Shown piece by piece: positions 1 to 64,000 of a DNA stretch of 64,000 nt (position 1 is the first letter of the stretch; every line of letters begins with the position of its first letter). Source of the DNA: Candidatus Bilamarchaeaceae archaeon (GTDB lineage Archaea; Micrarchaeota; Micrarchaeia; Anstonellales; Bilamarchaeaceae). A model generated the notes under the pieces. The model searched no databases. It was not told the origin of the DNA and saw nothing but the letters and a program-made list of their open reading frames with translations. The stretch lies in contig JAWCKZ010000001.1 in assembly GCA_038851325.1 (NCBI GenBank), positions 111,410 through 175,409 of the forward strand. The letters are read 5' to 3'. The position numbers and the translations under genes were made by a program.

Positions 1-86
1 AAAGATAATTGGAAAAAGTGCACCTATTTATGTTCGCGGGGCAACAAGTATTTTTTCAAAAGTGCGGATGTTGTGGAGGAGTCTAA

Positions 87-1097
87 ATGGCGGGGGAGTT
101 TGTTGGCGCTGAAATCGCTGCGATTGTTGTACTTGCATCAGTAGTTCTCTCTGGAATTTTTATAGGTGTTGGAAGGGCATTTGGCTACAAACGCGTTGAG
201 AATTTTGGGGTGGAGGAATTTTTTCAATCTATTGTAAATGGTGCTATAATCGGCGCCTTTGCGACAATAGTCGCGCTCATCGACTCCGTATCCGCAGGGA
301 TAGCGCCAGGCGTATGTGGAACGGAAGATAAAGTTATCAGCCAACTTACATGTGTTTTTGAAACAACAAGCACTTCAATGTTTTCTCTTCTTCAAGAGCT
401 GATGCGACTTCTGAATACTATAGGATACTACCAGACACTTACTCTGAATTTTGATGTAATATCAATACAACCATTTGTAAACCTTGCTGCTTTATCTCTT
501 ATCTTTTCGGCTGAAACGCTTATTGTTCAGATAATATTAATCCTCATAAATCTGAATCTTGAAATACTAAATTTTATAGGAGCAAATGCACTTCTATTCA
601 TACTACCAATAGGTCTCGTGTTTAGAACCTTTTTCGCTACAAGACGTGTTGGTGCATTTCTCATCGGACTCGCAATCGGTATGTATCTACTCTATCCCGC
701 GTTTGTTATGATGTTTCCGTCGCCCCAAACTGACATAGAAAATGCAACTGCTAACATAACGGCAATAAATAATAAGGTCTATTACTCTGCGGTTCCGATC
801 GTGGACCTTAATGATAACTACGCGCTTGCCGCAAAACTAGACGTTATGAGTGGCCGTTGTTTTGACAGCAGCTCTGAAAACTGCCAGAATGCAACCCACG
901 GACTTCGAAGGGAGGACGTTGACTTCGTAGGCGACATGACGATTGCCAGTCAACTCTCGGCCATAGCCATAGGAAAAGCACTTATGTACCTTGTTGTAGC
1001 CCCTCTCCTTTCACTCTTGATAACCGTGATATTTGTTAAGGAAATAACAAAAATACTCGGAAGTGAAATAGGTTTAGATTTTGTGAGAGTAGTATAG
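87..1097 (+). CDS. polytopic membrane protein, hypothetical (about 6-7 predicted TM helices with Cys-containing extracytoplasmic loops)
   Basis: ORF of 336 aa. Several long hydrophobic stretches (IAAIVVLASVVLSGIFIGV, LIVQIILILINLNLEIL, VGAFLIGLAIGMYLLYPAFVMMF, MYLVVAPLLSLLITVIFV). No recognisable catalytic motif. Could be a VirB6/CedA-like channel component, but that is inference only. Confidence 0.4.
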   Translation: MAGEFVGAEIAAIVVLASVVLSGIFIGVGRAFGYKRVENFGVEEFFQSIVNGAIIGAFATIVALIDSVSAGIAPGVCGTEDKVISQLTCVFETTSTSMFSLLQELMRLLNTIGYYQTLTLNFDVISIQPFVNLAALSLIFSAETLIVQIILILINLNLEILNFIGANALLFILPIGLVFRTFFATRRVGAFLIGLAIGMYLLYPAFVMMFPSPQTDIENATANITAINNKVYYSAVPIVDLNDNYALAAKLDVMSGRCFDSSSENCQNATHGLRREDVDFVGDMTIASQLSAIAIGKALMYLVVAPLLSLLITVIFVKEITKILGSEIGLDFVRVV

Positions 1098-1115
1098 GGT
1101 GGTTATCTGTCCGAA

Positions 1116-1817
1116 TTGCTCTATCTTATCGACAGCTATCTAAAAGAGTGCAGCGCGAGCGTTGTGAGTTTAAAAGATGAGAAACACATCGTGTTAAATC
1201 GCACTGTTTTTTATCCCAAAGGTGGAGGCCAACCATGCGATACTGGTAAGATAATAAGAGGAAATGAGGAGTTCAATGTTGTTAGCGTGTCTAAATCGAA
1301 TGGAGAGATACTCCACGAAGTTGACAGGTCTGGCTTAAAGGTAGATGAGGAGGTTAAATGCGTTCTAAACTGGGAAAGACGATATAGGCTTATGCGCAGC
1401 CATACTGCAGCACACGTCCTTGCAGCTGTTATGAATAAGAATGCTGGTGTCTTAATAACAGGCAATCAGATCGAAGAGGATAAAGTTCGTTTTGATTTTA
1501 ATTTGGCTGCTTTTGACAGAGAATTTATGGAGCGTTGCGTTAACGAGGCAAATGCTATATTACAACAGGACATTTCTCTTAAGATTTATGAGCTACCACG
1601 CGCAGAGGCGATGGCGATACCCGGCATCGTCAAACTCGCAGGTGCTCTTCCACCACAAATAAACATTCTGCGTATTGTTGAGATACCTGGAATAGACATT
1701 CAGGCGGATGGCGGAACGCACGTAGGAAATGTGCGTGAGTGCGGTCAGATAGAACTTATAAAACTCGAAAACAAGGGAAGGGATAACAGACGAATTTATT
1801 TCAGACTTGTTCCTTAG
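1116..1817 (+). CDS. alaX: AlaX-type Ala-tRNA editing protein (AlaRS editing-domain homolog, AlaX-M class)
   Basis: FYPKGGGQPCDTG N-terminal motif and the HTAAHVL / CGGTH zinc-binding motifs typical of AlaX and the AlaRS editing domain. Length of 233 aa fits AlaX-M. Confidence 0.7.
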   Translation: MLYLIDSYLKECSASVVSLKDEKHIVLNRTVFYPKGGGQPCDTGKIIRGNEEFNVVSVSKSNGEILHEVDRSGLKVDEEVKCVLNWERRYRLMRSHTAAHVLAAVMNKNAGVLITGNQIEEDKVRFDFNLAAFDREFMERCVNEANAILQQDISLKIYELPRAEAMAIPGIVKLAGALPPQINILRIVEIPGIDIQADGGTHVGNVRECGQIELIKLENKGRDNRRIYFRLVP

Positions 1818-1945
1818 ACCTCTTTATTCTTTCCCCAAATCCGCTCTTTGCCAGCGATCTTCCATAACAACGAAGACCACAAGTCGTCCAACGCTAAGAG
1901 CGCGTACTAGCGTTGGACAGTGTTGATCCCGTAAATGAATACTAG

Positions 1946-2929
1946 CTACTCCATCTCAATTGTTCCCGGCGGTTTATTGGTTATATCATAAAAAACCCTA
2001 CCAACGCTTCGTATCTCGTTGGTTATTCGCGTTGATATCTTCTCGAGAAGCTCAGGAGGAAGATGAGAAAAGTTTGCTGTCATTCCATCAAGGCTTTTGA
2101 CCGCGCGTATGACAACTGCATACTGATATGCGCGCTCATCTCCGCGCACGCCAACAATTTTAACTGGGAGGAGTGCACCGAAGTATTGCCATGGTCTCTC
2201 TATCTTTTTTTCTTTCCATGCATTATCTATCTCTTCCTCTACTATCGCGCAAACATTTCGAACAATCTCAATCTTCTCTGGTGTTACCTCTCCTACAACA
2301 CGTATGGCAAGTGCAGGACCTGGAAATGGTTGCCGCTCGCTTATGGCTTCAGGAAGCCCAAGCGCACGTGCCACTGCACGCACTTCGTGCTTATACAGTT
2401 CGCGCAACGGCTCACATAGTTTTAAGTGCATCCTTTCAGGTAGTCCACCGACATTGTGATGACTTTTTATTGTGTCTCTACCAAGACCGCCACTCTCTAT
2501 CCAATCCGGTGCGATGGTTCCTTGTATAAGAAATGTCGCCCCGTACTTTTTTGCCTCTTCCTCAAAAATGCGCACGAATAATTCGCCAATGGTTTTTCTT
2601 TTCTTTTCCGGGTCTGTGACGCCCTCAAGTGCCTTAAAAAATCTCTCCTTCGCGTCTATCACCGTAAGCGAGATGCCGGCCTTCTTGGCTGCAGCCCGTA
2701 CTTGCTCGCTCTCTCCTTTTCGCATAAGTCCGGTATCAACATAGTAAACAAGAAGCTGATTTGGCACGGCCTTGCTTGCGATGGCTGCCGCAACAAAGGA
2801 GTCCACGCCGCCAGAAACCGCAGTTATTGCCCGCTCCTTGCCTATTACCTTCTTTATTTCGTTAACGGCTTCTTCTATAAATTTCTCGGGGTTAAGCATA
2901 AGACCACGTCTTTCTAAATTTTCTATCAT
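1946..2929 (-). CDS. guaA: GMP synthase subunit B (ATP pyrophosphatase subunit of the split archaeal GuaA)
   Basis: PP-loop SGGVDS near the N-terminus and a conserved C-terminal GMP-synthase dimerisation region (KPPGTIEME end). No GATase domain, as in split archaeal guaAa/guaAb. Confidence 0.85.
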   Translation of the reverse strand: MIENLERRGLMLNPEKFIEEAVNEIKKVIGKERAITAVSGGVDSFVAAAIASKAVPNQLLVYYVDTGLMRKGESEQVRAAAKKAGISLTVIDAKERFFKALEGVTDPEKKRKTIGELFVRIFEEEAKKYGATFLIQGTIAPDWIESGGLGRDTIKSHHNVGGLPERMHLKLCEPLRELYKHEVRAVARALGLPEAISERQPFPGPALAIRVVGEVTPEKIEIVRNVCAIVEEEIDNAWKEKKIERPWQYFGALLPVKIVGVRGDERAYQYAVVIRAVKSLDGMTANFSHLPPELLEKISTRITNEIRSVGRVFYDITNKPPGTIEME

Positions 2930-2930
2930 T

Positions 2931-2966
2931 TCAAGGAATACAAAAGCATCAAGGAATACAAAAGCA
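2931..2966. promoter_or_regulatory. perfect 18-bp direct repeat x2 (TCAAGGAATACAAAAGCA) in the divergent promoter between guaA-B and the ATPase operon, followed by a TATA-like TTTATAAATATATA
   Basis: Seen directly: 2931-2948 equals 2949-2966. An A/T-rich TATA-like element lies about 10 nt downstream. A GGAGGTG Shine-Dalgarno site precedes the GTG start at 3020. Confidence 0.45.
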
Positions 2967-3019
2967 AAAAGTATTTATAAATATATAAACACAAGAGTAA
3001 ATGTTGAGGAGGTGCGCTC

Positions 3020-3802
3020 GTGTACACAAATAGGGCAATCACAATAGCTGCTCTTTTAGGCGGATTTATTGCACTGGTGCTCTCGCTGGTATTCGGCAAT
3101 CCGATTCTGGCGGTCATCTCTGCAATTTTCTTTTCAGCCAGTATCGCATTATGGAAGTATGGTTATCTTATCGTTCCCCTTTTCACACAAGCAACAAACA
3201 TCGTGGAAGTCAGGGATGAATTCGAGATACCACCGTCGCGAGATTACATAATAAAGAAAACACCTGATGGATACTACGCAACCAAATTTCTTGAGGTGCG
3301 TTTCTATGAAAGTTCCATGGACAAAATGGAAAGTGAAAAGAGACTTCTCTTTGAGTCCTTTGAAAAGGCGATAAGCTCTCTAAAATATGTGGTCAAGATA
3401 TCGACCCTTATATCCGCAATAGACCTCTCGAAGCACATAGATGAGATAAAAACAAGAAGAAGTGCAGTTGAGACAAAAAGAGCTGCTGAGGAGCGTCTCA
3501 ACCCAGCAGAGGTAATGAGATACGACCGCGAAATAGCGATGCTCACGCGCCTGCTTGATCGTTTTGGCAAAGGTGAACGACCTATAGAGGTTATTGCATT
3601 TGCTTCCACAACTGCTTTTGGACTTACGAGGGATGAAGCGGTGAGCAAGGCAAATAGGCAAGGAAAGGAATTAAAGACAATCCTATCGAGCTCCCTTGGG
3701 TGCGATGTCAGAGAGCTGAAGGACCTTGAGATGTTAAAATGCTTCGAATGGGAACTCTTCTATCCTCCAGACGAGGAATCGCTAAGGGATGAGGTGTTCT
3801 GA
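3020..3802 (+). CDS. membrane-anchored N-terminal module (2 TM helices plus a soluble domain) preceding a VirB4/HerA-family ATPase. Same reading frame as the ATPase ORF, separated only by a TGA.
   Basis: GTG start with a GGAGGTG RBS. Two N-terminal hydrophobic helices (ITIAALLGGFIALVLSLVF, ILAVISAIFFSASIALW) followed by about 200 aa of charged soluble sequence. The stop TGA at 3800-3802 is immediately followed in frame by the TTG start of the ATPase. Confidence 0.55.
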   Translation: MYTNRAITIAALLGGFIALVLSLVFGNPILAVISAIFFSASIALWKYGYLIVPLFTQATNIVEVRDEFEIPPSRDYIIKKTPDGYYATKFLEVRFYESSMDKMESEKRLLFESFEKAISSLKYVVKISTLISAIDLSKHIDEIKTRRSAVETKRAAEERLNPAEVMRYDREIAMLTRLLDRFGKGERPIEVIAFASTTAFGLTRDEAVSKANRQGKELKTILSSSLGCDVRELKDLEMLKCFEWELFYPPDEESLRDEVF

Positions 3803-5236
3803 TTGAAGCTTACTTATACCTTATCAAAAGAACTTGCGAGGCGTCTGCCGTTAACACATCCCCCAGAACCAAGAAAGACTCTTCTACTCTCAAAGCCGTT
3901 CGATGGCGTCTATATAGGGAAAACGCGATTTCTTCACGTCCCGGTTTTTTGGAACCCAGATAAGCTCATAAACCCACACATAGGAGTAATAGGGATAACG
4001 GGTTCCGGAAAGAGTTATACTGTTAAAACATTTCTGACCCGCGCTTCTCTTATTTGGAATACAAACGCGCTAATACTAGACTGGGTCGGCGAATATGATA
4101 AATGGGTTAGACAAGCAGGGGGGCGCGTGATAAATCTTGCAGCGGAAAAGCTAAACATTCTTGATCTTGTAGGTCTTCCAAAGCACAGCCGGATAAAGCA
4201 AATAATGTCGGCATTTGACATCCTTGCTGATTTGAAGAGCTTCCCAAATGAACGGGATGAGATTGAGGATGCGCTGGAGCATGTTTACGAATCCGTCAAC
4301 AAACCGGTTCTCCTCGATGTCATAAAATACCTTGAAAAAAAGGAAAAGTATAAGGCAGCGAGGTTGCTTAAACGATTCGCTGCTGAAGGAAGCGATTTCT
4401 TCGCTGGTAAAACAACCCTTGATATTAAATCGCTTACATCATCGGGACTTGTCTGTATAGATCTACATGAACTTCCAACCGAAGAGATAAGAAGTCTTGC
4501 TGGGCTCACAATTCTTCAGTATGTAAAGGAACTCATGCGCGCTGAAGGCATGAAAATAGATAAAAAGGTGCGACTTTTTGTTGTTCTCGATGAAGCTTGG
4601 AAGATAGCGCAGGATGAACGAAGCGATGTGATAGCCATTGTCCGCGAAGGCCGAAAATATAATTTTTCATTGATAATAGCCACACAGAATCCAACGGATA
4701 TGCATAAGACGATATTTAGCAATATGGGAAGCATGTTTATTTTAAGGCTCATACTCAAAGAGTATCGCGATTTCGTGCGTGAGTCAGTAGGATATCCATC
4801 CTTTATAGATCATGAGATATCCAGATTCGGCGTTGGGGATGCTGCGGTTAACATGATATTTGCTGAGAGACAGGAGCGGGCTATGACCTTTCTTCTGGAA
4901 AAGATAGACGGCGAGGATCCGCTTTTTATTTATAAGATTAGGGGTGGAAAGATGGAAATCGAAATTGAGAGAGAGCAATTCGTTAAAATGCTTTATGAAT
5001 TGGGATTAACAGAAGGTCAGTTGGAACTCATAAAAAAAGAATTCGAAAAAAGAGATGGATTAATGGAAGGAGAACATCTTGTTGAAATGCTGGAACGATT
5101 TGGGTATTCGAAATCTTCCATAATCGCATTCCTTCGCCAGCTTGGCTTTGAAGAGAAAAACCTGGTAAGAATATTTTCATTGGTAAAAATGCGAAAGGCT
5201 GCAAAAGGCGTTGTAAATGTTGTATTAGAAGAATGA
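3803..5236 (+). CDS. FtsK/HerA/VirB4-superfamily P-loop ATPase (VirB4/CedB-like or DUF87-like)
   Basis: Walker A GITGSGKSYT. Walker B LFVVLDEAW (DEAW as in VirB4/TrbE). NFSLIIATQNPTDM (ATQ motif of the HerA/VirB4 clade). TTG start preceded by GGATGAGGTG. Confidence 0.7.
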   Translation: MKLTYTLSKELARRLPLTHPPEPRKTLLLSKPFDGVYIGKTRFLHVPVFWNPDKLINPHIGVIGITGSGKSYTVKTFLTRASLIWNTNALILDWVGEYDKWVRQAGGRVINLAAEKLNILDLVGLPKHSRIKQIMSAFDILADLKSFPNERDEIEDALEHVYESVNKPVLLDVIKYLEKKEKYKAARLLKRFAAEGSDFFAGKTTLDIKSLTSSGLVCIDLHELPTEEIRSLAGLTILQYVKELMRAEGMKIDKKVRLFVVLDEAWKIAQDERSDVIAIVREGRKYNFSLIIATQNPTDMHKTIFSNMGSMFILRLILKEYRDFVRESVGYPSFIDHEISRFGVGDAAVNMIFAERQERAMTFLLEKIDGEDPLFIYKIRGGKMEIEIEREQFVKMLYELGLTEGQLELIKKEFEKRDGLMEGEHLVEMLERFGYSKSSIIAFLRQLGFEEKNLVRIFSLVKMRKAAKGVVNVVLEE

Positions 5237-5239
5237 TGG

Positions 5240-5950
5240 GTGTACGGTATGACAGAAAAGATAGTCATAAAAGCAGTACAGAAAAAGAACATGAGTCCGC
5301 TTGCGACACTTATGGGAAACCTTGGTTTCACAAAGATATCATACTTAAAGGATACGCTCACAATAGAGAGAGTCACAGGATACGACCTCAACAGAAACCC
5401 AGAACTCGATTATCGTATAGTTTTCAGCCCACAGGAGATAGTGCTGGAATACGAGGTACCTAAGAACAAAAACAAAAAGGCAAGACTTCTAAGCGTTCTT
5501 CCGATATTTCTTAATGTTCTGCAACTAGTTGAGGACTACTATGACATAAAGCCATCAGCAATTTACTTTGAGGTTAACACCGCACTCACTGAAGCCTTAA
5601 AACTTGTTGGAAAAGATGTTGTTGACCTTTCAACAGAGCTGAGCGAGCTCCAGGCGAAATACAGGAGCCTGTCAGCAAAGTATAACGACCTTCTCCGCTC
5701 AAGCGAAGAAAACGCAAGGATTCTTCTTGAGTATGAAAGAAAAAAAGATGAATTAAACAGAAAAGTGGAAAGGCTTACGCGCTACAGTGATGACGCTCTC
5801 AAGGAGATGGTATATGAATGGATAAAATTACATGGTGGAAAGATAAATCTTCTTGAGTTTTCAAAGATACATAGGGTTCCGATACCTCGCCTCGAGGAGA
5901 TATTGAATATGCTCGTTACAGAGGGGTATATAAAAAGGAGGTTTGAATGA
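5240..5950 (+). CDS. coiled-coil protein with a C-terminal winged-helix-like domain, hypothetical partner of the ATPase
   Basis: Overlaps the ATPase stop. Central heptad-like segment (LSTELSELQAKYRSLSAKYNDLLRSSEENARILLEYERKKDELNRKVERL). C-terminal LEFSKIHRVPIPRLEEILNMLVTEGYIKRR resembles a wHTH. Confidence 0.45.
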   Translation: MYGMTEKIVIKAVQKKNMSPLATLMGNLGFTKISYLKDTLTIERVTGYDLNRNPELDYRIVFSPQEIVLEYEVPKNKNKKARLLSVLPIFLNVLQLVEDYYDIKPSAIYFEVNTALTEALKLVGKDVVDLSTELSELQAKYRSLSAKYNDLLRSSEENARILLEYERKKDELNRKVERLTRYSDDALKEMVYEWIKLHGGKINLLEFSKIHRVPIPRLEEILNMLVTEGYIKRRFE

Positions 5951-6089
5951 CTGCAGAAGAAATGGAATTCTCACTTGTAAAACACTACCCGCTCGAACGA
6001 AGGTATATCACACTTAAGGAGCTGAAGAAACCTTTTCTCCAGGCTCTGGCAGACCTTATTTTTAAAAGACGCAAATAAAAGGTGGATTT

Positions 6090-7382
6090 ATGAAAGTCGT
6101 GCTAGTTGGAAGCGGGGCGAGAGAGCATGCAATAGCAGAGCAACTTTCTAAAAGTGCAGAGCTTTACACAATAATGGAAAAAAAACATCCTGGTATTGCA
6201 AAGCTCTCAACAAAATTCCTTATAGCCAATCCGACTGATAGAAAGAGAATAGTTGAATGGTGCAAAGCCGAAGGAATAGAACTTGGCTTTGTGAGTCCAG
6301 ATGGTCTCCTTGCGGCTGGTGTCAGTGATATTCTGGAGAGTGCTGGAGTGGCGATTGCTTCTCCGACAAAAGCAGCTGCACGAATAGAGTGGGATAAAGG
6401 ATACGCCCGTAATCTAATGAGAGAAAACTCGATTCCAGGAGTACCAGAATTCACGATTGCAACATCAGATGCAGAGGTTCTCTCTTTCATTAAGGATATG
6501 GGAGAGATTGTGGTGAAACCAATCGGGCTTACAGGAGGAAAGGGTGTTCGGATAATGGGGGAGCACTTTAAGAGCGCGAATGAAGCCCTGAACTACGCGA
6601 GCTCTCTTATTAAAAAAGATGGCTCTGTTCTCCTCGAGGAAAAACTCGATGGCGAAGAGATAACGATACAGGCATTCTGCGATGGTGCGAAAATTGCGCT
6701 TATGCCTCCTGTCCAAGACCATAAACGCGCGTTTGTTGGAGACAAAGGGCCCAACACCGGCGGAATGGGCTCTTATTCCACAGGAGCGCTTCTCCCGTTC
6801 ATGCAGCAAAAAGATCTCGCAGAAGCAGACCTTATTCTTAAAAAGACAGTGGAGGCGATGGCAAAAGAGGGAAACAAATTCAAGGGCGTACTCTACGGGC
6901 AGTTCATGATAACTAAAAAAGGGCTTAAACTCATAGAATTTAACTCACGTTTTGGCGACCCAGAAGCTATAAATGTGCTAATGCTTCTGCGTACTCAATT
7001 GGCCGATATCCTTCTTTCCGTAGCAAACGGAAATCTTATAGTGCCGATGTTCAGCACTGATTGCACAGTTGTCAAGTATCTCGTTCCAGAAGGATACCCA
7101 GAAAAGGGTAAGGCAGATGAAAAAATAGAAGTAAATGAAAAGGAAATTTGGAACTGCGGTGCAAAATTCTACTTCGGTTCTGTGTACGAGAAAGAGGATA
7201 AGATCTACACAACCACCTCACGTGCCATTGCAATCGCAGCGCATGGACGTGCTTTAAAGGATGCTGAAGAACGGGTTGAATGTGGCATCCGCTGGGTTTC
7301 TGGACCGCTGTGGCACCGTTCTGACATCGGAACCGAAGAGCTTATAAGCAAAAGAGTAGAGCACATGAAGAGACTGAGATAG
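6090..7382 (+). CDS. purD: phosphoribosylamine--glycine ligase
   Basis: ATP-grasp fold with conserved PurD N-terminal MKVLVVGSGAREHA-like start (here MKVVLVGSGAREHAIA) and a C-terminal PurD domain. Confidence 0.9.
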   Translation: MKVVLVGSGAREHAIAEQLSKSAELYTIMEKKHPGIAKLSTKFLIANPTDRKRIVEWCKAEGIELGFVSPDGLLAAGVSDILESAGVAIASPTKAAARIEWDKGYARNLMRENSIPGVPEFTIATSDAEVLSFIKDMGEIVVKPIGLTGGKGVRIMGEHFKSANEALNYASSLIKKDGSVLLEEKLDGEEITIQAFCDGAKIALMPPVQDHKRAFVGDKGPNTGGMGSYSTGALLPFMQQKDLAEADLILKKTVEAMAKEGNKFKGVLYGQFMITKKGLKLIEFNSRFGDPEAINVLMLLRTQLADILLSVANGNLIVPMFSTDCTVVKYLVPEGYPEKGKADEKIEVNEKEIWNCGAKFYFGSVYEKEDKIYTTTSRAIAIAAHGRALKDAEERVECGIRWVSGPLWHRSDIGTEELISKRVEHMKRLR

Positions 7383-7399
7383 TACCGAAAGGGATTAGT

Positions 7400-8593
7400 G
7401 TGAAAAGGAACATAGTTATCGAAAGGTCCTCTTACCTACCAGCATACAAGCGCAGGGTTGAACTTGCAGAGCGGAAGGGAGTGGGACACCCGGATACCTT
7501 AATAGACGGTATTATGGAAGAGATAAGCAAAGAGCTCAGTAAAGAATACCTTAATGAATTTGGGGGAATACTTCATCATAACGTAGATAAGGGACAGATA
7601 TGTGGCGGAGCAACAGAGGTAAATTTTGGCGGCGGTGTTTTTACAAAACCTATCTACATTCTTCTTGGCGGTCGTGCAACGGGCGAGGTCGGTGGAAAAA
7701 AGATACCTGTCCAGCATATTGCAGTTGAAACAGCGAAAAGATATCTAAAAAATACTATTAGGCATCTTGACGTAGAGTGTGATGTGGAATTGGAATCAAG
7801 AATCTCGTCTGGCTCTGCTGAACTCATCGATCTATTGATGAGAAAAAGCAGGACCCCACTTGCGAACGACACAAGCTTCGGAATGGGGTTCGCGCCTTTA
7901 GACGAACTGGAGAAGGTTGTACTGAACACTGAAAGGTATCTCAATTCAATTGAATACAAAAAGATTAGGCCATTTGCTGGCGAGGATATAAAGGTAATGG
8001 GTCTAAGACAAGGAAATAAGATAAAACTCACGGTTGCAATCGCCTTTGTCTCGAAATACATATTGGACATAGAAGAGTACTTAGACTGTAAGAGAAAGGT
8101 TCTTGAAGACTTAAGAAGGTTCGTGAAAAAAATAACAAAAATGGATGTTGATATTTACATAAATACGGCAGATGATATAAAGAGAAAATCGATATATATG
8201 ACACTTACTGGAACGAGCGCTGAAATGGGTGACGATGGAAGTGTTGGAAGAGGAAACCGCGCCAATGGCCTCATAACACCATTCAGGGGGATGTCAATCG
8301 AAGCAGCTGCCGGAAAGAATCCGGTAAACCATGTCGGAAAGGTTTACTCTGTGCTTGCTACTAAGATGGCACGTGAGATAGCTGAGGAGTATAAAAGCAT
8401 AGAGGATATAACAGTAGGATTGCTCTCTCAAATAGGGAAGCCCATAGATCAACCGAAGGTTGCAAGTGTTACCTTTGTTTCAAAGGACTTCGAGAAAATA
8501 AAGAGCAAGGTACGATATTTGATCGATAAAGGTCTTGAGGAAGTAACAGAGATTACACCCCTAATAATTTCTGGTAAAATCTCGGTCTTTTAA
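7400..8593 (+). CDS. mat: archaeal-type S-adenosylmethionine synthetase (methionine adenosyltransferase)
   Basis: About 400 aa. N-terminal RNIVIE...ERKGVGHPDTLIDGIMEE matches archaeal MAT (MJ1208 family), not bacterial MetK. Confidence 0.85.
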   Translation: MKRNIVIERSSYLPAYKRRVELAERKGVGHPDTLIDGIMEEISKELSKEYLNEFGGILHHNVDKGQICGGATEVNFGGGVFTKPIYILLGGRATGEVGGKKIPVQHIAVETAKRYLKNTIRHLDVECDVELESRISSGSAELIDLLMRKSRTPLANDTSFGMGFAPLDELEKVVLNTERYLNSIEYKKIRPFAGEDIKVMGLRQGNKIKLTVAIAFVSKYILDIEEYLDCKRKVLEDLRRFVKKITKMDVDIYINTADDIKRKSIYMTLTGTSAEMGDDGSVGRGNRANGLITPFRGMSIEAAAGKNPVNHVGKVYSVLATKMAREIAEEYKSIEDITVGLLSQIGKPIDQPKVASVTFVSKDFEKIKSKVRYLIDKGLEEVTEITPLIISGKISVF

Positions 8594-8689
8594 ACGATTA
8601 AAAACCTTCTTTCTTATATGTTTATCTCGCAGATGTATGGATTTTTAGTTGGAGTGAACGACGATTCGTTCACTGCCTTAACTCCGTTC

Positions 8690-9071
8690 GGGCCTGTAGT
8701 CGAATGCTGGAAGGCCGGCATTGGTTAAGACGTTACCCTGACAAGGCTTTTTGTCTTCGGTGTTTCTGAGGGCAAAAACCCTGGAAAAAGCCCTGAGGTT
8801 TCTCCTCTGGGTGTGTTGGGCTTTTTGTCTTCGGTGTTTCTGAGGGCAAAAACCCTGGAAAAAGCCCTGAGGTTTCTCCTCTGGGTGTGTTGGGCTTTTT
8901 GTCTTCGGTGTTTCTGAGGGCAAAAACCCTGGAAACGGCATTTGGCTCCTAAGCAGGTGCTTATGACCTGAGGATTGTCTCAGGAGCTAAATACCGTTTG
9001 GAAAAAGACTTGAGGAAAACTCCTGTCTTCTGTAACGGTAAAGATTCCCGGTTCGATCCCGGGCGGGCCCA
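8690..9071 (+). tRNA. tRNA-Val (anticodon GAC) with two introns. A roughly 17-nt insertion in the D-loop, and an about 292-nt intron at the anticodon loop that contains a 74-bp tandem repeat.
   Basis: Hand-folded. Acceptor GGGCCUG(8690-8696)/CGGGCCC(9064-9070) with discriminator A. D-stem GUCG, D-loop AA[ugcuggaaggccggcau]UGGUUA. Anticodon stem UUACC(8733-8737)/GGUAA(9037-9041), loop CUGACAA. Perfect T-arm CCCGG-UUCGAUC-CCGGG (9047-9063). No encoded CCA. Confidence 0.6.
8745..8937. repeat. 74-bp tandem repeat, about 2.6 copies, beginning exactly at the predicted start of the tRNA-Val anticodon intron
   Basis: Unit GGCTTTTTGTCTTCGGTGTTTCTGAGGGCAAAAACCCTGGAAAAAGCCCTGAGGTTTCTCCTCTGGGTGTGTTG repeated identically at 8745-8818 and 8819-8892. 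Third copy truncated near 8937. Confidence 0.85.
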
Positions 9072-9159
9072 ATCCTTCATTTGTTTGCAGGAGTGGCGGT
9101 TGGTTTGACATGCGCTTGCTGTCAAAGCCCGCCACTGTCGTAATGTATTTTGCTGCAAC

Positions 9160-9278
9160 AATTGTTTTCGCAGGAGTGGCGGAGTGGTCAAACGCGGCAG
9201 ACTCAAGATCTGAATGTTCCTTTCACGATTGTGTGGTGGGAAATCTGTTGGCCAAGCGCCTACACAGGTTCGAATCCT
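9160..9278 (+). tRNA. tRNA-Leu (anticodon CAA) with an intron of about 35 nt at the canonical anticodon-loop position
   Basis: Acceptor GCAGGAG/CUCCUGC with discriminator A. D-arm GCGG-AGUGGUCAAAC-GCGG. Anticodon loop CUCAAGA. Long variable arm UGGCCAAGCGCCU. T-arm ACAGG-UUCGAAU-CCUGU. AUCUG duplicated (9198-9202 and 9234-9238), consistent with an intron between them. Confidence 0.65.
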
Positions 9279-9319
9279 GTCTCCTGCATCTTTTTATTTT
9301 TATTCCTAGATAAGGAGAC

Positions 9320-10249
9320 ATGCACAGAAAAGTAAGGAAGATAATATACGATATCTCCTCCCTAAAAATACAGGGCGCACGAAATGTGGCAAAGACAGCC
9401 GTTCAAGCGCTTGTGCTCCAGGCTATGCACACAAGAGCGAAAAACCCTACTGCACTTTATAAAGAGATAAAGGCATTGCGGGAAATAATCATATCAGCAA
9501 GACCTACAGAACCCATGACCCGCAACATGACAGAGGAAGCGTGCAATTTCCTTTTAAGCGAATCAAAATCCGGTAAAAGCATCGATGAGGTTATAAAAAA
9601 GTTTATAAAGCAAGGAGAAATCGCCATAAAAAAGATGGATGAAGATGTCAAACGACTCTTTCAATATGGTGCACAACTCATCCCGCAAAACGCAGTTGTA
9701 ATAACGCACTGCCATTCCTCAACCGTAACTGGAATTCTCAAAACAGCAGAAAAAATGCGTAAGGAAATACGTGTTATCGCTTGCGAAACAAGGCCAAGAT
9801 ACCAGGGTAGAATAACCGCAACAGAGCTTGCGGAAGCTGATATAGACGTCACCCTTGTAGTGGATGGGGCGATGAATCTTTATATGAAGAAAGCTGACAT
9901 AGTCCTTGTTGGTGCGGACTCTGTTACATCGCGCGGCGACCTCATAAATAAGGTTGGAACAAGCACGCTCGCACACATCGCAAGGATGCATGACGTCTCA
10001 TTTTATTCTGCAGCAGAGCTTTTCAAATACAGCCCTATGACATTTTATGGTGTCTTGGAAAAAATAGAGGAAAGAGACCCAAATGAGATATGGGAAAAAC
10101 CACCTAAAAATGTTAAGATAAGCAATCCAGCGTTTGATGTTACGGCAGCAAAATATGTCAATGGGTATATAACAGAAGTTGGTGTAATACCGCCTCAAAC
10201 CTTCTTCTCGCTTGCTACTCAAAAACTTGGTATAAAAATATATGGATAA
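9320..10249 (+). CDS. ribose-1,5-bisphosphate isomerase (eIF-2B alpha/beta/delta-like, e2B2 family)
   Basis: eIF2B-related fold and conserved C-terminal region (GADSVTSRGDLINKVGTSTLA). Located immediately upstream of AMP phosphorylase, as in the archaeal AMP salvage pathway. Confidence 0.75.
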   Translation: MHRKVRKIIYDISSLKIQGARNVAKTAVQALVLQAMHTRAKNPTALYKEIKALREIIISARPTEPMTRNMTEEACNFLLSESKSGKSIDEVIKKFIKQGEIAIKKMDEDVKRLFQYGAQLIPQNAVVITHCHSSTVTGILKTAEKMRKEIRVIACETRPRYQGRITATELAEADIDVTLVVDGAMNLYMKKADIVLVGADSVTSRGDLINKVGTSTLAHIARMHDVSFYSAAELFKYSPMTFYGVLEKIEERDPNEIWEKPPKNVKISNPAFDVTAAKYVNGYITEVGVIPPQTFFSLATQKLGIKIYG

Positions 10250-10258
10250 GGTGAGCGT

Positions 10259-11869
10259 ATGATAAAGCAGCCTGTAGCTGAAAACCCACATAAAGAAAGC
10301 GCTACTCAGGAGTTTGTTGAAAAAGAGGTAAAGAAGGTAGATGTTTGGCGGTACAAGAAGTACATATGCAAAGTGAAGCCTATTGGGATATACGCAGGCG
10401 GTAAAAACATAATAGTACTTAACACCGATGAGGCTGAGAGCCATGATATATACGCAGGATACAGAACCGAACTAAAAACACCAAAAGCAACAATAATTGG
10501 AATTGTTGATACGAGCGATAAACTCGTAAAACCTGGTGAAGTTGGGATCTATGATGATTTTGCAAAAGAATTCCATCTAAAAGCAGGAGAAGAGGTCGAG
10601 ATCGTTCATATGGATAGGCCTGCTTCTATAGGCTACATAAAAAAGAAGCTCGATAAAGGAACGCTCGAAAGCAACGAAATAAAAACTATTGTAACCGAGA
10701 TAATGGAGAACAAACTTAGTGAGGTTGAAACCTCTGCGTTTATAGCTGCGGCATACATAAATGGGATGGCTGACAGCGAAGTAATCGCATTGACAAATGC
10801 AACTGTAGAATCCGGGGAAACACTAAATCTAGGGAGGGGACCTATACTCGATAAACACTGTATTGGGGGGGTAGCGGGAAATAGAACAACCATGATTGTT
10901 GTTCCAATAATCGCCGCTGCTGGTCTCTATATGCCCAAGACATCCTCACGTGCCATAACAAGCGCAGCTGGCACGGCAGATACAATGGAAGTGTTAGCCA
11001 ACGTCACGTTCAGCATGGATGAGCTAAGAAAGATGGTGCTCAAGACAAAAGGGGCGATAGTGTGGGGAGGAGGAATGAAGCTTGCACCTGTAGATGACAA
11101 ATTAATACGCATAAGGCACCCGTTAAGTCTTGATCCGGAAGGCATGCTTCTTGCGAGTATCCTTGGAAAGAAAAAAAGCGTAGGCGCAGAATACGTAATA
11201 ATAGATATTCCAGTTGGGCGAGGTGTTAAGATACCATACTACGAGAAAGGAAGGGAGCTAGGTGACCATTTTATAAAAATAGGAAAGCAACTTGGAATAA
11301 AGATAGAGGTGCTAATTACAGATGGCGCAGAGCCTATAGGAAACGGTATAGGACCGTCCCTGGAGTGTGTAGATGTTCTCCATGTGCTCAATGGCAAGGG
11401 CCCCGAGGATCTTAGGCACAAGAGCATTCTCATGGCTGGAAAGCTCCTAGAACTTTGTGGTAAGGTTGGGAAAGGCGAAGGATACAGTGCAGCTGAAAAT
11501 CTTATAACAACTGGAAAAGCGCTAAAGAAGTTCCTTGAGATCGTGGAGGAGCAGGGAGGAAATCCAAGGGTCACTGTTGATGATATTCCTATTGGAAAAT
11601 ACGCCTACACTGTTAAATCAAAGGTGAGCGGTTCTATATTCCATATAGACAATCACTCTATTTCAAAGATTGCGCGGATAGCCGGTGCACCGAAATCAAA
11701 AGGTGCTGGTGTACTTCTGCATAAGACAAGAGGGAATAGGGTAGAGGTTGGGGATTCTTTGTTCACGGTTTACGCTGAGAAAGAAACCCTCTTAGATTAC
11801 GCAATAAAAGCACTTGAAAAACTTGAGCCAATAGAGATGAGAAAGATGCTTCTTGGAACCATGGAGTAG
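10259..11869 (+). CDS. AMP phosphorylase (thymidine-phosphorylase family with an N-terminal extension)
   Basis: About 530 aa. Pyrimidine-nucleoside-phosphorylase core (DKHCIGGVAGNRTTMIVVPIIAAAG, SRAITSAAGTADTME) and a C-terminal PYNP domain. Length and N-terminal extension are typical of archaeal AMPpase. Confidence 0.85.
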   Translation: MIKQPVAENPHKESATQEFVEKEVKKVDVWRYKKYICKVKPIGIYAGGKNIIVLNTDEAESHDIYAGYRTELKTPKATIIGIVDTSDKLVKPGEVGIYDDFAKEFHLKAGEEVEIVHMDRPASIGYIKKKLDKGTLESNEIKTIVTEIMENKLSEVETSAFIAAAYINGMADSEVIALTNATVESGETLNLGRGPILDKHCIGGVAGNRTTMIVVPIIAAAGLYMPKTSSRAITSAAGTADTMEVLANVTFSMDELRKMVLKTKGAIVWGGGMKLAPVDDKLIRIRHPLSLDPEGMLLASILGKKKSVGAEYVIIDIPVGRGVKIPYYEKGRELGDHFIKIGKQLGIKIEVLITDGAEPIGNGIGPSLECVDVLHVLNGKGPEDLRHKSILMAGKLLELCGKVGKGEGYSAAENLITTGKALKKFLEIVEEQGGNPRVTVDDIPIGKYAYTVKSKVSGSIFHIDNHSISKIARIAGAPKSKGAGVLLHKTRGNRVEVGDSLFTVYAEKETLLDYAIKALEKLEPIEMRKMLLGTME

Positions 11870-11905
11870 CATTATAAATTCTTTGGCTTATCTCTTACTT
11901 CGCGT

Positions 11906-12070
11906 CCCGCCATAGCTCAAAGCACCTAGCGAGCAATGGTAGAGCGATCGGCTGTAGTTCGGGTACTCCTTTCCGGAGAAAAAGGTCGCTGATACCGATA
12001 GGTTGCTGGTTCAAATGCACACGCGCTACTTCGCATTGGCGTAGATGCAGAATACGTCCGGCTGGCGGGA
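11906..12070 (+). tRNA. tRNA-Tyr (anticodon GUA) with three introns (D-loop, anticodon loop 37/38, T-loop/T-stem junction)
   Basis: Acceptor CCCGCCA(11906-11912)/UGGCGGG(12063-12069) with discriminator A, then a T-tract. D-arm GCUC-AA[~16 nt]UGGUA-GAGC. Anticodon stem AUCGG/CCGAU with loop CUGUAG[~36 nt]A (matches archaeal Tyr loop CUGUAGA). T-arm GCUGG-UUCAAAU-[~41 nt]-CCGGC. Confidence 0.6.
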
Positions 12071-12083
12071 TTTTTTATTTAAT

Positions 12084-13631
12084 TTAATGTCTGAAGTGTC
12101 GCATGCCTGTAAAGACCATCGCTATATTGTGCTCATCGGCTGCCCTTATAACTTCTGCATCATTTACCGAACCACCGGGCTGAATTATCGCAGTAACACC
12201 AAGCTTGGCTGCATAATCTACCCCGTCCCTGAACGGAAAGAATGCATCGCTTGCCATTGCGCACCCTTCAAGGCCCTCTCCAGAATCCTGCGCAACCATG
12301 GCACCAACCCTAGCCGCGTCTATTCTTTTCATCTGCCCTGCCCCAATACCTACAGCCCTGTTCTCTCTCGCATAGACGATGGCATTCGAACGAACATATT
12401 TTACAATCTTCCATGCATACAACATTGATGCCATCTCGCTCTCAGTTGGTTTTCTTCTTGTAACGACCCTTAGTTCCTTGTAGAGCTCCACATCGCTGTC
12501 CTGCACAAGGAAGCCGCCCAGAACTGAGCGGTATCTTCTGTACCTTACTACGCCAGCCTCTATGGGAAGCTCCAGAAGACGGATGTTTGGTTTTTTAGCA
12601 AAAACTTTTTTTGCCTCTTGCGTAAAGGATGGTGCAAGAACTATCTCAACAAACCTGGTGGTTATCTCTGATGCCAACTTACCGTCCACCTCGCGATTTA
12701 CTGCAACTATACCACCAAAAGCAGCCTCCGGATCAACAGCCCTTGCTGTGAGATAAGCATGGTGTATGCCACTGCTTGATGCCACGCCGCATGGATTGTT
12801 ATGCTTTACTATAACTGCAGTTGGCTCTTCAAACTCCTTTATCAAATTATATGCAGAGTTAGCGTCCAGAACATTGTTGAACGAAAGTTGCTTCCCCTGG
12901 AGCTGCTTTGCCCTTAAAAGCGAGGGGTTTTTTTCATGCTCGTCTATATAGAGCGCTGCTGTTTGATGTGGATTTTCTCCGTATCTTAGGCCCTGCTTTT
13001 TCCTAAATGTAAGATTTAGATACTCTGGATATTCAAACTCATTACCAAAAGTTTTTCTGAAATAATTCTCTATAACAACATCATAATGAGCTATGTGCAT
13101 CCACGCTTCTATTGCAAGCTCTCTACGAAAACTTTCGCTTATCTCACCTTTCTCTATTTCAGCCAAAAGCTGTTCGTATCTTTCTGGATTACAAACCACT
13201 GCCACCTGTCTAAAATTTTTTGCAGCAGCGCGAATAAGGGTTGGACCACCGATATCTATATTCTCTATAATCTCCTCAAATGAGCGACCGCTAAGGACAG
13301 TCTGCTCAAACGGATATAGATTTACTGCAACCACATCGATGGGGACTATCCCGGCTCTTCTTGCTTCCTCCGCATGCATCTCGTTCGTTCTATCCATGAG
13401 TATTCCACCATGGATTTTTGGATGGAGCGTCTTCACCCTGCCATCCATCATCTCTGGAGATCCTGTGAACTGCGATAATTCTATAGCATCTATGCCATTT
13501 TTCCTAAGCGTCCTAGCAGTACCGCCGCTTGATATAATCTTAAAACCAGCGCTGTGGAGCCCTCTGGCAAACTCGACTATTCCTTTTTTTTCAAAAACAC
13601 TGAGTAAGGCGTACCTATCGCTATCACTCAT
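12084..13631 (-). CDS. purH: bifunctional AICAR formyltransferase / IMP cyclohydrolase
   Basis: MGS-like N-terminal domain and AICARFT C-terminal domain, 515 aa. Conserved VVAVNLYPF and GGTxxT motifs. Confidence 0.9.
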
Positions 13632-13694
13632 TGAGAATACCGTTTATAATTCAACACAGCAAGCGTTTTTAACTCTTGCTTTTCTCATTTTTAT

Positions 13695-14798
13695 ATGGTT
13701 GAAAAAATTAAGCAACAACTTCGAAGTAAACTTGATCAGGATTATGTTATATTGGCGCTGGAAGAAAGAGGCTACTGCGTTTCTCTCCTTAAAAATGGCA
13801 AAACAACAAAAAAAGAATCACGAAATGCAAACGACTTTCTGGAGCTCATCGATTCTTCGGTTGTGAGTTGGGTTGATTTTGTTGTAGATAATTTTAAGAC
13901 TGAAAGTATAGATGTAGCAAAGGCGCTTGGATTTAGCGAGGTGCTCGTAAGGTCTCTTCTTAAGAATAAGCAAGGTGGTTATGAGGATCTGACTACCGAA
14001 ATGGGAGTACTTTTACCAGCGATAATAGTATCTGGCTTCAATGTTAGGTTAGACCCCCTTCTTATTCTAATTAAACAAAACCTTGTAGTAACCATTCACA
14101 GCACAGAGGCAAAAAGATTTTTCAGATTAAGACGGTATGGAGAAATATTCATGAGAAAGATCGAGACAAAGGTGCCACAACAAGATAAGGTAACACAAAT
14201 TCTTATTAGAATACTCGATGAGAACAACAGCAGAAATTTTGACCACCTTAGGGAGATAGAAGAGAACTCAGATAAACTCAGCCAAAAACTTGCTGACCCC
14301 AGGACGTCGCGAGAAATTCTGGGGCCTGAGATATACAACATGAAGCATGCACTCATAACGTACCTCGGTGGCCTTTGGGCAACTGTCGATGTCCTAAACA
14401 CATTACGATACGGAGACCCAGAGGTACTAACCGATGACCCAAAGCTACTTGAAAGGATAGGAGCGCTCGTCACAGAAGTTAATAATCATATAGGAGTCGC
14501 GGAACATCTCAGTGAGGTTTTAGCAAGTGGCCTCGAAGTTCTTCAAAGCATTTACAATAACCAGTTGCAGATACTTAACAACAGACTTGCAATCCTTGTG
14601 GCTTATCTTACAATAATAGGAACAGCTGTCCTGGTGCCAAACACCCTTGCTACTGTACTAAGCAATCCTGCTTATGGGATGGGGCCTGCTGATGCTGGCT
14701 GGTACTCTGCGCTTCTTGTTATTTCCACCATAGTTGCCATAATTGTTGCGTATGTTTGGGTTAAAAAGGCAGGGTGGCTCCCTTCTAGGCTTGAATAA
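13695..14798 (+). CDS. corA: CorA-family divalent cation (Mg2+/Co2+) transporter
   Basis: Large cytoplasmic domain followed by two C-terminal TM helices with a YGMG motif (variant of the CorA YGMN signature) before the final helix. Confidence 0.6.
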   Translation: MVEKIKQQLRSKLDQDYVILALEERGYCVSLLKNGKTTKKESRNANDFLELIDSSVVSWVDFVVDNFKTESIDVAKALGFSEVLVRSLLKNKQGGYEDLTTEMGVLLPAIIVSGFNVRLDPLLILIKQNLVVTIHSTEAKRFFRLRRYGEIFMRKIETKVPQQDKVTQILIRILDENNSRNFDHLREIEENSDKLSQKLADPRTSREILGPEIYNMKHALITYLGGLWATVDVLNTLRYGDPEVLTDDPKLLERIGALVTEVNNHIGVAEHLSEVLASGLEVLQSIYNNQLQILNNRLAILVAYLTIIGTAVLVPNTLATVLSNPAYGMGPADAGWYSALLVISTIVAIIVAYVWVKKAGWLPSRLE

Positions 14799-15103
14799 AC
14801 TCTATCAATGGTGCATGACTGTTTTTGGTTATTTCAGAAAGCTTACTGTACACTACACTCTTGTGTGTACTGTCTACAACCTTTGATGCCTTCATGGAAA
14901 AAGGCGGGAGGCAGTGCCCCTGAAGTTTATTTTTGTATGAAGGAGATAGTGGGCTGGATTCCTTCTGTTTTTTTCGTTTTTGCCCCTTTATGTAGTAGTA
15001 TCCTCTCATAGGGTTTTTCCAATGTATAAATGGTTTTGTTGCGTAACTGAACTTCATACTCCCACGGTTTCGAAAACTCTCTAGGCTTTTAAAAAATTTT
15101 CGC

Positions 15104-16417
15104 TTAATAATTCGGCACTTGCCTAATCTTACAATCTTCTCTTAGTTCTTTCCCCACAGCAAGGAGAAATTCGTTTAGTTTATCAGCAGGGAAAGAAGCG
15201 CCCGCAGCAATTCTATGCCCACCACCGACACCGTGTGCAATCTCAGCTGCCTTTCTCATTATTAATCCTAGATTCACTCCGCGACCGCGCGCTGAGGCTT
15301 TAATGCCACCTTCATCACTGCTGGCGATGCCTACTATCGGCTTTTTCCATCTTTGCTCCAATACCATACCACAGATTGTTCCAATTATGGCTTCGTCTAT
15401 TTTCTTCCTACCATCAAGAAAGAAAAATGCGCCGAAATCTTGGATGTTGCCGCGTGCAAACTCTATTCCCTCCTTGAGCATTCGCCTGTGTAACTGAAGA
15501 AGAGAGCGCGCTCCCTGAAAACAGCCTTCATCCCCCAACGCCACTCTTATCCCGATATCATCCCGCGCGTGTCTTCCACACGCATTGAGAAGGGTAGAGA
15601 ACTCGCTTGCTTCATAAGTCTCGTTCATCTTATTTTTTGGGAACACATAGCTCTCTCCAATAAGTTCATCTAAGGATGCTATCCTCCCCCTCTCAACTAA
15701 AATCTCAGCAAGCGCAGACGCCAGGCGTATTTTTTCTTCTTTTGTCAGGTCGACGTATCTTCGATACTCCTCGCCCTTCTTGATCGGAATGCCAAGTGTA
15801 GTAAGAAGAGCCGCTGCCTTATCTTCTCTGTAGGATATCCCCGGAATGTAAGGCTCATCCGAATATTCTAGAAATTGAATAAGAGGTCTTGAGTACCTAC
15901 CATAAAAGCGCAAGTCGTTCTCTGTTCTTACAAGTCCCTTATTTATACCATCTGCAAGGATCTCTCTATTTTTTCCTCTGAGAGGCCACTGCATGTCCCC
16001 AACAGCGCCAGTGATTGCAAGCTCTACTCGCTCACCAAAGACCAGGTAAGCTGTTCCGGCTGCGCTTAACTCCTCCCCTCCATTAATCCCGTAAAGCATC
16101 GGATTAACCTGTAATTTCTTTATCCCCTCGGTCTGGTGATGGTCTATTATAACCACATCGCAGAGTTCGTTAACACGCTTGTGTCCACCGCCGATGTCAA
16201 CGAAGATAAGTTCCCGTTCGTTCCTATAACGTTCTATGACGGCGTCATCAAGTTTCTTTATGCACTCTCGTCTAAATTTTTTTCCTGCTGCAAGAAATGC
16301 TGACACAACTATCGCTCCGCTTGTAATCCCATCGCAATCATGATGGTGCACAATTAACGGTTCATTGAACGAGAGCGCAACCCTCCTCGCCTCCTCGCAC
16401 GCCTCTTGAAAGTTCAT
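15104..16417 (-). CDS. DHH-family phosphoesterase (RecJ-like / NrnA-like)
   Basis: N-terminal HHHDCDG (DHH motif I), DHHQT-like motif (IIDHHQTEG) and a DHHA1-type C-terminus (GGGHRIAAGASF). Confidence 0.7.
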   Translation of the reverse strand: MNFQEACEEARRVALSFNEPLIVHHHDCDGITSGAIVVSAFLAAGKKFRRECIKKLDDAVIERYRNERELIFVDIGGGHKRVNELCDVVIIDHHQTEGIKKLQVNPMLYGINGGEELSAAGTAYLVFGERVELAITGAVGDMQWPLRGKNREILADGINKGLVRTENDLRFYGRYSRPLIQFLEYSDEPYIPGISYREDKAAALLTTLGIPIKKGEEYRRYVDLTKEEKIRLASALAEILVERGRIASLDELIGESYVFPKNKMNETYEASEFSTLLNACGRHARDDIGIRVALGDEGCFQGARSLLQLHRRMLKEGIEFARGNIQDFGAFFFLDGRKKIDEAIIGTICGMVLEQRWKKPIVGIASSDEGGIKASARGRGVNLGLIMRKAAEIAHGVGGGHRIAAGASFPADKLNEFLLAVGKELREDCKIRQVPNY

Positions 16418-16478
16418 AGTTGGTAAGTAAGAGCTGATGTTTTAAACTCTTATGTTAAGAAAAATCTTAGGTGTGCAT

Positions 16479-17915
16479 ATGCAAATTCCGAAATCAAACT
16501 TCTCAGAATGGTACAACGCCATAATAAAGGAAGCTCAACTCTGCGACCTTCGATATGAAGTCAAGGGATTTGTAGTTTTTATGCCCTGGGCAGTTCTTAC
16601 TATGAACAAAATGTATGAAATCTACGAGAAAGAACTCCAGGCGCGCGGTCATCTCCCGGCACTCTTTCCTGCGCTCATTCCAGAGCATTACATAATGAGA
16701 GAGAGTGAACACGTTGCTGGATTTGTGCCAGAGGTTTTTTGGGTAGCAACGGCAGGCAAAAACCAACTTGAGGAAAAACTTGCGATGAGACCTACTAGCG
16801 AAACGGCTATCTATCCTATGTATGCGCTTTGGATTCATGGAAAGAAAGACCTCCCGCTTAAGATCTACCAGAGATGTCAGGTCTGGCGATATGAAACAAA
16901 AGCCACAAAGCCATTCATACGCTCAAGAGAATTTTATTGGATAGAAACACATAACTGCTTTGCCACGAAGGAAGACGCAGAGGACCAAGTTCGTGAGGAT
17001 ATGGAGATGGCAGAGAAGGTTCTTCACGGTGAGTTTGGCGTTCCGTTCCTTTTTTTCAAGAGACCGCAGTGGGATAAATTCGCCGGAGCAGATGATACCT
17101 ACGCTGCGGATACGCTAATGCCTGATCGTAGAGTTCTTCAGCTACCATCCACACACATGTTAGGGCAAAATTTTGCAAAAGCTTTTGGTATAAAATATAT
17201 GGATGAAAACGAGAAAGAGCAGTACGTATGGCAGACATGCTATGGCCCAGCTATTTCAAGAATATACGCAGCAGTGATAGCAACTCACGGAGATGACAAG
17301 GGATTAGTCCTTCCGTTTGAGCTTGCGCCACTGCAGATTGTCATAGTACCTATAGTAAAAAAGGATACGGAACAAACGGTCATAAAAAAAGCAAGAGAGT
17401 TACGCGACAAGTTGGCTGAACGTTACTCTGTCAAGCTCGATGAGAGTGAGGAAACGCCTGGCGCAAAGTACAACTTTTGGGAAATGAAAGGTGTGCCACT
17501 CCGAATAGAAATTGGAATGCGTGACATCGAACATAAATCTGTAACTATCTTCCGACGCGACATAAGGGAAAAGAAGTTGGTAAAAGAAAACGACATTTTT
17601 GAGGAGATAGAAAACATGCGTACAGAGATAAAGGTCGTTTTACGTAAGAGAGCAGATGAGTGGTTTAAAAAACAGCAGGGAGAGGCTGACACAATCGAGG
17701 AGCTCAACAGTGCACTTGAGAGATATGGACTTGTTAAAGTGCCATTTTGCACAGATCGCATGGAAGGAGAGAGATGCGCTGATGTTGTTAAAGAAAAATG
17801 CCATGCAAATATAAGAGGAACGCTTTACGGAAACAACGAAAGTCCAAAAGGAAAGAAGTGCATCGGATGCGGGAAAAAAGCTACACTGTATCTATATGCT
17901 GCCAGGCAGTATTAA
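16479..17915 (+). CDS. proS: prolyl-tRNA synthetase (archaeal/eukaryal type with a C-terminal zinc-binding domain)
   Basis: Class II aaRS motifs. Archaeal-type N-terminus FSEWY. C-terminal Cys cluster CIGCGKKA. The ORF extends upstream to 16452, but ProRS homologs start near MQIPK. Confidence 0.9.
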   Translation: MQIPKSNFSEWYNAIIKEAQLCDLRYEVKGFVVFMPWAVLTMNKMYEIYEKELQARGHLPALFPALIPEHYIMRESEHVAGFVPEVFWVATAGKNQLEEKLAMRPTSETAIYPMYALWIHGKKDLPLKIYQRCQVWRYETKATKPFIRSREFYWIETHNCFATKEDAEDQVREDMEMAEKVLHGEFGVPFLFFKRPQWDKFAGADDTYAADTLMPDRRVLQLPSTHMLGQNFAKAFGIKYMDENEKEQYVWQTCYGPAISRIYAAVIATHGDDKGLVLPFELAPLQIVIVPIVKKDTEQTVIKKARELRDKLAERYSVKLDESEETPGAKYNFWEMKGVPLRIEIGMRDIEHKSVTIFRRDIREKKLVKENDIFEEIENMRTEIKVVLRKRADEWFKKQQGEADTIEELNSALERYGLVKVPFCTDRMEGERCADVVKEKCHANIRGTLYGNNESPKGKKCIGCGKKATLYLYAARQY

Positions 17916-17970
17916 ACATGTTTAGGCAACCAAGGAAAAACTTTTAATCCACAACGCCCTAGGCATTATT

Positions 17971-20640
17971 ATGATTACTCAAAAAAGCCTGTTGACTCAA
18001 AAGGTTGAAACCTATCTAATCCTCGCAAAGGAAAGCGAGCGCTTTTGGCATTTTCTTGGTGTTTTCTTAGCCGCTCTCCTTATGCTGAGTACAATCAAAT
18101 TTTACCCGCTCTTTATTGTCTTCCTCCTCGCTGCAATTTGTGGTGCAATAGCTTATTTCAAACCACCCTTGGCTACCATTGCCTCTTTCATTTTTGCATT
18201 TCCAGCAGTTGTGTACCAATCGGCAGCATTTGGTTGGATCTTCGCTCTCATACTTGCCATAGTACTCTTTGAGGCGTTTGAAAACTGGACAATAATAACT
18301 GTGCTTCAAATATTGGTAATGGCCCCGTTTGCCTTTGATAGACTTCCGGTATTTGGTTGGATGTCTATATTTTGCATGCTCGCCTTTTCGTTTCATTTCG
18401 GTTCGAAGCGAAGCGCCCTCATTTCTATCCCAGCAGTACTCTCTATTCTTCTTATGTCAACTCTTCTCTCCACCGAAAACAGCGCTTTCATGCCAATAAA
18501 TCTTCGACTATACGCGCCCTATTCCGAATTTATGTTTAAAAAAAATGCGGTAGAAATAGAAAACCTGAGTAGCGAACTCCTAAAAGCCATAGATCGTTTT
18601 TTCAATGCCCAAAACATGGGTTCTGTATTTCTAGCCATAAATTTAATTGCAACAAACATTTTTACTATTCTCTTCGTTGACTCTGGACTTGTGCAGCTCT
18701 TGGGATGGACGACTGTTCTTTTCCTTGCACCCTATCTTTCCGCGCGGCTAAAGAACAGGCCGCAGCTGTTCTCCAGCCTTTCGCTTCTTATCTTAATCCC
18801 GGTTTACTACTTTGCCGGAATGATTTCTGGCACTGGCCTCCATCTGGGCTTTGTTGCTGCTGTTATTTTTTCCATTGCGCTTTTTGGGCTTATGGAACAC
18901 ATCGGCTGGCGGATAACCAGAGAGACAGAGCTCCAACGTGCTGAGAAAGTGAAAGAATACGGAAAGTTTGGATTCAAAGATGTTGGAGCTGTTGCAACAG
19001 AGACGCTTGCGGACATAGGTGGTTACGAAAAAATAAAACAAGAACTAAAAGATGCTATCATGCTACCTCTAGAAAGGCAGGAGATAGCTCATGCATATGG
19101 AATGAAACCCCCGTCTGGAATTCTTCTTTTCGGTCCTCCAGGCACAGGAAAGACAGCGCTGATGCGTGCGCTCGCACGGGAACTTAAATACAACTTTATA
19201 GAAGTAAAGTGCTCCCAAATCCTGTCCCAATGGTATGGTGAATCTGAGAAGAACATCGCAGAAGTCTTTGCTACTGCTCGCAAAACTGCTCCAACAATCC
19301 TGTTCTTCGATGAGATAGACACTATAGGAAAGAAGAGGGCTGTGGCCGCGACAGATGAGGTAACACCGCGAGTGCTGAGCGCGATGCTTCAGGAGATGGA
19401 CGGAGCTGTTAAGTCAAAAGCATCTGTAATTGTTGTTGGCACAACAAACATCCCAAATCAGCTTGACCCTGCCCTTCTCAGACCTGGACGTTTTGACAAG
19501 ATAATCTACATGCCGCTTCCTGATTTCGAAGGAAGAAAAGCGATATTCAAAGTACTTACGAGAAAGCTCCCATTAGATCCTGATGTTGACTTTGACCTAC
19601 TCGCAAAAAAAACAGAGCGCTTCTCCGGTGCGGACATAAAGAATATAATTACCGAAGCAAAGAACGCCGCCGCAAAAGAAGCAGCCTCAAAGGGCGTGAT
19701 TGTGCCGATTGGAATGAGACATATTCTCCCCCTTCTTAAATTTGTAAAGCCAAGTACCACGTTGGAACAGTTAGCGGAGTATGAAAAATTTAAGATGGAC
19801 TTTGAAAGAAGCATAGCTGCAAAGGAGAAGAAGCCAGAGATCGAGGAGGTTAAATGGAGCGACGTTGTTGGCATGGAGAATATTAAACAGACTTTGCTCG
19901 AGACCATACAGCTTCCACTCCTTCACGAAGATCTTATGAAACAGTTCAATATAAGACCAAGCAAAGGAATACTCCTGTTTGGCCCGCCCGGAACAGGCAA
20001 AACATTAATCGTGCGGGCCGCTGCAAATGAATTAAACGCTTCTTTCCAAGCGCTGAGCGGAGCTGACCTCATGAAGAGAGGGTATTTCTATGCCACAAAC
20101 GTAATAAAGGAGGCATTCAATCGTGCGAGGGAGAACGCACCGTCGATAATTTTCATAGACGAGATAGAAACATTCTTACCAGCACGCGGTGCAAGCTCAT
20201 CAGAGATGGTCGGGCAGTTCCTCGCGGAAATGGACGGAATAAAGGAATTAAAAGGGGTCGTGGTTATTGCGGCCACAAACAGACCTGACCTTCTGGACCC
20301 TGCCATTCTCAGACCAGGCAGGTTCGACAAGATATTCTACATCCCCCCGCCTGATGAAAAGTCAAGAGCGGAAATATTTAGACTTAATCTTGGGGAGTTC
20401 GCTAAAGGGATTGATCTAGAAAAACTTGCCAAGCTTACGAATGGCTTCAGTGGCGCTGATATCGCAGCAATATGCAGAGATGTAAAAATGATGGCTTTAC
20501 GCGAAAAACTCACTGGAAGAGAACCAAAAATAACGACTGTGATGATAGAAGAGATAATAATGCAGCGGCGCCCATCGATAACACCGATGATGCTTAAGCT
20601 CTATGAAGCATTTATAGAAAAATACGGCGAACGCAAATAA
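17971..20640 (+). CDS. CDC48/VAT-like double AAA+ ATPase fused to an N-terminal polytopic membrane domain of about 320 aa
   Basis: Two complete AAA modules (GPPGTGKT twice, DEID Walker B twice, SRH regions LRPGRFDKIIY and LRPGRFDKIFY). The first about 320 aa comprise roughly 8 hydrophobic helices in place of the usual CDC48 N domain. Confidence 0.8.
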   Translation: MITQKSLLTQKVETYLILAKESERFWHFLGVFLAALLMLSTIKFYPLFIVFLLAAICGAIAYFKPPLATIASFIFAFPAVVYQSAAFGWIFALILAIVLFEAFENWTIITVLQILVMAPFAFDRLPVFGWMSIFCMLAFSFHFGSKRSALISIPAVLSILLMSTLLSTENSAFMPINLRLYAPYSEFMFKKNAVEIENLSSELLKAIDRFFNAQNMGSVFLAINLIATNIFTILFVDSGLVQLLGWTTVLFLAPYLSARLKNRPQLFSSLSLLILIPVYYFAGMISGTGLHLGFVAAVIFSIALFGLMEHIGWRITRETELQRAEKVKEYGKFGFKDVGAVATETLADIGGYEKIKQELKDAIMLPLERQEIAHAYGMKPPSGILLFGPPGTGKTALMRALARELKYNFIEVKCSQILSQWYGESEKNIAEVFATARKTAPTILFFDEIDTIGKKRAVAATDEVTPRVLSAMLQEMDGAVKSKASVIVVGTTNIPNQLDPALLRPGRFDKIIYMPLPDFEGRKAIFKVLTRKLPLDPDVDFDLLAKKTERFSGADIKNIITEAKNAAAKEAASKGVIVPIGMRHILPLLKFVKPSTTLEQLAEYEKFKMDFERSIAAKEKKPEIEEVKWSDVVGMENIKQTLLETIQLPLLHEDLMKQFNIRPSKGILLFGPPGTGKTLIVRAAANELNASFQALSGADLMKRGYFYATNVIKEAFNRARENAPSIIFIDEIETFLPARGASSSEMVGQFLAEMDGIKELKGVVVIAATNRPDLLDPAILRPGRFDKIFYIPPPDEKSRAEIFRLNLGEFAKGIDLEKLAKLTNGFSGADIAAICRDVKMMALREKLTGREPKITTVMIEEIIMQRRPSITPMMLKLYEAFIEKYGERK

Positions 20641-20642
20641 AA

Positions 20643-22385
20643 CTAAACCTTACGACTTCCCTTTCTTTGCAGTTCATACATCTCTTTTACCTCATCGGTT
20701 GTTGTCGCTTCTTTCGCGCTTCTATCTTCTCTAAGCCTAAGCATCCGTGGAAAGCGAAGTGCATAACCCTTATCTTCATGTAGACCGCATGTATGAATAG
20801 GTGAAAGTGTTATCTCATCAAATGCGACCTCAACAACATATTCAGGTTCTACCCAAAAATCCGGCTTTATTCTGTAATCAAGGTCCTTCGGTGGCTCCTT
20901 TCGTTTTATCTTGTCAAGCGCTCGCTTTAGCGACACCATTTCCTCCTCGCTAAAACCAGAACCTATCTTTGCGACAGTTTCATACTTATTCCTGTCCGGA
21001 TTATAGACAGCTATCAGAAGACCGCCAAATTTAAATTCAGCCCGTGCTCCCTTTCCGAGATAATAGCCAACGATTACTCCGTCTATCGTGTCGACCGCTT
21101 TTCCATACGATTTCTTCAACTTTATCCATGCAAACTTTCTCTTCCCAGCTGTATAAGGAGCATTCAGGTCCTTTGCCATTATTCCTTCAAGTCTTCGATT
21201 TATTGCATCTTCAAAGCACTCCTGAAGTTCCTCTGCAGTCTTTACTATTTTTTGCTCACTCAACTTAAGTATTCCCTCCCTATCTACCGGTATTACTTTC
21301 TCAAGCGCAGCTCTTCTCTTACTATACGGCTCCGTTGTGTAATCCTTTCCATTTAGATAGAGAAGGTCAAAACAGAAAAGATTTAACGGAAGCTCCTTCT
21401 TTGCTTCCTCAACACCGTATTTTCTCTTTCTTTGGATCGTCTCTTGAAATGAGTAGTATCTCCCCTCTTTTTTGTTGTAAGCAAGCGCCTCCCCTTCCAG
21501 GATTATTTCCTTCTCTTTCAGTCTTTTTACCGCGTCAACTATCTCTGGGAACATATGGGTCATTCTGTCAAGCCTTCTGGAGTAGAGCTCTACATTCTCT
21601 CCGCTTTTGTGTACCTGAAGCCTAAAACCGTCGTATTTTCCTTCGCTTGCGCACTCTCCGATTTTTTCTATTATCTCCTCTGGTGTGCTCAACCGTTCCG
21701 CCAGAGCAGGCATGAGGGGCTTAAATGGCTGAACGGTGAATCGCTCTACTTTCTTTTCATCTTCATAGAAAAGCCGTGCGACATAGCCGATGTCTGAGCA
21801 GACATCATATGCACGTTCCAATCGTTCTCTCCACGATTTATCCCCAAAGCGTGCCACTGAGAGCGCATCGAGTATAGTCGGATCACCAACACCAAGACGA
21901 AGTCTCCCAAGCACGAAACGTATAATGTAACGCGCTTCAAGAGGACTTGCACTATTAAGCAATTCCGCGAGATATCTCTTTTTTAATTCATTACTCCCAG
22001 GACCGGAAGTTTTAGCAATTCTCATCAGCGCCTCGTGAAGATAGATGATCGTCATCTCTGATTTGCTGAGTGAAAGTTGTTTTTTCTTTTTTAGGAGTTC
22101 TTCCGCAGTTATTCCCAAATCGCCTGTTTTCTTAAAATGCGCTTCAACGTCTTTTTGAGAGTAACCTGTTGCCGATGCTATCGCGTCTATTGCAAACCGC
22201 TCACCAAGGCCAAGCTCAATCCCTTCAAATGGTGGCGCAACAACCCCCTGCACAAAATAAACAAGTTTTTCTATCTCCTTGCTGTCAGCCTTTTTAAAAA
22301 GTCCTGCCAACAATCCTGTCATTTCTATTCTTCCGCTTTTGCTCTCAACCTTATCAAAAACCTCTGCAACTTCTTTGAAATGCAT
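20643..22385 (-). CDS. lig: ATP-dependent DNA ligase
   Basis: Adenylation motif KYDGFRLQV (K-x-DG-x-R), OB-fold and DNA-binding domains. About 580 aa, typical of archaeal LigA-type ATP ligase. Confidence 0.9.
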   Translation of the reverse strand: MHFKEVAEVFDKVESKSGRIEMTGLLAGLFKKADSKEIEKLVYFVQGVVAPPFEGIELGLGERFAIDAIASATGYSQKDVEAHFKKTGDLGITAEELLKKKKQLSLSKSEMTIIYLHEALMRIAKTSGPGSNELKKRYLAELLNSASPLEARYIIRFVLGRLRLGVGDPTILDALSVARFGDKSWRERLERAYDVCSDIGYVARLFYEDEKKVERFTVQPFKPLMPALAERLSTPEEIIEKIGECASEGKYDGFRLQVHKSGENVELYSRRLDRMTHMFPEIVDAVKRLKEKEIILEGEALAYNKKEGRYYSFQETIQRKRKYGVEEAKKELPLNLFCFDLLYLNGKDYTTEPYSKRRAALEKVIPVDREGILKLSEQKIVKTAEELQECFEDAINRRLEGIMAKDLNAPYTAGKRKFAWIKLKKSYGKAVDTIDGVIVGYYLGKGARAEFKFGGLLIAVYNPDRNKYETVAKIGSGFSEEEMVSLKRALDKIKRKEPPKDLDYRIKPDFWVEPEYVVEVAFDEITLSPIHTCGLHEDKGYALRFPRMLRLREDRSAKEATTTDEVKEMYELQRKGSRKV

Positions 22386-22476
22386 GAAGGATTAGACCCT
22401 AAATAGGTTAAAAAACCTTGCATGTTTTCATTCACACATAATCCCCAGATTTAAAAAAAGATGGTGAGAGCAACAT

Positions 22477-24252
22477 ATGGAAGTTTCAGCAGTACTTAGT
22501 CTCGGAATTGTGCTTCTCTTTGCCACATTGGGCGGTATGCTTTCAGTAAAACTTAGGCTACCACCGGTAGCAGGCCTTCTCATCGCAGGCATGCTTATCG
22601 GTCCGAATGTTTTAAACCTCGTAGAACCAAACACGATAAACATATTCGCAGAGATTGGAGCAATTCTTCTCCTTTTCATGATAGGCGTTGAGTTTAGCAT
22701 AGCAAAAATTCTTTCCATAGGTCTTCGAGCAGTAGTAAGCAGCTCTCTACTTATGCTAATGACTTTTGTGATAATGCACGAGGCAGCGATCCTGCTCAAT
22801 TTTAATCCCATAACTGCATTAGCCATCGCAGCAGTTTTTTCTATGTCGAGCACTGCTATAATGGTAAAGGTGCTAGAGCAGAAGGGGTTCACAGAAAGAT
22901 ACGAAGTGCCGCTCCTAATTGCCATTCTAATAATAGAGGATATAATCGCGGTATTTCTGTTAACCTTTTTTTCTGGTCTAAGGAGCGGTTCGTATGAAGC
23001 CGATGAGGTAATAAGCTCTGTGCTCATATCGCTAGGGCTTCTCGGGTTTTGTTATGTAGTACTGCTAAAACTTCTTCAGAAGTTTTCTGATATCTTTCTT
23101 CGCTATCAAGCTGAGGACACTCTAATGCTCTTTTCATTTTCTCTTGGTATGATTATGTCAACTTTAGCATCTCTTCTAGGTTTAGCTCCGTCTATAGGCG
23201 CTTTCCTTGCGGGTAGTATTATAGCTGGATTACCTGAAGGAAAAAAATTTGAGGATGCCATAAGACCCTTCTCTTTTCTTTTCGCATCATTTTTCTTCCT
23301 CTCTATAGGTATGATGATAGACCCGCTCAACACGATTACTAATGCAGGGATCACACTTGTGCTCATAGCCGTATTTATGATAACGGTATTTTTTGCAACA
23401 GTATTTGCATTCTTTCTGATAACTGCCAGCGGTCGCTCTGCTGTATTCGCTGGCCTTGCCATGCTCCCGCTGGGTGAATTCTCTCTTCTTATTGCAAGAG
23501 AAAGCGCAGGGATTGCGCAGATAAACCTCATAGATGTCGTTTCAGTTGGTGTTCTCCTGACGTCTCTCTTTTGCTCACTGCTTTTGAACTATTCAGATGC
23601 CGTCTATACTAGAATAAGATGGATGATACCTTTACCACTAATTAGAACGCTAGTTAACTCATCAAATTATTTTAGAGCGGTTATAAGCGCGTTCGAGCCT
23701 AGAGGATATTTTCATAGATTATTTTTAGAAGAAATGAGAGCAGTTGCTATTGACATACTTGGTATCGTTTGCGCTACTCTTATCTTCATGATAATAAAAC
23801 CGCGTCTCGACTTTATAGTAACAATAGCAAACTATAATATACATGCTAGCATACTGGCATTGAGCGTGCTTCTTGTATTCTGTTTCATTCCTCTCGGTAG
23901 GCTTTTCGGTTCTTTCAGAAGGCTTTTTGATGCTCTTTCAACCATAATCGCTCGCACTACTCCAAAACCAACCAAGGAAGCGATACTGCGCAATCTTCTT
24001 ATCGCAATGGCTCTATTTCTAATTTTTGTCCTCACTCCTGCAACAGTCGAGCTGCTCTCCCTCCCAAGAATATTTACTCTATTTTCATTCGTCTTTTGCG
24101 TATTATCATTCTTCTTTCTCTGGAGTGCACTTCGTAGCGCTGCGCTAACAATTCAGATAAAACGAGGAAAGCCATTTGAACTACTCGGCACGCATATAGA
24201 AGTTCCAAAAGATAGTATGATTATTCTAAAGCCAAAGAAAGAGAGTAGGTAA
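22477..24252 (+). CDS. monovalent cation:proton antiporter (CPA family, Na+/H+ exchanger-like) with an extra C-terminal membrane domain
   Basis: About 12 TM N-terminal transporter region with a conserved MIGVEFS-type helix. C-terminal 200 aa are an additional hydrophobic domain of unknown function. Confidence 0.7.
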   Translation: MEVSAVLSLGIVLLFATLGGMLSVKLRLPPVAGLLIAGMLIGPNVLNLVEPNTINIFAEIGAILLLFMIGVEFSIAKILSIGLRAVVSSSLLMLMTFVIMHEAAILLNFNPITALAIAAVFSMSSTAIMVKVLEQKGFTERYEVPLLIAILIIEDIIAVFLLTFFSGLRSGSYEADEVISSVLISLGLLGFCYVVLLKLLQKFSDIFLRYQAEDTLMLFSFSLGMIMSTLASLLGLAPSIGAFLAGSIIAGLPEGKKFEDAIRPFSFLFASFFFLSIGMMIDPLNTITNAGITLVLIAVFMITVFFATVFAFFLITASGRSAVFAGLAMLPLGEFSLLIARESAGIAQINLIDVVSVGVLLTSLFCSLLLNYSDAVYTRIRWMIPLPLIRTLVNSSNYFRAVISAFEPRGYFHRLFLEEMRAVAIDILGIVCATLIFMIIKPRLDFIVTIANYNIHASILALSVLLVFCFIPLGRLFGSFRRLFDALSTIIARTTPKPTKEAILRNLLIAMALFLIFVLTPATVELLSLPRIFTLFSFVFCVLSFFFLWSALRSAALTIQIKRGKPFELLGTHIEVPKDSMIILKPKKESR

Positions 24253-24316
24253 AGAAGGCCGTAGATGAAAGATCGGAAAACCAAATAATTTAAAGCACAT
24301 TGCGAGTCATCTGTAC

Positions 24317-25555
24317 ATGCTACTTGATTGTCTTGGTGCGTGTCGTGAAGTTGGAAGAAGCGCATTTATGCTTCATACAGATAGAAAAATTCTTCTTGAT
24401 TATGGAATAAAGGTCTTTGATGTATCTGGAAAACCCAAGTTTCCCACGGAGGAGATAAGACCAGATGTTGCTGTGATAACTCACGCGCATCTTGACCACA
24501 GCGGATTCGTGCCTGCACTTTACAAGCACTCAAAACAATTAAGATGGCTTGCAACCCCGCCAACGGTTGACATCTGCGAAATTCTTTGGGCGGATTCTAT
24601 GAAAATAATGAGCGAGGAGCTACCGTACGCTGAGCGGCAGTATAAACTTGCCCTTAGACAGTGGAGCCCCATCACTTACGGCCAACCGCAATCATTTGGC
24701 AATACAACAATAAAAGCAATCGATGCTGGTCATATAGCTGGTGCAGCGATTGTGGAGATAGAGCATGAAAACAAGAGAATTGTCTATACTGGAGATTTTA
24801 AACTGGAGAGCACACACATGCACAAAGGGGCTAGAACAATAAAGGATGTTGATATCTTAATAATAGAATCAACATACGCAGATCGAGAACACCCGGATAG
24901 ATCAGAGACTGAAAAAAGAATAATCTACGAACTCCATGAAACGATAAACGCCGGCGGTTCTGTCCTTTTTCCAACATTCTCGCTTGGGCGAACGCAGGAA
25001 TTAATATCCGTAATAAGAAAGCATGATAAAAGCATTCCAATTTTTCTTGATGGTATGGGAAAAGAACTAACCAAGATATACCTCAGATATGGCGGCTATA
25101 TAAGAAATCCAGACGCCTTTAAAGAAGCAGTAGCTAGTATTACTACGGTTGAGAGCGTGGAGGATAGAGTAAAGGCTATTCGAACGCCAGGCGCTATAAT
25201 CTCAAGCTCAGGAATGATGATGGGTGGACCTGTGCTCAATTATTTGTTTAACATAAACAATCGCTCAAAGATAATATTCACTGGGTATAATGTAGAAGGA
25301 AGTAATGGATGGAACCTTCTTAACAAGGGATTCATAATAAAGGACGGTCAACAGCTACTCGTTGATTTACCTGTAGAATATCTCGATCTCTCTGCACATG
25401 CGGGGCGAAGCGATCTTCTCAGATTCATAAAAGAAGCAAATCCTGAAAAAATTATTCTTGTTCATGGTGATAAACCAGAAAATTTCGCTGAAGAGTTAAG
25501 GGCAAAAGGATACGACGCGGTAGCGCCATCTATAGGTGAGAGGATAGAACTATGA
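24317..25555 (+). CDS. beta-CASP family metallo-beta-lactamase ribonuclease (aCPSF2 / RNase J-like)
   Basis: HAHLDHSG motif (MBL motif II), downstream D and H motifs, and a beta-CASP insertion. About 410 aa without KH domains. Confidence 0.75.
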   Translation: MLLDCLGACREVGRSAFMLHTDRKILLDYGIKVFDVSGKPKFPTEEIRPDVAVITHAHLDHSGFVPALYKHSKQLRWLATPPTVDICEILWADSMKIMSEELPYAERQYKLALRQWSPITYGQPQSFGNTTIKAIDAGHIAGAAIVEIEHENKRIVYTGDFKLESTHMHKGARTIKDVDILIIESTYADREHPDRSETEKRIIYELHETINAGGSVLFPTFSLGRTQELISVIRKHDKSIPIFLDGMGKELTKIYLRYGGYIRNPDAFKEAVASITTVESVEDRVKAIRTPGAIISSSGMMMGGPVLNYLFNINNRSKIIFTGYNVEGSNGWNLLNKGFIIKDGQQLLVDLPVEYLDLSAHAGRSDLLRFIKEANPEKIILVHGDKPENFAEELRAKGYDAVAPSIGERIEL

Positions 25556-25935
25556 ATGAGCACTCCGAATTTTATGTAGAAACCAAGAAACGAATTGAGA
25601 TTATAGATATAACCTCAAAGGTTGAGGAAAGGATTGGAAGCGGCGATGCTGTTGTTGTTTTTGTTCCACATGCCACTGCTGCACTGATAATAAATGAATT
25701 CGAACCTAACATAAAGGCTGATTACGAGAATTTTTTCTCAAAGATAGCAAAGGGCGAATGGAAGCACAATGTAATAGATGATAACGCCGAGGCCCACATT
25801 CTCGGTGCGCTCATATCACCATCGATAGTAGTGCCTGCGGAAGGTGGAAAACTGTCGCTAGGAACATGGCAAAGAATAATGCTAGTGGAGCTCGATGGTC
25901 CGAGAAAAAGGAGGGTAATCGTGAAGATGATCTGA
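25552..25935 (+). CDS. YjbQ/UPF0047 family protein (secondary thiamine-phosphate synthase-like)
   Basis: 127 aa with conserved VPHATAAL and NADAHI-like (DNAEAHI) segments characteristic of UPF0047. Confidence 0.7.
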   Translation: MNEHSEFYVETKKRIEIIDITSKVEERIGSGDAVVVFVPHATAALIINEFEPNIKADYENFFSKIAKGEWKHNVIDDNAEAHILGALISPSIVVPAEGGKLSLGTWQRIMLVELDGPRKRRVIVKMI

Positions 25936-25954
25936 ATGCGTGAAGATGATCTGA

Positions 25955-26848
25955 ATGGTGAGGGAGCGGCTACTCTGGATCGACGTTGTACGAACACTTG
26001 CGATCTTCCTTATAGTACTTTTTCATTTTATCTATGAGATAAACCCGGATCAATCGCTTCGTTGGATAGGTTATGTTGGTGTTTCGCTTTTTTTTATTGC
26101 GAGCGGCTATGTGCTTGCCAAGAACTACCCAGATCTTGAAAATCTCAACCTCAGTTGGCTCAAGAAAAGATACGTCAGGATAGTATCGCTATATTACCCA
26201 ACCCTAATCGCAATCGTTCTTCTTTTCTCAACGCAGACGTGGTATAGAGGCATCCATGATCTAATCCTTCATTTTATCTTCCTGAATTTTGTATCTCACG
26301 ATACCCTTTATTCGATAATAAGTCCTGCATGGTTCCTTATTCCCTTGATGGGCTTCTATCTCTTCTTTCCGTATCTTAACCGTTTACTCAAGTGGTCAAA
26401 ATACATCCTCATTATCGCCTTCCTTCTGATGATCGCAGACAGGATTTTGATTGAAAAGGGCTGGATCTCCTACTCCCCTCTCTCTTTCCTTGGGGATTTT
26501 TGTTTCGGCATAGCGTTCGTTCAAGATAGAAAGAACTTAGCGCTTGCTGCTTCAGTACTCACAGTCATCGCTAGCCCTCTGATGGCAATTCCATACTTCA
26601 TCTTTTATCTCATGTCTTCCATCGAACATTGGAATGCAGACCCCTTCGGTATATTTTCTACTATAAGCAAGTACACGCTCGAAATATTCCTCTTCCATGA
26701 ATCTATAATGATGGTATTGCTTAGGAAGTGGAGCATTTATAGCCTTGACATTTTCTCTTCGCTTGCGGTTCTCATTATCACTTTATCTATAGTTGAAAAG
26801 ATATCTATTTTGGTTCAACAGTGGCTTTTGCCAAAGATAGATGGTTGA
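25955..26848 (+). CDS. acyltransferase family 3 membrane protein (OafA-like)
   Basis: About 10 TM. N-terminal LWIDVVRTLAIFLIVLFHF matches the acyltransferase_3 signature (R...H). Confidence 0.6.
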   Translation: MVRERLLWIDVVRTLAIFLIVLFHFIYEINPDQSLRWIGYVGVSLFFIASGYVLAKNYPDLENLNLSWLKKRYVRIVSLYYPTLIAIVLLFSTQTWYRGIHDLILHFIFLNFVSHDTLYSIISPAWFLIPLMGFYLFFPYLNRLLKWSKYILIIAFLLMIADRILIEKGWISYSPLSFLGDFCFGIAFVQDRKNLALAASVLTVIASPLMAIPYFIFYLMSSIEHWNADPFGIFSTISKYTLEIFLFHESIMMVLLRKWSIYSLDIFSSLAVLIITLSIVEKISILVQQWLLPKIDG

Positions 26849-28049
26849 ATCTTTTTTTATTAACCAGTATAATCTGTCTGAGCGCGCTCCCCAAAGTTTT
26901 TTTCTGCACCCTAACGATGGCAACAGCCCTTCCACCTCGGTTGATTACCCGTTGACCCTTGTGCGCTCTACGAAAGTTCTTTACATGTTCGCTCATTTCA
27001 ATTGGTGGGCCTTTCTTTTCCATCGTTCCACCGACAATTGCTTTTTTTGTCACAATTGCTATTTTCACGATATCGTTGGAGTCGGCAAAGATGTCCTTTA
27101 CATCAAAGTCAGAAAGTTCGGTTCTAAGCGTCCTCATAAACTTCTTCAGTTGACCCCAAAGGATATCATCAACAACCTCGGCCCTAGGCATTTCAATGAT
27201 GCGCACAATGCCATTCCTTCGTCTTACCTTTTCATCAAAGGACTCGGGCTTTTTAAAGAAAAACACCTCGCGGGGCTTTTTATTAAATTTCTTGCAGAGC
27301 GAAATGAATCTCTTCAAATTATCCTCTGAGAGCGCAGCCGCGACGTTTCTGTTTTTATCAGTAGGGTCGATAACCACAAATCTTGAATTAAACCTTTTAA
27401 TCAACTCGTCTTTCTTCAGTCCTTTATAATACCCCTTGATATCTATAACCATAGGAAGTTTCCAGCGAAGGACCGCCTTCAGCAATCTTCTAAAGCTTCC
27501 GTATCTAATAATAAGAAGTTCGCAGAGATATCCTGACAGCCCTTCCACGCGTATCTCCGCACCATATAACTCGTTTGCCTTTAGGAATTTTTTCAGCAGT
27601 CTCACTTCATCTCTTTGGCTTTTTTTCAGATTTCTCAAAATGAATCTCGTATGGAGAACAGAACGATCAACTGCTGTCAATCGTTCCTTTGCGTTTTTCG
27701 TTTTATACGCTGGCACCAGATCAATTCGTCTCGCTCCAAAATGAAATCGTATGTATGGATGCTCTGCGTAATTCATTTGGTATGCATACCCTGGAAATGC
27801 TTTGCGAAAAATGCTCTCAAGTTCGGTTTTGATTTTTTCTTTGTCAAGTCGCTCGTCAAATAAAATAAATAGGTCTACGTCACCCTCGCCGGATAGAAAT
27901 GTTTTCTTCGCAACCGAGCCTACCAAGGCTATTTCCCGCTCTGTAGCTTTCCCCAAGCGCCGCCTAAGCTCGCGCACTGTTTTTTGAAGAGAGAGCACTT
28001 CATCTGGGGAGGGTCGCAGTTTTTTAACGACCTCTTTTAGTATTTTCAT
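26805..28049 (-). CDS. cca: CCA-adding enzyme (archaeal class I tRNA nucleotidyltransferase)
   Basis: N-terminal GSVAKKTFLSGEGDVDLFILF (Pol-beta-like NTase G[SG]...D.D) and archaeal CCA body and tail domains. About 410 aa. Confidence 0.85.
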   Translation of the reverse strand: MKILKEVVKKLRPSPDEVLSLQKTVRELRRRLGKATEREIALVGSVAKKTFLSGEGDVDLFILFDERLDKEKIKTELESIFRKAFPGYAYQMNYAEHPYIRFHFGARRIDLVPAYKTKNAKERLTAVDRSVLHTRFILRNLKKSQRDEVRLLKKFLKANELYGAEIRVEGLSGYLCELLIIRYGSFRRLLKAVLRWKLPMVIDIKGYYKGLKKDELIKRFNSRFVVIDPTDKNRNVAAALSEDNLKRFISLCKKFNKKPREVFFFKKPESFDEKVRRRNGIVRIIEMPRAEVVDDILWGQLKKFMRTLRTELSDFDVKDIFADSNDIVKIAIVTKKAIVGGTMEKKGPPIEMSEHVKNFRRAHKGQRVINRGGRAVAIVRVQKKTLGSALRQIILVNKKRFNHLSLAKATVEPK

Positions 28050-28149
28050 TTTTTCCTCTTTGCCTTCGCTGATTTTTTTGCCTTCTTCTTAGTTGAACCA
28101 CAGCATGTGCAAGCCATGATGCTATAACAATGGGAAAATATTTAAGCGC

Positions 28150-29772
28150 TTGCTGGGAAAAAAGTTTATGGCGGAGGAATTTACAGAAGAAGAAAAAAAA
28201 GTGCTGCACCTTTTTGTCAGCAACACGGATAAGAATATTTTTGTATTGAAAAATCTTCCAGAGGTTGTAAAGGGCGCGCTTTTCTCACGCTATAGTAGGA
28301 GTTCAAAATCTCTTCGCCGCCTCCTTCTCGATGAATTCATCGGAAACAAGGAACTTAGTGTAGAAAAACTAATGAACAAACCTGAAGAGGATATAGTTAT
28401 TACAAAAAAGGCAGAGGAGTTTTATGACCGTGTTCTTGTGGGATTCGGGGATGATTCCGTTGCTGAGCTTGCGGGAACGCATCTTGCGCTAGAGAACATA
28501 TCCATGCTTGCAACAAAAGCCATAGAGGATTGCCGCATAGGCCTATCTCCCCTAGAAAAATCGACACGATATGTATACTTTGACAAAAAGGTCGATGGCA
28601 AATGGCTATACTACGAAGAACCAAGGCTAATGGAGGAATTTCCTGATGATTACAGAGAAGCATGCAATAGAGCTTTCGAAACATACACTGGACTTATCCA
28701 GAAGATATCTAAATATGTAAGTGAGAAGCTGGAACAAGGTCAACTTTCTGACAGAGCGTACGAAGCGGTTGTACGAGCTAAAACGTGCGACATCCTGCGC
28801 GGGCTTCTGCCTGCCTCAACTCTGACAAACATGGGAATATTTGGAAATGGGAGGGCCTTCGAGTATCTTCTCATAAAACTTTATGCGAGTAATCTTTCAG
28901 AACTAAAAATCATTGCTGCCCAAACCGAAAATGAACTCAAGAAAACAATCCCGTCCTTCGTAAAGCGCGCAAGTGAGAGACACGGTATTGAAATGCAGGA
29001 GTACCTAAGAGGACTTACAGAGAACATGATTTCTGTTGCACCAAAAGAAATATCCACAGAATGCGACTCGGTAAGGCTTGTTGATTATGATAAGGATGCC
29101 GAAGTGAAGATCATAGCTGCGATGCTCTACCCACACTCCGCACTTACTCTCGTGGAATTGGAAGAGCGAGTAAGAAAAATGCCAGAAGCCGAACGAAGAG
29201 CGCTGCTTAGTGCCCATTTTAGCAGAAGAACAAACAGGAGGCATAAACCAGCAAGGGGATTTGAGCGGGTATACTACACATTCGAGGTATGCACGAACTT
29301 TGGTGCCTACAGAGATCTTCATAGACACAGGATGCTTACGCAGCAGAGACAATTGCTGACAACAAAGCTCGGATACGATATCCCTAAAGAGATTGTTGAA
29401 GCAGGGCACGAGAGTGAATTCAAAGATGTTATGGAGGTCGCAGCCAACGGGTATGAAAGGATTGCAAAAAAACTGCCAGAAGAAGCGCAGTACATCGTGC
29501 CGCTCGCATATAGAATCAGATGGCAGATAACAATGAACCTCAGGGAGGCCTTTTACCTCTGCGAACTGCGTTCGACAGCACATGGCCATAGGGATTATAG
29601 GCACATAGCACAGGAGATTTGCAGAAAAATAAAAAGTGTCCACCCCTTCTTAACAGAAGGGATGATGTTTGTTGATATGAAAGAGTACGAATTTGAACGG
29701 CTTGAATCAGAGAAGAGAATGGACAAAAAAATCGAAGAAATAAAAAAGAAATACGGTAAAGGGAATAATTGA
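28150..29772 (+). CDS. thyX: ThyX-like FAD-dependent thymidylate synthase, unusually long form (540 aa)
   Basis: RHR...TQQRQ motif (HRHRMLTQQRQ) resembling the ThyX RHR-x7-S/SQxSxRY signature. N-terminal half carries an FSRYSRS-like segment, which suggests a duplicated or extended ThyX fold. Confidence 0.5.
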   Translation: MLGKKFMAEEFTEEEKKVLHLFVSNTDKNIFVLKNLPEVVKGALFSRYSRSSKSLRRLLLDEFIGNKELSVEKLMNKPEEDIVITKKAEEFYDRVLVGFGDDSVAELAGTHLALENISMLATKAIEDCRIGLSPLEKSTRYVYFDKKVDGKWLYYEEPRLMEEFPDDYREACNRAFETYTGLIQKISKYVSEKLEQGQLSDRAYEAVVRAKTCDILRGLLPASTLTNMGIFGNGRAFEYLLIKLYASNLSELKIIAAQTENELKKTIPSFVKRASERHGIEMQEYLRGLTENMISVAPKEISTECDSVRLVDYDKDAEVKIIAAMLYPHSALTLVELEERVRKMPEAERRALLSAHFSRRTNRRHKPARGFERVYYTFEVCTNFGAYRDLHRHRMLTQQRQLLTTKLGYDIPKEIVEAGHESEFKDVMEVAANGYERIAKKLPEEAQYIVPLAYRIRWQITMNLREAFYLCELRSTAHGHRDYRHIAQEICRKIKSVHPFLTEGMMFVDMKEYEFERLESEKRMDKKIEEIKKKYGKGNN

Positions 29773-30677
29773 TGATATACCTAACTGGTGCTACTGGAAG
29801 GTTAGGAAGGTATGTTTACAATGTTTTTCTCTCAAAAAAGACCGAGGTTTTTCCAATCGTAAGAAAACCCTCTGGTCTGAAGAATGAAATTATCTCAGAT
29901 TTCTCAGAGGGTTCTCTGAAGGCCATCCTTAAGAATGCAAAGGCAATCATACATTTAGCCGGTTCTGTAAAAACGTATGACAAAAAAGAACTTTGGAACA
30001 CAAACGTAGAGCTCACGCGGGTTATAGTTAATGCTGCACCAAAGAATGCAAAAATAATACTGGCAAGTTCTATCTCCGTTTACGGAAAGGAGCTAGCGAA
30101 AAAGCCTGCGGATGAGACCACACCAATAAGTCCTGATAGCGACTACGCGCGCTCCAAATACGAAGCTGAGAAGCTGGTCTCTCAACACCCAAATCATGTG
30201 ATTCTCAGAATAGGTACGATATATGGCCCATTCGAGGATTACAAAATTATGCTTCAAAAGATAAAGAGAGAGAGAATGCAAATTATAGGAAATGGCAATA
30301 ACATTATTCCGTTTGTTCACGTAGAGGACGCCGCCAGTGTGTTTATACCCGCGCTGAAAAAAACTGGTGTTTATAACATAGTCGGAGAAGCGATAACTCA
30401 GAGGGAGGCATACGCTGTGGCTGCAAAAGAGCTTGGTGTAAAGCCACCAACAAAACAAGTATCGTTTTTTCTTGCCTATCTCTCAGCATGGTTTGCAGAG
30501 AGAGCTGCGCTGCTAACTGGCAGCGAGTGTAAGATAACTACTGAACATATAGCGATCTTATATTTTGACAGACCATTCGATTGCAGCAAGGCAAGGCGAG
30601 AACTTGGTTTCTTACCAAGGGATCCTGTTAATGGCATAAAGCAGGTTGTGAACGAGTTACGCCCTTTTATAATTTAG
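29769..30677 (+). CDS. NAD(P)-dependent epimerase/dehydratase (extended SDR family)
   Basis: N-terminal Rossmann GATGRLG, catalytic YxxxK (YARSKYEAEK). Confidence 0.7.
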   Translation: MMIYLTGATGRLGRYVYNVFLSKKTEVFPIVRKPSGLKNEIISDFSEGSLKAILKNAKAIIHLAGSVKTYDKKELWNTNVELTRVIVNAAPKNAKIILASSISVYGKELAKKPADETTPISPDSDYARSKYEAEKLVSQHPNHVILRIGTIYGPFEDYKIMLQKIKRERMQIIGNGNNIIPFVHVEDAASVFIPALKKTGVYNIVGEAITQREAYAVAAKELGVKPPTKQVSFFLAYLSAWFAERAALLTGSECKITTEHIAILYFDRPFDCSKARRELGFLPRDPVNGIKQVVNELRPFII

Positions 30678-30733
30678 TCTACTGCTACATTTCTGCTACA
30701 ATTTTTTTTGTAATATACAAATAAATATGTAAT

Positions 30734-31387
30734 TTGAGATACAAAGATATGCACTCTGAAAATGTTAGAAAGGCAGCTGAGCAACTTAAAAACGGCAGTT
30801 TTGTGGTAATATACGATGGTGATGAGAGGGAAGGTGAAGCGGATCTAGTTTTCCATGCAGCCTTTGCAAGTTATGATAAGATAGAAAAACTTAGAACAGA
30901 TGCGGGCGGATTGGTCTGCGTTGCGCTTGGGAAGGAGGAAGCGGAGAAACTGAGGCTACCTTTTTACACAGACGTGCTTAGAAAGGCAGGACTTGCTGGT
31001 CTCGCGTGCAGAAAGACGCCATACGGTGATGAGCCTGCGTTCTCGCTCTCAGTGAACCACAAAGAAACGCGGACTGGGATAACAGACCAAGATAGAGCCT
31101 TTACCATCAGGGAATTGACACTTCTGTTAAAAAGTGGAGCGCCTTACGAAAACTTCGTCAACAACTTTTACTCTCCGGGACATGTTTTTCTCTTAATAAG
31201 CAGAGGGTTAGAAGCACGAAGAGGACATACAGAGTTGGCAACAGAACTCGCTGCTATCGCAGGATTGGTGAAAGCAGTCGTTATCTGCGAAATGCTCTCA
31301 ACAAAAAGAGCAATGAGAAAAGAAAGCGCAAGAGCGTATGCTGAGAAAAATGGATTGGTGTTTGTAGAGGGACGCGAATTTGGGTGA
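30734..31387 (+). CDS. ribB: 3,4-dihydroxy-2-butanone 4-phosphate synthase
   Basis: DHBP synthase signature around DGDEREGEADLVF and conserved C-terminal region. Confidence 0.85.
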   Translation: MRYKDMHSENVRKAAEQLKNGSFVVIYDGDEREGEADLVFHAAFASYDKIEKLRTDAGGLVCVALGKEEAEKLRLPFYTDVLRKAGLAGLACRKTPYGDEPAFSLSVNHKETRTGITDQDRAFTIRELTLLLKSGAPYENFVNNFYSPGHVFLLISRGLEARRGHTELATELAAIAGLVKAVVICEMLSTKRAMRKESARAYAEKNGLVFVEGREFG

Positions 31388-32276
31388 TTACGTGAAGGTT
31401 GGTATTGTTGACACCATGTTTTCGCGTGTTGATATGGGTGCTATGGCGATTGATGAGATAAAGAAAAATTATCCCGACGTCGAGATTGTAAAACGCACTG
31501 TACCTGGCGTTAAGGACCTGCCAATCGAATGCAAACGGTTGCTTGACAGTGGTTGCGATTCCTGCATGGCACTTGGTATGGTGGGTGGAGCGCCCATCGA
31601 TGTAGTATGCGCGCACGAGGCGTCGCTTGGGATACAGCAAGCGAAACTGCTCACTGGAAAGCACATCATCGAGGTTTTTGTCCATGAAAGCGAGGCGTGG
31701 AGCGATGAGGAGTTTTACGGTATATGCGAAAACCGCGTGAGAAAGCACGCACACAATGCCATCGATATAGTTTTATATCCAGAGAGGCTTGCTAAAAATG
31801 CAGGAAAAGGAATCCGTCAGGGAAAGGAGGACGAAGGGCCGCTTTCGCTGGAGAAAAGAAGAACACGTATGGGTATCGTCGTCTCAACATTCAACAGCGA
31901 GATAACCCGGGATATGCTCGAAAGCGCGAGAAAAACTGCTGAAGAACAAGGTGCTGAAATAGTAACTACCATCTCAGTATACGGCGCATTTGAAATCCCG
32001 CTTGCTGCCAAAAAACTTCTTATGGACAAGAAGGTCGACTGCATAGCTGTCCTTGGTGCAGTCGTAAAAGGCGAAACGGCACACGATGAGGTGATAACAA
32101 AAACCGTTGCGAACAGGTTAAGCGGACTTTCACTTGAATTCAGGAAGCCAGTAGGTTTTGGTATAATTGGCTATAACGCGAACTGGGACGTCGCAACAGA
32201 ACGCGCGAAAGAGTATGCGACGCGAGCAGTAAAGGCTGCTGTTGAACTCGCAGGGGCTCTGAGAAGGTATGATTAA
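31380..32276 (+). CDS. ribH: fusion protein: archaeal-type riboflavin synthase (N-terminal) plus 6,7-dimethyl-8-ribityllumazine synthase (C-terminal)
   Basis: N-terminal half VGIVDTMFSRVDMGAMAIDEIKK resembles archaeal riboflavin synthase (MJ1184-type). C-terminal half MGIVVSTFNSEITRDMLESA...VYGAFEIPLAAKKL resembles lumazine synthase. Both halves have the lumazine-synthase-like flavodoxin fold. Confidence 0.65.
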   Translation: MGDYVKVGIVDTMFSRVDMGAMAIDEIKKNYPDVEIVKRTVPGVKDLPIECKRLLDSGCDSCMALGMVGGAPIDVVCAHEASLGIQQAKLLTGKHIIEVFVHESEAWSDEEFYGICENRVRKHAHNAIDIVLYPERLAKNAGKGIRQGKEDEGPLSLEKRRTRMGIVVSTFNSEITRDMLESARKTAEEQGAEIVTTISVYGAFEIPLAAKKLLMDKKVDCIAVLGAVVKGETAHDEVITKTVANRLSGLSLEFRKPVGFGIIGYNANWDVATERAKEYATRAVKAAVELAGALRRYD

Positions 32277-32919
32277 GCATGATGCATGTGCATCACTCAT
32301 GACACCCTACGGCGAATTCAACATGCATATTTTCAAGGATGGAGTGCAAGAACAGATTGCACTTGTCATGCCATGGGTAGAAAACGAATCGGTCCTTGTC
32401 AGGATACATTCAAAATGTATCACGGGTGAGGTATTCGAATCCCTTCACTGTGATTGTCGAGCGCAACTTGAACTGGCAAAAAAGATGATAGGAAAGGAAG
32501 GGGGATTGCTTATCTACCTCGACCATGAAGGAAGGGGGATAGGGCTTGGAAACAAGATAAGAGCGTACGCGTTGCAGCAGGAGCGCGGTTATGATACGGT
32601 AGACGCAAATGCTGCGCTGAGCCTACCCGTTGACGCAAGGGATTACTCTGCTGCCATAGAGATAATCAGGTTTTTTGGGATATCTAAAGTACGCTTGCTG
32701 ACAAATAATCCAGACAAAATAACCGCTCTTGAGCAAAGTAAGATAGAAGTACAGCGTGTGCCGCTCGTTGTTCAGCCGAACGAATATAATAGGTTTTATT
32801 TGGAAACAAAAGAGCGAAGGATGGGGCATGATCTCGGCCTAACAAAAGAGACTCTCTCCATAAAACTCAGAAAGCCTGAAGGGAAAAAGGAAGTAATAAG
32901 GAAAAAGTTAGTTATATAA
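32269..32919 (+). CDS. ribA: GTP cyclohydrolase II (bacterial RibA type)
   Basis: Zinc-binding C-x2-G-x-V-x-E-S-x-H-C-D-C motif (CITGEVFESLHCDC) and conserved GxGxxxxG and TNNP segments. Confidence 0.8.
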   Translation: MIKHDACASLMTPYGEFNMHIFKDGVQEQIALVMPWVENESVLVRIHSKCITGEVFESLHCDCRAQLELAKKMIGKEGGLLIYLDHEGRGIGLGNKIRAYALQQERGYDTVDANAALSLPVDARDYSAAIEIIRFFGISKVRLLTNNPDKITALEQSKIEVQRVPLVVQPNEYNRFYLETKERRMGHDLGLTKETLSIKLRKPEGKKEVIRKKLVI

Positions 32920-33310
32920 GAAAGTCTGCAAGAAGTTTTGCAGCTTTTCGTGGTTTGTCCACTTTTATTGCAACAATGCCTTTTTCTTTCTCGCGCGATA
33001 TAAACGTCCACTCCCGAAGCGCAATCTTTTTCTCTTCTAATACTTTTTTCAGGTCCTCTATTGTCCTAAAGTAGTCTGGTAGCGTAAGCACTACTGCGCC
33101 CCTCTCGATGACCTCAAAACCGTTTTTGGCAAGTACGCTCTTTGCTTTCTGCCCATCCCTAACTGTCAGTGATATAACTGCCTTTCCACCTGCTGCTTTT
33201 ATCCCTACACCTTCCATTCGTATACCCTCTTTTCCAAGGATGTAAGAGATATCGGTAAGAAGACCTACCCTCTCATCCGCCACTACCACTACTGATTGCA
33301 TAGGAAGCAC
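32912..33310 (-). CDS. ACT-domain protein
   Basis: Two beta-alpha-beta-beta-alpha-beta-like units beginning with VVVVADERVGLLTDISYILGKEGI (ACT signature G-hydrophobic pattern). Confidence 0.55.
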   Translation of the reverse strand: MLPMQSVVVVADERVGLLTDISYILGKEGIRMEGVGIKAAGGKAVISLTVRDGQKAKSVLAKNGFEVIERGAVVLTLPDYFRTIEDLKKVLEEKKIALREWTFISREKEKGIVAIKVDKPRKAAKLLADFLI

Positions 33311-33317
33311 CCTTTAG

Positions 33318-33659
33318 TCATAAGAATCTTTTGATATCCTCCGAAACTGAGTCGAGCATTTGGAATGCCTGATAGCCATCGAGCGTCCCAACAGAAGCAC
33401 TCTTCACCTTTATCTTGTTTAGGAGAGCGACCAGCTCTATCTTCTCTTTTGTTGTCAGAATCGCACCGGAAGCAAGTGCGTACCTTAACTTGAATACTGC
33501 AGAGATCGCTTTCTTATGCGTTCTACTAAAATCATTTGCGGTGAGCATTGCGATTGTCTCGAGGTCGTTCTTCGCTTTTATAAATTCCTCTCTGCATACG
33601 GTGGCATCGCGCTCTTCCTTTCCCAAAAGCGATTTTATAACCCCAAACATCGCAACCAC
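33318..33659 (-). CDS. hypothetical protein (113 aa)
   Basis: ORF co-oriented with the ACT protein and 7 nt upstream of it. No recognisable motif. Confidence 0.4.
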   Translation of the reverse strand: MVAMFGVIKSLLGKEERDATVCREEFIKAKNDLETIAMLTANDFSRTHKKAISAVFKLRYALASGAILTTKEKIELVALLNKIKVKSASVGTLDGYQAFQMLDSVSEDIKRFL

Positions 33660-33908
33660 CCTATTTTATATTTGCAAGGTAGTTTATTTATATTTTTTGC
33701 TTAAAAATATGTGTAAAATCACATTTATTTTTAAATATTTTGTTTTTATAGTACATAAACGGCTCAGTTAATTGTTATAATTATAACACATCAGTGCACA
33801 AAAAATCACTAAAAGCATGGGCGCACTGCTGGTACTGCCAGGTTTTTAAAAACCTTTTTGTTGTAATCCCAATAGGCGTGTCCCTAGCCAACCAATGAGG
33901 GCCTTACT

Positions 33909-34997
33909 ATGGAGTTTCCAAATATATTTAAAGGAGATTATCGCTTACTTGCAGTTCCACCGTTGCTTCTACTCATTCTTGCCTTTTTTTTCATACCGCA
34001 GATAAAGCTCGGCGTAGATTTCAAGGGAGGGATTCTCGTATCCCTAAATCTTGACGAGAAGATAGATGCAGCGACGCTTAAAGAGAGGCTTGAGGCTGCA
34101 GGCCTATCAGCAGACACACGGGTATTTGACACTCCTGTAGGTTACAAAGCTGAGATTGAGCTTCCTCAGAGTGAAGCTATTCTTAAAGCAGAGAAGTTAA
34201 AAAAGGAGTTCGAGAGGCTTTTGCCAGAGGTGACTGCTCTCGAAATAGAATCGCAGAATGATGAGAACAAGAGAGCAGAGTATGAAAGAAAAATGACGGA
34301 AGCATGGGGAGTAGCGGATCAAATGTTTGCCATTGCCGGGGTTAAGCACACAAAGGATGAGATAAAGAGTGTCAACGAGGTTGACAGGCTCTTCACAGCA
34401 GCCTATAAAAAGGTTTACACGGATTATCAAGACTCGATAATAACCATTATAAAGCGAAATGTTAAGTACTCATCAATTTCCATCCAAACTGTAAGCCCAG
34501 CACTTAGCAATCATTTTATAGATACCGCAATTAATGTTGCCATAGCGTCAGCTATTCTTAGCGCGCTTTTCGTTTTTATCTTTTTCAGAGCTGCGGCACC
34601 GAGTGCAGCAGTCATCATTGGCGCAGCATGCGATGTGATCATAGCGCTAGGCGCAATGGGCCTATTTGGCATCCCGCTTACACTTCCTTCATTTGCAGCG
34701 CTTCTTATGCTTGTAGGATTTTCCCTTGACACTGATATTCTACTAACAATGCGAATGCTCAAGAGAGCTGGTGACCCACGAGAGAAGGCTCATGACGCAA
34801 TGAAGACTGGGTTAACAATGAGCGTGATGGCAATCGTTGCTTTTGCCACTTTATTTGTGCTTGCTTATCTGACCCATTTAACAACTTATTATGAGATATC
34901 GTCAGTGGCATTAGCAGGACTTTTCGGTGATATGTTTGCAACATGGGGAATAAACGCCGTTCTGTTGCTGATGTACATTGAGAAAAAAGGGGGCTAA
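33909..34997 (+). CDS. secF: protein-export membrane protein SecF
   Basis: N-terminal TM, periplasmic domain with DFKGG, six C-terminal TM helices. Shorter of the adjacent pair, in archaeal secF-secD order. Confidence 0.65.
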   Translation: MEFPNIFKGDYRLLAVPPLLLLILAFFFIPQIKLGVDFKGGILVSLNLDEKIDAATLKERLEAAGLSADTRVFDTPVGYKAEIELPQSEAILKAEKLKKEFERLLPEVTALEIESQNDENKRAEYERKMTEAWGVADQMFAIAGVKHTKDEIKSVNEVDRLFTAAYKKVYTDYQDSIITIIKRNVKYSSISIQTVSPALSNHFIDTAINVAIASAILSALFVFIFFRAAAPSAAVIIGAACDVIIALGAMGLFGIPLTLPSFAALLMLVGFSLDTDILLTMRMLKRAGDPREKAHDAMKTGLTMSVMAIVAFATLFVLAYLTHLTTYYEISSVALAGLFGDMFATWGINAVLLLMYIEKKGG

Positions 34998-36690
34998 GAT
35001 GGAGATACCAAAAGATACGCGAACTATTATAATGACTGTGCTCTTCTTTGCGTTTGCTGGAGCGATATATCTATGGAAAAGCCTCTCCGGAATGACCCTA
35101 ATACTAGCACTCATTGTGTTCGGCGCACTCTCTTTATGGTCCAAAGAGAAGCATATAAAGATGATGGGGCTTTTTTTTCTTGTACTTCTGTCCATGCTGA
35201 ACATCACGATAAATGGGATGAATTTTGGCATAGATTTCAAGGGTGGGACACGGATACCGATCCTATTGGAGCATGCAGTTGACGAAAGCACAAAGGGGCA
35301 ACTTGTGGATGCGATAAAGAAGAGAGTAAGTGTACTCGGGCTCACGGAAGTCAGAGTAAAGGCGGTAGGGAATACGCAGATAAATGTTGAGATACCGAGT
35401 AGCGATGAAGAAAGAATAAGATTCATAGAAGAAGTGCTCTCTCGCCAAGGGGTGTATCAGGGAATAATAGACGGGAAGATCGCCATAACTGGTGATCATA
35501 TATTCTCAACATCAATTCGCGCCCAAAGCGCAAATGAACTTAGTAGAAACGCTGATTGGGGGGTTTCCTTTTCCGTTGACAGAGAGGGTGCAGAGCAGTT
35601 TGCCGCTGCTGCTTACAGAAAAGGGGATTATCCTGTATACATGTACCTTGATAGACCAACGGATGCCATGCTCTTTTATACTAGGGAGGAACTCCGCTCT
35701 GCAATACCAACTTACTCGAGTGAGCGGGAGTGCCTTCTTGCGTTGAGGAACGCCCTCAAGCTTGAGAATGGACAGGATATAGAGGTATTCATTCTGGATG
35801 AAATAAATTTCACAAATACAACAATAGCACCAAAGAGCAATAAGACGCTTGCCATCATCTCAGAGAATACACCGCGTGAATACAAAGATGCCCTTTCACA
35901 CCTAGGCTTCACACTCAAGGAGCTCCCTCCAGAAAAGATCAAGCCTACCTTTATGGAGACACGTACTGGAGAAGTAATAGTTGAAAAGATAGAGGGTATC
36001 GGACTTTTATCTGCTCCCCTTCTCTCGCCAAACCTCGCTGAAGGAATACCAAACTACAACTTTGCGATAAGCGGAAGCGTGGAGGCCACAGATGCTGCCA
36101 CAAAAGCAAAGGAGTCAAAGGCACGAACGGAGTATATACAATCTATACTAAAGGGTGGCTCTCTTCCTGTTGGGATAACGCTTGGTTCGCGAACCACCCT
36201 TCCTGCTGCGCTTGGTGAGGAGTTTCTAAAACTCAGTCTCACAGGAATAGCTGCTGCTCTTGTTGTCATATCTCTTCTTATAGGTATAAGATATATGAAC
36301 GTAAAGGCAACCCTGCCCATAGTAGCAATAAGTCTGGCTGAACTGCTCATTCTTCTCTCCATACTCGGCTCTTTCACAATAGACCTCGCAGCGATGGCTG
36401 GGATAATAGCTGCGATTGGTGTTGGTGTTGACGCACAGATAGTCATAACTGATGAACTTCTGAAAAAAGATCAACGCACAATAAATGAGAAGACAGAACA
36501 TGCATTCTCGATAATAAAAACAAATGTCGTGGTGGCTATCATCTCAATGATTCCGCTCCTCTTTTCAGGCCTTGTTGAGATTATAGGATTCGCAACATCA
36601 ACAATCCTCGGCTCCCTTCTCGGTTATCTTCTTTCCAGACCAGCATACGCAGTGATAGTTGAGAAAATTCTCGGTGTGAAGGAACAATAA
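34978..36690 (+). CDS. secD: protein-export membrane protein SecD
   Basis: DFKGGTRI, IKKRVSVLGLTEVRVKAVGNTQINVEIP (SecD P1-head signature), six C-terminal TM helices. Confidence 0.7.
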   Translation: MRKKGAKMEIPKDTRTIIMTVLFFAFAGAIYLWKSLSGMTLILALIVFGALSLWSKEKHIKMMGLFFLVLLSMLNITINGMNFGIDFKGGTRIPILLEHAVDESTKGQLVDAIKKRVSVLGLTEVRVKAVGNTQINVEIPSSDEERIRFIEEVLSRQGVYQGIIDGKIAITGDHIFSTSIRAQSANELSRNADWGVSFSVDREGAEQFAAAAYRKGDYPVYMYLDRPTDAMLFYTREELRSAIPTYSSERECLLALRNALKLENGQDIEVFILDEINFTNTTIAPKSNKTLAIISENTPREYKDALSHLGFTLKELPPEKIKPTFMETRTGEVIVEKIEGIGLLSAPLLSPNLAEGIPNYNFAISGSVEATDAATKAKESKARTEYIQSILKGGSLPVGITLGSRTTLPAALGEEFLKLSLTGIAAALVVISLLIGIRYMNVKATLPIVAISLAELLILLSILGSFTIDLAAMAGIIAAIGVGVDAQIVITDELLKKDQRTINEKTEHAFSIIKTNVVVAIISMIPLLFSGLVEIIGFATSTILGSLLGYLLSRPAYAVIVEKILGVKEQ

Positions 36691-36713
36691 AGGGGTTTTC
36701 CTTAAGAATTAAA

Positions 36714-37439
36714 TCAACCGTACATGCTTCCTGATTCTGTTACTGAAGGTCCTTTTTTTGATATCTTTGAGTGTATTATACTTTCCTTCAGCGCCTTGGC
36801 TTCCTTATCGAGCTCAGCTGTGTTTATCTCAACACCTATAAGCTTTGAAAGTGTTTTCAAAGCTCTGCTCGCTGCCTTAGAATCGAGATACTCTTCTGAT
36901 GATTCCACAAGAATGGTAATAACTGGAAAGTTGAACACAGAGCCCATGAATAGCAGCAGACCAGTTACACCTGTTGTTGCCCCTTCCTTTATAGGCTTGG
37001 CAATCTTCCTGTCAGCGAGTTCCTTCGTAAGTTCCTTGCTTGATGAGATGACATAAACCTCACCCTCCTTCTCCTTGAGCGAGATCCCTCCAAGCGATAT
37101 TATCTGCCGTGCATTCAAGGACCGTGCAAATGAGTATATACCGTTTGCGAGTTCATTCGAAGTAGAGATGGGTATCGACATTTCGGAAAGAATGACAACA
37201 AGATTGTATTTCTCGGAATAATGGATACGCGCGGCTGGCATGGGAGTGTAATTATGGATCGCTGCGAGGGGGGCAAACTCATCACTCGTTATGTAACCAC
37301 CAAAGTCAAGTTTTAAAATGTCCACCAAATGAGCAACAGCAACGCTGCCGACAAGGCCTGTTCCTGGAAACCCTACGATCATGGTAGGTTTTTGGAGCCT
37401 TTTCATATTCGCTATTTTATGAAATTCAACTTTTGTCAT
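36714..37439 (-). CDS. PAC2-family proteasome assembly chaperone (PbaA/PbaB-like)
   Basis: N-terminal TMIVGFPGTGLVGSVAVAHLV matches the PAC2 signature, about 240 aa. Confidence 0.7.
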   Translation of the reverse strand: MTKVEFHKIANMKRLQKPTMIVGFPGTGLVGSVAVAHLVDILKLDFGGYITSDEFAPLAAIHNYTPMPAARIHYSEKYNLVVILSEMSIPISTSNELANGIYSFARSLNARQIISLGGISLKEKEGEVYVISSSKELTKELADRKIAKPIKEGATTGVTGLLLFMGSVFNFPVITILVESSEEYLDSKAASRALKTLSKLIGVEINTAELDKEAKALKESIIHSKISKKGPSVTESGSMYG

Positions 37440-37499
37440 AAAGCTAATTTCAAGCGCATCCTTTTTATAATTTCCTTCTCCAGATATTATAGGGTATGT

Positions 37500-38360
37500 A
37501 TGCTCTTAGAACAGATGCTATTTGAGAATGTTGGCGTGCCAGTGCCGGGCGAGCTTGTAAGACTTATAGTTGCACTTGCAGGCGTAGCGATCGCAACTTA
37601 TTACGACGTTTTCAATAGAAAGAATATTCCAGATAAATTCCTGTACGGCTTTCTTGCAGTGGCGGTGCTTTTAAATCTTGTCTTTTTTGATGCAGACCTA
37701 CTCATATTTACAATGTGTGTAGCGTTATTCTTTGCTGTTATCGGATATGTTTTCTACAGAGCGGGTCAAATAGGAGGTGCGGATGTTATAACAATGGTAT
37801 GTATAGTCCTTCTCGTACCATTTGTGCCATCCTTTGCAAGCATGCCGTTCAGGGTACCATTCATAATCCCAGTAATTATATTTGGTGGTCTTCTCTTTGC
37901 AGTTTACGCAACAGCGAAATTTGGTCTGAAGATTCTTTCAGAAGGCGGGAATCCAAGAGTAGTATATGGTCTTCTTATAATACCATATCTTATTTTTGCG
38001 TATGTCTACGCAACATCGCCCTTATTCTCTCCTACCTACTTTGGTATAATCACAGTTCTCCTTCTAGCAACGATATTCTTTATGATGTACAAGGATGATA
38101 TAAATGGTATGCTCGCTGAAGAACTCCCTGTGGAACAACTTGAACCAGAGGATGTTGTTGCATTTGAACTAATGGATGCTGAACTCGTAAAGAAACTTGA
38201 TCTGAAAAGGGTGCTGACAGAAGCAGAGATAGAAAAACTTAAACAGGCAAACATTGCGAGCATATGGATTTACACCAATCTTCCGCCGTTCCTCCCATTT
38301 CTTCTTATGGGCATGCTTCTCGCTATGTTTTTCTCAAACGCACTCTTGTTTGGGTTATAG
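37500..38360 (+). CDS. A24-family aspartic peptidase (archaeal prepilin/preflagellin peptidase, PibD/FlaK-like)
   Basis: Polytopic membrane protein with catalytic-type Asp motifs (YYDVFNRK...; AGQIGGADVITMV, the GGAD motif of FlaK/PibD). ORF track start at 37329 overlaps the convergent gene, so ATG at 37500 was chosen. Confidence 0.6.
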   Translation: MLLEQMLFENVGVPVPGELVRLIVALAGVAIATYYDVFNRKNIPDKFLYGFLAVAVLLNLVFFDADLLIFTMCVALFFAVIGYVFYRAGQIGGADVITMVCIVLLVPFVPSFASMPFRVPFIIPVIIFGGLLFAVYATAKFGLKILSEGGNPRVVYGLLIIPYLIFAYVYATSPLFSPTYFGIITVLLLATIFFMMYKDDINGMLAEELPVEQLEPEDVVAFELMDAELVKKLDLKRVLTEAEIEKLKQANIASIWIYTNLPPFLPFLLMGMLLAMFFSNALLFGL

Positions 38361-38362
38361 TA

Positions 38363-39547
38363 ATGGATCTGATCGAGCTGCTTAACTATGCACTTGCATT
38401 TATGGCTGTGTATGTGGTTATTTTTTACTTTCTCCTTTTATTTATTTATAAGAAACAATATGACGAGGAACCGCGAGCAATCAAGTGGACACCAAAAGTC
38501 TCAGTTGTAATCCCTGCTTATAACGAAGAAGAGCACATAGAGAAATGCATTCAGAGTATCCTCTCTCTTGATTACCCTAAGGATAAACTTGAAGTGCTTG
38601 TCATAGACGATGGCTCAACAGATAAAACGGCTGAAATTGCAAGAAAATTCGTGAGCAATGGCGTAAAGGTTTTTAGAAAAGAAAATGGAGGAAAAGGGCG
38701 AGCACTCAATTATGGTATCCAAAGAGCTAATGGGGAATTCATTATAACGATGGATGCGGATTCCTATGTTTGCCCACACACACTACGTCAACTTTTGCCA
38801 TACTTCAAAGATAAAGAAGTAATGGCAGTAACACCTGCAATTAAAATAGAACCATCCAACTCTTTGATAAAGGAACTCCAGCGAATAGAGTATCTCATGA
38901 TAATATTTTCAAGAAAACTATTGAGTTTCATAGACGCAGTTCCTGTTACACCTGGGCCTTTCAGTATGTTCCGCGCAAAGGTGTTTAGAGAGATAGGCGG
39001 ATTTGACGAAGACAATCTTGTAGAAGACCAAGAGATTGCACTCAGGATGCAAGCACACCATTACAAGATAAGAAGCTCTGTGAATGCTGATGTTTATACC
39101 AGCCCTCCAACCACATTTTCAGAACTTCTGAGGCAGAGGGTAAGATGGCAGCGTGGCGGTGTAAGAAACTACTGGAAATACAGGTTTATGATAAGACCAG
39201 AATATGGAGATTTCGGAATGTTTTTTATACCATTGAATTTCCTAACTCTTGCTGCCTTCTTCGTTGTTCTTGGATTAATGATAAATGCAGTCTTCTCGAC
39301 CCCGTATTACATCAAATATATTTTGATAGAGAGTATAGGACTAAGTATCGATGAGCTAACAATACCTTTATTTTTCGCTGGCGCAGCATCCGTCGCCTGG
39401 CTTTTTTTGGTGATTAAATGTTTTGAGAAGGAAAGGGTGGGGCTTTTGCCTCTTGCAGTATACTACCTCTTTTACTGGTATCTTATGCTCTGGTATAACC
39501 TTATAATGGTTTACCAGGAATTAAAAGGCGAAAAGAAGGCTTGGTAG
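38363..39547 (+). CDS. processive family-2 glycosyltransferase (NodC/chitin-, hyaluronan- and cellulose-synthase-like)
   Basis: D, DxD (DAD) and Q-x-x-R-W (QRVRWQRG) motifs. N-terminal TM plus four C-terminal TM helices, typical of membrane-embedded polysaccharide synthases. Confidence 0.8.
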   Translation: MDLIELLNYALAFMAVYVVIFYFLLLFIYKKQYDEEPRAIKWTPKVSVVIPAYNEEEHIEKCIQSILSLDYPKDKLEVLVIDDGSTDKTAEIARKFVSNGVKVFRKENGGKGRALNYGIQRANGEFIITMDADSYVCPHTLRQLLPYFKDKEVMAVTPAIKIEPSNSLIKELQRIEYLMIIFSRKLLSFIDAVPVTPGPFSMFRAKVFREIGGFDEDNLVEDQEIALRMQAHHYKIRSSVNADVYTSPPTTFSELLRQRVRWQRGGVRNYWKYRFMIRPEYGDFGMFFIPLNFLTLAAFFVVLGLMINAVFSTPYYIKYILIESIGLSIDELTIPLFFAGAASVAWLFLVIKCFEKERVGLLPLAVYYLFYWYLMLWYNLIMVYQELKGEKKAW

Positions 39548-39589
39548 GATTGCAAGGATTGCACCTGGCCTGCGAATAGTGGTGGTCTT

Positions 39590-40243
39590 TTGAAAAGGCA
39601 GATATCATTTGAGATATACCTGATTGCGTTTATAATCGCGACTGCGATATTCGCAGTCGGAATTTTTGTCGGCAAAATTCTGGATAACACGAAAATAACC
39701 TCTATCTCAAGCCAAGTCAACGGCCTTTCTCAACGCCTTATGACTTTGCAGATAATATCACTCATGGAGGAGAACAACTCTGCTTTCTGCTCGGTATACC
39801 GCTCAGAGTTTTCCTTCATAGAAAATGAAAGAGAGAAACTCGGTTATGAATTGACCTATCTTGAAGAAAAAAAAGAGGTATACGACCCAGAGACAAAAAG
39901 GATGTATTTCTTATTGGAAGCACAATCTTATCTTCTTTCGAAGAAACTTAAGGACATCTGCGCTGACGAAACAGTGCTGCTGTTATACTTCTACTCAAAC
40001 GCCAACTGCTCGCGATGTGGGCAGCAAGGTGCTGAAAACTTGGCTGCTAAAGAGGAAGCCATCAAACAAAACATAAGCGTTAGGATCTACTCCTTCGATG
40101 GCGACCTTGGTAGCCCTGTTGTAGACGCATTCAAAATGCAGTATAACGTGAAAGCCTACCCAACACTCGTAATAAACGGGGTTTCCTATCCTGGCGAGAT
40201 GAAGAAGGAGCAAATTCTGGAGGCAATAAAAAATGCAGATTGA
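39590..40243 (+). CDS. membrane-anchored thioredoxin-fold protein with CxxC (CSRC)
   Basis: N-terminal TM helix. C-terminal NCSRCGQ...AYPTLVINGVSYPG resembles thioredoxin/DsbA-like CxxC plus cis-Pro region. Confidence 0.5.
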   Translation: MKRQISFEIYLIAFIIATAIFAVGIFVGKILDNTKITSISSQVNGLSQRLMTLQIISLMEENNSAFCSVYRSEFSFIENEREKLGYELTYLEEKKEVYDPETKRMYFLLEAQSYLLSKKLKDICADETVLLLYFYSNANCSRCGQQGAENLAAKEEAIKQNISVRIYSFDGDLGSPVVDAFKMQYNVKAYPTLVINGVSYPGEMKKEQILEAIKNAD

Positions 40244-40481
40244 GATAACCGTTGTTCCAAATTCACCGAGATTTAAGATTGTCAAGAAAGGCGAAGATAT
40301 CAAGGTTTATGTAAGAGCTCAGCCTGAGAAAAACAGAGCGAACGCAGAACTCATAAAAGAATTCGAATCTCTTTTCGGTAGACCGGTGCGAATCGTGTCA
40401 GGAATGACGTCCAGGAGAAAAACTATAGAGATCCCGGTAAGCGAAAGCGAATTTGAGAAATGCTTATCTAAAATTTCATGA
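40233..40481 (+). CDS. DUF167 / YggU-family small protein
   Basis: 82 aa. KANAELIKEFESLFGRPVRIVSGMTSRRK matches the UPF0235/YggU signature. Confidence 0.65.
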   Translation: MQIEITVVPNSPRFKIVKKGEDIKVYVRAQPEKNRANAELIKEFESLFGRPVRIVSGMTSRRKTIEIPVSESEFEKCLSKIS

Positions 40482-40519
40482 ATAACCACAACCAATTAAA
40501 ATTTAATGGAGAATAAATA

Positions 40520-41329
40520 ATGTTTATGGAAACAACGGTTTCCCGCTTCAGATATAAGGGCAAGATGTACAAGGTGGAGACACCGCTAAGAAGACAGAAT
40601 GTTGGAAGACTTCTCCAGCGATGGCTTTGTGATGACATTGCTATAAGAGTAAGCGCGATAGACCTGTGCGGGCCGTCCAGGGGAGAAAGAATGATAAAGC
40701 GAGTAGATGGATACACGATAAAAGAATCAGAGAACGCAGAGGCGGAGTTCAGAACAACGCTCAGAGCGGAGGAGATAACAGATTTAACGCCGATGGCTGG
40801 TGGCCTTCTGCTGGAGGAGGGAAGTAAGCATGGCTTTGTATCAGTGCAGTTCTTTGATGGAATACCGGTTGTAAACATAAACACATCCACGTTGCAGAGA
40901 AGGGATAAAGAGAGCATCACCAAGGCTGTTCTGTTCAGTATGGGAAGGCTTCATATCGGCGATAGGAAAAATAGCATTCTTCATCGGGATGCGCACTTAG
41001 GAAATTTTATAATAATCCCTAATCCGGACGACAATGAATTGCTCACAAGAACTACCAAAAGAGCAGAGATACGAATTGTGGACCTTGAAAAGGCCCTTAT
41101 CGCGCAATTTAATAAGAAATTGCTTGAACCCATGGCTTACGACCTTCTTCGTGCGATTAATCAGTTGATATGGGATGGCTTTCTTCAAAAGGATGAGGTC
41201 TTAAACTTCCTTGATTCGTATCTTGAGGGGAATACTCGCTTTGATAGAAAAGAAGTCGTTAGCATGCTAAAAGAAAGTATTCCAAAACACCCAAAACTTA
41301 AGGCAGTGCAGGAACTGAAGATGCTCTAA
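40520..41329 (+). CDS. protein-kinase-like fold protein (RIO/Bud32/Kdo-kinase-like atypical kinase)
   Basis: Catalytic-loop-like LHRDAHLGNFII and downstream IVDLEKA (DFG-equivalent metal-binding Asp). Resembles HGDLHxGN of Kdo/RIO/Bud32 kinases. The N-terminal lobe is divergent. Confidence 0.45.
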   Translation: MFMETTVSRFRYKGKMYKVETPLRRQNVGRLLQRWLCDDIAIRVSAIDLCGPSRGERMIKRVDGYTIKESENAEAEFRTTLRAEEITDLTPMAGGLLLEEGSKHGFVSVQFFDGIPVVNINTSTLQRRDKESITKAVLFSMGRLHIGDRKNSILHRDAHLGNFIIIPNPDDNELLTRTTKRAEIRIVDLEKALIAQFNKKLLEPMAYDLLRAINQLIWDGFLQKDEVLNFLDSYLEGNTRFDRKEVVSMLKESIPKHPKLKAVQELKML

Positions 41330-41417
41330 AACAGATAAATATAGGTTTAAAGCGTTTTCGCTCTAAATAATGAAAAAAAAAGACCAGTTAGTTTATTCTG
41401 TTTAAGATGGTGATACG

Positions 41418-41612
41418 ATGGAAAAAAAGAAACAATTAGCTAAGAATCCAGCGGAGGATTACGGAAAAAGGCAAGGGTACAAAACTAGGCTTGACGGATG
41501 CCATTGCTACCGCATCTTTGTGCAAGATCTTGAAAAAAAGATGTCTGCAACGAATGTAAGCAGATACGCAGAGGAAAGGAAAAATCCTTTTTGCAGGATG
41601 TGCCCGCTCTAG
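41418..41612 (+). CDS. small Cys-containing protein (possible zinc ribbon), hypothetical
   Basis: 64 aa with CHCY ... CRMCP. Confidence 0.3.
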   Translation: MEKKKQLAKNPAEDYGKRQGYKTRLDGCHCYRIFVQDLEKKMSATNVSRYAEERKNPFCRMCPL

Positions 41613-41894
41613 TTCCTGGCTTAGTTTTTGCTTTTTTCTTTGTAAAAGTTTAAAAAATACCACCAACAACCTCACAAGATTTTCATTTTATTCCTTTCGA
41701 CTCCAACGAACGAAGAAAATTTGAGAGTTGAGATAGCTCAGCTAAGGCAGCAGTTGGCGAGGGCGTTGAAGAGGGTATTTCAGCTGGCAAAGGAAGATGA
41801 AAAGCTGCAGGCAGCTCAGGCAATTCCTCAACGAAAATACTCCTTCGAAAATTTCTTTCGATAATATTTTATTTCTCCTCGACGATTATTAGTC

Positions 41895-44426
41895 ATGATG
41901 ACATCCGAGACTCTTATAGTAGAGCGGTTCGGCTCGCTCACAGAAATTCAGAAAAAGGCAATACCAGTGATAGCAGAAGGAGCGAATGCGCTTCTAATTG
42001 CACCAACCGGACATGGTAAAACAGAGGCTGCTCTTCTTCCAGTGCTAGAAGGAATAAAGGAAAAGCCCGGCATTTCTGCGCTCTATATCACGCCGTTAAG
42101 AAGCCTAAACCGTGACCTCCTTTCAAGATTCCATTACTGGTGTGAAAAGCTTGCGATAACAAGAGATATACGCCACGGTGATACTCCTCAATCTGCAAGG
42201 ACGCGGCACAGAAGAAAACCACCGCAGATAGTGCTGACAACAATAGAAAGCCTCCAGGCACTCCTCGTCGCTCCTGTTATGCGCTCGCATCTTAAGAATG
42301 TGAGATATGTCATAGTGGACGAGGTCCATGATATATTGGATAACAAGAGGGGAGCGCAACTCTCGCTATCACTCGAAAGGCTTGAAGAGATAGCTAATTT
42401 TAAAAGAGTAGGAATCAGCGCTACCCTTCCAAACCCTCATGAGGCCGCAGCGCTGCTATTTGGAGATAGAGATTATAAAGTAATCGAAGGAGGCCGCGCA
42501 AGAGAGATGGAAATAAAGATTGAATATTTATCTGATAAAGAAAAGCGACTTGAAAGACTTAAGGAGCTCGCAGAAGCTAACCGTGCGCTCATATTTGTGA
42601 ACACAAGAAGTACAGCAGAAGAGATAGGCGCGTGGCTCAAGGAGAAGGGCGCTCCCATAGAAGTTCATCATGGCTCCCTTTCAAAGGAGGTCAGAATAGC
42701 TGCAGAAGACCGCTTCAAAAGTGGCGAGATAAAATCTCTACTCTGTACGTCCTCCCTTGAGCTTGGGATAGATGTTGGGGACGTAGATCTTGTGGTACAA
42801 TACGGCTCTCCTCATCAAGTATTCCGTCTCATTCAAAGGGTTGGACGCTCAGGCCACAGCACTGGCAGGATACCAAAAGGTACCATTCTTCCTGTCGATT
42901 TTGACGATTTGTTAGAGTCGGAGGCGCTTGTTTCCTTGATGAACAACGGCTGGATGGAAAAGAAAATCATTGAAAAAGGCGCATTGGATGTAATTGCGCA
43001 CCAGCTCGTAGGCATCCTATTAGAACGATATACTACAAGGATAGAGGATATCCATAAGATCTTGTCTAGATCAGCAGCATATGGAATCTCCCTTGAAAAG
43101 CTAAGAGCGATAGTCCTTCAACTGTACGCAGAAGGTCTTCTATTTATTAATAAGGACGAAGCCCTTAGAGCAAGAAGAAGGGCCAGGAAATATTATTACT
43201 CATACCTTAGCACAATACCAAAGACAAAGCGTTTTTTGCTTAGAGATTCCTCCTCGAATAGAGCCATTGCATCATTGGACGAGGATTTTGTTGCAAGCCT
43301 CAACATAGGAGATGAATTTCTTGCAAAGGGTCAGGTATGGGAGGTTCTTGATGTAACAGATGAGGAAGTACTTGCCACACCAGGCTCAGGACTTGATATA
43401 ACCGTTCCATCGTGGGTTGGAGAGGACATACCAGTTGCAAGAGAAGTGGCCGAGGCTGTCGGGGTACTGAGAAGAAATGAAAGAAAGGAGGGTATGCTTC
43501 CGGATGATAAGAACATTGTAATGGAGGTGGTGAATGACCTCGTAGTAATTCATTCGTGTTTTGGAAGCAGAATAAATGAGACTATAGCAAGAGCCTTTGC
43601 GCATCGCCTCTCTGAGTACATAGGAGAGAGTGTGAGGACAGCAGCAGACCCTTATAGGGTAATGATAAAATGTCCATTTCCAATAAAAGGGAAAAAGCTT
43701 CTTGAAGTGTTTTCAAATCTTCGTGATGTCCGCACAACTGTGGAGCAAAGCCTTAGAAACTCGATGTTACTCAGGATGAAGTTCACGCATGTCGCACGAA
43801 TGTTTGGGCTTGTTGAAGAGGATGCCATGGCCAACCAAAAGTTTATAGACGCCCTACGCTATTCTGTTGTTTACGAAGAAGCGGTTCGCTCCATCACATT
43901 TAGATACTTCGATGTAAAAGGCGCGGCGGAACTACTTGAAAAAACCCGTAAGGGAGAAAAAAAACTTATCTTAGATGAAAGAAAAGAACCAAGCTTCTTC
44001 GCTACGATAGGACTAACGCGGGTATCAGCAAAGGAAGCTGTGGGAATGTTTGAACCAAGGGAGCGGATGATCGCTGCGCTTAAGGAGAAGGTTCTTTCAA
44101 GAGCAGAAGAGCTCGTCTGCCTAAACTGCGGTGCTACTAGATATCTTTATCTGGCAAGTGCCACTGATAATGATCTTAAATGCTCAAGATGCGGAGAGAG
44201 AGCGCTCGCACCCAAACATGGGAGAGAAGAAGAAAGCGAGCATGCAGCTGCTCTCATAAGAAACTACGGCAAAAGAGCGCTGATTGCGCTCTCAATCTAT
44301 GGAATTGGACCTGCCACTGCAGAGAGGATACTTGCAAAGTTGCACAGAGATGAAAACTCTTTTTATTTGGATCTAATAAACGCCCAGAAAATGTTTGTCA
44401 AAACCAAGAAATACTGGAAAGCATGA
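41895..44426 (+). CDS. lhr: Lhr-type ATP-dependent helicase (Lhr-core, superfamily 2) with a C-terminal zinc ribbon
   Basis: Walker A APTGHGKT, DEAD-box variant VIVDEVHD, helicase C domain, Lhr-specific WH/domain-4 region. C-terminal CLNCG...CSRCG. Confidence 0.85.
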   Translation: MMTSETLIVERFGSLTEIQKKAIPVIAEGANALLIAPTGHGKTEAALLPVLEGIKEKPGISALYITPLRSLNRDLLSRFHYWCEKLAITRDIRHGDTPQSARTRHRRKPPQIVLTTIESLQALLVAPVMRSHLKNVRYVIVDEVHDILDNKRGAQLSLSLERLEEIANFKRVGISATLPNPHEAAALLFGDRDYKVIEGGRAREMEIKIEYLSDKEKRLERLKELAEANRALIFVNTRSTAEEIGAWLKEKGAPIEVHHGSLSKEVRIAAEDRFKSGEIKSLLCTSSLELGIDVGDVDLVVQYGSPHQVFRLIQRVGRSGHSTGRIPKGTILPVDFDDLLESEALVSLMNNGWMEKKIIEKGALDVIAHQLVGILLERYTTRIEDIHKILSRSAAYGISLEKLRAIVLQLYAEGLLFINKDEALRARRRARKYYYSYLSTIPKTKRFLLRDSSSNRAIASLDEDFVASLNIGDEFLAKGQVWEVLDVTDEEVLATPGSGLDITVPSWVGEDIPVAREVAEAVGVLRRNERKEGMLPDDKNIVMEVVNDLVVIHSCFGSRINETIARAFAHRLSEYIGESVRTAADPYRVMIKCPFPIKGKKLLEVFSNLRDVRTTVEQSLRNSMLLRMKFTHVARMFGLVEEDAMANQKFIDALRYSVVYEEAVRSITFRYFDVKGAAELLEKTRKGEKKLILDERKEPSFFATIGLTRVSAKEAVGMFEPRERMIAALKEKVLSRAEELVCLNCGATRYLYLASATDNDLKCSRCGERALAPKHGREEESEHAAALIRNYGKRALIALSIYGIGPATAERILAKLHRDENSFYLDLINAQKMFVKTKKYWKA

Positions 44427-44478
44427 GGAGCGAAAACGAAAAATTTAAAGAGCATAGATAATAATTAAAAGCGGTGAG

Positions 44479-45780
44479 GTGATGACAAATCTGCAAAAAT
44501 TACTCTTGGCTTTAGCATTCGTGATCTCTATTACTCTCATAGCATTCGTTATCAGTTCTCAACAAACTGAAAAGGAAGACGACAAGTTCAAAGAAGAAAG
44601 AGAAATAATAAATTTTTCAATAAGGTTCGGAAAAGGAGTGGATAATTACACTTATGGCTTTATAGAGGTTTATAATGGATATCCGGAAGCATTTAAGCTC
44701 GTGAAAAATGGGAAGATGAGGTATGCAGAAGTAGACGACCTCATAAGCTTAAAAAGACTTTATCTGTTTGAGAATGATACCATACTCTGCGTTGATTACA
44801 TGGACAGGAGTGTGTGCTCCTCCATAATCAATGAAAGCGACAGGCTTGGATACAAAGGTTTTATCCTAAAAAAATTCTTTAATGACGAAAGAATTGTAGA
44901 AGAGGAACGTCTCTACAGCGCACTCTTTGATGGTGGTCACATAATAATAAAAGGAGTAAGCAATGCAACTGTAGACGGCCACCCGTGCAAGATGGTAGAG
45001 TATACCATAGATTACGCAAATGTTACGGCCGCTGAGGCGTCAAGACTTGGCATAATACTATCGCCAACTCACCCAAAACACTTTGAATGGAAGGTGTGTG
45101 CGGATGACAGAATGGTGTATTATAAATACTTCAATTATACCTATCTTGGAAAACCAACAGAATTTGAGATAAAGATAACGACCTATGGCTCTCCATCAGA
45201 AATAGTTCCGCCCGAAGACCTAAGTAAGGGAGCATACGACCTCCTCCTTGAGGAAAATGAGCGCAGAAGCGAGTTGATAGGCTGTTTTGAAGGTGAAGAA
45301 AGGGACAGGTGCGTAGCAATGATTGCTCTAAACCTAATGAACGCTCGACTGTGTGAGTATGCCGGAGAGAGAAGGGATAGATGCCTTGTGAGCATAGTGC
45401 CGTTCAGGCTCGACGAGGGAATATGCGACAAAATAGTGGACCAGTCGTTTAAGGATGATTGCTACATCGAGCTCGCTGGTGGGAAGAAAAATAGCACCTA
45501 CTGCGCGAGGATAGCGAATTCAAGCAAGATAGAATTCTGTATGAACGTCTCGAGGGAGGAACAGACATCAGAAATAGCAAATCCGGCAGCAACGAATTGC
45601 GCAAACAAAGGATATCAATATGAAATAAGAACAGACGCAGAAGGAGGGCAGTATGGAGTATGTATTTATGAAGGCAAAGAATGCGATGAGTGGGCACTTT
45701 TCAGGGGAGAGTGCTGCCTTACAAATGCTGATTGCAAAGAAGGAGAGAGCTGCGCTGATAATAGATGTGTTATCCAGTAA
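44479..45780 (+). CDS. membrane-anchored extracellular Cys-rich protein, hypothetical
   Basis: N-terminal TM (LLLALAFVISITLIAFVI), many N-x-S/T sequons, C-terminal third with repeated Cys motifs (RDRCVAMIA...ARLC, RDRCLVSIV...EGIC, CARIANSSKIEFC, CCLTNADCKEGESCADNRC). Confidence 0.4.
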   Translation: MMTNLQKLLLALAFVISITLIAFVISSQQTEKEDDKFKEEREIINFSIRFGKGVDNYTYGFIEVYNGYPEAFKLVKNGKMRYAEVDDLISLKRLYLFENDTILCVDYMDRSVCSSIINESDRLGYKGFILKKFFNDERIVEEERLYSALFDGGHIIIKGVSNATVDGHPCKMVEYTIDYANVTAAEASRLGIILSPTHPKHFEWKVCADDRMVYYKYFNYTYLGKPTEFEIKITTYGSPSEIVPPEDLSKGAYDLLLEENERRSELIGCFEGEERDRCVAMIALNLMNARLCEYAGERRDRCLVSIVPFRLDEGICDKIVDQSFKDDCYIELAGGKKNSTYCARIANSSKIEFCMNVSREEQTSEIANPAATNCANKGYQYEIRTDAEGGQYGVCIYEGKECDEWALFRGECCLTNADCKEGESCADNRCVIQ

Positions 45781-45800
45781 ATAAGGACAAACTTGAAAAA

Positions 45801-46180
45801 CGGGCCCAGAGGGATTTTCACCATCCTGAGAACTATCTCAGGGTTTGGGTAAGCCCTGGCCTTTGCCCTTAAAAGAGTAGCAATAAACACAGTTCATTGC
45901 GCCCCTTGAACGAAACGTCGTTCAAGCGGGAAGCCAAAGGCTTGGGTTTGAACCCTCGACACACGGATTTCAGCCACCCGCTTCTTTTATGAAGGCAAAC
46001 GGTTTTCTTTTCCGATAGCCTACCGTTTTTCTTTTCCAAAAGAAAAGGGGGTGGTAAGAGTCCGTCGCTCTACCATTTCAGGAAACCGTTGACTTAGTTC
46101 ACCTCAGGGCTTTGGGTGAGCGTAAGCCTTTGCCCTAAAAAGGACATAAGTCAAAGGCTTCGAGCTGAGCTATGGGCCCG
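45801..46180 (+). ncRNA. GC-rich structured non-coding locus (candidate ncRNA of about 380 nt). Terminal helix GGGCCCA/UGGGCCC. Two internally homologous domains. Identity unresolved (RNase P-like or other). Strand uncertain.
   Basis: About 55% GC in a roughly 40% GC genome. No ORF. 5' GGGCCCA (45802-45808) complements 3' TGGGCCC (46173-46179). Duplicated element CAGGG(C)TTTGGGT(A/G)AG...GCCTTTGCCCT(T/A)AAAAG, each closed by a distal CAAAGGCTT complement. Confidence 0.4.
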
Positions 46181-46306
46181 CGCAATTATAGGCTAGTTGC
46201 CTATAAATAACCACACCATTACTATCTATTACGATTTTTAATTCTTCTGTCATTTTATCAACGAGCCTGCTGCAGATTATCCAGCGGAATACAGAACATA
46301 CTTTTT

Positions 46307-46686
46307 TTGGTCCTGAGGGGAAGGAGACGGATAGGAAAGACAACGCTTGTGCTGAAAGCGATTCCGGATGCATTCTATTTTTTTGTCTGGCCAAACAAAT
46401 CCTTGGAGTGGATACTCGAGGAAACCTGCAGGCTATACAACCTGCCAAAATTCATCCGTTTTGGGGATATTGTGAATCATGTGCTCGACCAGGGCAGCGT
46501 AATTTTTTTGATGAATTCCAGAATTTTTTATCAGTTGAAAAATCAGTCTATGGCGAACTTCAGCGTTTATTGGATGAACGCAAACACCGTGGAAAGCCGG
46601 TAAGCTGCTTTGACCTGAACGACCTGGAAAAAATGCTGAGAGAAGGACGCCGAAAGCAGAGGATTACTTCTGGGAAACAAATTTAA
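46307..46686 (+). pseudogene. degraded fragment of an archaeal AAA-type ATPase (Arch_ATPase/DUF234 family) N-terminus
   Basis: LRGRRRIGKTTLVLK is the Walker-A region of PF01637-type archaeal ATPases. Only about 100 aa remain in frame. A second overlapping frame (46408-46686) carries the continuation, so frameshifts are implied. Confidence 0.4.
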
Positions 46687-46761
46687 AATGAATACTTTCG
46701 CTAGATTTGGATTGATACGAAATTGATACAAAAATCAGAAAAAAGAAAAGAAATGAAAATG

Positions 46762-47139
46762 TTACGAAAAACTACACGGATCACTAATAGATGGCGGGGT
46801 CTTGCCCATCAATAATGCGATAACATAGGGCGCAATAAGATATATAACAATACCTATGACTGCCCCCGTGAGCATTGATGTCGCCCAGACTGCTGCCCTT
46901 GCTCTTGTTTCCGCACCCATCATTTGCCCAATTGCATAAGTTACACCAGCAAGAACAACAAGCAACACTGCTGCTATCCCAAGGAATGATTGTACAAGTC
47001 TGCATAGACCTTGCATCGCGGAAATTATCGCTCCGCCAGCATCAGCATTGACAACTCCAATTAGATTAATTAACAATACAGCTATAATAAGGTATCTCCC
47101 AAACTTATTTATCGAATTCATTATTTCAACTGCGCTCAT
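46762..47139 (-). CDS. small secreted helical-hairpin membrane protein, candidate VirB2/TrbC/CedA1-like pilin
   Basis: 125 aa. Long signal peptide (MSAVEIMNSINKFGRYLIIAVLLINLIGVVNA|DAGG) then two hydrophobic helices separated by the short polar loop GQMMGAETRARAA, the architecture of conjugative pilins. Confidence 0.4.
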   Translation of the reverse strand: MSAVEIMNSINKFGRYLIIAVLLINLIGVVNADAGGAIISAMQGLCRLVQSFLGIAAVLLVVLAGVTYAIGQMMGAETRARAAVWATSMLTGAVIGIVIYLIAPYVIALLMGKTPPSISDPCSFS

Positions 47140-47299
47140 TTTGTCACCTTTCTCAAAAGTGAGCAGTGAACGAGGTTGAGGACGAAGTTCTCAACTGTCC
47201 AGAAACTCCGTTTCTGTACAAGTTCACTCAATCACTTTTTGTTGTTGGTATCTATGTGTTTGTTAATATTTATAAAGTTTAGCCAACGTCTCATCCTCC

Positions 47300-48736
47300 A
47301 TGAAAAAGGCTCATCTCATCCTTATTTTGCTGATTTTATACCTCTTGCCACGGCTATTTTTGGCAACAGAAATACCAATCAGAAAGGATGAAGGAGTCTA
47401 TGCAATAATGATTGAAGAGCAGATCGAACACCTTACACTGGTACCAACCTTTTTTGGTTATGAAGTAGGGTGGAAGCCGCCGCTTTATTTTTGGCTTTCG
47501 ATACCATTCGTGATTCTGACAAAGATGATTCCTTTTTTGCCCTTGGAGCTGGTATACCGCTCTTCAAGTCTATTTTTTGGCTTAGCTGCGATGGTTCCTC
47601 TCTATTACATATTCAGGAAATTTGAGGATGAGGAATTCGCGCTTCTAGCAGTCGGCCTCTACGCTCTGCTGCCCATTTCTGCATATCCAGAATCCCTGGT
47701 TTTACTGGATGCAACATGCCTCCTATTTGTTCTTTTAGCTATCTGGGCATATCTCGAATATAAAAAAGGAAATGAATATTTCTTGTTGGCTGGCATCTTT
47801 GTTTTTATGGCTTTTTTTACCAAACTGGTCTTGGCATTTGTGCCGCCCATTGTATTCTTTGCATATTTGTGGCAAAACGACAGGAAAACGCTGCTAAACA
47901 AATGGTTCCTCCTCTCTCTTTTGGCTCCATTAACGGCATTTATTTTAAACCACTTAACTTATTCTAATGAAGGCCAAGCAGAAGCATTATATCTTGATTT
48001 GGTCTCGGGGAAACTGTTGGGTGGGCTGGATTATGGTTTGTTTCTTTCGACGTTGCTTCCACTCTTCTTTCTTACTGGCCCCTTTCTTATATTAGCATGC
48101 CAAGGGCTCTTAAAGCATTTAAAGGGAAATCTATTTTTCACAATTTGGTTTGCCCTCGTGATATTCCCGCTTCTTGGCGGCAGATGGATGCCATGGTATT
48201 TCCTTCCCATCACTCCACCAATAATATATTTTTCACTTTTGGTTGTTTTGGAAGACAGAAAAAAAGTGTTTGCAGACAGATTTGCTATCACCATGTTAAC
48301 ATTATTTGTTATTGCGTCGTGGTTGTTCTTTGTCCCTATTTTCCTTTCAGACATGTATTATCTGCCAGCAAAGCATGCAGGCAAATTTCTTGCAGGTAAA
48401 GAGAATGTCCTGATAATTGGCAACTATTCGTCTGGTGTTTTTGCATACAAAATGCTTGAGGAAAAACGCCAACTTGGCTATTCGCTAGATTATGGGCTAG
48501 TTGTTTTCTATCCAGAACACTTTGATCTGCTACCAGATTTAATTGAGAATTATAATTACCACGACCCGAGAATAATCGATGGAAATTTTGAAAAAATGTT
48601 TTTCGATGTTATGGTATATAGAAAAAATACAAATATAAGCAAATTTGATTATATAGCAATTATAGGGGAAAGCACTTGTATGCCCGGCGGACGCACGTTC
48701 AATGATTCTTATATTAACATCTACAGGAAGAATTGA
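47300..48736 (+). CDS. GT-C fold glycosyltransferase (ArnT/PMT-like, GT39/GT83-like)
   Basis: About 11 TM. First extracytoplasmic loop carries RKDEGVY (DE motif of PMT/ArnT family). C-terminal soluble domain. Confidence 0.55.
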   Translation: MKKAHLILILLILYLLPRLFLATEIPIRKDEGVYAIMIEEQIEHLTLVPTFFGYEVGWKPPLYFWLSIPFVILTKMIPFLPLELVYRSSSLFFGLAAMVPLYYIFRKFEDEEFALLAVGLYALLPISAYPESLVLLDATCLLFVLLAIWAYLEYKKGNEYFLLAGIFVFMAFFTKLVLAFVPPIVFFAYLWQNDRKTLLNKWFLLSLLAPLTAFILNHLTYSNEGQAEALYLDLVSGKLLGGLDYGLFLSTLLPLFFLTGPFLILACQGLLKHLKGNLFFTIWFALVIFPLLGGRWMPWYFLPITPPIIYFSLLVVLEDRKKVFADRFAITMLTLFVIASWLFFVPIFLSDMYYLPAKHAGKFLAGKENVLIIGNYSSGVFAYKMLEEKRQLGYSLDYGLVVFYPEHFDLLPDLIENYNYHDPRIIDGNFEKMFFDVMVYRKNTNISKFDYIAIIGESTCMPGGRTFNDSYINIYRKN

Positions 48737-48737
48737 G

Positions 48738-50372
48738 CTAATTGGATTTTAATTTGTAAACGTATACTACTGGCGGCTCTTCTGGTTCTGTGGCCATGAG
48801 TAACTCCAGACCGCAGCCACTTAATTTATTAACATCGGTCAGCTGGCTTTTATATGTCGTTGCATAGATTAAAGCGGTTGTATTAGACGCCCTTAGCTCA
48901 TCAGCATTAATCTTGCATTCATTCTTATCATCTGTTTCCAAAGCATGGAACAATAAAACTACTGCATCAGTTTCCTTTCCCTTTGAAAGTTGAACTGGCA
49001 GGATGTTATCGATAAATGTTACATTCACGCCTTTAACAAATGCATAATCAGTATATGTCCACAATGGAAATTCGTAGTATGTAATGTTGCTAGGTAACTT
49101 ATAAAATACTGCGCTGCCAACCTTTGTAATGTGGTTGCTATTCAGAATAGTGGTTATATCCTCAAATTCTGCATGACCAACATCAGCAATGTGTAGAAGC
49201 ACATATCCATAAGCAAGACTACCGACTTCCATAAGCATTAATAAAACGAGTAAATTTTTCAGTTGATCAGGTTTCATCTTCCCTGCGATTGGTACTAACA
49301 ATGTTGTCAACGCAACAGAGATATACGCCGCAGAGCACACTTCGCCTTGGAGGAGAACAAAGTAATCTGCGACGTAGTACAAATCCATAGATGCCGCTAA
49401 AAGGGAGAATACGAATAAAACGCCGGGGATAAGGTAGATGGCGGTTGCTATTTTTTCATTGAGTTGTAATTTGACGGTTTTCCATAAGTATATTACCACT
49501 AAGACCCCTACAAGATATATAGGTATCTGCGCTGCAAAAAATGTCTGCGCTGAAAATGAACAGCCTAGGTAGTGAGGAGAAACAAAAAGACTTTCTCCCA
49601 AACGGTAGTAGAAAGGGAATGCAAGTAGACCACCGATAATGATCGGTACCATAAAAACCGCATTTTCCCTAGAATTTTCCAACAAATAGACGAAGTAAAT
49701 AAGTATAAACAGGAAGCTCACATGACTGTGCGACAGGAATAAAAGAAAGGAAAACACAACAACTTTTAAAATGTCTATCGGGTTTCTTTTGGGTATAAAA
49801 GTAAACATGCAAAGGGCAATAAACATTGCAAGAAATTGCCTAGAACGCGATACAAACGGGAAAAAATACGCCATCGGCGCATTTATGAGAAGAAAAGAGA
49901 TCATAATAAACTTCGCTTTCGGATCCATATTTTTGAAATAATGAGCTGACAGAACGTATATAACTGCAATCCCAATTGCTACATTTAACAGCAGGGTGCT
50001 TACTATGGGATTCTCAATAAAAGCGTCTATAAGCGAACCGAGAAAAGCAAAAAGAGGTGGAAAAGCTCCAAAAAGATAAGCTTTGCCACTAGAGAGAGTG
50101 GGTATCCGTTCGAAAAAACCATATGTTCCCAACGCCTTTATGCTTGCGGCAGTATTCATAAGATCTGAAAAATTGGCAAAAACGCTTTCTATTCCATTCG
50201 GAGTAACTAAGACGTAAAGCACAAACAGGACATACGCAACAAATGAAAGCAAAAATAAATAGGAAATGCCTTGGCTAGCATGGTAAAGCAATCGATCTTT
50301 TATTTCTTTGCTGAATTTGAACATTGAAACCCTCTGTTTTTTTTCCTGAACCGCATCAGTTTGAAAAGACAA
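48738..50372 (-). CDS. polytopic membrane protein with C-terminal extracytoplasmic domain, hypothetical (possibly GT-C-like or polymerase-like)
   Basis: 544 aa, more than 10 hydrophobic helices in the first 400 aa, hydrophilic C-terminus with N-glycosylation sequons. Start probably downstream of 50372 because of overlap with the methyltransferase gene. Confidence 0.4.
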   Translation of the reverse strand: MSFQTDAVQEKKQRVSMFKFSKEIKDRLLYHASQGISYLFLLSFVAYVLFVLYVLVTPNGIESVFANFSDLMNTAASIKALGTYGFFERIPTLSSGKAYLFGAFPPLFAFLGSLIDAFIENPIVSTLLLNVAIGIAVIYVLSAHYFKNMDPKAKFIMISFLLINAPMAYFFPFVSRSRQFLAMFIALCMFTFIPKRNPIDILKVVVFSFLLFLSHSHVSFLFILIYFVYLLENSRENAVFMVPIIIGGLLAFPFYYRLGESLFVSPHYLGCSFSAQTFFAAQIPIYLVGVLVVIYLWKTVKLQLNEKIATAIYLIPGVLFVFSLLAASMDLYYVADYFVLLQGEVCSAAYISVALTTLLVPIAGKMKPDQLKNLLVLLMLMEVGSLAYGYVLLHIADVGHAEFEDITTILNSNHITKVGSAVFYKLPSNITYYEFPLWTYTDYAFVKGVNVTFIDNILPVQLSKGKETDAVVLLFHALETDDKNECKINADELRASNTTALIYATTYKSQLTDVNKLSGCGLELLMATEPEEPPVVYVYKLKSN

Positions 50373-50929
50373 ATGTATTCTCCAACGGGCGGGATAAATA
50401 CTACCTTATCAGCTTTTGCCCCAATTATTCTTTCTATATCAGCTATTTTAAATGAATTAATATGATCTGGTATTTTTATAGGGAATTTTAGCATGAGCAG
50501 TCGCCCAAGACACATGATTTGCTCGTTGGGAACGGTTATTATTGCCACCCCCCCATTTTTAGTAACCCGAAAAATTTCTGAGATTACGAGGTCTGGGTTT
50601 CTGATGTGTTCCAAAACCTCACTGCACACCACGACATCAAAGAACTGGTCTCTAAAAGGAAGTTTTCGTGCATCTGCTATTATAATCGTTGCTTTATCTC
50701 CCAATCTTTCCTTTGCAGTCTTTACGCGTTTTGGGGATACGTCGACCCCAAAAAGTTTACCTCTTAATTTATCTAATAGAAAACCGTCGCCGCAACCAAC
50801 ATCTAGTATCTTCTTCCCTGCGGTATCGCCCAGCAACTTAACTATCATATCCAATCTTCGGTTATGAAAATACCGAATTATTGGGTTTTTAGACTTATAC
50901 ATCTCGTCTTGGCTGACTTCCTTCAACAT
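50300..50929 (-). CDS. class I SAM-dependent methyltransferase
   Basis: Motif I ILDVGCGDGFL, motif post-I and II (VVCSEVLEHI). Confidence 0.8.
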   Translation of the reverse strand: MLKEVSQDEMYKSKNPIIRYFHNRRLDMIVKLLGDTAGKKILDVGCGDGFLLDKLRGKLFGVDVSPKRVKTAKERLGDKATIIIADARKLPFRDQFFDVVVCSEVLEHIRNPDLVISEIFRVTKNGGVAIITVPNEQIMCLGRLLMLKFPIKIPDHINSFKIADIERIIGAKADKVVFIPPVGEYICLFKLMRFRKKNRGFQCSNSAKK

Positions 50930-50993
50930 TGGATCATCCTAGCTTGTTAAAAAACATTGTAAATTTAAAAAGAATCATCAGACATATGAACAT

Positions 50994-51428
50994 ATGGACC
51001 ACCATGAATTTATACGCGGCTTGACAATATTCTACCTTTTCTTCTCACTTTCGTTTCCGATCTATGTTTTTTGGTCCTCAGGAGAGGTAGGACTCCCTTT
51101 TTACACCCCAGACGTTCTCTTATTTATGCTGTTTTCATTTGCATACCTGTTTATGCCATCGTTTATCAGCAATGTTAAAGAACTTATTTGTTTTGTCGCG
51201 CTGATATTAAGCTATGAAGTGATGAGGGGGTACGCAAATAGGCTTTCTCCATCAGCAGTAAATTTTGAACTCCCTATAGGAATTGACAAATTTATCCTTG
51301 GAAAAACCGCACCGGAGATATTACAACAAATAATTTCGTATAATCCATTAACTACTATTTTCTTCTTATTTTTTTATTCGCTTCATTTTATTTATCCAGT
51401 GGCAGCAGTTATTTACTTAATGTCATAA
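50994..51428 (+). CDS. N-terminal membrane segment in frame with the downstream PAP2 ORF (separated by a single TAA)
   Basis: Same reading frame as 51471-51890. Only a TAA at 51426-51428 separates them. Hydrophobic helices throughout. Confidence 0.4.
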   Translation: MDHHEFIRGLTIFYLFFSLSFPIYVFWSSGEVGLPFYTPDVLLFMLFSFAYLFMPSFISNVKELICFVALILSYEVMRGYANRLSPSAVNFELPIGIDKFILGKTAPEILQQIISYNPLTTIFFLFFYSLHFIYPVAAVIYLMS

Positions 51429-51470
51429 GCAAGTTATGAAAGAATACACAAAAAATTTATAGCAGGCATT

Positions 51471-51890
51471 GTGCTTCTTAGCTATCTGGGATTAATTTTT
51501 TTCTACCTTTTTCCTGTCGCTCCACCTTGGCTGGCAGCAGAGAAGGGCCTTATTTCTGTTAATCGCTATACAGCCGTCTATCCACTTTATTTTACAGTTT
51601 ATTTGTTCATAAATGCGAATCCGGTTGCTGCAATGCCGTCGCTTCATTTTGCTTATCCGTTTCTGATATTCCTTTTTTCATGTGTCTGCAAGCCGTTGCG
51701 TAGATTTCTGCCGTTGACAATCTTTATAATGCTTGGAATAGGCACGGCTATAATGTGGCTTGGCGAGCATTACCTTACTGATATTATTGTTGGTGTAATA
51801 TTCGCATCTTTCTCATTTCTAATTGTCGACAGTATTTTTACGCAGCCTGAAAGCAAACATATCATAGAGCATGGAAAAGCTAGTAGTTAA
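51471..51890 (+). CDS. PAP2-superfamily membrane phosphatase (possibly the C-terminal part of a gene interrupted by an in-frame stop)
   Basis: PAP2 motifs: K-x6-R-Y (KGLISVNRY), PSLH (PSGH-like), and GEHYLTD (SR-x5-H-x3-D-like). GTG start. Confidence 0.55.
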   Translation: MLLSYLGLIFFYLFPVAPPWLAAEKGLISVNRYTAVYPLYFTVYLFINANPVAAMPSLHFAYPFLIFLFSCVCKPLRRFLPLTIFIMLGIGTAIMWLGEHYLTDIIVGVIFASFSFLIVDSIFTQPESKHIIEHGKASS

Positions 51891-52535
51891 TGGATTGATA
51901 CTACTCTGAGTTCCTTCCCACCACGTGATCGGGACCTCAACAATTTTCATGTTTTTTCGTTTGGCAACTATAAGCAACTCAGTATCCCAGAAAAACTGTT
52001 TTGCTTTGACCAGAGGGAGTAGCGGCAGCACTGTTGACCCCTTAAATGCCTTGGAGCCTACTTGATGGTCGTGCACGTTAGAATCTAAAAAAAGCCTAAC
52101 GAGGAGGTTATAGACAGAACTGAAGAATCTGCGTATAAATGAGCGGTGAATAGTAGAACCCATGACAAATCGCGATCCGATTGCGATATCGGCGCCGTTT
52201 TTTATTGCGTCAAGCAGCCGGTCTATGACATCTAAACCAAAGGAGAGGTCCGCATCCAGAAAGATGATGGTTTTTCCCTTGGATTGCAACATTGCATTAC
52301 TTATGCTCTTCCCTTTCCCCTGGCGGATTTTATTCGTTATTACCCGTGCGTAGGAAGGAAGAGAAAGGGAGGCGAGTATCCTGCCGGTGCCATCGGTGCT
52401 TGCGTCATTTACTATAAGCAGCTCGCAATCAAGCTTGTTTTTCTTTATGTAATCAGCCAGCCTGGCGATGGAAGCCTTGATGACCTGCTCCTCATTGTAA
52501 GCTGGAATGATTATCGTTATCTCAGGTTTGGGCAT
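51819..52535 (-). CDS. family-2 glycosyltransferase (dolichyl-phosphate mannose/glucose synthase-like)
   Basis: IIIPAYNEE, NDASTDGT, DAD motifs, about 240 aa. Start taken at the internal MPKPEIT because the upstream extension overlaps the neighbour. Confidence 0.8.
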   Translation of the reverse strand: MPKPEITIIIPAYNEEQVIKASIARLADYIKKNKLDCELLIVNDASTDGTGRILASLSLPSYARVITNKIRQGKGKSISNAMLQSKGKTIIFLDADLSFGLDVIDRLLDAIKNGADIAIGSRFVMGSTIHRSFIRRFFSSVYNLLVRLFLDSNVHDHQVGSKAFKGSTVLPLLPLVKAKQFFWDTELLIVAKRKNMKIVEVPITWWEGTQSSINPLTTSFSMLYDMFAFRLRKNTVDN

Positions 52536-52539
52536 TCGC

Positions 52540-53067
52540 TTATTTCCCTCGCCAGACGATTTCCTCGAAGCGCTTTTTCCTGTTGGCGTAGCGGGCAAGC
52601 ACGAAAAGTAAATCGCTCAGCCTGTTCAGGTATTTCAGGATTTCAGGATTTATCTTCGCAGTCCTTGCGGCTGCTACGACACGGCGTTCAACGCGCCTGC
52701 TGATCGTTCGCGCAAGATGGAGGAGAGCAGCAGTCTTGCTTCCGCCTGGAATGACGAAGTTGGCAAGATACGGCAGTTGCGGCTCAATCTTGTCTATTAT
52801 TTTTTCCAGTTTTTCTGTTTTTGCTGGCGTCAGCTTCTTTGTGCTGCCAATGGCAAGCTCTGCCCCGACAATGAAAAGATCCTTCTGCACATCTATGAGG
52901 ATTTCCCTGAGCTCGTTGTCGTCTGTAAAAGCGATAACGACGCCGATGGCAGCGTTCAGCTCGTCCACGCAGCCGTATGCTTCAACCTGCGGGTCGTCCT
53001 TGCGCACCTTTTTCCCACTAAGGGTAATCGTATCCCCCTTGTCGCCTATTTTCGTGTAAATCGGCAT
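52540..53067 (-). CDS. PduO-type ATP:cob(I)alamin adenosyltransferase
   Basis: MPIYTKIGDKGDT start and conserved ATR (MMAB/PduO) helical bundle motifs. The ORF extends upstream to 53214, but homologs begin at MPIYT. Confidence 0.75.
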   Translation of the reverse strand: MPIYTKIGDKGDTITLSGKKVRKDDPQVEAYGCVDELNAAIGVVIAFTDDNELREILIDVQKDLFIVGAELAIGSTKKLTPAKTEKLEKIIDKIEPQLPYLANFVIPGGSKTAALLHLARTISRRVERRVVAAARTAKINPEILKYLNRLSDLLFVLARYANRKKRFEEIVWRGK

Positions 53068-53071
53068 AGCA

Positions 53072-53740
53072 TCAACCCACTTTTTTCTTGACAAAATTAA
53101 TAGTCTGCTTGGCAGGTCTGATTGCCTTTTCTGCATCTTCGGCATCAAATGCTTCTGCAGGAATGCCACCAGGAAGTCCTGCCGGATAACGCGTGGGGAT
53201 ATAGTACTTGTCAAAAGAGGATATCTTCGACCTTAACTCTCCGAATTCCTTGTTCAGTTTTTCATCATCGTAGGCAAGCTCTGCTATCAAATGGCCCCAC
53301 ACTTCTTCGGCGCCATGTGCATAAAGGAATGATTTAAGGGCTTTTTCGGCTGCATCCTGTCCGGCTTGTTTCGGCCAGCGCTCGGCCTCTTTTTTTTGCT
53401 CAGGCTTCATACAGCACTGTCCCCCTCTCCAGCATTCTCCGTGTAAATAGCTGCTTGATTTCAGGTCTGCGATTTCTGCGGGTGTGTAAACAAAAAAATC
53501 CACGACAACTCTTGGCTTAACGCGCGCATAAAGCTCTTCGAGCCTTTCGGAGAATCTCTTTCCCGTATTTTTTATTATTGCGATGTCCATGTCGCTGCTC
53601 TTGCGCACTTGCTTCTCATTCAAAGAACCGAAAAGGATTATTTTCAGGGCGCCCAGCTTTTTTATTTCTGCAAGTATTCGCCTAAGCTCAGCCTTGAGTA
53701 GTTTTTCCCTCTTTTTGCCGAGGCCTGTTTTGAATTCCAT
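53072..53740 (-). CDS. nucleotidyltransferase (MNT) - HEPN fusion protein
   Basis: N-terminal Pol-beta NTase motif LFGSLNEKQVRKSSDMDIAII (GS-x9-13-D-x-D). C-terminal helical region with HEPN-like character. Confidence 0.55.
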   Translation of the reverse strand: MEFKTGLGKKREKLLKAELRRILAEIKKLGALKIILFGSLNEKQVRKSSDMDIAIIKNTGKRFSERLEELYARVKPRVVVDFFVYTPAEIADLKSSSYLHGECWRGGQCCMKPEQKKEAERWPKQAGQDAAEKALKSFLYAHGAEEVWGHLIAELAYDDEKLNKEFGELRSKISSFDKYYIPTRYPAGLPGGIPAEAFDAEDAEKAIRPAKQTINFVKKKVG

Positions 53741-53775
53741 AAAACCCTTTTGATTGCGACTGCTTTAACTCTTCG

Positions 53776-54012
53776 TTAGATCAGCTTCTTTCCTTTCTCC
53801 TCAAGATGTATGCAGTTAACAGGGCAGGACTGCGCCGCACTCATGCTGCAACCGGCATCCTTTGCTTCAAGAACGAACAGCTTTCCGTTTTTCTTCGCAT
53901 TTTTCAGGACGGATTTCCCGTCGCTGCCCATCTCCCAGTTTGCAGGACAGACCGCAACGCACGCGCCGCAACCAATACACGCATCTCTATCATGTATTAT
54001 CTTAACAGTCAT
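53776..54012 (-). CDS. 4Fe-4S ferredoxin
   Basis: CIGCGACVAVCP cluster motif plus distal CP. 78 aa. Confidence 0.8.
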   Translation of the reverse strand: MTVKIIHDRDACIGCGACVAVCPANWEMGSDGKSVLKNAKKNGKLFVLEAKDAGCSMSAAQSCPVNCIHLEEKGKKLI

Positions 54013-54065
54013 TCTCTCACCTACCTACTATCGATAGAAAAATTATTAAACACCTGCTGAGAGCG

Positions 54066-54491
54066 TTGACTGGTGATGTTGTGGTTGGTTTGGTAACCGA
54101 GGAAGCTGAAAAAGAACTATTGAATAAACTTCTTCATTACTATAAAAAACTTTATCCTGGCTTGACCTTTGACATAAAGGAAGAGACGCTTAGCCACAGA
54201 GAGATAGGTGAAATTTACTACACCTATCCAGGTGAAGAGGCAGAGGCCACTGCGAGGGAAAAGATGGTCATGATATCCGAAGCTATAACACACGGATATA
54301 ACACACCTATAATTTTACTCAAGAAAAACAACAAGAAGATTCTCCTTGACGGTCATAGAAGGATAAGGGTTGCCTATGCCCAAGGACTAGGCTGGAGGGC
54401 TTATGTCTTAGCTGTAAAAAAAGAAGAAATAGAGTTCGGAATAGAAAGCATGATAATGGGGAAAGTTGCTGACCTTTTCAGTCGAGAATAA
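54066..54491 (+). CDS. ParB/sulfiredoxin-fold domain protein
   Basis: ILLDGHRRIRVA matches the ParB-N/Srx DGHHR-type motif. 141 aa. Confidence 0.5.
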   Translation: MTGDVVVGLVTEEAEKELLNKLLHYYKKLYPGLTFDIKEETLSHREIGEIYYTYPGEEAEATAREKMVMISEAITHGYNTPIILLKKNNKKILLDGHRRIRVAYAQGLGWRAYVLAVKKEEIEFGIESMIMGKVADLFSRE

Positions 54492-54716
54492 TTAGTTACC
54501 GCTCTCTGTTATTTTCTCTCCAACAGCATATGTTCTTTTAACATCGGTTATTTTTATCTTACATCTTTCGCCTTTCTGAGCCCCTTTGATGAAGATAACA
54601 AAACTGTCTTTTTTTGCTATTCCATCGCCGCGGCCACCAACGCTCTCTATCACAACTTCAAGAATATCGCCAACAGCAACTGGCTTTGGCATCTCAAATT
54701 TCTTTTTCTCCTCCAC
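54492..54716 (-). CDS. TRAM-domain protein
   Basis: 74 aa, OB-fold TRAM-like pattern (VGDILEVVIESVGGRGDGIAK...VIFIKGAQKGERCKIKITDVK). Confidence 0.65.
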   Translation of the reverse strand: MEEKKKFEMPKPVAVGDILEVVIESVGGRGDGIAKKDSFVIFIKGAQKGERCKIKITDVKRTYAVGEKITESGN

Positions 54717-54783
54717 ACCATCACCTTGTGAACATATTTTCTTTCCATCACTGATTTAAAAAACTTCCCGCACCATTTTATTC

Positions 54784-56241
54784 ATGCAAGTCTATGATTC
54801 CGTTGAGAAAAAATTCGTTGAGTTTACCCCTCTCGAAGACAATCTTGTGATAATGTATGTTTGCGGGCTCACGCCGTATGATCAGGCGCATATAGGCCAC
54901 GCAAGAACTTACGTAGCATTCGATGTGATTAAGAGATATCTTGAAGCAAAGAACTATCGAGTTTTTCACATTCAGAACATTACTGATGTTGATGATAAGA
55001 TAATAGATAGATGCAAGCATACGCACGCAGAACCAAAACAGTTAACGGAGAAAAATCATGCCGAGGCACTTAGTCTTTTTGATAAGCTTGGCATAAAAAG
55101 AGCGGATGTCTACCCAAGGGTGACAGAGCACATCAAGGATGTAATAGAGTTGATAAAAGCGCTAATAGAGAAAGGTTATGCCTACGAAACTGCAACTGGA
55201 GTTTATTTCGATGTCTCACAGTTCGCAGACTACGGAAAATTATCAGGACAGAGAATGAGTGAAATGCGCGCCGGCGCAAGGATTCCACCTGACGAAACAA
55301 AGAAGGATGCACTTGACTTTGCTATTTGGAAAAAAACGAATGGCGAACTCATAGAGTTTGACTCTCCGTGGGGGCGAGGGCGACCTGGATGGCATATAGA
55401 ATGCTCTGCTCTTGCACTGAAGTATATAAAAAGTGCAAGTAGCGATACCAAACGTGCAACTTTGGATATCCATGGCGGCGCGCGCGACCTAATCTTCCCT
55501 CATCACGAGAATGAGATAGCGCAGAGCGAGAGTGTAACGCGCAAACCATTTTCAAAATATTGGTTGCACACAGGGTTTCTAACTGTTCGTGGAGAAAAGA
55601 TGTCCAAATCACTTGGTAATTTTATAACAATAAAGGATGCGCTGGAGCGGCTTCACCCCATGGCGCTCAGAATATTCTACCTCAAAAGCCATTACCGAAG
55701 CCCTGTTGATTACGAAGAGGAAGCGGTCGCTGAGGGAGCAGAGGTTTATAATAAGATAAAAAACACCTTGCTGCTTATAGAGGAAGCGCTGGAAAAAAAG
55801 GGGGATGGTGGTTCTGAGCTCAGGGTGGATACAACCGTCAATGAGTTCTACGCAGCGATGGACAATGACTTTGATACCCCTGCCGCGCTTGCCGCACTCT
55901 TTAAACTCATGAAAGAGGTGAACATAGAGATAAACAAAGACAGAATAGATAAGAACGGAATAAGAATCGCCAAAAAAGAAATGGAAAAAATGCTCAACAT
56001 TTTAGGGATAATAATAGAAAAGAGTGCGATCTCTGAAAAAAAGGAGCTGGTGTCACTTGCGGAGCGATTTGGAATAAAGGCACATACACCAGAGGAAGCG
56101 ATAGAAAAATTGATAGATGCGAGAGAGCGCGCGAGAAAAGGAAAGAATTACGCTCTGTCGGATGAGATAAGGGCCGAACTTAGAAGGATCGGCATTATCC
56201 TTGAGGATAAAGTAGAAGGGATTAGATGGAGGGTCGAGTGA
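54784..56241 (+). CDS. cysS: cysteinyl-tRNA synthetase
   Basis: HIGH (HIGHARTY) and KMSKS (KMSKSLGN) class I motifs. CysRS zinc ligands. Confidence 0.9.
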   Translation: MQVYDSVEKKFVEFTPLEDNLVIMYVCGLTPYDQAHIGHARTYVAFDVIKRYLEAKNYRVFHIQNITDVDDKIIDRCKHTHAEPKQLTEKNHAEALSLFDKLGIKRADVYPRVTEHIKDVIELIKALIEKGYAYETATGVYFDVSQFADYGKLSGQRMSEMRAGARIPPDETKKDALDFAIWKKTNGELIEFDSPWGRGRPGWHIECSALALKYIKSASSDTKRATLDIHGGARDLIFPHHENEIAQSESVTRKPFSKYWLHTGFLTVRGEKMSKSLGNFITIKDALERLHPMALRIFYLKSHYRSPVDYEEEAVAEGAEVYNKIKNTLLLIEEALEKKGDGGSELRVDTTVNEFYAAMDNDFDTPAALAALFKLMKEVNIEINKDRIDKNGIRIAKKEMEKMLNILGIIIEKSAISEKKELVSLAERFGIKAHTPEEAIEKLIDARERARKGKNYALSDEIRAELRRIGIILEDKVEGIRWRVE

Positions 56242-56633
56242 TGTATAGACTCTTGGAGCATCCTTCTGATATAATTGTTGAAGGAAGGGGAAGGACGTTT
56301 GAGAGTGCTCTTGAAAGCGTTGCTAATGGAATGTTCACGCAGATGGGCGCAGCGCGCGCGAGAGAAAAGGAAGCCATCGAGATAGAATCGGCCATGTCAA
56401 CGCTTGAGGATGTTGTAGTAGATGCGCTCACGAAGATAATTGCGGAATGTGAAAGCATTCCGTTCACGCCAAAAAGGGCAGAAGTCATCAGGGCGGAGAA
56501 TAGAGCTGTAAGGATAAAGGTTTTTGGTGAAAGAAAACAACCTGCGAACGTCATAAAAGCAGTTACCTATCATGACCTACAAGTTGAGAGAAAAAAGGGC
56601 GGATGGGTAATACGGGTGCTTTTTGATATCTAA
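56226..56633 (+). CDS. archease
   Basis: LEHPSDIIVEG...AVTYHDLQV...RVLFDI conserved archease blocks. Confidence 0.8.
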   Translation: MEGRVMYRLLEHPSDIIVEGRGRTFESALESVANGMFTQMGAARAREKEAIEIESAMSTLEDVVVDALTKIIAECESIPFTPKRAEVIRAENRAVRIKVFGERKQPANVIKAVTYHDLQVERKKGGWVIRVLFDI

Positions 56634-56896
56634 AGCATTCCAAAAAGCGCAAGTAGCGCAAGAACAGCTACGCCGAGCAAACCGAATAAAGCAACAATCA
56701 AAAACGTTACAAAGTTCACGGGAATTGTGAGTCCGAGTATATCGAGTACAAAGATCGCCAGAAAACCAAGAGCCGCGTTTATCGCAACCCCGATTACAAA
56801 GCGCAGCGACTTCTTCAATATGGAGAATGCGATAGCCAAGAAAAGCACAAGGAACAAAATTATAAGAAGTACGAACAGTGCATTCATCGTATCCAT
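56630..56896 (-). CDS. small membrane protein, hypothetical
   Basis: 88 aa, entirely hydrophobic helices. Compact spacing with neighbours. Confidence 0.35.
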   Translation of the reverse strand: MDTMNALFVLLIILFLVLFLAIAFSILKKSLRFVIGVAINAALGFLAIFVLDILGLTIPVNFVTFLIVALFGLLGVAVLALLALFGML

Positions 56897-56957
56897 TATC
56901 TAACAGATGCTTATAAAGCTGCCGGTTGAGAAAGTTAAGGAAATTAAATAGTAATAG

Positions 56958-57587
56958 ATGATTGCGATGGGCTACAGAGCGCTGCATACGCAGGGCGAAC
57001 GTTGGCTTCTGCACAAGTTAAGGGCAGAAGGCCATGACGTTAATTTAGAAGTCCGAAAAAATAATGATGTGATATTTGATGTCTATGACGAAACAGAAGG
57101 GACTGCGTGGGAGGTGTTGACAGCCAAGTTCTTTAAATCAGCGCACGAACAGGATGAGGCGATTATCGCAAAGATATTTCGCTATCTTCTCCATTGCAAA
57201 CAGTTAAGATTTCTCGTAGTTTCGGTAAACTCGGAAGAGATTAAATTACTTCATAAGATTGGACTTGAACACTGGCATATCTATGGCGATTATTGGAGCG
57301 AAGGGCTTCGCGGCTTCGAATATCATAAAGGAACGTCTTCATTAGACATCGCAAAGAAAATCTATAAAGCCCTTGTTGGTTATGCACCAATCCACGAGTG
57401 GTGTAGGAAAGGCAGACGAAAATACCATCCAAAGGCAGAGGTAGAGAAGGATTTTGCACGGATCACGAGAGCGCTTGGGCTGCCGAAAAATTTTCTTATC
57501 GGGCTCTGGCGCGACTGGCACCTTGTGTGGGTCTGGAAGCTCGAAAACGCACTTCGAAAGTGGAAGCTTAAAAAAACCTACCTATAA
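56958..57587 (+). CDS. hypothetical protein with possible PD-(D/E)xK nuclease-like N-terminus
   Basis: IFDVYDE ... EVLTAK spacing is compatible with D ... (D/E)xK. Otherwise no recognisable motif. Confidence 0.3.
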   Translation: MIAMGYRALHTQGERWLLHKLRAEGHDVNLEVRKNNDVIFDVYDETEGTAWEVLTAKFFKSAHEQDEAIIAKIFRYLLHCKQLRFLVVSVNSEEIKLLHKIGLEHWHIYGDYWSEGLRGFEYHKGTSSLDIAKKIYKALVGYAPIHEWCRKGRRKYHPKAEVEKDFARITRALGLPKNFLIGLWRDWHLVWVWKLENALRKWKLKKTYL

Positions 57588-57609
57588 ATGTTAGGACAAA
57601 GGGGTATGC

Positions 57610-58404
57610 ATGCCAGTTCTTGAGGACATGTTAAGCCAGCTTGAAATAAGAGCAGTGGATGCGCTCTATGGACACGAAGAGACAATCTCACGAAGTCTGA
57701 AGCGATTGAAGGAGGGAATGCTCAATATCGGCCAGTTGGTCGACCCTTTGATAGTCGATGGAAAGACTGGTGTTGTTCTCGACGGTAATCATCGACTAAA
57801 GGTCCTTGAGATAATAGAGTGCCCGTATGCGGTATGCCAAGTGGTAAACTACTCCAGCCCGGAAATACGCGTTGGAACGTGGCACCCCTCGCTTAAGATA
57901 TCAAAGGATGAGCTCCTCCAGCTTGATTCTATAAAATGCGAGAAGGTCGATAGAGAAACGGGATTAAAGGCGGTGAACGAACTCCGCTCTCCCGCAATGG
58001 CCATTATTCCAGATGGAGAATGCTACCTAATCAATCCTGGAAATTACAAGATCAAGGAGATGATAGAGGAACAGCGCTATCTCCTTGGACTTATTGAGAA
58101 CAGGCAGCCTCAGTATATTCCGGATGAGGAAATAGAGAGGCATAGAGTTCTCGGTGAAACTGTATTTTATAGGCGAGCATACACAAAAGGGGAGATAATA
58201 GCAATGGCCACGGCTCACTCACCCCTCCCACCAAAATCAACACGACATCTCATTCCAGGTAGGATAATAAGGTTGAATATGAGGCTTGGTTGGCTCCATC
58301 TTGATAAGGAATCTGCCTGGAAGGAGCTTGTTGGGATGCTCAAAAAGAGAGCGTATAATGGAAACGTCCGAAAATATTATGAACCAGTCATAGTTATATA
58401 TTAG
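57610..58404 (+). CDS. ParB/DGQHR-like domain protein (DndB-like / ParB-N fold)
   Basis: VVLDGNHRLKVLE resembles DGQHR/ParB-N motif. 264 aa. Confidence 0.4.
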   Translation: MPVLEDMLSQLEIRAVDALYGHEETISRSLKRLKEGMLNIGQLVDPLIVDGKTGVVLDGNHRLKVLEIIECPYAVCQVVNYSSPEIRVGTWHPSLKISKDELLQLDSIKCEKVDRETGLKAVNELRSPAMAIIPDGECYLINPGNYKIKEMIEEQRYLLGLIENRQPQYIPDEEIERHRVLGETVFYRRAYTKGEIIAMATAHSPLPPKSTRHLIPGRIIRLNMRLGWLHLDKESAWKELVGMLKKRAYNGNVRKYYEPVIVIY

Positions 58405-58437
58405 AAATTGCGCAACCGATTTGTAGCGAGGATAAAT

Positions 58438-59511
58438 ATGACGATTCTTCTTACTCCCGGACCGGTACCTGTTTTGAATGAGATAGCAATGGCGCAGACA
58501 AAGGCAATGATAACGCACAGAAGTAAGGAGTTTAGTGAACTGTATAGTGACCTTTGCACGCGTTTGAAAAGCTACTTCAATGCTGAGGAAGCATACGTAT
58601 TAACTGGTTCTGGAGCGCTTGGCCTTGAGACGCTTGTTCTAAATATCTGCAAAAAGAATGAAAGAGCGATATGCTTTCCAAACGGCGAATTCGGTGAAAA
58701 ATGCGCAGAGACAGTTGGAATTTACACAAACGCAATTGTGTATAAGCACGAAGGACCCACAGGATGGAACATAGAAAGGGCAAAGGAAAAAATAGACGAG
58801 AGTAATGCGCAAGTCCTTGCGATGGTTTATAACGAAACTGGATACGGTCTGCGCAATCATATAAAGGAGATATGCAGATATGCGAAATCTAAAGGAATGT
58901 TCACTATAATAGACGGTATCTCTGCCTGGCCAGGAACAGAGCTTGACATGAAAGACTTTTGCGTGGATGGATTTGTTACAGGAAGCCAAAAGGGAATAGG
59001 CGCACCACCAGGCATGGCGTTGATAGGATTGAGCAAAGAAGCAGTGGACCGCTTTATGGCGCGTGATTCTGTCCCAAGTTATTGCTTTGATTTGAGAAAG
59101 CACAAAAAGCGGTTTGAAAAGGACAGGCAGACGCCGAATACGCCTGCGATAAGCCTTTACTGGGCGCTTCAGGCTGCTTTCGATGTTCTTGATAAAAAGG
59201 GCGGGGTTCCTGCTGCCGTCAAGCGGCATGCTGATGCTGCTGCACACGTGAGAAAACGGCTTGTCAGCATGGGCTTTCAGCTTGTTGCTGAGAAAGGATT
59301 TGAATCGAACACCGTGACAGGCTTCGTCTGCGAAAGCACAGAACAAGCAAAGACGATAAAGTCGCGGCTTGAAAGCGAATTTGGCATAAAGATAGTCGGC
59401 TGCCGTGGGGTATACAAGGACAACGGCCTGCGGATAGCGCACATGGGCAATTTCGAGATGGTCTGGCTTGACGCATGCTTGGATGCAATCGGAAAAATAA
59501 CGAAGAAATAA
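58438..59511 (+). CDS. class V aminotransferase (serine-pyruvate / alanine-glyoxylate / phosphoserine aminotransferase family)
   Basis: N-terminal LLTPGPVPV, PLP-lysine region SQKGIGAPPG. Start at 58438 with RBS GAGGAT. Confidence 0.8.
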   Translation: MTILLTPGPVPVLNEIAMAQTKAMITHRSKEFSELYSDLCTRLKSYFNAEEAYVLTGSGALGLETLVLNICKKNERAICFPNGEFGEKCAETVGIYTNAIVYKHEGPTGWNIERAKEKIDESNAQVLAMVYNETGYGLRNHIKEICRYAKSKGMFTIIDGISAWPGTELDMKDFCVDGFVTGSQKGIGAPPGMALIGLSKEAVDRFMARDSVPSYCFDLRKHKKRFEKDRQTPNTPAISLYWALQAAFDVLDKKGGVPAAVKRHADAAAHVRKRLVSMGFQLVAEKGFESNTVTGFVCESTEQAKTIKSRLESEFGIKIVGCRGVYKDNGLRIAHMGNFEMVWLDACLDAIGKITKK

Positions 59512-59535
59512 AAAATATAGAGTGCATACTCCATC

Positions 59536-60306
59536 ATGAAGGCAAAGGCGCTTGTGCTTACTGGATATGGAATAAACTGCGAGAACGAAAGTAAGTATGC
59601 TTTTGAAAAGGCCGGCGGGGAAGGGCATATCGTTCATGTCAACAAATTGATAGAACAGCCCTCCTTATTAGATGATTACGGTCTTCTTTTTCTCCCAGGT
59701 GGATTTTCGTTTGGTGACGACCTTGGCTCAGGAAAGGTTTTGGCAAATAAAATCAAATATAGATTGAGTGAAAAGCTTCTCGATTTCCATAAAAGTGGGA
59801 AATTGATAATAGGGGTATGCAACGGTTTTCAGGCCCTTGTCAAGATGGGGCTTCTTCCTAAACCAGATTTCATCCAACGCCTAACGCTTACCACTAACGA
59901 CTCTGGAAGGTTTGAAGACAGATGGGTGTTTCTCAAGATAAATAAAAGTAGCCCCTGCGTCTTTACGAAAAACCTAGATTACGTCCTCCTTCCGGTGAGA
60001 CATGGCGAAGGAAAACTGATTGCACCTGAAGAAGTAAGGAAAGAGCTTTGGGAAAAAAATCTTGTCGTACTTCAGTATGTTGGACCAAAGGGCGAGTTGG
60101 CTGGCTACCCCTACAATCCAAATGGCTCGGTTGACAATATCGCAGGGATATGCGATGAAAGTGGGAGAATATTTGGGCTTATGCCCCATCCTGAAGCGTT
60201 TAACATAATCCAGAATTGTCCATACTGGACCCTCGGCGGAATAAAAGAAGCTATGGGGCTGATCTTCTTCAGGAACGCTGCGGAGTATCTAAAGGAAAAG
60301 CTTTAG
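59536..60306 (+). CDS. purQ: phosphoribosylformylglycinamidine synthase subunit PurQ (class I glutamine amidotransferase)
   Basis: N-terminal GYGINCENE (PurQ G-x-NC-D/E-x-E), catalytic Cys in GVCNGFQ, C-terminal MPHPE. Confidence 0.7.
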   Translation: MKAKALVLTGYGINCENESKYAFEKAGGEGHIVHVNKLIEQPSLLDDYGLLFLPGGFSFGDDLGSGKVLANKIKYRLSEKLLDFHKSGKLIIGVCNGFQALVKMGLLPKPDFIQRLTLTTNDSGRFEDRWVFLKINKSSPCVFTKNLDYVLLPVRHGEGKLIAPEEVRKELWEKNLVVLQYVGPKGELAGYPYNPNGSVDNIAGICDESGRIFGLMPHPEAFNIIQNCPYWTLGGIKEAMGLIFFRNAAEYLKEKL

Positions 60307-60697
60307 ATTCCGTGCTCTCATTCTCCGAAAGTCGAGAAACAGAAGTCCCATCGCTCAGCAACTCACGCAGTGCGGTAAATTCTTTTTTCAAATCTTTAAT
60401 AGCTGGCTTTTCATCGTCTGATATCAGCCAGTAAATAGTATCCAAGTGCTTCTCTGTCTGTGAGATGCATCCTAACAATCCAACAGCGCTAGCCCCGCTC
60501 TCATTCTTTGCTTTCTCGAAATTCTGTATACGGATTTTTATTTGATAAACAAATGGCTGAACCCTTTCATTATCCGCTGCGTTTTTCTCAAGTTTTTCAA
60601 ACATATTCTTAAAAGAAGACCAAACTACTTTGATGTCTTTCTTTGTTTCATCGAGCAGCGCCCGCTCAATAGTTGGTTTATCAAGCATTCTAGTCAT
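60269..60697 (-). CDS. hypothetical protein (142 aa)
   Basis: ORF with an acidic, helical composition. Slight 3' overlap with purQ. Confidence 0.35.
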   Translation of the reverse strand: MTRMLDKPTIERALLDETKKDIKVVWSSFKNMFEKLEKNAADNERVQPFVYQIKIRIQNFEKAKNESGASAVGLLGCISQTEKHLDTIYWLISDDEKPAIKDLKKEFTALRELLSDGTSVSRLSENESTESKAFPLDTPQRS

Positions 60698-60727
60698 AAA
60701 AGTAATTTTACTTCAAGAATTTAAAAA

Positions 60728-61258
60728 CTATCTAAGGAGTTTTGCTATTGCTTCAGCAAATTGTTTTGCATTTGATGGGCCGTCAGCAGTCACGATTTTC
60801 CCATCGACAACTACTCCCTCACTAATATACTTCCCGCCAAACTTTTCAATGACTTTATTTGTTTCCATACCATACTCTGGATCGTTGCCGAGCCATACTG
60901 TTGCGTTTTTGTTCTTTAGCACCCCTGCCTTTGCTAGAATTGTTGGTGCCCAGCATATTGCAGCGACAACCTTGCCCTTCGCAGCCGCTTCTTGCGCAAG
61001 CCCAATGGCTTCCTCTTCCTTTCTTATGAGCGGGGTTCCGGACCCTCCGACAAAGACGACTGCATCATAATCGGCTGCTGAAACCTCTGCCAGTGTCTTA
61101 TCAACATTCACAATCCCGCCAAGCATACCGCTGGCTGTCCCTCTTTTCGTGCTTACGATTGTTACCTCGTGCCCTGCTGTCTCAAAATGTTTCTTCGGGA
61201 TAAAACATTCCTCGTCCCTAAAATTAGTTGGTGCTACCACCATTACAATATGCGCCAT
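60728..61258 (-). CDS. DJ-1/PfpI-family protein (intracellular protease/glyoxalase-like)
   Basis: Flavodoxin-like fold with a nucleophile-elbow region (VVAAICWAP, variant of AICHGP). Confidence 0.75.
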   Translation of the reverse strand: MAHIVMVVAPTNFRDEECFIPKKHFETAGHEVTIVSTKRGTASGMLGGIVNVDKTLAEVSAADYDAVVFVGGSGTPLIRKEEEAIGLAQEAAAKGKVVAAICWAPTILAKAGVLKNKNATVWLGNDPEYGMETNKVIEKFGGKYISEGVVVDGKIVTADGPSNAKQFAEAIAKLLR

Positions 61259-61315
61259 AAGAATATCACCAAAAGGCTTAAATCAGAATGCTATTTTAAA
61301 ATTATTGGTGAGGAT

Positions 61316-61582
61316 ATGGTTACGGAGTTCAAGAAAAAAGAGGAAGAAAAACCGAAAATCGTCGGGATAAAGGTCGAGAAGGTTCTGCCGCCTGGAGCCA
61401 TCCCAGTAAAGGCAGTCGAAAAGGCAGAGAAAGTAACCGAAGCAGTGGTGAAAAAATCAACTGAAAAGAATGCTGCGGAAATAGCAGAAAATTTTATCAA
61501 GGTGTTGAAACCGGCTGTAGCAGGTATGAAGGAATTCGAGAAAAGCGAGCTGAATTACTTGCTTGAATTCACAAAAGCGTGA
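61316..61582 (+). CDS. Lys/Glu-rich small protein, hypothetical
   Basis: Start chosen at MVTEFKKKEEE. The upstream part of the ORF overlaps pfpI on the opposite strand. Confidence 0.35.
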   Translation: MVTEFKKKEEEKPKIVGIKVEKVLPPGAIPVKAVEKAEKVTEAVVKKSTEKNAAEIAENFIKVLKPAVAGMKEFEKSELNYLLEFTKA

Positions 61583-61805
61583 GAGCATGAAAAAAGACCT
61601 TTTCAAGAACTGCAAGGTACAGTACGCATATGACAAAAAACAGAAGATATACAGCGTTCTTGTTTACCTGGAGGGAAGGCCAAGGATAATCACTTTCAGG
61701 GTTGGAGACGAGTTTGCAGAGGTCTCACTTGCGAATAGGGATGGAGAGCTGCTTGAGGTACTCACGCAAAAAGGGAACACCATCACGTTTATGAAAAAGA
61801 GGTAG
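61563..61805 (+). CDS. small hypothetical protein (80 aa)
   Basis: ORF overlapping the previous stop. No motif recognised. Confidence 0.3.
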   Translation: MNSQKRESMKKDLFKNCKVQYAYDKKQKIYSVLVYLEGRPRIITFRVGDEFAEVSLANRDGELLEVLTQKGNTITFMKKR

Positions 61806-61811
61806 GATTGA

Positions 61812-62477
61812 GTGGATGCCAGAAAAATAAACGCTGCACTTGGTGCGCTTCAGTATGTCAAAAGCGGGATGTGTATAGGACTTGGAAGCGGAAGTACGGC
61901 TGCTCAATTCATAAAACTTCTTGCTGAAAAGGTAAAAAAGGAAAAGCTCACAATATGTTGTGTAACAACATCTCTTGACAGTCGAGCGCTCGCTGTAGAG
62001 AATGGTCTGTGGGTAACAGAGCCAGACGCAATAACTGAGATAGACCTGGCTGTTGACGGGGCGGACAAGGTTACGGACAATGCTCTTTTAAAAGGCGGGG
62101 GAGGAGCGCTCACGAGAGAGAAAATCGTGGACTACAACGCAAAAAAATTCATAGTAATTGCAGATGAAAGAAAGGTCCAGAAAACACTTGAGGGGATTGT
62201 TTCTCTTGAGGTCCTTCCATTTGCAGCACCGATGGTGCTAAAGCGTCTTTCAGTCTATAAGCCTAAGGTGAGAGCGGCAGAAAAAAAACTGGGTCCGGTC
62301 ATAAGCGATAATGGTTGCTTCATAGTTGACCTTGAAAGTATGAAAATTGAGAATCCGGTGCGTATGGAGCAGGAGTTGAACAGCATTCCAGGCGTCATAG
62401 AAAACGGAATATTCACGAAATTTGATGAAATCATAGTTGGCACAGAAAACGGATGGAAAAGAATAACACGCAAGTAA
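61812..62477 (+). CDS. rpiA: ribose-5-phosphate isomerase A
   Basis: GLGSGSTA, DGADKV, KGGGGA conserved RpiA motifs. Confidence 0.9.
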   Translation: MDARKINAALGALQYVKSGMCIGLGSGSTAAQFIKLLAEKVKKEKLTICCVTTSLDSRALAVENGLWVTEPDAITEIDLAVDGADKVTDNALLKGGGGALTREKIVDYNAKKFIVIADERKVQKTLEGIVSLEVLPFAAPMVLKRLSVYKPKVRAAEKKLGPVISDNGCFIVDLESMKIENPVRMEQELNSIPGVIENGIFTKFDEIIVGTENGWKRITRK

Positions 62478-62510
62478 AAAATTAAATAATTTATGTGAAA
62501 GAATAATAGG

Positions 62511-63683
62511 TTGGTTGGTGGAATGAAAGAAATGACAGATCTAAACAAACTCATCTCACTGACATTTGATGAAGACCCAGAGGTAAGGATAAAGGCCGCA
62601 GCCGCGCTCGAAAACATTGATGATCCTGCGGCCGTGTTCGCTCTCATCGAATTGAGTTATGATAAGGAACCTAGGGTAAGAAAAAGAGCACAGGAAAGCC
62701 TGGAAAAAAAGAAGAAAGAGGAGAAGGAGGTGCTCTCATTTGCAGAGCTGTTCTCAAAAGGAGCGAAAGAAACCCAGGAAAAAGAATTGCCTGCTGACAA
62801 AAAGGAAAAATTACTATCTCCGATAACAAAGATGTTCGAAAGACATCTTGGCAAAGAAAAGGCGGAGAGAGTAAAGGCAAAGATGATGCCAACCATAGAG
62901 AGGATATACCATTCTAGAACCGCACCTGTAAGTGAGGAAACAAGGGAGGAGCAGGGAAGAAAGGTCATCCAAGAATTTCTCACAGGGTATCTGGAAGCAA
63001 TATCTGATATAAATCAGGAGAACAATATTGATAAACACGAGGGCACGCACGAGGAAAGGGTAGGAGCCGAAGTGATAGAAACATTGAAAAAAGAGGAGGA
63101 CCTAAAAATAGAACTCGAAAGTATCGGAAAGCCAGGTGGTATAGACAGGATATCAGAAGATTTAATAAAAATAGAAACAGAAGAAGCGGTTGAAAGCGAG
63201 GAAGAAAAGGGAATAGAGAAACTGCCCAATACCTTCTTCAAAAAAGCCTATGAGACAATGATGATATCAAACGGCGATGATGATGTGATGCGAAGCGAAA
63301 TGGAAAGAATGTTGAAAGAGGCTGAAAAAGACATAAAACTCGCTTTCAGAATGGCAAAAAAGAAGTTTAAGGAGAAGAGAATAACCAACATCACAAAGAT
63401 AAGAGATGGAATGAGAAATATAAACACAGAGCTTCTTGAAGTTAAGGAAGTGGAGAACATAGAGTATACAAAAAAGAAAAAGGAAAAAGCAATAGCAACG
63501 CGAATAGTTGTTCATGACGAGAATGGGAATGAGGGTGTGATTTATCTTTTTGATGGCAGAGGAATGCCTGTAAAACCAGGAATGAAACTTAAGGTCATAA
63601 GAGGACAGGCAAGAACATTTGAATTTTCTGGTGAAACTGCTCTTACCATAGGAAAAAAAGGTGAAGTGCATATTGTTCTGTAG
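62511..63683 (+). CDS. HEAT/PBS-lyase-repeat protein with a long Glu/Lys-rich low-complexity region
   Basis: N-terminal DPEVRIKAAAALENIDDPAAVFALIELSYDKEPRVRKRA (HEAT-like repeats), then an E/K-rich segment and a C-terminal beta-rich domain. Confidence 0.4.
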   Translation: MVGGMKEMTDLNKLISLTFDEDPEVRIKAAAALENIDDPAAVFALIELSYDKEPRVRKRAQESLEKKKKEEKEVLSFAELFSKGAKETQEKELPADKKEKLLSPITKMFERHLGKEKAERVKAKMMPTIERIYHSRTAPVSEETREEQGRKVIQEFLTGYLEAISDINQENNIDKHEGTHEERVGAEVIETLKKEEDLKIELESIGKPGGIDRISEDLIKIETEEAVESEEEKGIEKLPNTFFKKAYETMMISNGDDDVMRSEMERMLKEAEKDIKLAFRMAKKKFKEKRITNITKIRDGMRNINTELLEVKEVENIEYTKKKKEKAIATRIVVHDENGNEGVIYLFDGRGMPVKPGMKLKVIRGQARTFEFSGETALTIGKKGEVHIVL

Positions 63684-63711
63684 GTTGAATGGGTGAATGA
63701 AGAGGGGTTTT

Positions 63712-63885
63712 ATGAAACTAACGAAATATGAACTCGCGCGCATAATAGGCGCAAGGGCAGCGCAGCTTGCAAGCGGTGCACCTCCACTTATAAAAGCAAA
63801 AAAGGGCGTAGGGTTTCTTGAACTTGCTAAAGAAGAACTTGAAAATGGTGTAATCCCACTTGCTGTATTACGAGAAAGTCACTGA
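63712..63885 (+). CDS. rpoK: DNA-directed RNA polymerase subunit K (Rpb6/omega homolog)
   Basis: LTKYELARIIGARAAQLASGAPP matches the RpoK/Rpb6 signature. Confidence 0.8.
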   Translation: MKLTKYELARIIGARAAQLASGAPPLIKAKKGVGFLELAKEELENGVIPLAVLRESH

Positions 63886-64000
63886 CGAATAGTGATGGTG
63901 TAACCAGGTCCGATTTCCTTTGAAAGAATTCTCCGTTCATCTTCAACCCAATAGTAGACTTCTGTTGAGCCGTAAACCGCTCTGACAACATATTGTTTTT

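Follow-up and report, generated by a model that had tools for sequence, protein, structure and literature searches.

Classical AAA unfoldases thread their substrates from the N-terminal face, in Cdc48 through the D1 and then the D2 ring, and the D2 ring of VAT/p97 is a threading unfoldase ring. FtsH and Msp1 take their substrates from the membrane side, and the anchors of FtsH, Msp1 and Bcs1 consist of one or two poorly conserved helices. The MBA (membrane-bound AAA) proteins of the Sulfolobales have one AAA module and two transmembrane (TM) helices flanking an external domain. To our knowledge, archaea are generally without FtsH, and the removal of damaged or unwanted membrane proteins in these organisms is poorly understood.

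A 2012 census of archaeal AAA proteins in 81 genomes placed the Sulfolobus MBA proteins in a separate group and contained no group of polytopic double-AAA proteins of the type described here (PMC3493965). In the membrane-embedded AAA protein Bcs1, the TM region and the ATPase ring act jointly on a protein substrate crossing the membrane (PMC10567702). We found no description in the literature of the membrane domain reported below joined to a double AAA module, and the papers on Micrarchaeota genomes, on the cultivation and cryo-ET of strain ARM-1 and on Bilamarchaeum make no mention of such a protein, of proteasomes or of AAA ATPases.

In this study, we analyzed a stretch of 64,000 nucleotides (the window) from a Candidatus Bilamarchaeaceae archaeon (contig JAWCKZ010000001.1). 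We show that one of its genes joins in a single polypeptide a conserved, novel membrane domain of ~10 helices (ND), a flexible linker of ~35 residues and two catalytically complete, classical-clade AAA modules that appear most like the D2 module of Cdc48/VAT.

Results

The gene and its surroundings

The open reading frame starts with ATG and encodes 889 amino acids with zero internal stops (Table 1). The product is 100% identical to the GenBank MAG protein P0002, annotated as "AAA family ATPase" of Candidatus Bilamarchaeaceae archaeon (Micrarchaeota, DPANN). The preliminary description of this DNA had proposed a single polypeptide with a polytopic membrane N terminus and two intact AAA modules, and this is what the uninterrupted frame encodes. 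A separate upstream gene for the hydrophobic part, the alternative named in that description, was looked for; there is no stop codon and no such gene, and the fusion is kept in more than 100 clusters. Named database matches with ND alone are flagged "partial." Codon 327, in the linker, is GTG, and most family members have Met or GTG at this position. Initiation there might produce a soluble isoform without ND.

The TATA-like element upstream of the gene is a putative archaeal promoter, from which we infer a near-leaderless transcript. The gene was said to lie between proS and a DNA ligase gene in a core chromosomal context, and both flanking genes were confirmed at those places. The core context is real but uninformative. 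The ProRS/ligase synteny does not extend beyond the two closest relatives. Housekeeping genes (H+-pyrophosphatase, shikimate pathway, DRG GTPase and ScpA) recur as neighbors of the family's genes, and near these loci we found no conserved partner that would name a pathway or substrate and no linked protease or adaptor.

Table 1. Features of the gene and its flanks, with positions in the window
Feature	Position	Strand	Basis or remark
Upstream neighbor, ProRS	16452..17915	+	
TATA-like element TTTTAA	17942..17947	+	24-29 nt 5' of ATG, direct sequence reading
Complete gene, ND-linker-D1-D2 double AAA+ ATPase	17971..20640	+	889 aa plus stop
N-terminal tail, residues 1-25, amphipathic helix 7-21	17971..18045	+	predicted helix, family K+R
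Membrane domain ND, residues 26-311	18046..18903	+	~10 hydrophobic helices, 52-aa loop 167-218
Linker, residues 312-345, helix 318-328 then flexible stretch	18904..19005	+	pLDDT, invariant residues
Codon 327	18949..18951	+	GTG
AAA module D1 plus lid, residues 346-615	19006..19815	+	motifs invariant in 108 sequences
D1 pore loop 1, W421-Y422-G423	19231..19239	+	canonical aromatic-hydrophobic-Gly
AAA module D2 plus lid, residues 616-889	19816..20637	+	motif alignment, PDB match
Conserved C terminus, Y885-G-E-R-K889	20623..20637	+	not HbYX
Downstream neighbor, ATP-dependent DNA ligase	20643..22385	-	

The membrane domain

Residues ~26 to 311 are strongly hydrophobic, and AlphaFold2 predicted 10 hydrophobic helices in addition to the N-terminal amphipathic helix, with a mean pLDDT of 86.8 and a pTM of 0.82. 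The polytopic membrane region put forward earlier is therefore retained, with its count of ~8 TM helices revised to ~10. The N-terminal tail, in which Q10 and Y15 are nearly invariant, is positively charged across the family (mean K+R, 3.67) and is predicted to be cytoplasmic.

ND is conserved, with ~61% column-majority identity in the alignment. Its conserved motifs are P46, Q83, E101/E104-x-W106, A118-P-F120, G144-S-K/R-K, N170…P175 and D237-S…Q242…W246, and 15 residues of the hydrophobic region, including Q83, D237, Q242, W246 and G144-S145, are invariant among 24 diverse members. Several of the invariant residues are polar or charged and lie inside hydrophobic helices, and E101/E104 form an acidic patch in a long helix.

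When residues 1 to 335 of 24 members were compared with Pfam and NCBIfam at an E value of ≤1, only scattered chance matches were returned. The region, which is predicted to be all-helical and hydrophobic, had no match to CDC48_N or CDC48_2 (double-psi-barrel and beta-clam), in agreement with the earlier observation that the canonical CDC48 N domain is missing. Foldseek found no PDB fold match to the predicted ND (best E = 0.56, TM ≤ 0.2), and hhalign found no internal repeat in it (probability, 0.9%). ND is thus a new membrane domain without relatives in Pfam, NCBIfam or the PDB folds despite its confident AlphaFold model.

Topology and linker

Loop charges favored a topology of ND in which both the N and C termini are inside. 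This is supported by the domain order of P0183, a relative of the Thermoplasmatota type, in which an ectodomain, a TM helix and a Lys-rich loop precede ND. Two topology models fit, each with a flaw: one puts the GS(K/R)K loop outside, and the other requires a 39-residue helix to be a hairpin. N-glycosylation sequons were not enriched in the 52-aa loop (0.60 observed versus 0.68 expected per 100 aa) and were topologically uninformative.

The linker residues 331 to 342 have pLDDT values below 50, and this low-confidence flexible stretch contains the invariant K332-F333-G334 motif. The model of the full-length monomer has a pTM of 0.47 and does not fix the packing of ND against D1. The FtsH profile aligned with residues 299 to 572, placing the last TM helix, the linker and AAA module D1 in register with those of FtsH.

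The two AAA modules

Pfam assigned two PF00004 AAA domains (E = 5.5e-82) and two AAA_lid_3 domains (E = 8.3e-26) to residues 346 to 615 and 616 to 889, so that the protein belongs to the classical AAA clade with all catalytic motifs. In D1 these are Walker A (G388-T395), Walker B (D447-E448), sensor-1 (T492-N493) and the Arg fingers R504/R507; in D2 they are Walker A (G671-T678), Walker B (D730-E731), sensor-1 (T769-N770) and the Arg fingers R781/R784. None of these elements (Walker A, Walker B, sensor-1 and the two SRH arginines) varies in either ring among 108 homologues. The W and G of the D1 pore loop are invariant in the same 108 sequences, and the pore loop of D2 is noncanonical (G704-Y705).

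Both modules matched VAT/p97 D2 best: D1 scored 224.7 bits against VAT D2 versus 170.5 bits against VAT D1, and the best PDB match of D2 was the VAT/p97 D2 ring (E ~ 1e-121). By these scores and matches, both of the tandem modules appear closer to VAT/p97 D2 than to D1.

Comparison with known systems

Like Cdc48/p97/VAT, the protein carries two classical-clade AAA modules in tandem, each with a lid and the full set of catalytic motifs, and its best PDB sequence matches were VAT (5vc7, 5g4g) and p97 (E ~ 1e-117 to 1e-121). Unlike them, it has a membrane domain of ~10 helices in place of the double-psi-barrel/beta-clam N domain, two modules that both appear D2-like instead of a D1/D2 pair, and a D2 pore loop of G-Y, not W-x-G. 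Its score with the CDC48 family model TIGR01243 was 535.6 bits, below the cut-off of 802.65. With two modules that appear D2-like and this subthreshold score, the protein is more than a CDC48 whose N domain has been exchanged, and the label "CDC48-like" used in the preliminary description needs this correction.

Like FtsH and the mitochondrial m-/i-AAA proteases, the protein has a classical AAA ring anchored in the membrane, with the N-face predicted to be turned toward it and a flexible linker between the TM segment and the AAA module, and the proposed role in membrane protein extraction would be analogous. However, the protein has two AAA rings where FtsH has one, ~10 TM helices where FtsH has 1-2 plus a periplasmic domain, and no M41 metalloprotease. 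The sequence stops right after the D2 lid, and no peptidase family was among its Pfam matches. With the FtsH model TIGR01241 it scored 404.1 bits (cut-off, 600).

PAN also has a classical AAA module, and the HbYX tails of a minority of relatives (MYR) resemble its docking motif. In contrast to PAN, the protein of the window lacks a coiled-coil/OB N domain, has two rings and is membrane embedded; the PAN models TIGR01242 and NF003069 gave 444.6 and 458.9 bits, below the cut-off of 500. MBA proteins, too, are classical AAA proteins of archaea that are anchored in the membrane at the N terminus. On their generally known architecture they are set apart by 2 TM helices as opposed to 10 and by one AAA module as opposed to two.

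Msp1/ATAD1, a classical AAA hexamer anchored in the membrane, extracts membrane proteins by threading them through its pore and serves here as the mechanistic model, but it is eukaryotic and has a single TM helix, a single AAA ring and no polytopic domain. Bcs1 differs in being heptameric, with one TM helix per subunit, a single divergent AAA module and no canonical threading pore loop, and it carries its cargo across the membrane in folded form, away from the ATPase side.

The family and its distribution

We define the ND-AAA family by an ND with the motifs FYP, YQS, FExFExW, APFxF, GS[KR]K and DSxxxQxxxW that leads directly into the KFG linker and then a classical AAA module, and take the protein of the window as its reference member. 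Matches covering the whole length came from over 100 clusters and from 36 species-level genomes, and 108 non-intein homologues aligned end to end at 55-67% identity. The fused frame is present in 36 independently assembled Micrarchaeota genomes, with clusters from NCBI, JGI, ENA and Logan. A word-indexed search with ND alone had returned one fragment only; this was an artefact of sensitivity, as the full-length and exhaustive profile searches recovered the family. The ND profile identified 76 representatives among 1.84 billion proteins, and in every complete hit ND lies directly N-terminal to the AAA module.

ND-AAA is thus no isolated oddity but a Micrarchaeota-wide family, and its variants include single-AAA, intein-bearing and HbYX-tailed proteins. 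In 12 of 120 relatives an intein interrupts the sequence immediately after E424, next to the D1 pore loop. Distant Thermoplasmatota proteins whose N terminus differs also keep ND, with recognizable motifs; the non-AAA part of P0183, used as the query, found only three more sequences. The cultivated Micrarchaeota strain ARM-1 encodes a member.

The C terminus and the proteasome

The HbYX motif is defined as [LVIMGAPFYW][FY]x at the extreme C terminus (PMC3493965). The protein of the window ends in YGERK, outside this pattern, and 102 of 120 family members share the ending YGER[KR]. A strict HbYX ending (MYR, MYG or MFG) occurs in 9 of the 120, and three more end in the near miss HYR. These endings, for example GMYR, ride on a flexible, acidic or Pro-rich C-terminal tail of 14-25 aa and are found in one clade and several scattered lineages. 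Archaeal Cdc48 likewise has C-terminal HbYX tails. The HbYX tails, present in ~10% of members, imply a putative direct docking onto the 20S proteasome. For the protein of the window and the 85% of the family without HbYX, no coupled protease was identified. The window also contains the gene of a proteasome chaperone of the PAC2 family, whose C terminus reads SMYG.

Two loci (L019 and L034) encode a second AAA paralogue; it has one AAA module and a hydrophobic tail at its C terminus and was rejected as a canonical Cdc48 or PAN.

Discussion

The D1 pore loop is canonical, the motifs are invariant in both rings, and the modules appear to be of the D2 threading type. On these grounds we infer, at about an even chance, that ND-AAA is a double-ring AAA+ unfoldase specific to Micrarchaeota that is integral to the membrane, assembles into rings (hexamers by homology) and acts as a membrane protein dislocase. 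The G-Y pore loop of D2, the lack of a conserved neighboring gene that names a pathway or substrate and the absence of HbYX from most members weigh against this reading. The best reading of the protein is still the one first suggested in the preliminary description, an unfoldase built into the membrane that resembles FtsH or ER-associated Cdc48 in function. The N-face of the D1 ring would sit against the cytoplasmic side of the membrane, where the W-Y-G pore loops would engage substrates embedded in or attached to the membrane. The flexible linker, the register shared with FtsH and the loop charges that favor N and C termini inside support this geometry. Substrates would be threaded from D1 to D2 and released unfolded into the cytoplasm at the membrane-distal face. 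Such a dislocase would serve membrane protein quality control or turnover, the niche of FtsH in bacteria and of Cdc48 with ERAD membrane factors in eukaryotes. The HbYX tails of some members and the PAC2 chaperone of the window would both fit an exit face that is cytosolic and compatible with the proteasome. In HbYX-tailed members, a 20S proteasome may be docked onto this face; the protein of the window, having no such tail, would release its substrates to the cytosol or hand them over otherwise.

It is also conceivable, though unlikely, that ND only tethers a general Cdc48-like unfoldase or segregase that works on soluble or peripheral substrates near the membrane, with no handling of substrate by ND itself. 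The two AAA modules by themselves amount to a full motor of the VAT type, the flexible linker decouples them from ND, and the Met or GTG at linker codon 327 might give an ND-less soluble form in most members. However, mere tethering would not call for ~10 helices, nor for 15 invariant residues of which several are polar or charged and lie in hydrophobic helices, and the known anchors of FtsH, Msp1 and Bcs1 are far simpler. ND is also kept across single-AAA, double-AAA and Thermoplasmatota variants. From its invariant residues, its sequence identity, its confident fold and its retention in the distant Thermoplasmatota proteins, ND is probably more than an anchor, with conserved polar and acidic residues that help to recruit substrates or lower the barrier to extraction.

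A large, conserved polytopic domain coupled directly to a threading motor, with the acidic patch E101/E104 in a long helix, could alternatively suggest a transmembrane translocase, in which six NDs form a channel coaxial with the AAA pore for Bcs1-like export or for import of external or host proteins. Micrarchaeota are host-dependent symbionts, and ARM-1, which has a family member, receives host nanotubes with a 4.4-nm lumen that arrive at an unidentified envelope platform (ARM-1 literature). We consider a translocase quite unlikely, since hardly any of the protein's mass is extracellular and available for receiving substrates, the neighborhood has no conserved genes for secretion or uptake, and the HbYX tails of some members point to a protease rather than to use of the product; export would in addition oppose the usual threading from the N-face to the C-face. 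The special case of a self-contained, ATP-driven translocase with channel and motor in one chain, in which the six NDs form a protein-conducting pore, external or host polypeptides are pulled inward, for example via the ARM-1 nanotubes, and HbYX lineages feed a membrane-docked 20S proteasome for amino acids, is very unlikely. Separately, ND-AAA was considered as the barrel in the ARM-1 envelope and was rejected on size and location, the barrel being 21 nm wide and in the envelope.

The polar membrane residues that do not vary (D237, Q242, Q83, E101/E104 and G-S-K-K) resemble an active site or an ion path, and the ND fold has no known counterpart in the PDB. ND itself might then be a transporter or a membrane enzyme for lipids, glycans or ions that the AAA rings regulate, assemble or energize without unfolding. 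This appears very unlikely, because ND has neither similarity to a transporter or enzyme family at an E value of ≤1 nor a PDB fold match, the internal structural repeat typical of transporters is absent, and the canonical pore loop and full threading machinery, needless for a regulator, are strictly conserved. The chance that mis-assembly, a frameshift or a wrong gene call fused a membrane protein gene with a Cdc48 gene is practically negligible. The frequent Met in the linker is the one weak hint in its favor; against it stand the same unbroken frame in 36 independent assemblies and more than 100 clusters, a linker conserved with its invariant KFG and named ND-only matches that are annotated as partial.

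If the dislocase reading is true, ND-AAA would be a third independent solution to membrane extraction beside FtsH and Cdc48 with ERAD membrane factors or Msp1. With a candidate membrane-side path and the motor in one chain, the family may provide a test bed for the question of whether dislocases require a membrane conduit of their own, and because the cultivated ARM-1 carries a member, experiments are feasible. ND is a new, confidently foldable family without structural relatives in the PDB, and it marks the Micrarchaeota lineage. From the HbYX-tailed variants one would predict a possible membrane-bound Cdc48-20S proteasome holoenzyme.

Gene, ORF and flanks

The ATPase gene (see the table) is a single ORF with the ProRS and DNA ligase genes on either side, where the preliminary description had placed them. 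Pfam searches of its 889-aa product identified two AAA domains (PF00004, 5.5e-82) and two AAA lids (PF17862, 8.3e-26) but nothing in the first ~340 residues, while a Kyte-Doolittle scan showed strong hydrophobicity at residues ~26-311. The proposal that one polypeptide joins a hydrophobic N-terminal region to two AAA modules was therefore confirmed by the uninterrupted ORF with its two domains and two lids. The alternative named in the preliminary description, that the hydrophobic region is a gene of its own and the ATPase starts internally, was not borne out. Database matches containing only the membrane domain (ND) were flagged 'partial' where named and otherwise had full-length cluster-mates. 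The window protein is 100% identical to a GenBank MAG protein that is annotated 'AAA family ATPase [Candidatus Bilamarchaeaceae archaeon]' and encoded on a contig of 184 kb.

Positions of the ATPase gene and other features (in the window unless a locus is named)
Feature	Position	Strand	Description
ND-D1-D2 ATPase gene	17971-20640	+	889 codons, ATG start, zero internal stops
TATA-like TTTTAA	24-29 nt 5' of ATG		in 55-nt gap behind ProRS gene
ProRS, class-II archaeal-type	16452-17915		upstream flank of ATPase gene
ATP-dependent DNA ligase	20643-22385		convergent, downstream flank; end 2 nt from ATPase gene stop codon
Linker codon 327	18949-18951	+	GTG
Equivalent of intein site in relatives	~19240-19245	+	between E424 and S425
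PAC2-family proteasome-assembly chaperone (PbaA/B-like)	36714-37439	-	PF09754, 5.8e-37; C-terminus …SGSMYG
HerA/DUF87-type ATPase	3803-5236	+	PF01935, AAA_10
ORFs tightly flanking HerA-type ATPase	3020-3802; 5240-5950		no Pfam family matched by either
tRNA	9170-9288	+	full-length Rfam match, 55.3 bits, model positions 1-71, across 119 nt
ThyX ORF	28150-29772	+	PF02511, 540 aa, two Thy1 stretches
Nucleotidyltransferase-HEPN ORF	53072-53740	-	Pol-beta-type (PF18765) and HEPN (PF05168) in one ORF
~87-aa ORF upstream of family gene, example	L019 9324-9587		same strand as family gene
AAA paralogue	L019 ~19880-20996; L034 ~19790-21005	-	cut off by locus end

Family extent and conservation

In a 5.8-billion-cluster database, the best 120 matches were 878-921 aa long (~1,390 aa where an intein is present) at 55-67% identity and, for the intein-free sequences, 99-100% query coverage. 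Their named sources were Micrarchaeota throughout, save one 'Candidatus ainarchaeum sp.' The distribution of the fusion across archaea, which the preliminary description had suggested following, was obtained by a pattern search plus tblastn of one genome per GTDB species. The scan returned 36 loci, nearly all titled Micrarchaeota MAGs and two labelled 'ainarchaeum', with the fused ORF at each wherever the contig permits. Public annotation calls these proteins 'AAA family ATPase', 'VCP-like ATPase' or 'hypothetical protein'.

Conservation of the membrane region falls only moderately short of that of the ATPase: aligning 108 members that lack inteins gave column-majority values of 0.61 and 0.78, respectively. 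Among 24 maximally diverse members, 15 residues within the first 335 are invariant: P46, A79, Q83, P119, F120, G144, S145, D237, Q242, W246, L250, E318, K332, F333 and G334.

Gene neighbourhoods of the family were uninformative, with housekeeping genes alone recurring. In 11/37 loci, a conserved, uncharacterised ~87-aa ORF (MVTKDEIDRVIGWCENVKKERNRIYVIERNPF…) lies 286-677 bp upstream; it is not in the window, where ProRS occupies that place. At two loci, the family gene is followed ~9 kb downstream by a different AAA paralogue. The paralogue has one AAA module of the classical type, whose Walker A is GPPGCGKT and whose pore loop is M-Y-V-G. After the module come ~140 aa and a C-terminal tail that is hydrophobic (…FLKIFKIVIVFILRVIVFITEGGRIV), and the protein looks like a tail-anchored AAA ATPase.

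A new membrane domain

ND is a new domain. Searches of Pfam and NCBIfam with 24 members returned nothing beyond scattered chance matches, and no internal repeat was found in it. AlphaFold2, run with the family alignment, modelled ND with confidence (mean pLDDT 86.8, pTM 0.82) as an all-helical domain: ten hydrophobic helices preceded by an amphipathic one at the N-terminus, plus a loop of 52 residues (167-218). The N-terminal membrane region proposed earlier thus stands, while the count of roughly 8 helices does not.

When 1.84 billion representative proteins were searched exhaustively with an ND profile (HMMER), 76 matched in total at E <= 1e-3, and local domain mapping of these placed a classical AAA module directly C-terminal to ND in every complete sequence. 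Besides the core ND-D1-D2 form, in which D1 and D2 are the first and second AAA modules, there is a divergent set of ND-D1-D2 proteins with RYGQR at the C-terminus, among them BCS90610.1 of Micrarchaeon ARM-1, a strain grown in co-culture. Other variants are a 619-aa ND-AAA protein of Anstonellaceae and an 822-aa protein with a single recognisable AAA module. The 21-nm barrel at the ARM-1 nanotube docking site was rejected as the ND-D1-D2 ATPase, being too large and on the wrong side of the membrane.

Outside the window, a few rare proteins of ~1,000-1,300 aa (P0183, P0218-P0220, P0181, P0186 and P0190; the label of P0183 gives a Thermoplasmatota MAG as source) begin with a signal-anchor helix and continue with an ectodomain of ~340 aa rich in sequons, one more TM helix, an ND-like region and an active D1, in that order. 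The ND-like region keeps the motifs IPFYPWW…AYKYP and AAAYQSPEFG…FFDW, and D2 is degenerate in P0183. Only three further relatives were found when the non-AAA portion of the P0183 type served as query. Thermoplasmatales are reported hosts of Micrarchaeota, and host-symbiont gene transfer is conceivable.

Topology of ND

Mean numbers of K+R across the family are 3.67 in the N-terminal tail, 2.87 in loop 258-264, 6.8 in the linker and 1.98 in the G144-S-(K/R)-K loop. On these charges, the tail, loop 258-264 and the linker must be cytoplasmic, which predicts an N-in/C-in topology. The order of ectodomain, TM helix, Lys-rich loop and ND in the Thermoplasmatota relative agrees with it. For the middle of ND, two models remain. 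In Model A, the 39-residue helix 85-123 spans the membrane once, burying its conserved E101/E104-x-W106 patch, with the 52-aa loop cytoplasmic and GSKK outside. In Model B, helix 85-123 folds into a hairpin and helix 219-236 is not membrane-spanning; the 52-aa loop is then outside and GSKK is cytoplasmic. The two could not be told apart by sequon counts.

The motor and its assignment

The preliminary description held both AAA modules to be intact, and the catalytic motifs agree: Walker A (GPPGTGKT), Walker B (DE), sensor-1 (TN) and the SRH arginines (RPGR) are invariant in D1 and D2 of 108/108 sequences. Both modules have the SGAD motif of the classical clade. Pore loop 1 of D1 is canonical (W421-Y-G423, then ESEK); that of D2 is conserved yet non-canonical (G704-Y705).

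The best PDB match for both modules was the D2 ring of VAT (5vc7, 5g4g) and p97 (E 1e-117 to 1e-121), and the window D1 scored 224.7 bits against VAT D2 versus 170.5 bits against VAT D1. The curated cut-offs for CDC48 (TIGR01243; 535.6 bits versus 802.65), PAN (NF003069; 458.9 versus 500) and FtsH (TIGR01241; 404.1 versus 600) were all missed. By these scores the protein is assigned to the classical AAA clade, nearest to Cdc48/VAT, although outside the curated CDC48 family. "CDC48-like" therefore holds as to nearest relative, but not in the sense that the N-domain alone was exchanged, since both modules match D2 best. There is also a likeness to FtsH: its profile aligns from residue 299, with the last TM helix, linker and AAA in register with FtsH TM2, linker and AAA.

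The full-length model had a mean pLDDT of 80.7 and a pTM of 0.47. Since residues 331-342 fall below pLDDT 50, a flexible tether is predicted to join ND and D1; an invariant K-F-G motif sits within it. Met stands at linker position 327 in 81% and at 335 in 72% of the family. A start codon (ATG/GTG/TTG) occurs at 327 in 29/35 loci (L001-L036) and at either position in 31/35, with neither in 4; no ribosome-binding-like element was seen. The position may be an internal start producing a soluble D1-D2 isoform, or merely a conserved hydrophobic residue.

Fourteen relatives carry inteins (P0018, P0023, P0058, P0060, P0074, P0088, P0089, P0111, P0113, P0114, P0119, P0120, P0122 and P0127), inserted inside the D1 pore-loop motif (…W-Y-G-E/S-L-P…H-N/S-E-K-N…); the window's own gene has none. 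Their length is ~490 aa, homing endonuclease included, or ~180 aa for the mini-intein of P0122. P0127 (1,912 aa) has a second just ahead of Walker B (…HN/CILFFDEID).

C-terminus and proteasome

Among the best 120 matches, 102, including the window protein, end in YGER[KR], and nine add an acidic or Pro-rich tail of 14-25 residues that closes with MYR (in seven), MYG or MFG. All nine fit the HbYX pattern for 20S proteasome docking, [LVIMGAPFYW][FY]x>, given by Forouzan et al. (PMC3493965). Three more members end in HYR. On a neighbour-joining tree, the tails occupy one clade and, elsewhere, several isolated lineages, a pattern implying that they were gained or lost more than once.

The PAC2 chaperone in the window ends in a canonical HbYX, and so the organism very probably possesses a 20S proteasome with HbYX pockets. 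We infer that the membrane-distal face of D2 is cytosolic and reachable by the proteasome, and that the unfoldase would dock directly on 20S in some lineages, with the window's copy not docking by the canonical route.

Other features of the window

The tRNA match fits an intron-containing archaeal tRNA; ARAGORN in default mode reported zero tRNAs anywhere in the window. At roughly double the normal length, the ThyX ORF may represent a tandem duplication or a fusion of flavin-dependent thymidylate synthase. The nucleotidyltransferase-HEPN ORF is, by its domains, a predicted fused minimal NTase-HEPN module of toxin-antitoxin type, and the HerA-type ATPase and its flanking ORFs may be a small uncharacterised HerA-associated operon.

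Proposed mechanism and novelty

The family has the fused architecture, a competent motor, a conserved ND and variable HbYX tails. Classical AAA unfoldases thread substrate from the N-terminal face, in Cdc48 through D1 and then D2, and FtsH and Msp1 take substrate from the membrane side. Because threading from the N-terminal face is expected by homology, we read the window protein, at roughly even odds, as a membrane dislocase. A hexamer would sit with D1 facing the inner side of the membrane, its W-Y-G loops would seize polypeptides embedded in or attached to the membrane, and these would be extruded unfolded into the cytoplasm.

That ND is only a membrane anchor is unlikely, as its strongly conserved polar residues oppose this. 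A transmembrane translocase is quite improbable, since linked secretion or uptake genes are absent and HbYX tails indicate degradation. It is more doubtful still that ND is a transporter or enzyme under control of the rings, because searches showed neither family nor fold similarity to support this and the threading pore loop is conserved. A channel-plus-motor translocase linked to the symbiotic lifestyle is very improbable, and an assembly artefact hardly credible.

The 2012 census of archaeal AAA proteins is older than the Micrarchaeota genomes. Its groups are Vps4, MBA, Mm0854, AMA, PAN and CDC48 (PMC3493965). No description of the ND-D1-D2 architecture was found in the census or in the Micrarchaeota, ARM-1 and Bilamarchaeum papers. 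By its architecture, the window protein is a predicted membrane-anchored classical AAA unfoldase, new in its membrane domain and its double D2-type ring.
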